Shown piece by piece: positions 1-64,000 of a stretch of 64,000 bases of DNA. Positions within the stretch are counted from its first letter, which is position 1. Each line of letters starts with the position of its first letter. A model generated the notes under the pieces. The model ran no database searches. It worked only from the letters and a program-made list of their open reading frames with translations, and was not told the DNA's origin. Made by a program: the position numbers and the translations under genes. The DNA is from Pecten maximus (lineage: Eukaryota): contig NC_047022.1 of assembly GCF_902652985.1 (NCBI RefSeq), positions 17,484,001 through 17,548,000 on the forward strand, given 5' to 3'.

Positions 1-12600: not shown

Positions 12601-12874
12601 ATAAAATACTATTGTTTACATGAATTTTATTGTAGTATGCTAACACTATGAAGCTAGAAAGATAGGTATGTGATCATAAGTATACAACATAGATATAGTA
12701 ATTATAGCACTAATCATTTTAGGAACCTAAATGTAAGATCACAATAAATTATGATTATAGTATAAAGAATATCGTTTATAGGAACCTTAGTGTAATGTTC
12801 TAGCAGAATAAAGCAAGAAAGATTACAATACAAATAAATGTACATTATAAATAAAGCATAAAATGTATGCAATA

Positions 12875-13089
12875 CTATAAACGTGGAAATTTACGCGAGG
12901 GGGAAATTAACGCTAATTACGTGGAGTCCTTTTGATCGCGAAAATTCCCACCACGCGTATTATTTGGGTATCAGTTAACGTAATCTCGAATAACAAATGG
13001 GTGGATCGATCGCGAAAACTACCCCCAAGCGTATAGTTTACATATCGGAATCGCGAAATTAACCCCCGCGAAAACAATCACGTTTACAG
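12875..13089. mobile_element. Tc1/mariner-type MITE
   Basis: TIRs CTATAAACGTG / CACGTTTACAG with TA on both flanks, and internal CGCGAAA sub-repeats. Confidence 0.75.
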
Positions 13090-13213
13090 TAACTGTATCA
13101 TTTACAGAACTTTATGTAGTGTACTAACAATATGAAGCTAGAAAGATTACACATTATGTAGTATAAATGATATCGTTAATAGGAATCTTAAGGCAGTATG
13201 ATGTATGTGAGTA

Positions 13214-13479
13214 CACAGGGACTTAAGAATTAGTTACAGTCTACATGTATTTGAACCTCTCCTAGTGTGTATAGCACATTTTGAGACGTTTTGGGGAGCT
13301 GGATTAAAATTCGGTGTTCATATATATATATATACGAACATATATACGTATATATGAACACAGGAGTGTCATTTTTACTGAATTTTAATCCTAGCCCCCC
13401 AAAACGTCTGAAAATGTGCTATACACACTAGGGTAGGTCCAAATACATGCAGACTGTAACTAATTCTCAAGTCTCTGTG
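13214..13479. mobile_element. Fold-back MITE with ~100-bp TIRs (hAT-like)
   Basis: CACAGGGACTTAAGAATTAGTTACAGTCT... / ...AGACTGTAACTAATTCTCAAGTCTCTGTG, flanked by an 8-bp TSD TGTGAGTA / TGTGAGCA (1 mismatch). Confidence 0.8.
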
Positions 13480-14221
13480 TGTGAGCATATATACAATAAC
13501 TATATACGTAATACGCCACCACATAACCGTTCGGAATGCCTAAGGCGTAGAATTCTCCCTTATTGATTTTTTACTTTTGTCTAATGACGCACATGTTCAT
13601 CGAAAATGAATTCCGGGAATCCCTCACAAATAAATCAAATATGCATAAGCAATCACCTGTGATTAATAGTGTTTGTCTGCCGCGACGGAGATCGTTGTCA
13701 TTTACCACGACCCTCAGGTGAGTCGTTAATAAGACAACATACACAAATCCAGCCATTGGTTCAGTTTTCATCAAACATTAATATGGTATTTTTCGGTGAG
13801 TACCATTCTGGTTTCTCTGTTTTTATTTCATAGCTCCTATCGTACTACAATGTATTTACCGTGAACTACCTCAGGTTGTTTTTTAATTACTTCATGTAAT
13901 AAATAAAAGTATGAAAGATGCCATCAGTGGAAATTAATAGCCATTATCATGCTTGTCCCATTATAGATGTTAATAGTGGCATAGGTACAGAATATATACA
14001 CAGGCACATTAGCAATATCCAGTATGCTTGTTTTATTTCTAGATTTTAATTCTAGTATCCCGAATATATGAACAAGTAGTACATTTTTATTTTGAAAAAA
14101 AGTTATACTTCTAACAATACGAGTAGATAAGTAAAATACAAAAAAAAATAACTTTAACTCAACATTATGAACAATCCAGAAATGCAAGTAGCGAAAATAA
14201 CACATTTTTTTTTGTTTCAAT

Positions 14222-17200
14222 CTAATCTTTATCTGCAGACGAAGCAGACGACGCACTAAGAGCGACACTGCTGGTCTGCGTTGCCGGTTGGGAGGTGGTT
14301 CTACTGAATTTACGACTGGCGTTTTCATAGCCTTCTCTAAGCAAGACATACACTCTTTTATTGACAATAAACGCAATGAAAATGAACACTCCCTGACAAC
14401 CATTCAAAATCGTCGTTACATAGGAAACTACAGACAGAGGAAAAAATGCTTCAATCACCGTTGTTAACCACGTGACACCAGTTATGATGAACAATTTGAC
14501 GTATATTCCAAAATGGCGGTGATTGTCCTGGTTACTATCGACACGCGGCGTATTACGTATTTTATATGCTGTAATTGAAAAGAAAACTATATTTGATAAA
14601 CAAACTGTGATTATTGGAAGCAAAAATGTAACTATGAATGATACTTTACTTGATATGAAACATTTGTCAACTCCGTAACCAGTTCTCTGCCCTTTGTTGA
14701 AGCCAAGAGTGAAAACAGTATTCACAAATACAATGATAACCGGAAGTCCAAATGAATACATTATATATTTTTTCATCGTTTTGATTTTGTTATGTAAAGC
14801 GTGATACCTACCTATTCCGCTAAAAACCCTGAACATATGAAACGAACAAATATTCATACAAGCAAACACGGACAACCATAAGACATGTAAAACTATACCA
14901 ATGACCACACAAAATTTGGAATCTACCGGAGCCATGAACCCAAACTGGAAGGAAAGTTGGGTGAAGAACAAAGAAAACACCAGACACATGTTATTAATGC
15001 CTGGTATTGACTGAAGGGTCGGATTGACCAGATAGACAACAAACGTAAGAAACAGACAAATCAACGAAGCCATATTACAGACAAGAGTTAGTATCGGAAG
15101 TGTCGGGTCTACATATTCCACCACTGGATCTGAGATGGCGTCAACGTCTTCCACACAGACGCGAACTCTACCGTGAGAAGATCTTTGGAATTTGTCAAAC
15201 GGGAGAGTCTTTCCGAGGCTGTGAATTGTTATTTCCATATTGACCGTGTTGACGTCATATTCGTCACTTTCGAGTTCGATTTGTTGACATAAAAGAACTT
15301 TGGTAACGTAGACTGACCTAAACGTCTGCAGAGGGACAAAGCGGTGATTGGAAAACCTTTGAATGTAACACGTTTCTTTGAAGGATGCTTTCTCTATTAT
15401 GGATGGTGTCATCACAGCTCTCAAGCTCGTTTTGGAAGTAAGACTGATGACTCTTTCATTATCTACAGATATATTCCACATATCAGAAATATTTTCTAAC
15501 AATAAATTTTCCGTCCGAAAACGTGGAACATATCCCTCTATATGGACTGTCATGTAAAGAAACAGTTTGATGGTTTCTATGTTGATATCAGCTGATGTCG
15601 ATTCACACGGAAAATTAGACAAAAGATGGAAATTATCTAACACAAATTCTGTTGTGCCAAATATTTTAGAAATGTGAAGTTTTATCCCGTTTTCCATGGT
15701 TGCGAGAAAATCTAGCGCATTTGTTTGGTTTCCTTGGAGATGACCAGTGAACTCTATGGAGATCGTGTATCTTAGATTGTTTGTTATAGATAATAACGGG
15801 ATACAACTGGTATCGTTTAGAACTTTGCCAGGGAAACAGGTTGTGTTTCGACATTCGTTCTGAAAGTAAAAACATGAATTGCATTTATTTTTTCTTTAAC
15901 TATAAATAATCTGATTTATTGTGACTTTCGTTCTGAAAGTAAAAACATAAATTGTATGTAAATTTTCTTTTACTATAAAAAAACCCCGATGTATTATGAC
16001 AACTGTATTAACGACAAAGCGAACCATTAACGGCACAACCTATTAATAACTTTCATTTTGAAATAATAAAATATAAACAATTTTTAGATGTGCAATAACT
16101 CCTAAAAGGTTTATTGTTTTATCAAATTATGAATTATCCTATTTCAAATAATAGTAAACCTTTCCTGAATAAAAAATATTTAAGTTAATTCTTTAGAAAC
16201 CTTCCCAGTGAATATATATAACAATAAGAAACATGTGCAATTGTTGCACGGTAATTATTTTTTTACCTTCCGGTAGTCGTAAACTTGATTTTTGCGACAT
16301 CTCTCACCGTCCATTTCTGACAGATTTTCCTCGTATTCGGCAACTGAAAATATGGAGCGGAATGTCGGCTGGAACGGAGAAGTAGGAGGAGATTTACCGC
16401 TCGGCGATATATCAGATCTAGGACGAATTATGTCTGGCGATATTTTCGGGGTTTCGGCTGAGTTACAAGCTTCACAAAAGATGTTTTTGTATCTCGGATA
16501 GCTGTATATTCGCGGAAAGAGAAGACACGCTTTCTCGTAGTTCATGTTGTAATATCGCCATTGTCCGGTTACGTTGCAAATAGATATTACGTCAGTATTT
16601 TCGTGTTCCGGATTACACAGGTAACAATAAAAGTTTTTGAAACGTTTATACACACGTAACATGTTGCCATCGGCTTGCTCACACGCCCACGCAACATCCG
16701 GGTCATACTGGGGCCAATTTCCTGTGACGTTACACGATGCAACAATTCGTCTTGAATGTTTTGAACATTTAACACGAGGAAACTGGACACTGAATCGCTG
16801 ATCTCCTCTGTTCATTACAAATAAGACTGAACAATTGAGATGTTTGGATAGATCGACTAAATCCATAAAAGAAACAAGATGGCTAAAATCTAAAGCAGAT
16901 CTACACACGACATCAATGTTGGCTAAAAAGTACTTGTCTTTCTTTGCTATCCTTTCAATTTCATCGGTTGGATATATCTTATTGACATTTCTGTTACACA
17001 AATAGCAGTCAAAACTTTTGTAATGAATATTTTGAAATTTTTCAATCAACGGAAGAAATGAACTTATGCCCGTCTGATTGCTCGATATGCAACGGTTCCG
17101 GATGATCGAATGTCCTGCATTATTCCAACAACCGTCCGTGAGAAATAACGTTTTTGTATTCCGTCTTCTTTGATAATTAGATTTGGCTGCATACATGTCC

Positions 17201-18663
17201 ATGCATGATGCCGGATAAGTCAAAGAGAGGTCAACACAGCATAAAGAGCGCATTGTAAACAAACAGATTGGTTTGCAGGAACATTTCTGGAATACTGCCA
17301 AAGCGTATTGTAAAGGGACAATAGTGTTATCACAGAACTGGTCGAAGGGCCGAACTGCAAACATTTTGTACGCCAAATTTGTCACGTTAAGGTTGATGTC
17401 CATCTTTCGTACGACCACGCTGCCAGGACTTTGGCCTTCGATGTTTGCTCCAGGATTAATTTCATCCATATCGATATGGTGGTGGATGATGTTTGTTCTC
17501 ACACTGTGGAGTGCTGTATACATATAACGTAAGTATCTAGGTCGAATTCTACCCGTCTTTATAGAGTAAGAATAAACGTAACGCCTTGGCCTTCCCATTA
17601 CGGATATATCTTCCTTAATTCTGGTGGTGACGTCATAAAATGTTTCATTGTCAGTGGTTATCCGGTTACAAAGATAACAGAAAATATTTTTGAATGGACG
17701 AGTATTTTGTGAAGTCGAATGGTACATACACGCGCGTTCCAAACCCGCGTCATAAGGAGACCACATGCCGGTCGTATTGCATTGGTCAATGACCCCAGAA
17801 GACACATGCGTAGGTGGATTGCACATGTAACAAAACACATTTTTATAATGATGGAATTTTAAATAGTAAGTCGACTCACATGCCAATATTATCGCCTGAT
17901 CGAATGTTTTCCAGGTTCTGGAAACATTACAAGAACGAATTACTATTTCATCTTTTCGTTCGATTTTCAGTTTGCACGGTCGAACCGGGTTCTGCATAGT
18001 TGTATACCGCATGCGGCATTTTCTATTTCGAGCTGCATCAATGATATCCTGATATGTCGACAAAAAATTGAAGTCGGCAAACATGAGACAGTCGATATCC
18101 AGTATCCAGTTTGTAGTGTTATTTTCACCATTGCATGTGGCGCAATGTTTATTTTTATAACTGACCGGGAAAGTTGTCGATGCAACCGGTGGAAGGATAA
18201 GCTGTTCTTTTGTCGTGTATGTTTTCTCACATAGATTTTGTTCTCTACTTCCGGTCCCGGTTGGGCATGAGCGGACAATTTCATAAGACGGGGGCTTAGG
18301 TTTAAGGTTTTTGGAAGAATATGTAGCATTTAAAATTGTTGTGTTGACACATGCCATCGGCGGTAGGGCGAAGTATATGTCTGGGCAACAGTCACCACGT
18401 GTCATGCAGTTGTCGTCGCAGAAGCAACTGGGGCATATTCCCGTTATATTGTATGAGTTGTCCGGAACTAAGACACCAACCAGCGGGAATTTCGAAATAT
18501 CGCAGATATAGTCATACCCACACATCAGGAGAAACTGGTGTATCAAATTATTTAGCTTAGTTTTTCTTTCTTCAACAGGAATAGACTTATTCGCTTGTGT
18601 GAATATTCTACAGGAGGCAAATATCATAATTACTGTTATGATCTGTTTATACGAAAATACCAT
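14222..18663 (-). CDS. Family-B/adhesion (Methuselah-like) GPCR with SMB-like and Cys-rich repeat ectodomain, copy 1. CDS exons 18663-16267 and 15859-14222 (~1344 aa)
   Basis: Signal peptide, CxCDxxCxxRGDCCPD SMB-like motif and 7TM segments with family-B-like motifs (IPGINNMCL, HVLWLSVFACMNIC, GLPVIIV, CFI, KLFIITGVTW, NGCQGVFIF). A phase-0 GT-AG intron joins the two ORFs in frame. Probable 5' UTR exon donor at 19419. Confidence 0.9.
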
Positions 18664-20595
18664 GTTTACCTGAAACAAATAAACAAGAATACTATAATCA
18701 ACGTAGCTTTGTAAAATACTTCAATAAAACATGTCAAACGCAATTCTGATAAGAATAAAAAGAGAACTTCAAATTACCCAAAGCCATATTGAAATGAACA
18801 CAATAATCATGCTGTAAAGTTTGATATTCTGTTGTTGTTTTTTTATTATTATTTTTTTTTTTTGACAGTTTCACCAAAGGATTGTTATGATGCATTTGTC
18901 GCGGGAATATTTTGAAACTGACCATACTTGTCTCTAGCTTAAAGATTTATTCTATCATCGGAAACAGCGAAGCTATTTCTATCATATTAACACAATCTGT
19001 CGTTGGGGATAAATGCTGATTTACCTCACTGTAAGTGACCAATTGTGTAACTTAAATTATTAAAATATACACAAATTCAACATTGACTTAGGAGCCGTAA
19101 AAACAAAGTTTCGCCACTAATATGTACATCATTTGTTGCGTTGCAAATACCATCTTTAATGTAGCCTCTTATAGTGCGATGTATACGTTTAGACATTGCT
19201 ATTTTCATGGTTTGTGATTAAATGGTATTATTTTTGTAACAGAATGATGGATAATCATGAGCAAGTTTCACTTTATATGTGCCAAAATCATAGATAACAG
19301 TTAACTTAATAGTGCCAGAAATTCGACATTGTTCTACAGGAGTAATACAACTAGGTATATATATAAACTTCAAGTGAATAATGTTTCATTGTACATAAGT
19401 CTGTAATAAAAATACTTACCGAGGCTGTGACCTTCCGTGCCAATAAAATTGTTACAGATTAACCATCAGTCACTGGATATCACCTTAGTGTTTCCATTAC
19501 ACAACTTGAATGCTTAGTTCATTCATCAAATTGCTTGTGTTTATCCGAAAGTTTGTAGACAACAAGCTTGCGGATGGACATTATTAAAATATGTTTTGTT
19601 GGCTTGTCTACCTGTTGTCTGTTTACCAGTTTAAGTGATAAACCTTGTTATATACACATATATACACATCATCGCCGGATGTTACCAAACAGGTTTTCGT
19701 AATTGATGGAAACAGATTTGTCATTATGTCGTTTAAATGATGTGGAACTCTCTATTTTTAAACTCGGTAGCAAATGACTAAACAGAAAAAGTATGATATA
19801 ACAAAAAGCTGTTTCAGATAGAACAATCCCTATAGGCAATTTATTTAAATCGTGACAAAAAATAAACTGGTTTACTATAGCACTTAACTATCGTTACGGT
19901 AGATAAGATAAAAACAAAACAAAAAAAACCCGCAAATCCGACTCCAAATCGATAATATGAAAACAGAATATTAACAAAAAGATATGCTTAATTATTCATT
20001 TGTAAATATCCGATTTCCTTGTGCGATATGAAGCCCGACATGTTCGATACTTGTTGGTATGCCTAGTGTTCTGTTTTCATCACGCTGATTCTAATTTTGA
20101 GAATGTGACTTCACGCGCGTTGTAACTATATTTATATGATGGACGCTGAACGGTCTTAGGACAATAGGACGACGTTTTCCTGAAAGGTTATCATTTCCGG
20201 GTTGATGTGAATATATGTCAAATTCAGGCTATGTCAATAAAAGTTTTTTCGAATATTCAAATGTAACGATTCCCCTTCCGAGAATCAACAGTCGACAAGC
20301 TAGAATTACGAACGCAGCCAAACGTATATGTTTCAATCAAATATGAAGTTTATTATTGTTAAAGAGAAGTCCATCACACAATTTAAATCCGCATAGTCCC
20401 AAAATAACCTAAATATTTAGTTGCACGAATGTAATTAATGACAATCCAAGATGCACATTCGTGTTTTCCTAACATTAAAATGATCATTTGACTGGACGCT
20501 TCACCCGGCTAATCCTTGCAACATCAGTGTATAAAGATATAAAGATTTTATCCCGAGATTTGTCACGGAGCCGAGAACGAGGCTACAACAAAGTA

Positions 20596-21012
20596 TAGTC
20601 AAACCAGAATGACCTGTCGCGTTGACCTTTTCGTGGAATATTCAAAGTGGGTAGTTCCATTAGTGCACAGGTGTATTACTGTGTCCAGCAGGGTGCTGTT
20701 TTGGACCATTCGTTTTTTGTTACAATTTTATATTAACAACACAGGGATTGTATCATTTATTTCTGATGCATGGCTTACAAATATTCAAGTAACTATGTGA
20801 TCAATTGTTCACATGTTAACAGTTTTGTCGCTAAATCTAGACAAGTATAAATACAAATGATGCAGCTGATGATAAGGTTTGTTGCATTATAAACAACTAA
20901 CAAATATACATGTATATACACAAAGCACCTATTTCCCCTAAATGACTATAGACTCGTCTGTAATCAATATGCTAATCAAAGTTCAACACGTGAGGTCATT
21001 CTGTTCGGACTA
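20596..21012. mobile_element. TAGTC...GACTA TIR MITE upstream of copy 1
   Basis: TAGTCAAACCAGAATGACCT / AGGTCATTCTGTTCGGACTA. It is an inverted homologue of 33896-34762. Confidence 0.6.
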
Positions 21013-22322
21013 TACACTACACACACATGACCGTTATTTACATATCGGGTATACGTAAACTTGCCTAGTGACTAATAGTGCTTTCATATTAGCAAAATGA
21101 TCTCGTAATAACTTATCAATATAAATAAACATACAACTAAATACTTGATTTCAAAATATAACAATATGCATACAACAAAACATCGATAAAATTCAGGTCG
21201 TTGAAATTGACAATGTTCGAGGAAAACGGAAAAAGCTAACATATAGAAGTCCGACAAAATCGGAATTCGGGTCTATTCCTTTTTATTCTCTTGCTAAGTT
21301 CCAACGAATTGATTATTTCCTAAGACAATCCTGTGGTTTTGCCGAATCAAGTCTCTTTTACATTTCTTTTTGGCAGAACTTGTCTGCGTTTTTGGCAGTT
21401 CCACGCTTTCGGCGTTCCGCCATTTTGTATCGACCGACATCCCGCCTGTTGCATTGTGGGATTAATTTACATAGAAACTCGATCCGTCGGACCCACTTGT
21501 TATTTTTGGGAATATCCCGTATACTGTCATGAATACACATTTTCCACCAGTTTTTTTTAATCGAGATAATTTGTAATGTATATATCAAGTCTAAAAACTG
21601 AAAAGAGGCCAAAATGAAAATATACATTTTTATTTCCTTGGGAGTGTTAGGCTTAAAAGGAACCATTCACAATCTATATTTTCACATATTCATTAATACA
21701 TAAGAGGTTCAGTATACCAAGTGACGTCACAATGATACTAACAATACGTCTATCCCTTTATACTCACTCCAATTTTGTACCATCATATGATTATTTCACA
21801 AAAAGATAATATATTTTTGGAATTTCCGGGTTAATTTTTTATCTGAAAATTAACTTATCCAATGACACCCAAAAAGATATTCCTTAGTAAATAAACTCTG
21901 CTTTTAAAGGTCCAGAATGAAATCCAAGGCTTTTCAAGGCCCAATGTGAAATTCAAGGCTTTCTCAAGGTCCGTGCTAACCCTGTCAATCCCGTCACAAT
22001 AACTCTATGACGTTTTGTGATTGCCTCCCTATTGAGAAACACAGCATGCCCGAGTCTATATTCGTCTGTCTAATATACATTTCAGGCCCTTAGCATCACT
22101 GACGAGTCTAAGAAGGAGGAGAATTATATATGATGCAGTCTAATTCATTTCGGCTCAACTATATTTAACTCACAGAAAGTTATCTTGTGTCTTTTGTACA
22201 ATCAACGTAATATTTTCCCCGTATAGTAAAAAGTATATTCCCATATATATAAGTACCGCATGAAATTGATTAATCTCGTTAAATAAATTCCATATGAAAT
22301 TCCGAAATGTTACCATCAAGAA

Positions 22323-25300
22323 TTATTCGTTGTCCTTGGAAGAGGAATTCATGTTGAAGGTACTTGTCCGGGTCACTTGAGGAGAGTTGGTTCTACTGAA
22401 GGGATTATCTCTGATGTTGATTTTTTCTTTCAACAACAAGAACACTCTTCTGTTGACTATAAAGCCAATGAAAATAAAAACACCTTGACACCCGTTAAGT
22501 ATTGTAGTGAAATACGAAACTATCGACTCAGGAAAAAAGGCTTCAATCACCGTTGCTAACCATGTGACACCTGTTATGAAAAACAGCTTAATATATATCC
22601 CAAAATGACGATGATTTTCATGATTGCTCTCGATACGTGGAGCATTACGTATTTTATAGGCTGTGATTGAAAAGAAAATTATGTTCGATAAACACACTAT
22701 AACTATCGGTGACAGAAACGTTAAATAGAAAGATATTTTATTTGATATGAAACATTTGCCGACTCCATACCCAGTTATCTGCCCTTTGTTAAATCCGAGA
22801 GTGAATGTTGTATTTAGACCAACGATTATGACCGGAAGTCCAAACGAATACGACATGTAACTCTTCAGCGTTTTAAGTTTGTTATGAACTATATGATAGC
22901 TACCTATTCCACTAAAAACCCTGAACATATGAAACGAGCAAATATTCATACAACCAAACACTGACAACCATAAGACATGCATGACCATGCCAATAACTTC
23001 ACATAAAACAGAATCTACCGGAGCCATTAACCCAAACTGGAAGGAGAGTTGAGTGAAGAACAAAGAAAACACCAGACACATGTTATTAATGCCTGGTATT
23101 GACTGAAGGGTCGGATTGACCAGATAGACAACAAACGTTAGAAACAGACAAATCAACGAAGCCATATTACAGACAAGAGTTAGTATCGGAAGTGTCGGGT
23201 CTACATATTCCACCACTGGATCTGAGATGGCGTCAACGTCTTCCACACAGACGCGAACTCTACCGTGAGAAGATCTTTGGAATTTGTCAAACGGGAGAGT
23301 CTTTCCGAGGCTGTGAATTGTTATTTCCATATTGACCGTGTTGACGTCATATTCGTCACTTTCGAGTTCGATTTGTTGACATAAAAGAACTTTTGTAACG
23401 TAGACTGACCTAAACGTCTGCAGAGGGACAAAGCGGTGATTGGAAAACCTTTGAATGTAACACGTTTCTTTGAAGGATGCTTTCTCTATTATGGATGGTG
23501 TCATCACAGCTCTCAAGCTCGTTTTGGAAGCAAGACTGATAAATCTCCCACTATCTACAGATATATTCCACATATCAGAAGTGTTATCTAACAAAGAATT
23601 TTCCGTCCGAAAACGTGGAACATATCCCTCTATATGAACTGTCATGTAAAGAAACAGCTGGATGGTTTCTATGTTGATATAAGCTGCTGTCGATTCACAC
23701 GGGAAGTTAGACAAAAGATGGAAATTATCTAATTCGAATTCCTCTGTACCAAATACTTTTGAAATATGATGTTTGATTCCACTTTCCACGAACTTAAGTA
23801 ATTCTAGAGCGTTTGTTTGGTTTCGTTGGAGATGACCAGTGAACTCAATGGAGACTGTGTACCGCAAATTATTTGTTATAGACAGTAACGGAATACAGCT
23901 GGTACTGTTTAGAACTTTTCCAGGAAAACAAGAAATGTTTCGGCAGTAGTCCTGAAAAAGAAAAAAACAACAAATTCATCCATGATTACGAAATCAATCT
24001 ATAAATACAATGTACACGTTTTGACATTTAGTTTGTTATATTTATAAAAATGAATACTTCTTCCGATGTTATATGGGACTGAATCTATAATAGCTGTGAA
24101 CTGTTATTTCATTTAATTCAATCTGGCCTATCTTATTGCGCATCATAAGTACATGTACTAGCAGAAAGAAGAACATTATTTTCTAATTATTTCAGTTTTT
24201 ATTCATGGCATCTTATATTGCTAAACAGATTTTAAAATACATGAAAAAAACTAGTAGCTGATTCGTAATCATATCAATATTATAATTCGTATAATTTTCA
24301 AAAACATCAAATTGATATAATATATATTGATAACGCCATTTAAGCCCGATATCAATATAAGCATACTCCTTATATGCGGGTTGTCTAATGCTTTAAAATC
24401 TGTTAAGAATTTAATCAATTAATGTCTATGCATAAATGAGATTTATTCAAAATCATACCTGCCGATAGTCGTAAATTTGGTCTTTGCGACACCTTTCTCC
24501 GTCCACTTCCGGCACCGTATCATCATATTCCGCCACCGAAAATATAGACCGGAAGGTTACATCAAAAGGAGGTAACGGAAGTGTGGGTCCCATATTGCCC
24601 GCATCAGATACGCTACCTCTAACGTTTCCTGTTATATTAGGGATCGTAGCCGAATTACAAAGTTCACAAAATAAGTTTTTGTAATGTGGGTAGCTGTATA
24701 TACGAGGGAAAAGATGACAAGCTTTCTCATGATTAATATTGTATTTCTGCCATTGGCCAGTCTCGTTGCAGGATGAAATGACATCTGTGACGGAGTTTTC
24801 CGGATTGCACAGGTAGCAATAAAAGTTTTTAAAATTTTCATATTCAGGTAAGCTATTGGAGGTAGCTTCTTCACATGCCCAAATAACATCCGGGTCGTTT
24901 ACTGGCCAGTTTCCTGTGACGTTGCATTTATCGATAACATCTGATTTTGAACTAGTAGTGCATGTCACATCTTGATTATATGGATTGTGCAAATCAAATC
25001 TGACGGAACAATTAATGTTTTTTGACAGATTGATCACATCCATGAACGAAACAAGGTGAATATAATCTAAAACAGAATCACATACAATATGAATGTCAGA
25101 TAAAAGATAGAAATCACTCGTTACTATGTTTTCAATTCTATCTGTTGGATATATTTCGTCGACATTTGCATTACAGAGATAGCAATCAAAGTTTTTGTAA
25201 TATGTATTGTCGAAACTTTTAATCAAAGGAAGAAATGATATCAGGTCGGTCTGATTATCAGATACACAACGATTTCTGATGGTAGGATGTCCTCTGTTTT

Positions 25301-26801
25301 GCCAGCACCCATCCGTTACTAGAAACTGTTTCTTAGAATTTGCTGCATGTATATTCTGTGAAGCATAATTATCCATGCAAGACACCGGGTATGTCAAGGC
25401 GAAGTCAAGACAGCAGGACCCATCAAACTTAAACAGGCAGGTCGGTCGGCACGTACATGTACGAAAATATACCAAAACATACTGAAGAGGGATTATAGTC
25501 TTATCACAAAACTGATCGAACGGACGAACTGCAAACTGTTTGTATACCAGGTTGGTCACGTTCAGCTGGACGTCTTTCTTCTTTATGACTAGATCAGTTT
25601 CGCTGTAACCATGAGGATAAAAATTCCAGTCGGAATTATTTTGAACCGCATTGTTTTGGAGCTCTATGAAGGTATAACGAATGTGTTCTGGTCGAAGTTG
25701 TCCCGTTCGTATCACGTAATCGTATATATTATGTCTGTCAGACTTTACTATGATGTCTGATATGTTGGTGGTGACGTCATAAAACGTCACATTGTCATTG
25801 GCTATCCGATTACAAAGATAACAGAATATGTTTTTGAATGGACGAGTATTTTGTGAAGTCGAATGGTACACACAAGCGCGTTTTAAACCTGCATCATAGG
25901 GATACCACATGCCGGTCGTATTGCATTGGTCGATGACGTCATCAGGCATATGACTATGTGGATTGCACATGTAACAAAACACGTTTTTGTATTCACGGAA
26001 CTGTAAGTGATAAGTGGACTCGCATGCCAATTCTATCGTGTGGTCGAACATTTTCCAAGATCCGGTAACGTTACAAGAACGAATGATCAAATCATTGTCG
26101 TTTATGGTAAGGTTACATGGCTGGACCGGACTATGCATGGGGGAATATCTCATTCGACATTGTCGTTTTCGAGCTAGATCAATTATTTCCTCATATGTCG
26201 ACAAAAAATTGAAGTCAGCAAACACAAGACAATCGATATCGAGAATCCAGTTTGTGGTGGCATTTTCACCGTTGCATTTGGCGCAATGCTTGTTTCTATA
26301 ACTGACTGGGAATGTTGTTGAAGCAACTGGTGGACGAGTAAGAAGTTCCTTTATTGTGTATGTTTTCTCACATAGATTTCTGTCTTTGTTTCCGGTTTCG
26401 GATGGGCACGAGTTCACAACTTCATAAGATGGAGGCTTTGGTTCAAGGTTGAATGTCGGACCAGTTGTTATTAGGAGTGTGGTATTAACACAAGCCATTG
26501 GGGGTAGAGCAAAGTATACATCCGGGCAACAGTCACCACGTGCCATGCACTCGTTATCACAGTAGCAGTTTGGACATATGCCGGTGATGTTATATGATTC
26601 ATTTGGTGCCGGTACATTGAAAGGCTGAAATTTCGAGATATCGCAGATATAGTCATACCCACACAGCAGAAGAAAATGATGAATTAATTCATTCAGGATG
26701 ATATTCCTCCCGTCAGATGCGGTTGAGAACTTCGTTTGCGAATGTATGACGATGGTAGATATCATAACGCGTACCAGGAGAGCTTGAATGAACCGGGCCA
26801 T
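22323..26801 (-). CDS. Cys-rich-ectodomain family-B-like GPCR, copy 2. CDS exons 26801-24459 and 23951-22323 (~1323 aa)
   Basis: Same architecture as copy 1. ATG follows the acceptor at 26807, with a CAG|gtatga donor and a tttcag|GAC acceptor in frame. Probable UTR-exon donor at 27723. Confidence 0.9.
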
Positions 26802-28004
26802 TTTCAACTGAAGAAAAAATACAAGTATGACGTATTCAATTGATGCAAAAAACAAAACAAAGCAATTACAGCTGGAAAAAGGTCTTTTCTTGATGGATGT
26901 CACGTATAATAATGCATGGTAATATTTTGACCTATATGTTTTGAATTCATAACTTTGATAATAATGAAAAAAAACTTGCTTTGATGTATATTTTTCTTGA
27001 CATGATATGACATGACATGACCTTTCTTTAGAAATAGAATAAGGTATTGTAAAAACTAAAAGTGGTATTGACAATATCAATTCTTTGTGATAACCACGCT
27101 TAATCTGCTGTATGCGATTAGTTCATTAAAGATGAAAACAACAAACAAAACTTTGTCAATAAAACATAGATATGAATGTGATTATTCTGAAGACGACACC
27201 TAGTCTAGGTTTTGAGCATACCAGAAGGATGACAAAGTCTTCAAATGAAATCAGAGAGAAAAAAACGAAATGATTGGTCTATGTCCTCATCAAAGCACAA
27301 TTGTAACCATTTCATATCGTACCAATTCTTATCAAAACACATTTACAAAACAAAACAACATATTTTACTCTATATGTCCAGTGCCATTCAAATATATTCT
27401 AAGCGAAAAGAAGTACAAATATGTATTTATTAAATATTGGATATTACTTATCCAAATGATATGATCATCTTTGTATATTAACCTTATATAAATGTGCCGA
27501 CATGATCAAGTTGAATTAAGTGTTCAGGTAGGTTACGGTATAGTTTTGTCTTCATCACATTGTAACTAAATGGAATTCTTATCTTTTAAAGAAAACACAA
27601 GATAAAAATAAAAGCTTATTTGAATTTATCATAACAACCATAGCGAATGTACAAAAACAAATCCTTTTTATACGTATTTTTGTAAATAAATAACGGACAT
27701 CATATAAACCTGACCGTACTTACCACCGTCGTCACCCGCTGTTAGTATATCGACTGGACAATAGAATCGATAGGTGCGATATAAATCCATCCCACCTGTT
27801 GTTGTTATTGAAGATGAATTAATAATTTCATTTCGTAAAAGGCAGTAAAATCATACACACATTGCTTGGGAATATAATGTAAATATTAAAGGCAATGGTT
27901 CTAGATTGATGTTTACGATTCGTTTGCCCCTGAACAAGTGCAGGTCCATATTTGCATACAGCGAATTTATTTCAGATTTAATATTTCGATGGCGTGAAGA
28001 TTAT

Positions 28005-28191
28005 GGTTAGGTTTGGTTTGTTTAACGTCATATCAATAGATATGGTCGTTAAAGGGAGGTCTCTCCTCTGTATGAGAGATGCATGCGTGAAGTGTATGTG
28101 TGTTTTGAGAGGCCGTGGTCTGTTTGTTTTTGCCTCCTTGTGACAACATGGGATTGCTACCTCACTGAACCATACTGCCAAAGACACCCAG
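28005..28191 (-). mobile_element. Bivalve-type SINE remnant interrupted by the LINE (continues ~33880-33895; paralogous remnant ~43352-43480)
   Basis: (AAACC)n tail and TGCTACCTCACTGAACCATACTGCCAAAGACACCCAGCAGG core, which resembles bivalve SINE cores. Recognised from memory, not searched. Confidence 0.5.
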
Positions 28192-31100
28192 GTGGAAAGT
28201 AAGCCTTTCTTTCACGGAATCTAGTTAAGGCCAAGAAACTTGACCAAACATGGACGACTAATGGTAAAGTCATGACAAAAGACAACGCGTCCAAAGTTCA
28301 CCAGATCCGCAGGGAAACTGAACTTGTGCCCTTCGGACATGTGATTGTCATCTAGTCAGTGTCAGAGTTCTGGCTGACACACCGACGGTGACGGGCGTCC
28401 CAACATATAAAGTGTAAGATTCTTGTATGATGCCGCGAAACTACGTTAATGTGCTATAATCGTGAGAGAAAAATCTACATCTACTGAGGTCTGCAATCGT
28501 CTTGTTAAGTGAATTTCCGTACCATGCAGTCTCTTTTATTTCCTCCTCCAACCTACACTTATTAGCGATATAACATATATCGTAACTTATACCTACTATG
28601 CTATTTACATATTAAAATATATACATTTAGCTACATTTAGCTACGTAATAATAACTGTACATGCGAGTATGTGTGCAAATGTGAATATATGTGTATCATA
28701 ATATATAATTTATTTGCAAATAGTAATTTTTGTATATTGGTTATTTGTGCAAATATACAATGTTGTAGCCCTTGCGAAGTACTTATATCTGGGCTCAGTG
28801 ATATCTGGATATAAACTTGTAGTTACCAGACTTTAATTAGTTCTACTTTACCATTTAAGAACACTAGACTGCGTAAACGTACTAAGCTCTTCACGTAGTT
28901 AATATGTAGTATTTGTTGAAATCGTCCATTCGTACAAATGTCTATATACCAGTGGCTATATATAAACATTGTATGGGTTTACATATTTGTATAGATATTT
29001 AATTTTGGTCATAATATAGCGTACAAGATACACCATTAGTAAACCTTATTCATGCTTTCTTCAGAGTACATGTGGTTATGTGTGAGCATGCTTGCACGCA
29101 TGATTATACAATAGCGTTTATATAAGTATCATTGTTTCAATTGTTTTCAGACGAAATGCATTTTTTTTTTCGTCTGACCAATCAATTTGCAAATACCTTT
29201 AAGGGTGGTTGAGCATCAATAATTTGCTGTTATTTATCTGGAGCGCGTTATGCATATCGTCCAGTATTGACTGAATGAAATATAGTTAAATTATGCGGTA
29301 ACTAAATGGATTGTAATTTGAGATACATACCTCTAGAATTCGGAAATTAATGCTCAACCACCCAGTAATGTAAATGTAATATCCTAGCACAGTTATATGT
29401 TCAACGTATATTATCTTATTATGTATCATTCCCCCTCATGCACCTGCAACCCCCCTCTCCAAATCGTATGATGGAACTAATTTCCGTCATTTACGTATTC
29501 CGTATTATTTTACCCTCCTTCCCAACTGTATCCACCTTCTCTCTGCACAATAATTACTTCCCCTGTCACATTTCTAACACGGAAACTGTTTATGCATTCT
29601 TCATAAATACTAATCGTGCCGATTACTACATTTCTTACCCTATCCAGACACTAAATACACTCATACTTCTCTTAGGGCCATCCTCAGTAACCTGAATGCC
29701 TATTTGCCATAGTTTGTATTGTGTCCGGATAGGTCTTTTCTATAACGTGCTTATTCCCCATCATGCTTTTCCACTTACATCTCCAGGTCTGTAATTATCG
29801 ACATTTTATATCTACTAGTTATGTTACAAGTATTACGATTCCTAATTCACACGCTACGAGTTGCAAATAAACTGAAACATTACTTCTATTACAGTTTCAG
29901 ACATGTTCCAAATGTAGTAAAGAATGTTATATCTCCTTCTTCTAACTTATGTATCTCTTTTCTATTAATCAAGCTGCTGCTCCTTCTCTGTGGCGATATT
30001 GAATGTAATCCTGGGCCCCAAGAGTCCGAGTCCGATTGATCATCCATCTCTTCATGTTCGTCCAATTTTACAACATTGTTTGATGAAGCTAAGTACGCGT
30101 TTGTTCACCTTAACGTACAGAGTATTAAGCAGAAATACTCCCTCCTTGATATAGTATGCGCTAGCGATCCATCATTAGTTAACATTTGTCATGTTGGCGA
30201 AAGCTTTCTCGACCAACCTTTGAGATACCACTGTCCTATTTATGGTAGTATCAATATATCTAAACCTATCCAAAAATGTTTAAACGCTGTATATGGCTAT
30301 ACGACCATGGTGACTACAATGATTATAGAGATAGACCTTCTCAAATCGACTGGGACACTATATTTGATTATGCTGACATTGACAACAGCACAAACCAACT
30401 TACCGATATTATACTCAGAACAGCCAAAAATGTATACCATTCAAGACTATAACCGTAAGAAATAGTTCCCCTGCATGGTTAACCAACATGGTAAGGAGAA
30501 TGTTACGCAAAAGAAAATACCTACATCGTAAAGCTAAACGATCTGGAAATGAAGACGATTGGGCTAATTTTAGAAAACTCCGAAATCTATGTGTTAATGC
30601 TATTCGTAAATTAAAAAGTAATTACTTTAATAAACTCTATAATAAGTTAAACAATAATACTAACACTAGTGCAAGGGATTGGTGGGAAATTGTAAATAAC
30701 TTCATGTCTAACTCTTTAAAAAAAAGCTCAATTCCCCCCTATCACTGTAAACAATAGCATTATATATGACGATCTGGAAAAAGCTAATGCATTCAACAAT
30801 TTCTTCTCCTCTCAATCTACCATTAATGACACAAATATTCACCCTCCTGACCTACTTCAACCTCCTCACACCCTTGCTAACATTGTTATCTCTCGACAAG
30901 ACGTTCTCGACGCAATACACTCTCTAAACACCAGAAAGGCGGCTGGTCCTGACTTGATAAGTCCTCGATTGATAAAGGAAGTCGCCGATATTTTAAGTTA
31001 CCCTCTACAACTATTGTTTAACCTGTCACTTACCTCATCTACATTTCCGTCTCCCTGGAAAAAAAACACATGTCACACCTGTTTTTAAAAACATGACCCC

Positions 31101-33867
31101 TCTGTTATCAGTAACTACCGTCCAATATCTTTATTGTCTAATATTGGCAAATTAATGGAAAGATGTGTGTATCAATATGTCCACAATTTCCTTATCGATA
31201 AATCACTTCTAACCCCGTACCAATCTGGCTTCAGATCTGGTGATTCTACCATCAATCAACTTCTATCAATTTCCCACGATATTTTCTCTAATTTTGATAA
31301 GGGTAACGAAATCAGATTGATATTCTGTGACATAAGCAAGGCGTTTGACCGGGTTTGGCATCGAGGCCTACTATCCAAATCAAAATATTTCAGAATAACT
31401 GGAAATCTCTTTTTATGGTTCTCAAATTATTTACGTAATCGTTGCCAAAGTGTAGTTATCAACGGTAAGCAATCCAACCTAGCCTATATTACAGCGGGTG
31501 TTCCGCAAGGTTCAATCCTTGGCCCACTACTTTTCTTAATTTTCATAAATGACATTGTTAATAACATTAGCTGTGCCATAAAACTGTTTGCTAATGACAC
31601 ATCTCTGTATGTCATCGTTGAATCTCCACATCTTAGCGCTAACCTGTTAAATGATAACCTTAGTAAAATTAACGAATGGTCTAAAACATGGCTTGTTAAC
31701 TTCAACCCTTCTAAAACTCTAACAATGACCGTAAGCAAAAAACTAACAAACCGATCCACCCCTCCCTATTCATGAATAATACCATACTTACGGAAGTCAC
31801 TTCACACACACATCTAGGTATCACACTCTCAGCTAACGGAAATTGGACTGATCATTTACAGCACATTATAAGTAAAGCTTCTAAAAAAACTTGCTGTCCT
31901 TAGAAATCTCAAGTTTGGCATTGATCGGAAATCCCTTCAAACTTTATACTGTTCATTTATTAGACCTTTACTAGAATATGAAGACATTTTCTGGGACAAT
32001 ATAACATTAGGCCAAAGTAAATTATTTGAAAGTATACAACTTGAAGCTGCTAGGATCATTACCGGGGCTACAAAACTTACAAGTCACGACCGCCTATATC
32101 TAGAGTCTGGTTTAGATACACTTGTTAACAGAAGAAGAAAACATAAAAATCATTAAATTTCATCAGATGGTTCATGACCAATGTCCTACCTACTTAACAA
32201 ACTTGCTTCCAGCTCGCCACTCCAATATCCACTCCTACAACACAAGAGCCGACTCCTTCAAATTAATTCCCTGCCGAACTAATCTCTTCAAAGACTCTTT
32301 CCTTCCCTCTTCTGTTGTTCTGTGGAACGCACTACCCGAGGTCATAAAAACTAACCCCTCTATTATTAATCTTAAAAAATTCCTCAATGCTGGCACTGAA
32401 ACCGTACCCCTATATTACTATCGCTGTAAAACTAGACACAGTCAGATTCACCACGCACGACTCAGGATGCATTGTAGTTCTCTGAACAGTCATTTATATA
32501 TACGCAATCTAGTTAACAGTCCCCTGTGTTCATGCAACTTATCTGACGAAACTACAGGGCACTTCCTTCTTCACTGTCCAAACTACCAGCACATCAGAAT
32601 TCAATGTTTTAGAAACTTACCTCCCGACTACAATGTTAACATTTTATTATACGGTAACCCTGATATGCCAGACCAGTATAACGAAAATATCTTTGATACT
32701 GTTCAAACATTTATTATACATTCTAAAAGATTCTAGAGTCACTGGTACACGTCTGACATCACATTCTTATAATGTGTACTTTTTATATGCGCAATATATA
32801 TACGTACCGAAAACACCATACGATTCCATACCACAGACCTGGTTACCGATATAATTATCATAGAGAACTTTCCGATATTTTTTCTTTGTTCCTACATTCT
32901 ATTCAATCTGTGTTTACCTGTACCTATATCTGTTTCAATGCATTGTATGGAACATAATTAATCTTGTCCCCAAGCTTATGTTTAATTCTTTGTGATGACC
33001 AGCAATTATGAATGACTTACTCTCCACTTATCAATGTTTTGTTATCTAAATACCTCCCCGAGGCTATATTACATCATCTATTGTTATGTCAGGAAAAGTT
33101 CACTTGCATGTCCAGTTTTATTTTGCCTTTTTTGTGTCATTCATCTTAATTATATACTTTCCTACGTGTCAATTTGGACAATGGTCAGTTCCATTTTATA
33201 TGTTTACACCGGAGACCCGGGCGGCAGTTGGATTCCCAACCAGCAAATGGACAACACGTACACTACGGATTACCAAGTGTGATCAGAACTTATATTGGAC
33301 TTGCTTAATTTACAAAGTTGGATCGCCAGCTATATACATTGTATTTATTGGAATACCAATACATGTGGACTTAATTATCCTGTTATAATTTGTGAAACGG
33401 TTGATATTATGATTTGAAACAAATAATATAAGAAATCATTGCAAACTGATTTAAACTCTTTGTTTTGTGTCCTGCCATGCGTCCAATCATACAACAGTCC
33501 GAATCTAAACAGATACAGCAAAACGCCGTATGAAATAAGGTTGTAAGGTTGTAATACAATTTTTTCGGTTAATACATGTGCAAATATATTTATATATATA
33601 TATTAACAAAATAATCCTATCGGTAAATCAATGTAACAGTTTCCTCTTCTCAACCCCACACGCTTTCCTCCCCTCCCCCGCACCCCCTCACTACCTGTAT
33701 TAAATAATGTAGTCCACTTTGTCAGTACCGTCATTTTGCCAATATGTTACAACTTATGGAGACAGATTAATATAAGTACACTGTACTTGTTTCTGAATCC
33801 GACCATTTTCATTTATGTTGCTGTACTACATGTTGTATTGAATCACAAATAAAATACAATTTAAACT
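28192..33867 (+). mobile_element. CR1/L2-group LINE, 5.7 kb, degenerate (ORF1 C-terminus, 2A-like peptide, partly deleted APE, RT, tail)
   Basis: 12-bp TSD AAAGACACCCAG (28180-28191 / 33868-33879) and absence from the paralogous block. ORF1-like WTTNGKVMTK, then HLNVQS, YQSGFR, CDISKAFDRVWH, GVPQGSILGP and LFAND (catalytic D to N). Several frameshifts. Confidence 0.93.
29965..30018 (+). other. 2A-like (StopGo) ribosome-skipping peptide LIKLLLLLCGDIECNPGP
   Basis: Matches the D(V/I)ExNPGP consensus with an upstream Leu-rich tract, placed just before the LINE APE domain. Confidence 0.8.
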
Positions 33868-33895
33868 AAAGACACCCAGCAGGTCACCTCATTTA

Positions 33896-34762
33896 CAGTC
33901 CGACGGGAATGACCTGTCCTGTTGAACTTTGATTAGCATATTGATTTTAGATGAGTCGATACTCATATAGGGAAATACGTGTATTACATACGTGTGTATA
34001 TGAAACAGTTTTAAATGATATGCAAGACCGTTCTCATCGACGAATCAGTCGTGTCGGCTAAGTGGTACGTTACCTTAGTACAGTGTTTTGGTTAGAATCC
34101 CGTAGGGTATTTTTTCCGATTGATAAGATATTTTTTGTTTGCGTGTTGTTTGATTTATGTCAGTGCATAATTAGTTTGTATTTCATATATAGATATATTT
34201 TTTTAATTCTGCCTTCAATTAATGTTATACTTCTTGCAACTAGACTATTTGACTTAACTTGACCGAGAGCATTCCATTTACATTATTTTTATAATCAAAA
34301 TACGTAAATACGTTTGATGACCTTAACTATCCAGTGTTATTTAATATATTTATCAACGACCGCATTTCTTTTCTCTCTTTTTTCTGTGTGTTTTGGCACA
34401 TTGAGCGTGGGACACAGAGACCTCTTTTTTCTGTGTGTATAGACACATTGAGCGTGGGACACAGATACCTAGCTCAGTAAACTTAATTACGTATGGCATA
34501 TTTTTGTAAGGTCTTCAAATGCTCGTTGGTGGTCGTCCAAAATCGCCTGTATGTTTATTTGTGAATAAATTGAATACAGTATTCAATATCGCATTGGAGA
34601 GATTATTTTACAGCCATGTTTTTCCACAACGTATCCACGTGCGTTATGTAACTGATGCATTGAAACATCAATTAAAAGGTTGACATACCCACACACAAAT
34701 AGGTAGCCTACTTTATATATTCCACGAAAAAGGCACCGCGACAGGTCATTCTTGCCTGACTA
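33896..34762. mobile_element. TIR element of the same family as 20596-21012 (partial paralogue ~43515-44238)
   Basis: CAGTCCGACGGGAATGACCTGTC / GACAGGTCATTCTTGCCTGACTA termini. Confidence 0.55.
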
Positions 34763-35074
34763 TAGTCACATACAATATATTGACAATCAGTCGTCTCATT
34801 CCAAAAAAAGGCCGAGCGATTAGAAGGAGTAATTTAGAGATTCTGGTATGTCTCGGCAAGGGCACAAAACCCAAGACATCACAGGGTCGATCGCTCTACT
34901 AAAGACCGAAAGTGAGAAGTGGATTGTTTATTGAGAGTAGTCAACGAAATTTGAAGACAAAATAAAAGTATTCAAACGTCGATAAGAACTATGATTAACT
35001 ATGACTAATATATCTAATATTAACAGTGTTTCAATGAACGACAAACCTGTTACTATACTGTTTGTTAGCAATAT

Positions 35075-36154
35075 GGGTCAAAGAAGTAATATAAACAGTA
35101 TAATCCAGATAACACTGGATCCTCACATAAATGTATGGAGGATACGAATTACTTGTAATGATTATATGGGGCGAAGAAGTAATTCAAACAGTGTGGACAA
35201 TGAGGCTTGTTAAATTTTCGAGGCAATCCGCCCCTTTATCAAAACACAAAAAATACAAATACAATCACATAATATATATAAGAAGTACTGGAAATACAAT
35301 AAAATACAATAAGAATAATGCTTTAGTAACTGGAGAAAAACAACAATGAACCCTTCGGCAAACGTGGGCCGAAGGCGGATACTAGCGTGACTGTATCACG
35401 GTCAACACTAGAACGCTATGCGACCAACGGCAGAGATATTTTGAATTCCTCCGCACGTGAAAGTATATCGAAGAGTTAAAAGACGATTCGTCCCTTAATA
35501 CTGCTAGTGGACGACATTGCATGATATCAGATTTCAGAATAAAAATGTTGCATTATCGTCTCTACAGCGATAAATTAAAAATCATGTACAAAGTCTGAAA
35601 AACTTTTGAAAAATATCTTTTAGATAATTAGAATTATAGAGAGTGGTGTGAAAAAAACTAGACATCTACTACGAATATTTATCAAGACTGAGAATATAAG
35701 AAATACGAATGCCGAAGTGTCCCTACAGGACGCTACGGGAAACAGACGGTTCCGGCCAAATCGGACCAAGATGCTGTTGATGGCGGAAGGCGACTAAATG
35801 CGAGTCTCAAAGAGCAACAATGAATTGATGCCCAAAAAAGTACAGCAATGAAAATTTTAACAAATTGAATAATTAACTACATGAATTGTCAAATATAATG
35901 GTCACATGGAGAATACACCCAGAAGACGTCTTTAACGTTCGTTCATACCCCGAGGGTAGCAGGTTTGGAGATTGGTAATCCAGTATCTTTCTCTGGAACG
36001 ACGTTTCGTTTCATTCCAGGTAGGACAGTGATCAATGGCGACCACCTGCATATCCTTCCAACTATGACTAGGTAAAATGAAATGCCTTGCCACAGGAAAG
36101 TCTGGTCTGTTTTGCTTGATGGAGCAACGGTGATTGTTGATTCTGATGTTGAGC
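35075..36154 (-). mobile_element. 5'-truncated Penelope-like retroelement (GIY-YIG C-terminus plus 3' region)
   Basis: RINNHR..PVARHF..H..RERYWITNLQTCYPRGMN is typical of PLE endonuclease ends. 14-bp TSD TTTGTTAGCAATAT (35061-35074 / 36155-36168), with the empty site in the paralogous block at ~44561. Confidence 0.88.
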
Positions 36155-36817
36155 TTTGTTAGCAATATATATACATACTAGACTCGGACACGGCTGAAGC
36201 ATGTTGAATGCGGATCTCTTCAAATGTTTTTGTGTGAAAAGGTATAAAAATCCAAAGATGGTGAATAGTAGTCCAAATGTAAAATTTAATACCTAGTAAG
36301 TCAAACGTTCAAAGAGTCGGCAGGCGATTTCCGGAGTATCCGAAAACCAACCTGTACTGTCCGAGCTCCAGATTCTATCTGTATATTATGTTATCCGATA
36401 AGTTGTAAAACTTACGGAATAAAGTTGAATTGAATTGAGTCTAACAAACATTTCATGCATAGCCTTAAATTACAATTGATACAATAAATTAAATAATACT
36501 CAAAACATTTTTTTCAGAACAGACGGTGAGATAATTAGCTCACATTTCTTCCAAGACTAACGTGCCATACCTGGTCAGACCAGTTACGTAACTTCAAAGG
36601 CTAAATTCGTAAAATAAGTTCATAATGCCACTCAGCTTAAGGATCGTCCCATATCGAATCATTTAACTCTTTTAATATACATGTATTCCATATTATATAG
36701 CCTCTCATAGACCCTCCATTCATCATACAAATGACATGATCAGCCAATGTAAGTCGCCGATATCACAATAATGTAGCATATGTGTTACAACAAAATGTAA
36801 CATAACAAATAGTCGAT

Positions 36818-37204
36818 CAGGGTTCATACAGATTATGTCAAACCAAATTGAAGGCCTTTTCAAGGCCTTTTCAAAATTAAATATCCAATGCCAATTTTAC
36901 CCGTCATCTAAGTCAGCTTGATAGGGAACAAGAGAACAAAAAAGCAAGTTATAACTATCCACTTGATCAAAATATAACTTCATATGGTAATTATTCTTAT
37001 AAATCATTTATTAAAACAGTAATGGCTGTAGAGGAAGAAAATAATCAGTGGCCAGGGTTTCACTTCCTAATGAAACCTTAACATTCAAGGATTTTTCAAG
37101 GCTGTAGACCAATTTTCAGGGCTTTTAAAGGTCCAGAATGAAATTCAATGCTTTTCAATGCCCAATGTGAAATTTAAGGCTTTTCAAGGTCCGTGCTTAC
37201 CCTG
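36818..37204. mobile_element. hAT-like MITE (CAGGGT...ACCCTG) with TTCAAGG sub-repeats; only its right end remains at 21899-21984
   Basis: Terminal CAGGGT / ACCCTG and repeated TTTTCAAGG. No TSD confirmed. Confidence 0.5.
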
Positions 37205-37519
37205 TCAACCCCGTCACAATAACTCTATGACGTCTTGTGATTGCCTCCCTATTGAGAAACACAGCATGCCCGAGTCTATATTCGTCTGTCTAATATACAT
37301 TTCAGGTCCTTAGCATCACTGACGAGTCTAAGAAGGACGAGAATTTTGTATGATGCAGTCTAAATCACTCACAGAAAGTTATCTTGTGTCTTTTGTACAA
37401 TCAACGTATTTTTTCCCGTATAGTAAAAAGTGTATTCCCATATATATAAGTACCGCATGAAATTGATTAATCTCGTTAAATAAATTCCATATGAAATTCC
37501 GAAATGTTACCATCAAGAA

Positions 37520-40500
37520 TTACTCGTTGTTCTTGGAAGAGGAATTCATGTTGAACGTACTTGTCCGGGTCACTTGAGGAGAGTTGGTTCTACAGAAGGG
37601 ATTATCTCTGATGTTGATTTTTTCCTTCAACAACAAGAACACTCTTCTGTTGACTATAAAGCCAATGAAAATAAAAACACCTTGACACCCGTTAAGTATT
37701 GTATTGAAATACGAAACTATCGACTCAGGAAAAAAGGCTTCAATAACCGTTGCTAACCATGTGACACCTGTTATGAAAAACAGCTTAATATATATCCCAA
37801 AATGACGATGATTTTCATGATTGCTCTCGATACGTGGAGCATTACGTATTTTATAGGCTGTGATTGAAAAGAAAATTATGTTCGATAAACACACTATGAC
37901 TATCGGTGACAGAAACGTTAAATAGAAAGATATTTTACTTGATATGAAACATTTGCCGACTCCATACCCAGTTATCTGCCCTTTGTTAAATCCGAGAGTG
38001 AATGTTGTATTTAGACCAACGATTATGACCGGAAGTCCAAACGAATACGACATGTAACTCTTCAGCGTTTTAAGTTTGTTATGAACTATATGATAGCTAC
38101 CTATTCCACTAAAAACCCTGAACATATGAAACGAGCAAATATTCATACAACCAAACACTGACAACCATAAGACATGCATGACCATGCCAATAACTTCACA
38201 TAAAACAGAATCTACCGGAGCCATTAACCCAAACTGGAAGGAGAGTTGAGTGAAGAACAAAGAAAACACCAGACACATGTTATTAATGCCTGGTATTGAC
38301 TGAAGGGTCGGATTGACCAGATAGACAACAAACGTAAGAAACAGACAAATCAACGAAGCCATATTACAGACAAGAGTTAGTATCGGAAGTGCCGGGTCTA
38401 CATATTCCACCACTGGATCTGAGATGGCTTCAACGTCTTCCACACAGACGCGAACTCTACCGTGAGAAGATCTTTGGAATTTGTCAAACGGGAGAGTCTT
38501 TCCGATGCTGTGAATTGTTATTTCCATATTGACCGTGTTGACGTCATATTCGTCACTTTCGAGTTCGATTTGTTGACATAAAAGAACTTTTGTAACGTAG
38601 ACTGACCTAAACGTCTGCAGAGGGACAAAGCTGTGATTGGAAAACCTTTGAATGTAACACGTTTCTTTGAAGGATGCTTTCTCTATTATGGATGGTGTCA
38701 TCAGAGCTCTCAAGCTCGTTTTGGAAGTAAGACTGATAAATTTCCCACTATCTACAGATATATTCCACATATCAGAAGTGTTTTCTAACAAAGAATTTTC
38801 CGTCCGAAAACGTGGAACATATCCCTCTATATGGACTGTCATGTAAAGAAACATTTGGATGGTTTCTATGTTGATATAAGCTGATGTTGATTCACACGGG
38901 AAGTTAGACAAAAGATGGAAATTATCTAATTCGAATTCCTCTGTACCAAATACTTTTGAAATATGAAATTTGATTCCACTTTCCACGAACTTAAGTAATT
39001 CTAGAGCGTTTGTTTGGTTTCGTTTGAGATGACCAGTGAACTCAATGGAGACTGTGTACCGCAAATTATTTGTTAAAGACAGTAACGGAATACAGCTGGT
39101 ACTGTTAGGAACCTTTCCAGGAAAACAAGAAATGTTTCGGCAGTAGTCCTGAAAAAGAAAGAAAAATCGTCCATGATTACGAAATCAATCTTTAAATTCA
39201 ATGTACACGTTTTCACATTCAGTTTGGTTATATTTATGAAAATGAATACTTCTTCTGATCTTATATGGGACTGAATCTATAATAGCTGTGAACTGTTGTT
39301 TCATTAAATTTAATCTGGCCTATCTTATTGTGCATCATAAGTACATGTACTAGTAAAAAGAAGAACATTATTTTCTAATTATTTCAGTTTTTATTCATGG
39401 CATCTTATATTGCTAAACGGATTTTAAAATGCATGAGAAAAGCTAGTAGCTGATTCGTAATCATATCAATATCATAATTCGTATAGCTTTCAAAACATAA
39501 AATTGATATAATATATATTGTATATAAAATAAAAAGTCAAACACAGATCTGCTGTCTCCCTAGTACTTTCGCGGCTATATCGTGCCGCTCTTCAGGGGAT
39601 TATGCCTTGAAGAGCGGCACGATATAGCCGCGAAAGTACTAGGGAGACAGCAGATCTGTGTTTGACTGTCTACCTTATCATTATTTACCGTTACATGGAC
39701 ACTTAAACTTTAATATATATATATATATATATATGATAACGCCATTTCAGCCCGAGATCAATATAAGCATACTCCTTATATGCGGGTTGTCTAATGTTTT
39801 AAAAGCTGTTTAGAATTTAATCAATTAATATCTTTGCATTAATGAAATTTATTCAAAATCTGTTTTAAAAAATCCTACCTGCCAATAGTCGTAAATTTGG
39901 TCTTTGCGACACCTTTCTCCTTCCACTTCCGGCACCGTATCATCATATTCAGCCACTGAAAATATAGACCGGAAGGTTACATCAAAAGGAGGTAACGGAA
40001 GTGTGGGTCCCTTATTGTCCGTATCACTTACGTCGTCCATAACGTTTCCTGTTATATTAGGGATCGTAGCCGAATTACAAAGTTCACAAAATAAGTTTTT
40101 GTAATGTGGGTAGCTGTATATACGAGGGAAAAGATGACAAGCTTTCTCGTGGTTAATATTGTATTTCTGCCATTGGCCAGTCTCGTTGCAGGATGAAATG
40201 ACACCTGTGACGGAGTTTTCCGGATTGCACAGGTAGCAATAAAAGTTTTTAAATTTTTTATATCCAGGTAAGCTATTGGAGGAAGCTTCTTCACATGCCC
40301 AAATAACATCCGGGTCGTATACTGGCCAGTTTCCCGTGACGTTGCATTTATCGATCGCATCTGATTTTGAACTAGTAGAGCATTTCACATCGGGATTATA
40401 TGGATTGTGCAAATCAAATCTGACGGAACAATTAATGTTTTTTGACAGATTGATCACATCCATGAACGAAACAAGGTGAATATAATCTAAAACAGAATCA

Positions 40501-42212
40501 CATATGATATGAATGTCAGATAAAAGATAGAAATCACTCGTTACTATGTTTTCAATTCTATATGTGGGATATATTTCGTCGACATTTGCATTACAGAGAT
40601 AGCAATCAAAGTTCTTGTAATATGTATTGTCGAACCTTTTAATCAAAGGAAGAAATGATATCAGGTCGGTCTGATTATCCGAAACGCAACGATTTCTGAT
40701 GGTAGGATGTCCTCTGTTTTGCCAGCACCCATCCGTTACTAGAAACTGTTTCTTAGAATTTGCTGCTTGTGGAACATAATTATCCATACAAGACACCGGG
40801 TATGTCAAGGCGAAGTCAAGACAGCAAATCCCATCAAACTGAAACAGGCAGGTCGGTCGGCACGTACATGTACGAAAATATACCAAAACATACTGAAGAG
40901 GGATTATAGTCTTATCACAAAACTGATCGAACGGACGAACTGCAAACTGTTTGTATACCAGGTTGGTCACGTTCAACTGGACGTCTTTCTTCTTTATGAC
41001 TAGATCAGTTTCGCTGTAACCATGAGGATAAAAATGCCAGTCGGAATTATTTTGAACCATATTATTTTGGAGCTCTATGAAGGTATAACGAATGTGTTCT
41101 GGTCGAAGTTGTCCCGTTCGTATCACGTAATCGTATACATTATGTCTGTCAGACTTTAATATGATGTCTGATATGTTGGTGGTGACGTCATAAAACGTCT
41201 CATTGTCATTGGCTATCCGGTTACAAAGATAACAGAATATGTTTTTGAATGGACGAGTATTTTGTGAAGTCGAATGGTACATACAAGCGCGTTTTAAACC
41301 TGCATCATAGGGATACCACATGCCGGTCGTATTGCATTGGTCGATGACGTCATCAGACATATGACTATGTGGATTGCACATGTAACAAAACACGTTTTTG
41401 TATTCACGGAACTGTAAGTGATAGGTGGACTCGCATGCCAATTCTATCGTGTGGTCGAACATTTCCCAAGATCCGGTAACGTTACAAGAACGAATGATCA
41501 AATCATTGTCGTTTATGGTAAGGTTACATGGCCGGGCCGAACTATGCATGGGGGAATATCTCATTCGACATTGTCGTTTTCGAGCTAGATCAATTATTTC
41601 CTCATATGTCGACAAAAAATTGAAGTCAGCAAACACAAGACAATCGATATCGAGAATCCAGTTTGTGGTGGCATTTTCACCGTTGCATTTGGCGCAATGC
41701 TTGTTTCTATAACTGACTGGGAATGTTGTTGAAGCAACTGGTGGACGAGTAAGAAGTTCCTTTATTGTGTATGTTTTCTCACATAGATTTCGGTCTTTGT
41801 TTCCGGCTCCGGGTGGGCACGAGTTCACAACTTCATATGATGGAGGCTTTGGTTCAAGGTTGAATGTCGGACTAGTTGTTATTAGGAGTGTGGTATTAAC
41901 ACAAGCCATTGGGGGTAGAGCAAAGTATACATCCGGGCAACAGTCACCACGTGCCATGCACTCGTTATCACAGTAGCAGTTTGGACATATGCCGGTGATG
42001 TTATATGATTCATTTGGTGCCGGTACATTGAAAGGCTGAAATTTCGAGATATCGCAGATATAGTCATACCCACACAGCAGAAGAAAATGATGAATTAATT
42101 CATTCAGGATGATATTCCTCCCGTCAGATGCAGTTGAGAACTTCGTTTGCGAATGTATGACGATGGTAGATATCATAACGCGTACCAGGAGAGCTTGAAT
42201 GAACCATGCCAT
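37520..42212 (-). CDS. Cys-rich-ectodomain family-B-like GPCR, copy 3. CDS exons 42212-39879 and 39148-37520 (~1320 aa)
   Basis: Close paralogue of copy 2 with the same splice sites and an open frame throughout. Probable UTR-exon donor at 43068. Confidence 0.9.
39535..39667. repeat. Perfect 60-bp inverted repeat (13-bp spacer) in a ~215-bp insertion at a TA-rich site; inverted Penelope pLTR remnant
   Basis: Arms 39535-39594 and 39608-39667 are exact reverse complements. The insertion is absent from the copy 2 intron. Confidence 0.9.
39558..39598 (-). ncRNA. Minimal type I hammerhead ribozyme (Penelope-type)
   Basis: CCC-CUGAAGA-GCGGC-ACGAUAUA-GCCGC-GAAA-GUAC-UA-GGG gives a full core, 5-bp stem II, 1-bp stem III with palindromic GUAC loop, and CCC/GGG stem I. 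Confidence 0.8.
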
Positions 42213-44510
42213 TTCCACCTGAAGAAAACATACAAGTATGACGTATTCAATTGATGCAAAAAACAAAATCAGAGCAATTACAGCTGGAAGAAGTGCTTTT
42301 CTTGATGGATGTCACGTATAATATAATAATTAATTGTATTATTTTTACCTATATGTTTTGAGTTTATAACTTTGATAATAATAAAAAAAATATTGCTTTT
42401 ATCTTTATTTTTCTTGACATGACATGACATGACCTTTCTTGAGAAATAATAGAATAAGGTATTGTACAATTTAAACTGGTATTGACAATATCAATTCTTT
42501 GTGATAACCACACTTAATCTGCTGTATGTGATTAGTCTATAAAGGATGAAAACAAACAAAACTTTGGGGGAAAAAGCCAATAAAACATAGATATGAATGT
42601 AACAACAACAATAATGAGATTTTTCTGAAGACGACACCTTTTATTCTGTAGATGTTGAGCATACCAGAAGGATGAGAAAATCTTCAAATGAAATCAGAGA
42701 GAAAATAACGAAATGTTTGGTCTTATCCAAGCGACAATTGTAACCATCCAAATTTTTCACATATTTTACTCTTTATGTCCAGTGCCATTCAAATATATTA
42801 CAAGCAAAAAGAAGTACAAATATGTATTTCTTAAATATTATTAGATATTACTTAACCAAATGATATTACAAATGAGGTTACGGTATAGTTTTGTCTTCAT
42901 CACATTGTAACTATATGGAATTCTTATCTTTTAAAGAAAACACAAGATAAAAATAATAGCTTATTTGAATTTAACATAACAACCATAGCGAATGTACAAA
43001 AACAAATACTTTTTATACGTATTTTTGTAAATAAATAACGGATATCATATAAACCTGACCGTACTTACCACTGTCGTCACCCGCTATAAGTATATCGACT
43101 GGACAATAGAATCAATAGGTACGATATAAATCCATCCACCTGTTGTTGTTGTTATTGAAAATGAATTAATAATTTCATTTCGTAAAAGGCAGTCAAATCA
43201 TACACACATTGCTTGAGAATATAATGTAAATATTAAAGGCAATGGTTCTAGATTTATGTTTGCGATTCGTTTGCCCCTGAACAAGTGCAGGTCCATATTT
43301 GCATACAGCGGATTTATTTCAGATTTAATATTTCGATGGCGTGAAGATTATGGTTAGGTTTGGTTTGTTTAACGTCATATCGATAGATATGGTCGTTAAA
43401 GGGAGGTCTCTCCTTTGTATGAGAGATGCATGCGTGAAGTGTATGTTTTTTGTGCCCCTTTGTGACAACAGGGGATTGATGTTGACTTTGAAATGCTTCC
43501 TCCTTTTTCCTTTTAAATGAAGTGCAAGATAGTTTCCATCGACGAATCAGTCGTGTGGGCTAAGTGGTACGTAATTACCCAAGTACAGTGTTATGGGTTA
43601 GAATCCCGAAGGTATTTTTTGCCGATTGATAAGATATTTTTTGTTTGCGTGTTGTTTAATATTTGCATATTTTGTTTGTATTATATATATATATATATAT
43701 TTTAATTCTGCATTCAATTAATATCATACTTCTTGCAACTTGACTTTTTGACTTAACTTGACCGAGAACATTCCATTTTACATTATTTTTATAATATTAT
43801 TATATAACCTTAACTATCCAGTGTTATGTAATATACTAATCAACGACAGCATTTCTTTTCTCTCTCTCTTTTTCTGTGTGTATAGACACATTGAGCGTGG
43901 GACACAGAGACCTCTTTTTTCTGTGTGTATAGACACATTGAGCGTGGGACACAGAGACCTAGCTCAGTAAACTTAATTATGTATGGCATATTTTTGTAAG
44001 GTCTTCAAATGCTCGTTTGTGGTCGTCCAAAATCGCCTGTATGTTTATTTGTGAATAAATTGAATACAGTATGCAAAATCGCATTGGAGAGATTATTTTG
44101 CAGCCATGTTTCTCCACAACGTGCACACGATGCATTAAAACATCAATTAAGATGTTGACATACCCACGCACAAATAGAATAGCCTACTTTGAATATTCCA
44201 CGAAAAAGTCATGGCGACAGGTAATTCTTGTCTGACTATAGTCACATACAATATATTGACAATCAGTTGTTCCGATTAGGAGTAGTTTAGAGATTCTGGT
44301 ATGTCTCGGCAAGGGCACAAAACCCAAGTCATCAGAGGGTCGATCGCTCTACTAAACACCGAAAGTGAGAAGTGGAAGATTTACTGAAAATATCAACGAA
44401 ATGTTTCAAATCCCCCTAGCTGGTGAGTCTGAAGACAAAATTAAATGTTCTAGAAACTTATTCCAACGTCGATAAGAACTATGATTTAATGGGGGTGAAC
44501 GCATACGCAT

Positions 44511-44817
44511 ATATCTAATATTAACAGTGTTTCTATGAACGAAAAACCTGTTACTATACTGTTTGTTGGCAATATATATACATACTAGACTCAGACACGG
44601 CTGAGGCACGTTGAATGCTTCAAATGTAACCTAGTATTATCACCAGCATGTAACTGTTTTTATATATATCTAATATTAACAGTGTTTCTATGAACGAAAA
44701 ACCTGTTACTATACTGTTTGTTGGCAATATATATACATACTAGACTCAGACACGGCTGAAGCACGTTGAATGCTTCAAATGTAACCTAGTATTATCACCA
44801 GCATGTAACTGTTTTTA
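44511..44817. repeat. 155-bp tandem duplication (2 copies)
   Basis: ATATCTAATATTAACAGTGTTTC...TAACTGTTTTTA starts at 44511 and at 44666. Confidence 0.9.
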
Positions 44818-47800
44818 TCCGTTAGAAATCAATTTCATTTCTGTTTTCAGTGTAACGTATACAATTATTGTCGTGTATACTTTGAGGACTGTCTATATAT
44901 GATATATTATAACCGTTGATTAGAATGTGTCGTTAAATTGGTCTATTAATCTGGACCACCGGATGGATAATGATGATATACGATTATTTGTAAAAGAATG
45001 TTCATAGCTAAAAATTGTAAATACAAAATGATATTTATAGTCAAATTAATGTTGATTAATTTGCAATTTACATACAATAACTTGTTGTTCATACAACTTC
45101 AAAATTTTATTTGAAATTATTTATCGCCCCACTCTCTACTATGAACCGTAATGACGAGAACGAAAACATTCATTTTTGCTTAAACCTGGAGATATTATCT
45201 TAACGTTGATTCACATTAATTATCAGAATCATATGATTGTGGAAGTCCATGCCAAAAGATTTAGCAATCATGTCTGTTGTTCAGAATGTTCGTTCAAATT
45301 CAAACGAGAAAGGGTATTGATCAGCCAGACTTCTTTCATGGTTTCCAGAACTCTGAAGCAAGATGTCATTTTTGCTAAGAAGAACATTGTACTATGGGTA
45401 GTTCCCATTTCTTTAGCGGGTCACGGAGAATATTGACTACGTCTTCTTGTTTATAGTGGACATACAAAATTACAAGTTAATTTGCATAACTGTATAGACA
45501 TAGCCCGAATTTCCTCTGGCCCTGACATCAGACATGGTATCAGGGCTAGATGAAATTGGGACTATATAGTACGATAAGTTTCCCTGCTTTCTGACCAGTT
45601 ACATTATCAGCTCAATGTCTGACGAAAGACACACAAGATGTTAATACCTCAAAAAACGGATAGAGAGTTAGATACAGTGATGATGTCGTTTTGAGTCGGA
45701 AAGGCGGTAGATAAAATATTCAAAATGCCAATGATCATTCGTCATCAGTACGTACATATATTTACTAAGTATCGGTATCAACAAAGATATCATTCCTGAT
45801 AATATCGTTATACATGCAGTAGATCAAATGTTCAAAATGCTATTGATCATTGTTCGTCAGATCAGTTCTACAAATAAAAATACATCTACGTAAATATGTT
45901 TGTGAAGCATCAGCATCAAAGTACGATTTTAGATACCAACAGATAACTAACATGTACACAGCCCTATAACTCATTTTCATATCTCCACGAAAGAGGCTTG
46001 TTTCGACCTAACGGTGACCGTTTTCATAATAAGAAAATACGTGTTAAACACTGATTTTTTAAATACTAATCTTGAATCTATAACATATAAATATTCTTAT
46101 TTGCGAAAATTAAAATGGATGTATCATTATATGACTTTATGCTCGAGGTTTTTTCTCCCGTATTCAAATTATTTTCTGACATATAGCCCATCGGACGATA
46201 AATATTTACAATGTCTTATTTTATTCTATAAACCAAATTCCCAAAAAGAGGTTCTCCGTTGCGCTGGTATCGAAACATTGAACAAGAGTAATTAATGAAA
46301 TATTTTAATTCTAGCACTTAATAGACTGACTTTCAATGATAATATCAACTTCATTTTTTCAAGAAGTTTATGTAGTTGAGCCACAGCTTAGCAACCTGTA
46401 GGTTCACAGATCGAATCACCAAGATGTATCTGCTAATATTTTGTTATGTTTCTTATACCATTTAATTTTTCTTGGTCATATTTCAAAGATATTTTCAACA
46501 TTAAAAGGATATCTAATAGGAAGTATTTAGAATAAAGATGAAGATAAAGATGTTGAGATAGAATTTGTTTCATTAGATAAAAAAAAACAAGTAAAATAAT
46601 TAACCGAATTATCGTTCAATGTAAACTGTAGAAGAAAAAAAAAGCTTGCACTATTTATAATGTCAGTTTTACTTTATTTAATACGCAAAGTTTTCGTAAC
46701 CCGTTCCCAACGCACAGTGCACCAATGGACCATGTCGATCTATTTTGGTACTGTGGGTTAGGTCAGGATAAGCGGGGACAGACCATTTTCCTTGTTTTAA
46801 CTAGACCTCTAATCTTGACTGTATATACCAGGTTTTTCATTTGGTGTTTCTTTGTCTATCACGTGACACATACCGACAAATAGCGCGATTTGATGACTTC
46901 AGACACAAATCACTATTTTCGCGGAAAATACTTTGGTTCGACTTTTGAAACAATCGTAAACCACTCTCTTACACACAAAAAAGTTGACCATTAATGTCGT
47001 TTGTCGTCCAAAGTCATATCCGTACATTTACATTCTGAGTGTTAATTCTTAATATGAACGTACCAAGTGAAAACAACAAACATTTTACCATGAAAACAGG
47101 ATGGATTATAGTTTTAAACTTGTGTCTGATCCCATTTGTATATTTGCAAATAAAATATATTTAGATTTAAAAAAATCAATGACAACACAACGAATACAGT
47201 AAGAATACAACGTTTCACCAGAGACGGTTTCACGTGTTGATTTTCCACATAATACATAAATGTAGTTAAATTTTATTACGCCAGAAAAATAGTCCTCGTT
47301 GCATTTCCGTAAGTTGTGTTTTCTTTGCCATCTATTCACATAAAATAAAGATGATTTAACACAAATTATTGCTTTGATGTTATTTGGTGGTTTTGAATAA
47401 AAGAAAGAAAAACAAGAAGAAAAACTACTGGAAACTGCGGAAGAACAAGGTAAAGGATGGTATGGAACAGATATCAAAAGTGTAAAAATCAGAAATGACT
47501 GTTCTTTTTGTTTTGATTCCAAATCACCCTTAAATAAATTTCAGAATTGAATGGATTTTTTTTTTCATTTCCATTGCGGCTATGAATAAGGTTAGCTATC
47601 TAAATAGTTTCTTCGCGCGTTACCTATAGATATGTTCACAGCGATCGACATAAGGTAACTTTTAGATACGGCCATTAAATATGTTGTTTTTTTCATGGCA
47701 ATTTTGCTTTTTAGTTTTTAAGTTAAATTAAATTACAAGGATATAATTAAATAATGAATTTGTCCAGATGCATAAACCAATTCATTATCTAGCTCAATCC

Positions 47801-48091
47801 TTAAATGTAAATGTAACATGGTAACAACGGTTCAGATTCTTATCAACAAAGCGATCACCCATATGTGTACTTCGGGAATCATTAATTTACCTCTGCGTCG
47901 ATATCCCATCAACATTGTTCTGAATTATTGACCTTAGCTCATAATTAAGGATGTCAGCTCCTCTCAAATGAGACAAATATTAACGATAATATGTTATTGA
48001 TATAAATATCCTGGGAATCAATGACGCTCAGAAGCCTGTCTCCGGTGTGGAATTAGATGCGGTGCGATATCATAACATAGTCTTCACTCTA

Positions 48092-48230
48092 TTTTTTTTT
48101 TTTTTTTGAGAGAGAGAGAGAGGGGGGGGGGGGGGGGGGGGGGGGGCAGGAGGGGGAGGGGATAGGTACATATAAAGTTAAATGACTTCAATTAGAACAT
48201 TTCATTTTTGATTAAGTTGTTTTTTTAATT

Positions 48231-48297
<67 letters not shown>

Positions 48298-48301
48298 GGG
48301 G
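48092..48301. repeat. poly-T, (GA)n and poly-G tracts
   Basis: Directly visible. Confidence 0.9.
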
Positions 48302-50690
48302 TGAGTAATCGAATCTTCCCGACTTTCTCAAGAAGTTTTCACAACTTTGGCGATTTTTATATTGTCAGCTGAGGAAATATTCGTGTCACCATTGCAAAGT
48401 AATCTACGTTCACAGGACCGCACCAGGTTAAATCAGCTATAAGAGTTCCTCTTAAGTTATTGTACAGGGGACAGTTAAGGAAAAAATGATGGGAATCTTC
48501 ACAGGGATGTCCACATTCATTGACAAGCAGGTGAATCAACGAGGTTGGCTCTAAAAAGATCCTTACTTAGTGCACTTGCTCGATTTCTTATTCTGTTGTA
48601 TAGAATATTTAGTTTTCGAGGACCATAGCTGATAAAATGCTTGTCATATATACTGTTTACTGTCATAGATTTATTTAGATTAGATTTGAAGGAACTTAAA
48701 GTAGGCAAGTTTTTGATAGTGTTATTTAAGTCATTCCACAGTTTTGAAATAAAAGAAAAGAAAGAGTTTTTTGATAGTTGTAGACGAAAGTGTTGTTCCC
48801 TAAATAAATCTGCATTTCGTAAATTATAAGGAGCTATGTTGCCAATAAACATTGGTAGTAGGTCGATAAGAAAACTAAGTGCCAGATTATTGACTATGGA
48901 ATAGAATAAGGAGAGTTTCCGAACATCTCTTCTCTTCGAAAGGGGTAACCAACCGGTTTCTAGATACATGTATAAGAACTCTGTTTTTGTGAATATGGGC
49001 AGCCCTGTGACTATTCTTGTGGCCTCTTGATTTATCTTTTCTAATAACAATGAATGTATTGTACCGCAGTTGTCCCATACTTCACATGCATATTCAAGTA
49101 ATGGTCGTATATAGGCAAGGTACATTTTTTTCTAATGGGTTCCTGTTTAGAATAAGTTTTAATTTACGGAGGGTGGCTATATATTTAGTTATTTTATTGA
49201 CTGTAGATTCTACATGTATGTTCCATTTACAATCATCGGAAGAATGAGTCCTAGGTATGTATGGGGGTTTGTTATTTCAATCGGGGTATTGTCGAATGTA
49301 AAGGACGGAACAAAATGAAGTTGTCTAGTTGATATTAAGAGGGCCTCGGTTTTATTAGGATTAAAGGACATAAGCCATACATTGGACCAAATTTCAAGTT
49401 TTAATAAGTCGCTTTTAGCCTCCGTCTCAATAAGGTTGAAGTCATATGACGAGTAGGATAGAGATGTATCGTCGGCGAAAAGCCTAGATAGAGATGAAAA
49501 ATTACAGGAAATATCATTTATGTATAGTAGAAAGAAAAGTGGACTAAGAACTGACCCTTGGGGAACACAGCATTTATAGGCTTAAGAGAGGAAAGTGAAT
49601 CATTGATAAATACAGCTTGTTTTCTTTTTGAAAGACAACTAGCCACCCAACGAAGAAGAGGTCCAGAGATACCATAATTGTCGAGTTTATGTAAGATGCC
49701 TTTGTGCCACACGCGGTCAAAATCACAAAAAAAGAAGATATAATGTTCATAATTTTCTAAGGAAGAAATGATTGAATGATATATTTCAATAAGTTGATGT
49801 GTTGTGGAGTGATTCGGTAGGAATCCAGACTGATACTTATAAATAAGGTCATTTTCGATTAAAAATTGCAGATATGCTTATATACTACACGCTCAAAAAC
49901 TTAGCAGCGAGATAGGTCTGTAATTAGAGACAATGCTTGCCTCATTGACCTTAAATATAGGCATTACATGAGCAATTTTCCAGCTCTCAGGAAATTTACA
50001 ATGTGACAAAGAATAATTGAATATAACAAATGGTATAGAAATTTCACTTGAGAGTAATTTTAGCATTCTGTGGCTAATACCGTCAGGACCTGACGCCTTG
50101 TTAACATCTAGAACTTTTATAATGTCTTCAACTTCCCTGGAAACTATATATATTTCTGATAAAATAGAATCTGTCCTCTTTTCAAAAAAGGGTAATTCTT
50201 TATCTATTTGACAGAGTACACCCAGAGCTAAAATAGTTATTTAACAGCTCACATTTCCTATTGTTGTCATATATAATTTTATTTGTAGTACTATCAAGTA
50301 GGGGAGATATATGTTGTTGTTTTTTTTTTACCTCTGATAAGGTTTCCCAGAAGTTTCTAATACACTATACTATTTCTTTAACCCTCTTTATCATATTATT
50401 TACTTAATTCCTCATATGCTTGTATTTATTCTTATTGGACTCCGAATCATTATTAAACATTTTTTTTTAAGTCTGTCTCTTTTCCTTATATTACGTCTTA
50501 CCAGTCCATTCATCCACGGCTTATCACTGTCGCGTACTAATATTTCTTTTGATGGTATACATTTATCAATAGCATCATGAAGTTTTTCAGTAAAGACATT
50601 ACACATTTCATTAACATTTGAAAGATTGGTAAAAGTGCTTGAGTTAATAAATCGCTTGCATGGAATCTTACACAATATATATTAACTGTC
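48302..50690 (-). mobile_element. Degenerate CR1/L2-group LINE ORF2
   Basis: DKPWMN, KASGPDGIS, YQSGF, DRVWHKG, LFADD, RPLLEYACEVWD and CECG..EDSHHFFLNC pieces, with many frameshifts. Confidence 0.88.
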
Positions 50691-52217
50691 TTTATTTTAT
50701 TTACTTTATCAAACATGATAACATTGTTCAAAATACCTGCATATATGTATTGATAATGTATGTTTGTTAGGATCTGGGATTGTACGTTTTGTCATATAAT
50801 GTGTTTTGTATATTGTGTATTGTATACTATATGTTGAAAAAGCAAATGAAAATTTTTCAAGGAAAAAAAAAAATAAAAAAAATATGACCAATCCAGGAAA
50901 TTCATGACGTATGTATAAATATTTATATCAACTATATATACTATATAGTAGCAGTAGTGGCTATTTGTTTCTATAAATACTAACCAGATACGGACGCCTA
51001 TACAGTAACTAGGTCTTAATCAACAGGATTCTATTTTGTAATTGCATAGGATCTTATATAGTGAAACCTATTTAATATTCCTACTACCCAATCATTTAAA
51101 AATAACTGTTTACCAATATACATTCTGCATTAACTATATTTTTACACTATTAACTAGACTGTGACCCGACTTGCTTGACAGCTAGCACGTGTTACTGTTT
51201 ACAGTTATGACCACTTCTGGTTTATGACAGGGAGTGATGTGTGGGGCGTGGCTACAGTTGAGTGTAAGCTACATTTAAAATACAGGTAAACTAGTAGTGC
51301 ACTACATTCTAAGAGGTGATGAACAGCAAAACCCCCATACAGGTAATGGGCAGTACCCAAGGCTACCTGTGAATTTTAATTGTACTATATATATATATAA
51401 TTAAGGCTATCTAGCAGTTATATTCAGTGTCCTATTCTCGGTTATAACCCATCAATCAATCAATCAACAACAGTTATATTCAGACGGATATGGAGTTCGA
51501 CATAGGACCGAGGAGGACCACCTAGCCGCGCCCATGTCCGTCCCAGGGAGATGTCCGTCCCTGTGGACGTACCGGATGGATAGGACAAGACTCATTTGAG
51601 GGGGACACAGGCACCGGAGGCACTCGACCAGCGGCCTCCCACGTCGCCTGAACATAGCACCCGCAGTGGAAGGAGACGTAAAACCTATAACCAACCGGTT
51701 ATATTCAAAATTATTAAAATGGTTTTGGAAGTTTAGTTTGATGTAATATTTCAACCTTTCTATTATTGTTAATTATACACTGTAACCAAGTTAAGACATA
51801 TTTACTTAATAAAGCCTTTAACTAAGTTAAATTGTTCAAGCCAAGTTTCATTTCTCTTTTGGTACTTTATATTTTGTATTGATTGATCAGTTATATATTT
51901 CACATGTTTAATTCCAGTAATTTTGTTTTCATCACATGAAAGTATATAATAAAACATTTATTGTTGGTTTTTTTTTTATTTTTTTTTATTTTCAAAGACA
52001 TTTCATTTTGGATTACAAGGCAATAAACATCACATTCACACACTTCACATTCACACACTTCACATTCACACACATATATATTGAAGAAAACCAAACTGTA
52101 TACCAGGGTAATACAGTAGACAAACATTGAAGAGATAAACATTAACTGTATTAAATTTAAATAGTAAGACTAAATATTGTAGGAGACAGAGACACACACA
52201 ACATAGAAAGAGAGAAA

Positions 52218-52218
52218 T

Positions 52219-52287
<69 letters not shown>
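52218..52287. repeat. (GA)n microsatellite
   Basis: Directly visible. Confidence 0.95.
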
Positions 52288-52291
<4 letters not shown>

Positions 52292-52759
52292 GTGTAGGTA
52301 GGAAAGAAAAGGTTAGAGGTCCCATAGCTAAAATATCCGAAATATATTCAAAATTCCTTGTATAATTTGAGTATTAAAACATTACATTTTCGAACAACAG
52401 GCAAAAGTCAGAGCATGCGATAGCATTAACAATAAAAAACATGTAAGATGGGCATACAGTATTAATAATATTATTTGTACTACTGTTACATTTCAACAAT
52501 GGCTTTCCATTTCCTCCAATTCATTTCAAATTCCTTTTCATGTATTCATTTTTGCTGATGATGATATATTTCTGAACAATGAAGTGGTCATTAATGACAT
52601 TGATAAGAGCATTCATTTCAGACTCAAAGATGAAAACAATTAGTGTTACTTGAACATTTTTAATTTGATACATTTAATTTATATTGTAGTTAATTTCAGA
52701 TTAGATTAAGCAGCATATTCATAATTTCATTTTTGATGTGATATTATGCTTATCAAAAC

Positions 52760-52786
52760 CAGAGACCTATAGTATATAGGTCTCTG
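52760..52786. mobile_element. 27-bp palindromic micro-MITE with 7-bp TSD
   Basis: CAGAGACCTATA-GTA-TATAGGTCTCTG flanked by TCAAAAC on both sides (52753-52759 / 52787-52793). Confidence 0.7.
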
Positions 52787-53702
52787 TCAAAACCTAATTC
52801 AGCCCATAATATATCTTGTACATTCTATGTGTATACATCCAATGCTTAAAGTCAGAAACCTGAACACATAAAGAAATGGATTAAACCTTGATTTAATATG
52901 TAAAGAAAGAGATTCTTTGAATGTACTGGAAATTAAGTGATCATAACAGTTCTATATTTCAAAATTTTAAGTTTATAAAAGGTATATGTTACTTGTAATA
53001 CACCTTCCATCTTCCTTTACTGAAATAGTTGAAATTTCTGTACATGTACCCGTGTGCAGGTATCTAATACCTTGAAGATCTAACAAATTGGATCTGATTC
53101 CAGGTACATGAATCAGTTACAGGTAACACAGAATGAGATAATGGCCTGAGGGAACAATTATTGTCACTTTTGTTAAGAAATATACATACTGGCAAACTTG
53201 GGGAGGGAGAAGGCAACAGTTTTAAGCTTACATAACACACATACATGTTCATGTATCTGGAGTTGTTGTCTACAGCATCTACAGCACTTGTATTTGTAAT
53301 TTCATAATTGTCTTCTATAAAGTTACCTGCTAACAAATATATTATATACACATGTGGACTTTAAGCCAAAGTTTTTTTTACAGTTCACGCCAACATATTT
53401 TTGCAATATTGTTTTAAAAACAAAATTTTCGGATACATTTTGATCAGCATTTTATGATGATTTAAGTGTTTCCCTATCGCATTAAGAAAATGATTAATGG
53501 TTCTTTACCTTAAAATGTATAACTGAAGGGGATTTTACCTCTTCTTGTAATTAAAGAAAATCAGCATATAAACTATATTTATTGAATATCCTTATTGTGA
53601 AGAAAAAAAATGTATATACAAAAAAAACCTATATTTTTTTTAAAAACATCCAGGTAGATATTATATATGGGTAGTGTTAGATGCTAACTACAGTAGGTAA
53701 GG

Positions 53703-53703
<1 letters not shown>

Positions 53704-53741
<38 letters not shown>
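53704..53741. repeat. poly-G tract
   Basis: Directly visible. Confidence 0.95.
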
Positions 53742-53742
<1 letters not shown>

Positions 53743-54340
53743 AAAACTATAGCCAGTATAGGTCTATTAATGAAAAAATGAAATGAGAGTACTAATTATA
53801 CATACAGGTACATGTACATAATTTGTGTAGATATTATATGTCTCTTACAGAACATAAATGAGAATATACGAAACTTCTGATTCTTGATTATGTACTATGA
53901 AATTATTTCATGGTTATATTAACAGATATTAGTGTGAAGTACATTGAATTTAAAAATATTTTTGTCTGAAAAAATGATAAATATTAAAATATATGTACAT
54001 ACTAAATGTATACAGTGTACTTGAGAAAAAAATCTACAATCATCAAGGCCTAAGGTAGAATTAATCATTAATGTAAAATGTATATTAATTACATAAAAAA
54101 AAATAATGAAAAGCATCAAAATTTTTAAATCTGGAAGATAAACCTTAATTTTACACTAGATAATACAATCTTTTTAAAAAAAATAATGATAAAAAACCCA
54201 CTACAAATCCAATTGATAGAGTTTTATTTCCTCTTGTGCAATTTATCATATAAAAACCGCAGCCAATTTTATTTTGAGTTGATATCTTTTAGATAAAATT
54301 TGATCAACATTTAAATATACCTGGTACCAGATATATAATT

Positions 54341-56945
54341 CAATCAATTCAATTCAATTATTTTATTAGAGTGTCAAACAACTTACAACATATAAAATAC
54401 ATCATAAAATATTTCTCTTTCAAAGTAAGATATGTCCAGCCATTTATGACTTATTTAGACACTATAAAACAAAATAATAGTCTGAGATATTGCATGCTAA
54501 AAGTTAATAAGGTAAAGTTATCCCAAGCTATTAAAAATGGTACAGTACGTAGCCACGTTATGTTACAAGAATAAAAAGCTACGAAAAGTTGCTTCTTCTC
54601 CTCCACATAGCATAAAGTTGATTGGCGAGGAGATTTGGGGGAGATTTATCTAAAAGATATTTAAACTGATTAAAACTGTCCATACTATTAAAATCAACAT
54701 ATTTGTTAGCATCAACTAAAAGAGGCCAGCGTAAATCATCATAAAAATTACATCGTATTAAAAAATGAACTTCGTCTTCAACCTCATTTGATAAACAATA
54801 TTTACAGATTCTTTGTTTTATGGGTAAAATCGGCTTGGCATGCCGTCCCTTTTCAATTTCTAGGGAAAGTGACCCACATCTGAAGTTGCACAGCATACCT
54901 CTTCTCTCTTTAAATTTGACAAATTTCACATAATCACTTGTTGTAGGCTCATACTTATAGGTTCTATATAGACGTAATTTATTACCATTAACATTTCCAT
55001 CATCATTCCACAATAAATTTTGCCAACTGTCAGCATCAATATTTTGTAATTTTTCTTTGATATTTTTCAATTTCCAGTTTAATGATTTTTGTGCTGAAAT
55101 AATATCCACTAAATTAGACTTTACTATTAGATTGTGAACCCGCGAATCCCAAGAATTACGGAGAGACTTGGACCATTTATGAATTTTACTCAATATCCTA
55201 TCACTTTCCGTATTTTGTATTCTTAAATACAATCTTAAAACGTTTATAGTCTGTTTCGTGGTAGTTGACGTCCAACCCATGTCGCCCCTTGTGGCCAAGT
55301 TACTGGAAAACTTCGATGCTCCAAGAAAATATCGACAGGCCTTGTTTTGTAGTAATGTTTCTTCTCTGTAGGAGTTTATACCCCAGAGTCCACTCGCGAA
55401 GTAAGTTATAGGCTCCACTAAAGACATGTACAGTTTGGTATAAACCGAATAAGTCATACCTCCCGCGTGGGTGAACTTTGAGTAAAGGGCATAAAGGGCC
55501 CTACTCGCAGACTTGCACAAATCTCGTACAGCGAGATGTAGATCGATATGTTCATGAAACCACAATCCTAAGTATTTATACTTAGAACAAATGTCGATAT
55601 CAGAGTCGCCACACGTAAATTTAGATTGTGTTAAAGTCAAAGAAGGGTTACGGAAATGAACAACGTTAGTTTTGTCCTTGTTTATATACAGTTTCCATTG
55701 TTCACACCATTCTGCTAGTTTATCAAGCATATTTTGCATAGAGTTTTCATCCGGCGATATGATAGCTATATCATCCGCATACAGAAGGATGGATATCATT
55801 GTGTCTTCTACTTGAACACCACAGTTCATAGCGTTTATATCTTTCGCCAAGTCGTTTACGTAGATAGAGAAAAGTGTTGGTGAGGCTTTACAGCCTTGTT
55901 TTAATCCAGTCGAGACCCCGAATGGGTCAGTTAACTTTCCATTTACCCGAACCCTACTAGTGTTTTGTACGTAAAGTGATTGTATCGCTCGTAAAAATAA
56001 CCCGTCTATTCCGAGATGCCTCAACTTTAACCATAAAAGATCTCTATTAACGCTGTCAAATGCTTTTTTCATGTCCACAAAGCAGACGAACGTGGATTGT
56101 TTCCGTATTTTACGATTATTTAGAATGGTAAAAAGTGCATATTGGTGGTCAAGACAACTGCGATTTTTCCTGAATCCGTTTTGTTCATCGACTAGGATAT
56201 TGTTAACTTCTAACCAGCTATATAAGCGCTGATTAAGTATGTCTGCATAAATTTTGCACGGTATAGATATAAGAGATATCCCTCTATAGCTGTGTGGGTC
56301 CAATGGGTCTTTTCCCGCCTTTAATATAGGGGTTACAATACTTTCACCCCACATATCCGGAACTATGCCCGATCGGAATGAGTTACATATAATCCTGTGA
56401 AGTATGTCTATACAGGCTGGATTCCTCAGCACTGCACTTTGGATATCGTCTGTACCTGCCGCTTTGTTCAGTTTAGCTCGATACACGGCGTCCTCTACTT
56501 CTTTTATAGCTATGGAGTTGTTTAAAATGGTAATGTCTGTATCTAGCACAGGGCCCAGTGAATGTTTGAGATGATCTGTTGAAAATGTTGCATCGGAGTC
56601 AGACGGCACGTTGTATAACTCTTTGTAAGCATCGTGCCATACTCTTAAGACTTGCTCGTCGTCAGTAGTTATGTTACCATCCTTGTCTATCACTTTATCT
56701 GGTATCGATTTTTGGCGATCATTAGAGATACCCAATTGTCCTATTATCTTCCAGAAATCTCTGGGTGCAGTTTGCTAAGCTCTAATAGTTCTTGCTGTTT
56801 CGCTATTTGAAAGCGGCGTTTTTCCCGCCTTAGTGCCTGGTCAAAACTTTTTCGGTCATTAATATACATGATGTATATTGCACGAAGTTGTTCCCCTAAA
56901 CGTTTTGATCTCGTCCGATTTTCGAGCCATTTACGTTCACTATCA
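54341..56945 (-). mobile_element. Young non-LTR retrotransposon (RTE-X-like, clade tentative) with a 718-aa open RT / C-terminal zinc-knuckle ORF (56735-54579); 5' part missing
   Basis: SYRGISL, DEQNGFR, FVDMKKAFDSV, GLKQG, LLYADD, YKYLG and RICKYC..EDEVHFLIRC motifs, with an AATAAA+(TTGAA)n tail. One frameshift at ~56762. Confidence 0.9.
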
Positions 56946-57175
56946 TACGATGGCCGATATCGGACGGGCAAAATAGTGTTACTAGTAGTACGTTTTTGTC
57001 AACGAAAAATGTACGTACATATTGTGTGTCAAATTTATCTACTGCTATAGTAGTAGATAAATTTGTACACAAAAAGTGTACGTACAAATCCTGTGTCAAA
57101 AACCTGTTACTAGTAACACATTTTTGACACGAAATTTGTACGTACATATTTTATGTACAAATTTATCTACTACTT
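56946..57175. mobile_element. Probable left end of a DNA transposon with palindromic subterminal repeats
   Basis: A ~70-bp unit (GTTACTAGTA..TGTACGTACA..AAATTTATCTACT) occurs three times in alternating orientation, immediately upstream of the transposase promoter. Confidence 0.6.
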
Positions 57176-57250
57176 CCAAATATCAATTAACATTCCTTTT
57201 ATTCTTGATTGATTACCATGCGGCCGTATGCTGACTTTGCCTGATAAGGT

Positions 57251-57258
57251 TATAAAAG
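57251..57258 (+). promoter_or_regulatory. TATA box of the transposase gene
   Basis: TATAAAAG lies ~70 bp upstream of the ATG at 57320. Confidence 0.5.
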
Positions 57259-57319
57259 CCAGACCCAATCGGCGCGAATTTAAAGTATGCCGTTAAAGCC
57301 AGATTATCCAGCCGGCGTA

Positions 57320-60300
57320 ATGGAAGAAGGTAGGTGAATACTGCTTATATGAAATGTGTTTATAGACCATAAGTATTACATCAAATTCTCGTGTGATTTA
57401 ATTTTTTGATTTGCAGTTATGGAGCTGATGCTAAAATATGCCCGTCAAAACATGACATACAAGGAAATATCCTTGCTATTAGCCAAGGAGACAAATTTAC
57501 AACTCGGGTAAGCTTGAAAAATATCTCAATTACTTCATACTTGTTGATTAGCAAATCTTAATCAAACATAACAGTATATGGAAATTGTTATTTGTACCGT
57601 GAAAGTTAGGTACCTAATTTCAGTGTCGAAAGTTAGCTGTAGTGTATGCACCGATGCATTATATATACCGAATACGAAGTTATAACGGTCAGATAAACAT
57701 TTCATACACGGTAAAAATAATAAAACACACCCTGCTGTAACAGGAAATTGGGTCTTACATTGGACAAAACAACAAATCATGACAGGCGAGGTTGATATGT
57801 AAATGTGACAAGTTGTATGAATACTTGATACTTTTGTAAATGTTTGGTACGCCTATGTAAATTTATGAAAATTGAATTAGAGAACTGATTCCAAATATCA
57901 AGAATTATTAAGTGTAGATTAATATCGTCTTTATATTATAAAGTTCGTTTTGATAATGAAATGACTTTGAAAATGTTGTTCTAGTCCTGATGCAATTAGA
58001 AAAAGACTCCGACGTACAGGAACGCAAAGTCGAAAGGGAAACACTGCTCACACTGTTATTGAAGTGAAGAACATTATTCAAGTAGGTCTACTGCATATCA
58101 TACTTTTGGCAGGTATAATTCTAAAGAAAAACCTGGAGAAGACCAAGTCATTGTAATACAATATTGATTTTGTTATAAGTACTTCTGTATAATATAATCT
58201 GTATGTACGAAGCTATGATAGCAATTAAATATTAAGCACATGAGTTTTTTTGTGTGACAATTTTAGGAAGAATAATTCATTGTTTATTTTTATATTATCA
58301 CAAATAGAAACGTGCTGATGACATGTATTCAAACTTAAGGGGAAATCAAAATTAATTTTTTTCAGGCTTTGTTACCTGATTTGCCAAGCACTATCGGTTA
58401 CAGGCAAATGACCTGCATATTACGACAAAAACAAGTAAACATCCCAAGGTAACTATAAACATAAAGATAGAGAGGGAATGCAAGCGCTGTTCCTTAAAAA
58501 CAGAATTACCTAACTACATAATACAGATGTGGTATATAAATTTTGTTATGGTGTTCTGTTTTACATTATTGAGTAAACAAGAAAAAGATATGTATTTACC
58601 GCAAAATAGTGGCAAATAAATTGTAGTAAACTTTTTGACATCTTAACTTCACCAAATACAGGCCCAGTATAAGTATACTTATTATTGATCAGTATAAGAC
58701 TGAGACATGCATTCTTCGTTCAAGTTAAGACAAATAACATTTATATTGATCGTTGTAATAGGGATACAGTCATGAAGATAATGAGAGAACTTGATCCCAT
58801 TGGGGTGGATATTCGAAGAAGGCGTCGTATAAATCGAAGAATATACCGAACAATGGGTCCGAATCATGTGTGGCACGTGGACGGGTATGTTTATCCTATT
58901 GATATGCATGCTGAATGATAAATACGTTGATAAAGATAAATTTTAGATTTGTATTTCTTTGCGAATGTAGTTAAGCAAATTTGCAGTCAATTAAGAATTT
59001 ACTTTATTTCAGATACGATAAGCTGAAACCATACGGATTTCCCATACATGGGTGCATTGATGGGTAAATATCTTTTTATATTGTGTATTAGACTTACCAA
59101 AGTACTCATTAAGCGTGAGAATGCACGTCATGACGGGATGACTACGTAATTATTAATTTGATTAAATTATCATCAATCCGTAAATATGTTATGTCTATGT
59201 CTTTTGCCATCTTTAAAACGGGTCAAAGGAAATTTGCCCAATCCATATTAGAAATTGTACTCAATAGGGCGTGTTTTTAATGGGCTCTTAATCGGTCATA
59301 CTATCTAAGACTGCTATATATAATTGTCGCCACCACACGACGTATCAAAAGACTGATTATCAAGGCTTAATTCTATAACCATTAGAATTCACGGGATGCA
59401 AAACTCATTTTCAAAGTCTTCTCAGAAAAGGTCTTTCAGATATTTATGAAATTTTACTTCGTCCATGTTATCTCTGTTTTCTATCTAAAACAAACGCCAC
59501 AGTGTACACCATGTACACGTACATGCTTGTTGCCAAGGTATTGGCGGGAACTGCCTATACTCAAACAATGCGTCTAGCTACAATACCTGATTATATTGAT
59601 AATGTATAAGCGATTAATTAACAAGTTATAAGGTACAAGTCAATTACTAGGGCTCTATCTGAGAGTAAGATAACGAGGCTGGACACGTCAATTTAATTAA
59701 GTGTTAGTCCGATAACACTATGACACTAAGGTATTGCTGTCAATACACTCGATAGAATACCATATTCAATCCAAAACAATATACTCGGCAAGTCTCGTGC
59801 TGACCAGCAAAAATCTTTCAGTTTTGCAACTCGCAATGTACTATTCATGAATACCTGCACACGCAATTTACGGACACACACAACTTAAGCAGTTGAAATA
59901 AATATAACTTATAGTATTACTGTGCTTTCGATGTAGGTTTTCCAGGAAAATACTCTGGCTAAAGGTTGGTCCAACAAACAACGATCCGGAAGTGATTGCA
60001 TTCAATTTTGCACAATGCGTTGACGAATTAAAAGGTAACTTGTAAATTAGCTCTAGATAAAGCATGATTATTTTTTATTCAGAACCTTTATTTCCGAGAG
60101 TCTGAGGTACATTCAACATCTAAGGATATGTTTTCAAAAATGATATATCTTAAAACTCCAATTCATAGCCGATGAAATGCATTTATTCGTATGCGGGATA
60201 ATGTATACATTGGTAGAGGTGTCCATGCAATTGGTTACTGTAAATAGTAGTATTACTTATTTTATTGATATCTACTATATCATTAAGCTTTACCTGCTCC

Positions 60301-63300
60301 GCCCAATAACAATACATATATTGGAATAGTATTGACGAATATCAAGTATTTTGTAAACGGAATATTAATTAATTTTTCAAAGTTGAATTTTCGAAATTGG
60401 TTAATGAACTATTTTAATGGTCCTCTTTACTTATATATATCAACATTTGATACCGATTATGATGTGACATTTGTTTAAGATTTTCATCTAAGGTTCAAAG
60501 CATCATTGATGAATTGTACAAGGGCGAAACAATTGTGTGACGTAGTTTTATTTATTGAAATAATATCTTCCTATATTGCTTGGAATTCGGTGTTGTAAAG
60601 TTTTAGAAAACTACATAATAGGTTTTTGTCTTGGAATATACATATGCATTATAATGTACATGTATATATGTGTATTAAGAGCAGGAGAAATGCAGTATAA
60701 GTACCCATCTATGCTAGTAAAGATACAAGTTAAAGTTCTCCTTTTTGAATCATAAATAGGTTTTACACTCACCAGAACCTTTGATGTTACCAGAATGTAC
60801 GAGTTTTTTTTTCTTTAATCATGCATTTGATAAAATTATGGACATTTATAATCTCGTAAGAATGCTGTCAGTAACAATGATACTTGTTTATATCTACGTG
60901 TACATTAGAATTGTAAGTATCCTCAAAGCATTCATACCTTATTCTAAATAAAAACAACGCATTTTCAGGTTGTCCTATGGTTCTCCAGGCTGACCCCGGG
61001 ACAGAAAGTGGCATTATGGGTTCTCTTCAGTGCTTGTTCAGACATACGTCCAATGCTTCGTTTTCCGGCATACGCAGTTACCGTGTCGTAAGATCCATCT
61101 TCAATCAGGTACATCGCATACAAATATACAATTACCCGGACACAAGAGTTATTTCCTATGTAGGCATTCTTGTTTGCATTTGTGTATTTATTTGGATAGA
61201 CCTAGTCGCGTGCTTGCAAGGTTTCCGATGAAACTTCCAAAGTAGTCCATATAAGATGATCTTTACCCATCTGTACATGTGTGCCGTCTGCTACAAGGCG
61301 TCTTATTCTTTTTGTATATATATATGAGATGACTCACTTCCGTAGATGGCTAACCCCCATAGATGGTCCACTCCCGTAGATGGCCTACTGCAGTAGATGA
61401 CCCACACCTGTAGATGGCTCAATCCAGTAGATGACCCACTCCCGTTGATAGAACACTCTCATAGATGGCCTACTGCAGTAGATGGCTCACTCCCATAGAT
61501 GGCCCACTCCTGCAGATGGCCGACTCCCGTAGATGACACACCCTTATAGATGGCCCTCACCTGTCGATGGCCCACTCCAGTAGATTGCCTACTCTCCATA
61601 GATGACCCACTCCTGCAGATTGCCCACCTTTATAGATCGCCAATTCACTCCAGTAGATTACCCACTCCTGTAGATGGCCAACCCCTAAAGATTGCCAATT
61701 CCCGTTGATGCCAAGGCCTGTAGATGGCCCATTGCTATAGATGGCTCATTCTTATATATAGTAAACAGAATGGGGCAAATTTCAGGAGTGGACTATCTAC
61801 AGTAGTGAATCCAAACGTGCCATCTACAGATAATGCTTTATAGAAAAAAAGTTTTATAACTTCAAAATTGTATTTATTTGAACAAGATAACTTGTAATAT
61901 ACTTTGTGCAATAAATGTGTATTATCCAAAATGATAGCAGGTAGAGAAAACATTTGCAGTCATAATTTTTTTTTTTTTTTTTTTTTGCGTAGTCTAATTA
62001 AATATGTTGGGGAAAAACTAGTGAAGGTAGATGGATTTGTAAATCTTTGATAGTGTTTCATAGTGTTTCACTCTCCGCTATCGCTTTTAAGACTTATCTT
62101 TTATAAATTGCTGCTGCCAAACTATAGACTGTATTGGGATTAATTGGTACTCTGATACAATGTGATATGACAAGCTGCGCTCACCTCACTGACCTTTTTT
62201 TTTTTACAGAAGTTCTCTAAACTAACGCATGCGTACAGACACTTTTCTCCATGGCAAAATCCATAGCTCGCTGATATTATACTGCCTGGGTCTCGGGACG
62301 CTCATGTAACAACTAAGCATATTTTGATGAATTTTGTACGTATGAAACATTTCATATGTATATATCCTAAATATTTGGGTTGCCTACCTCGTTTATTCCA
62401 TTATGATAATATGCCTGCTCATCTCCGTTGGACTTATAATTTTTTTGATAAACTATTTGTTAATTAAATCAATCGATGAATTGCCAATGATGTATTTATT
62501 TAATTATGTATAATTATTTGGTTACTTTAAAAGTATTCTTCCATATTCTAATGGTCATTAAAAGTTAATGAATGAGAAGTCATTGGTTAAGGATTGGTTA
62601 TTGAAAAATAATTGATTATGAATCGCCTAGTGATTTTAAAATGGATAGAATATAAAACCATCACCCGACAGTCAGAACTAGCAACTGCCTTACGTGGGCT
62701 TAGAACACTTAATGAAGTAATTATCCTTACCAAGATTTAATGTTTTATTTTGCAATATTTACACTTGCGTTGATAGCTCAATGTTAACATTTTTCGATAT
62801 TTACGCATGGTGATTAGATTTGCACCAGAATAAAAGATATAACAAGTTATTTGAAAGTTACTGGCACTTCGGAAATTAGATCATGAAATGCAACATATAA
62901 AGTTGTAAATGAGTATCCGTTCTTAATGAAAATTGAATTAAAAGTAAGCAAATACAAAGACGGTCTTGGTGGAAGTTCGACGTCTGCATGACGTTGACAC
63001 CATCTTGTATCGACGTCTTGTCACCACTACTGTAAATTTTAGCGGCGCGATGTTCATCGTGTATCTTTTTTTCGAATATGTAGTATACAATGTATATCTT
63101 TTAAATTACATTCGTACTTCAGTACTGTCAAAAACATAAGATTACGGCTAACAAAATAAAAATAAAATGTTCAAAAATATCAAATGAAATATTTCTTCTT
63201 TGAACAATTTGGTTTACCGACGTTGTCAATGACGTCGCTCTTCCACGATGCGTATGAGGGATTTATTCTTAATAATGCATTGAATGTCGTGGCTACAAAA

Positions 63301-64000
63301 TGTAGCTTCATTGAAGTGTATTGACATCGGGGTAAGTGCAAAGTATACTTGGTGCACGTTAAGCAATATGTACTTATTCATCCAATGTCAATACACTTCG
63401 ATATAGCTACAGAAAATGAATAATAATCCTTAAATAATCAGATTATCCGACCAACATCTGGACGATGACACATGATTGATGTACCTTGCATGTGTCGATT
63501 TTTGCGCCCTGCATAATTTCCTTTTCCAGAACAGACTTATGTAAACCTTCACTTGTTTTATCTTAGCGCATCGAAGCCTGGTGGAGTGTAATGAGGCGGC
63601 AACAGTGCGAATGGTGGATTTCTTTCTTCAAAGATCTTGTTGAATTTGGTGGACTACACAAAGGAACTATTAACGAAATGTAGGACAAGATATTATAAGT
63701 ATAAAGATATCAAGATCAATCGTTATTACGTATAGTCATATCAAGAACACAGAAGATATTTATATTCTTCAAAACAGAACATACACATGAGAAAATTTTC
63801 ATCCTATGTAATGTGAACAAGTAAATGCCAACACTTAGATATCAGTTAATTTGTTTGACATTTGGTACCTTGCATGGGCTTTATTGATATGGTGTGATCC
63901 GCGTCTGATATTGGTATCTGAGGAAAACCAGCCGTTCATATAAATGACCAAAACATTACTCATATTTGATGTATGATTTCAGGCACTGCATACGATATTG
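57320..64000 (+). CDS. Multi-exon DDE integrase-core transposase (IS3EU-like), 3'-partial. Exons 57320-57329, 57417-57507, 57985-58081, 58366-58448, 58762-58884, 59013-59063, 59937-60034, 60969-61108, 63567-63679, 63983->64000
   Basis: All introns are GT-AG with compatible phases and there are no stops: MEEVMELMLKYARQNMTYKEISLLL..IRKRLRR..IGYRQMT..RDTVMKIMRELDPIGV..RRRINRRIY..GPNHVWHVDGYDKLKPYGFPIHGCIDGFSRKILWL..NNDP..GCPMVLQADPGTE..SIFNQRIEAWWS..WWISFFKDL..MHCIRY. Confidence 0.88.
61327..61751. repeat. 17-bp minisatellite (~25 degenerate copies) in transposase intron 8
   Basis: Unit TAGATGGCCCACTCCTG. Confidence 0.9.

Follow-up and report, generated by a model that had tools for sequence, protein, structure and literature searches.

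The window analyzed in this study, a stretch of 64,000 nucleotides from Pecten maximus (G000:C8:17484001-17548000), contains near its end a gene of 11 exons that in all likelihood encodes the transposase of a two-gene IS3EU/GingerRoot transposon, which is complete, was inserted recently and has a HECT ligase as its second product. This copy is probably impaired, its family is likely moving and the introns of the transposase gene are probably ancestral. The element is of a known kind (IS3EU/GingerRoot), and its HECT pairing and intron pattern were not found in print.

Element boundaries and insertion site

The whole element comprises 19,098 bp (G000:C8:17540946-17560043) and terminates in TA..TA, with TACGA..TCGTA as the full ends. 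A right TIR, a TSD and a second downstream gene, for which the preliminary description had proposed to search, were all found; both the HECT gene and the TIR on the right are located beyond the window. Features defining the element and its target are listed below; positions without a contig name refer to the window.

54579..56945, minus strand: 3' part of a LINE reverse-transcriptase frame interrupted by the element (target site, outside the element)
56940..56945, no strand: left TSD copy CTATCA, 6 bp
56946..64000, plus strand: part of the element within the window; about 12 kb more lie beyond the window end
56946..57236, plus strand: left TIR, 291 bp, starting with TACGA and containing palindromes
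57251-57257, plus strand: TATAAAA motif, putative TATA-like sequence just inside the left TIR
G000:C8:17559753-17560043, beyond the window: right TIR, 98.3% identity to the left TIR
G000:C8:17560044-17560049, beyond the window: right TSD copy CTATCA

The palindromic end structure noticed earlier upstream of the gene is real and consists of a 126-bp palindrome at 57049-57174 (folding z -10), which forms the inner part of the left TIR and occurs again at the right end. The TATA box claimed for this region corresponds to the TATAAAA motif, which is present and represents a putative TATA-like sequence. The interrupted target is presumably a LINE, judging from its reverse-transcriptase motifs. In all five LINE copies examined, CTATCA was present once and the flanks were continuous, representing empty sites. 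The 19-kb element is a recent insertion into a young LINE.

Structure and splicing of the transposase gene

The transposase gene consists of 11 exons of 10-200 nt, all introns (87-2,458 nt) are of the GT-AG type, and the joined frame encodes 385 aa without internal stop, in agreement with the preliminary description of an uninterrupted frame composed of at least ten small exons. Ten exons start in 57320-64000, and exon 10 crosses the window end.

57320..57329, plus strand: exon 1; 3' junction in 1/4 runs
57417..57507, plus strand: exon 2; RNA contig junctions
57985..58081, plus strand: exon 3; RNA contig junctions
58366..58448, plus strand: exon 4 with the HTH_21-like region; RNA contig junctions, Pfam
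58762..58884, plus strand: exon 5 with the first catalytic Asp, D134; RNA contigs, skipped in one X2 contig
59013..59063, plus strand: exon 6; RNA contig junctions
59937..60034, plus strand: exon 7; RNA contig junctions
60969..61108, plus strand: exon 8 with the second catalytic Asp, D193, and with Ser198 and Ala214; RNA contigs, alignment
62210..62335, plus strand: alternatively spliced cassette within intron 8, containing a stop codon in frame; joints in X1 and X3, sequence
63567..63679, plus strand: exon 9 with the catalytic Glu, E234; RNA contig junctions, alignment
63983..64000, plus strand: first 18 of 152 nt of exon 10, which continues past the window end
C8:17548655-17548854, plus strand: exon 11 with stop, beyond the window

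All 10 junctions were recovered in RNA contigs from four runs of four studies; X1 is the one run for which an RNA source is documented. Eight introns were supported by 4/4 runs, intron 5 by 3/4 and intron 1 by 1/4; this evidence consists of contigs that are not assignable to one particular element copy. The gene is already annotated as encoding an uncharacterized Pecten maximus protein, since its product is identical to the NCBI model P0001 minus 11 N-terminal residues, the start of the model being located 33 nt earlier and in frame.

Furthermore, an in-frame skip of exon 5 was observed in one contig of run X2. As deduced from the reading frame, inclusion of the stop-bearing cassette would truncate the transposase before the catalytic Glu, and cassette and exon-5 skip would each yield an inactive enzyme. 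Intron 8 also harbors a 17-bp minisatellite with 24 copies (window 61327-61745).

Transposase protein and assignment to IS3EU

The 385-aa transposase matched Pfam rva_4 (E 2e-27), and 2,255 relatives were identified at E <=1e-10 among 3,387 candidates. The catalytic triad D134/D193/E234, described as complete beforehand, was kept in 116, 118 and 118 of 118 homologues, respectively. Regarding the HTH-like region reported for the N terminus, an HTH_21 match was obtained (E 7.5e-5), but it remained under the Pfam cut-off. The structural model (pLDDT 88.6) matches the folds of TnsB, IstA, MuA and retroviral integrases. A PDB sequence search with the transposase returned no solved relative (one match, E 0.95), and no transposase relatives were found in a scan of viral contigs.

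Assignment to the IS3EU lineage is based on Pfam rva_4 and on a by-eye comparison of the core with Repbase rows in the supplement of PMC10045372, in which the core corresponds almost letter for letter to IS3EU-1_HM; core motifs are nearly identical to those of IS3EU-1_HM, -1_DR and -4_CGi. According to PMC10045372, IS3EU/GingerRoot elements are characterized by TA..TA termini, a 6-bp TSD, lack of an HHCC motif and a first catalytic Asp that is separated from the N terminus by 100-300 residues, and as summarized in PMC8232023 (citing Kojima 2019) and PMC10853768, IS3EU encodes two proteins. The element described here possesses a DDE core, TA..TA termini, a 6-bp TSD, TIRs and two proteins; its first catalytic Asp is residue 134, and an HHCC motif is absent on inspection. 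The IS3EU label, originally assigned from motifs, is supported by rva_4, core likeness, termini and TSD.

Second gene

A second gene in convergent orientation was predicted downstream from database proteins:

C8:17549494-17559627, minus strand: second gene, approximately 12 coding exons

Its predicted domains are a TDP-43-N-like domain, two further folded domains and a HECT ligase, the TDP-43-N-like domain being found in P0121 and P0123 and the HECT domain in P0122 and P0123. For the copy on C13 (P0122), the Pfam HECT match reached 30.1 bits vs. a cut-off of 23.9, and HECT structures ranked top in a fold search with the model of this ligase. A Cys near the C terminus is presumably the catalytic residue. 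Two differences from the C13 copy were noted in the ligase gene of the window copy: a T-run near C8:17551099, ahead of the HECT domain, lacks a single base, and an earlier exon near C8:17556265 lacks 9 nt; as assembled, its HECT reading frame is not intact. The one-base frameshift in the T-run possibly reflects an error in the assembly.

A tandem array with a unit of about 97 bp is located in one of the introns of the second gene (L012 about 2885-3470). Moreover, G000:C7 harbors near 41.626-41.632 Mb (L120-L121) a 6.6-kb element that shares the TACGATGGCC ends and is flanked by the TSD GTTGAG; the 5' portion of the second gene is retained in it, and no transposase match was obtained for it.

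Age and distribution of the introns

Four other elements showing 50-60% identity to the window element carry GT or AG at the matching sites of introns 3 or 4 to 10, and their intron lengths differ from those of the window element. A more distant family, represented by L149, comprises complete elements of 13.2-13.5 kb with TATGG ends, 6-bp TSDs and a transposase 37% identical to that of the window. Seven of its eight introns align exactly with introns of the window element, while the position of the eighth coincides with a gap in the alignment, its phase being the same; even if only 100 sites were available, the probability of such agreement by chance would be 6e-8. Intron 5 is absent from this family. 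The gene had been described as unusually intron-dense, which is correct relative to most relatives fetched; however, a minimum of four other families in the genome share these introns, so that intron density represents a lineage trait.

Other families in the Pecten maximus genome have one intron at a different place, or none. Families with 10, 8-9, 1 and 0 introns coexist side by side in one genome, so that the loss of introns from a DNA transposon becomes accessible to testing. In metagenome loci, an intron-sized gap was absent from 75 of 80, a set that favors intron-less genes because it was ranked by best segment; four loci represent complete elements that possess TIRs and a 6-bp TSD. Two metagenome loci (L102 and L112) have an intron in the codon of intron 5, one base earlier, which was not counted as shared and could reflect either parallel gain or intron sliding.

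Since eight introns are common to a family with only 37% identity and most relatives are intron-less, old introns that were repeatedly lost are favored, and on comparative grounds this appears to be the somewhat better-founded history. The alternative, to which clearly less but still appreciable probability is assigned, is that introns were gained once in one IS3EU branch to which L149 belongs, its position in the trees being wrong. Bacterial relatives are established to be free of spliceosomal introns, and every intron-rich family seen originates from one genome, both in line with a single gain. On the other hand, a branch with 98-99% support joins the window clade with intron-less elements and excludes L149 in all three trees (76, 33 and 21 rows, the 76-row tree leaving out 40 of 80 metagenome rows). 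A single intron-rich clade was rejected by the AU test under LG+G4 (p 0.001; 33 rows), although the group tested was named after the first tree had been seen, whereas it was not rejected under a mixture model (p 0.11; 21 rows), the value being p = 0.12 with two more rows allowed in.

Based on ancestral introns, a broader scenario may be put forward tentatively, with the expectation that it is rather wrong than right in its entirety. IS3EU in animals would have begun gene-like, with at least 8-9 transposase introns, and several branches would have lost all of them at once, and likewise the introns of the ligase gene, via reverse-transcribed mRNA, though the element has no RNA step of its own. 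If true, the intron-rich branch, surviving in bivalves as 17-20-kb two-gene elements, would still be jumping in scallop populations, trapping host exons by splicing them onto its transposase and tuning the latter by alternative splicing and its own ubiquitin ligase. No paper on IS3EU introns was found in the literature searched. For CACTA transposases, intron number varies by family, mostly explained by loss via reverse-transcribed mRNA, as stated in PMC4158355. CACTA and the window element thus have in common that the intron number of a DNA-transposon gene varies between families, whereas the former is an unrelated superfamily of plants with one to six exons and the latter is IS3-like, of animal origin and equipped with up to 11.

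An intron-less IS3EU-type family (L177-L187 and further rows) was also encountered, in which 10 rows contain a stop-free 452-aa frame and scores are near-equal. It is probably the youngest such family in the Pecten maximus genome; no TIR was found for three copies within 15 kb. In the intron-rich family with TATGG ends (L149, L154, L197, L200), the partner gene is broken by LINE insertions; its fragments gave no Pfam match and presumably bear a faint likeness to alpha-kinases. Furthermore, five tandem 1.7-kb repeats are located on G000:C18 near 6.2 Mb (L208 and L147), in each of which coding exon 1 of a transposase from the L149 family is present.

Copies, alleles and signs of mobility

Three large copies of the element and at least 33 further loci with the same left ends were detected. 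The copy on C10 can be followed for 2,010 nt, at 99.65% identity, up to a gap in the assembly; its likely right end is located on C2188, with a TGTTTC flank matching that of C10. The C13 copy differs from the window copy by 0.5-1.3% substitutions, lacks the first 863 nt and is further damaged by a mutation of the exon-5 donor and by a stop codon at position 354 of the frame; its left end was not found within 15.7 kb upstream. Left ends of the further loci are 90-97% identical, and their number is a lower bound because 40 of 111 candidates were scored. The eight small copies examined, all 1.18-1.36 kb in size, represent non-autonomous elements with the same ends as the 19-kb element, seven of them with a perfect 6-bp TSD and one with 4 bp. 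Within intron 8 of the C13 copy (L018), a 3.9-kb insertion with a flanking duplication of about 17 bp was noticed.

At position 198, Asn was found in 118/118 homologues and Ser in the window copy; at position 214, Asp was found in 103/109 homologues and Ala in the window copy. Contigs of X1, X3 and X6 carry the Asn198/Asp214 alleles, hence these transcripts originate from other copies or alleles. Contigs of X2 are identical to the window copy at these sites, and since they cover position 198 without difference, the Ser198 allele seems to be expressed. In view of Ser198, Ala214 and the frameshifted second gene, the window copy is probably impaired, the effect of Ser198 being deduced from conservation alone. 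It would be fully autonomous and active if Ser198 were tolerated and the frameshift either were an assembly error or affected a dispensable ligase. This reading is unlikely: the open frame, intact splice sites throughout, nearly identical TIRs, the apparent expression of its allele in X2 and the location of the frameshift in a T-run are in its favor, but position 198 is invariant, position 214 nearly so, and the 9-nt deletion is a separate lesion of the ligase gene. Accordingly, the potential activity proposed in the preliminary description applies to the family and is doubtful for the window copy.

In one contig of X1, transposase exon 2 is joined to a foreign stretch of 28 bases. The genome contains a single match to this stretch, located where an exon of a host gene with an NRF domain ends (G000:C16:12746150-12746237; L212:1441-1528). 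This exon possesses a GT donor and the same phase as the exon 2 joint, and the fusion is in frame. No IS3EU element was found near the host exon in the 80 kb of reference fetched around it, and a non-reference insertion trapping a host transcript is therefore likely. As the simplest reading of the chimera, such an insertion is suggested by one contig from one run. Young copies, empty sites and this chimeric contig make it likely that the family still moves. If polymorphic, as is likely, this insertion would demonstrate current activity of the family in a shellfish of commercial importance to fisheries.

Recurrence of the HECT pairing and comparison with known systems

The same convergent gene pair is present in two complete sister elements of 16.8 kb (TSD GATCAT) and 20.5 kb (TSD GTAACC). 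In the metagenome, an opposite-strand Pfam HECT was located downstream in 14 of the 36 loci, among 80, that provide at least 1.5 kb of downstream DNA (91 of 144 ORFs scanned), and in one locus a UBX domain adjoins HECT. The ligase is not universal in IS3EU, since some families of the Pecten maximus genome gave no HECT match. Chance acquisition of a host gene playing no part in transposition is very improbable: GingerRoot elements often carry host gene fragments, as noted in PMC6839031, and the HECT gene of the window copy is broken in the assembly, yet orientation and position of HECT recur in families only 50-60% identical and on the opposite strand in the metagenome loci, and the closest Argopecten ligase and transposase are consistent with one element.

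The IS3EU superfamily is widespread, its descriptions are found mainly in Repbase, and it is referred to as poorly characterized in PMC8232023. Compared to described IS3EU/GingerRoot elements, the window element stands out by 10 transposase introns and a HECT second gene. No paper naming a HECT partner for IS3EU was found; Repbase entries and Kojima 2019, outside the search, may describe such a partner and also transposase introns. GingerRoot elements of clubmoss measure 3.9-12.9 kb with TIRs of 100-150 bp, as reported in PMC10045372 and PMC6839031, vs. 19.1 kb and 291 bp here. Rust-fungal IS3EU families carry alpha-kinase and TET/JBP genes according to PMC12730594. They share the 6-bp TSD and a partner gene opposite the transposase with the window element and differ in their ends (TAYGG..CCRTA vs. 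TACGA..TCGTA) and partner (alpha-kinase vs. HECT). Membership in the rust-fungal TET+ group was rejected on account of differing ends and partner, and membership in IS481EU (TSD of about 4, 15 or 25 bp) on account of the TSD lengths of the small copies.

TLEWI genes of bivalves, described in 10.1101/656579 as intron-bearing, TIR-less, Tc1-like and proposed to be domesticated, likewise are transposase genes with spliceosomal introns in pteriomorph bivalves; however, they are of the DD36E type without TIRs, whereas the window element has full ends and recent copies and does not occupy a single fixed locus. Domestication into a single-copy host gene, an option of the preliminary description to which many introns, expression and the TLEWI precedent would lend themselves, is refuted by complete TIRs and TSD, empty sites in the young LINE, three large copies and many small derivatives, the same observations that establish a mobile origin.

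Possible transposition mechanism

The N-terminal helical region would recognize the 291-bp TIRs by binding to their internal repeats, while the integrase-like core would join the TA ends to target DNA with cuts 6 bp apart. The donor may be excised or, alternatively, be copied with a circle as intermediate; bacterial IS3 elements follow the latter route. Intact copies could supply transposase in trans to the approximately 1.2-kb elements, and less active enzyme would be produced from transcripts in which the stop-bearing cassette is included or exon 5 is skipped. As the weakest step, the ligase might tag the transposase for turnover or for dismantling of the finished complex, and a host silencing protein would be about as likely a target. 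The element offers material for a first mechanistic study, since its transposase and ends are defined, small substrates occur naturally and a ubiquitin ligase of its own is encoded.

Further observations in the window

Outside the element, a long degenerate (TCA)n tract (window 2128-2670) and a 155-bp tandem repeat with 5.5 copies (window 2844-3692) were noted. Moreover, a segment of several kilobases occurs in window 14300-43450 as three diverged copies, which lie about 8 and 15 kb apart and are probably tandem gene duplicates.
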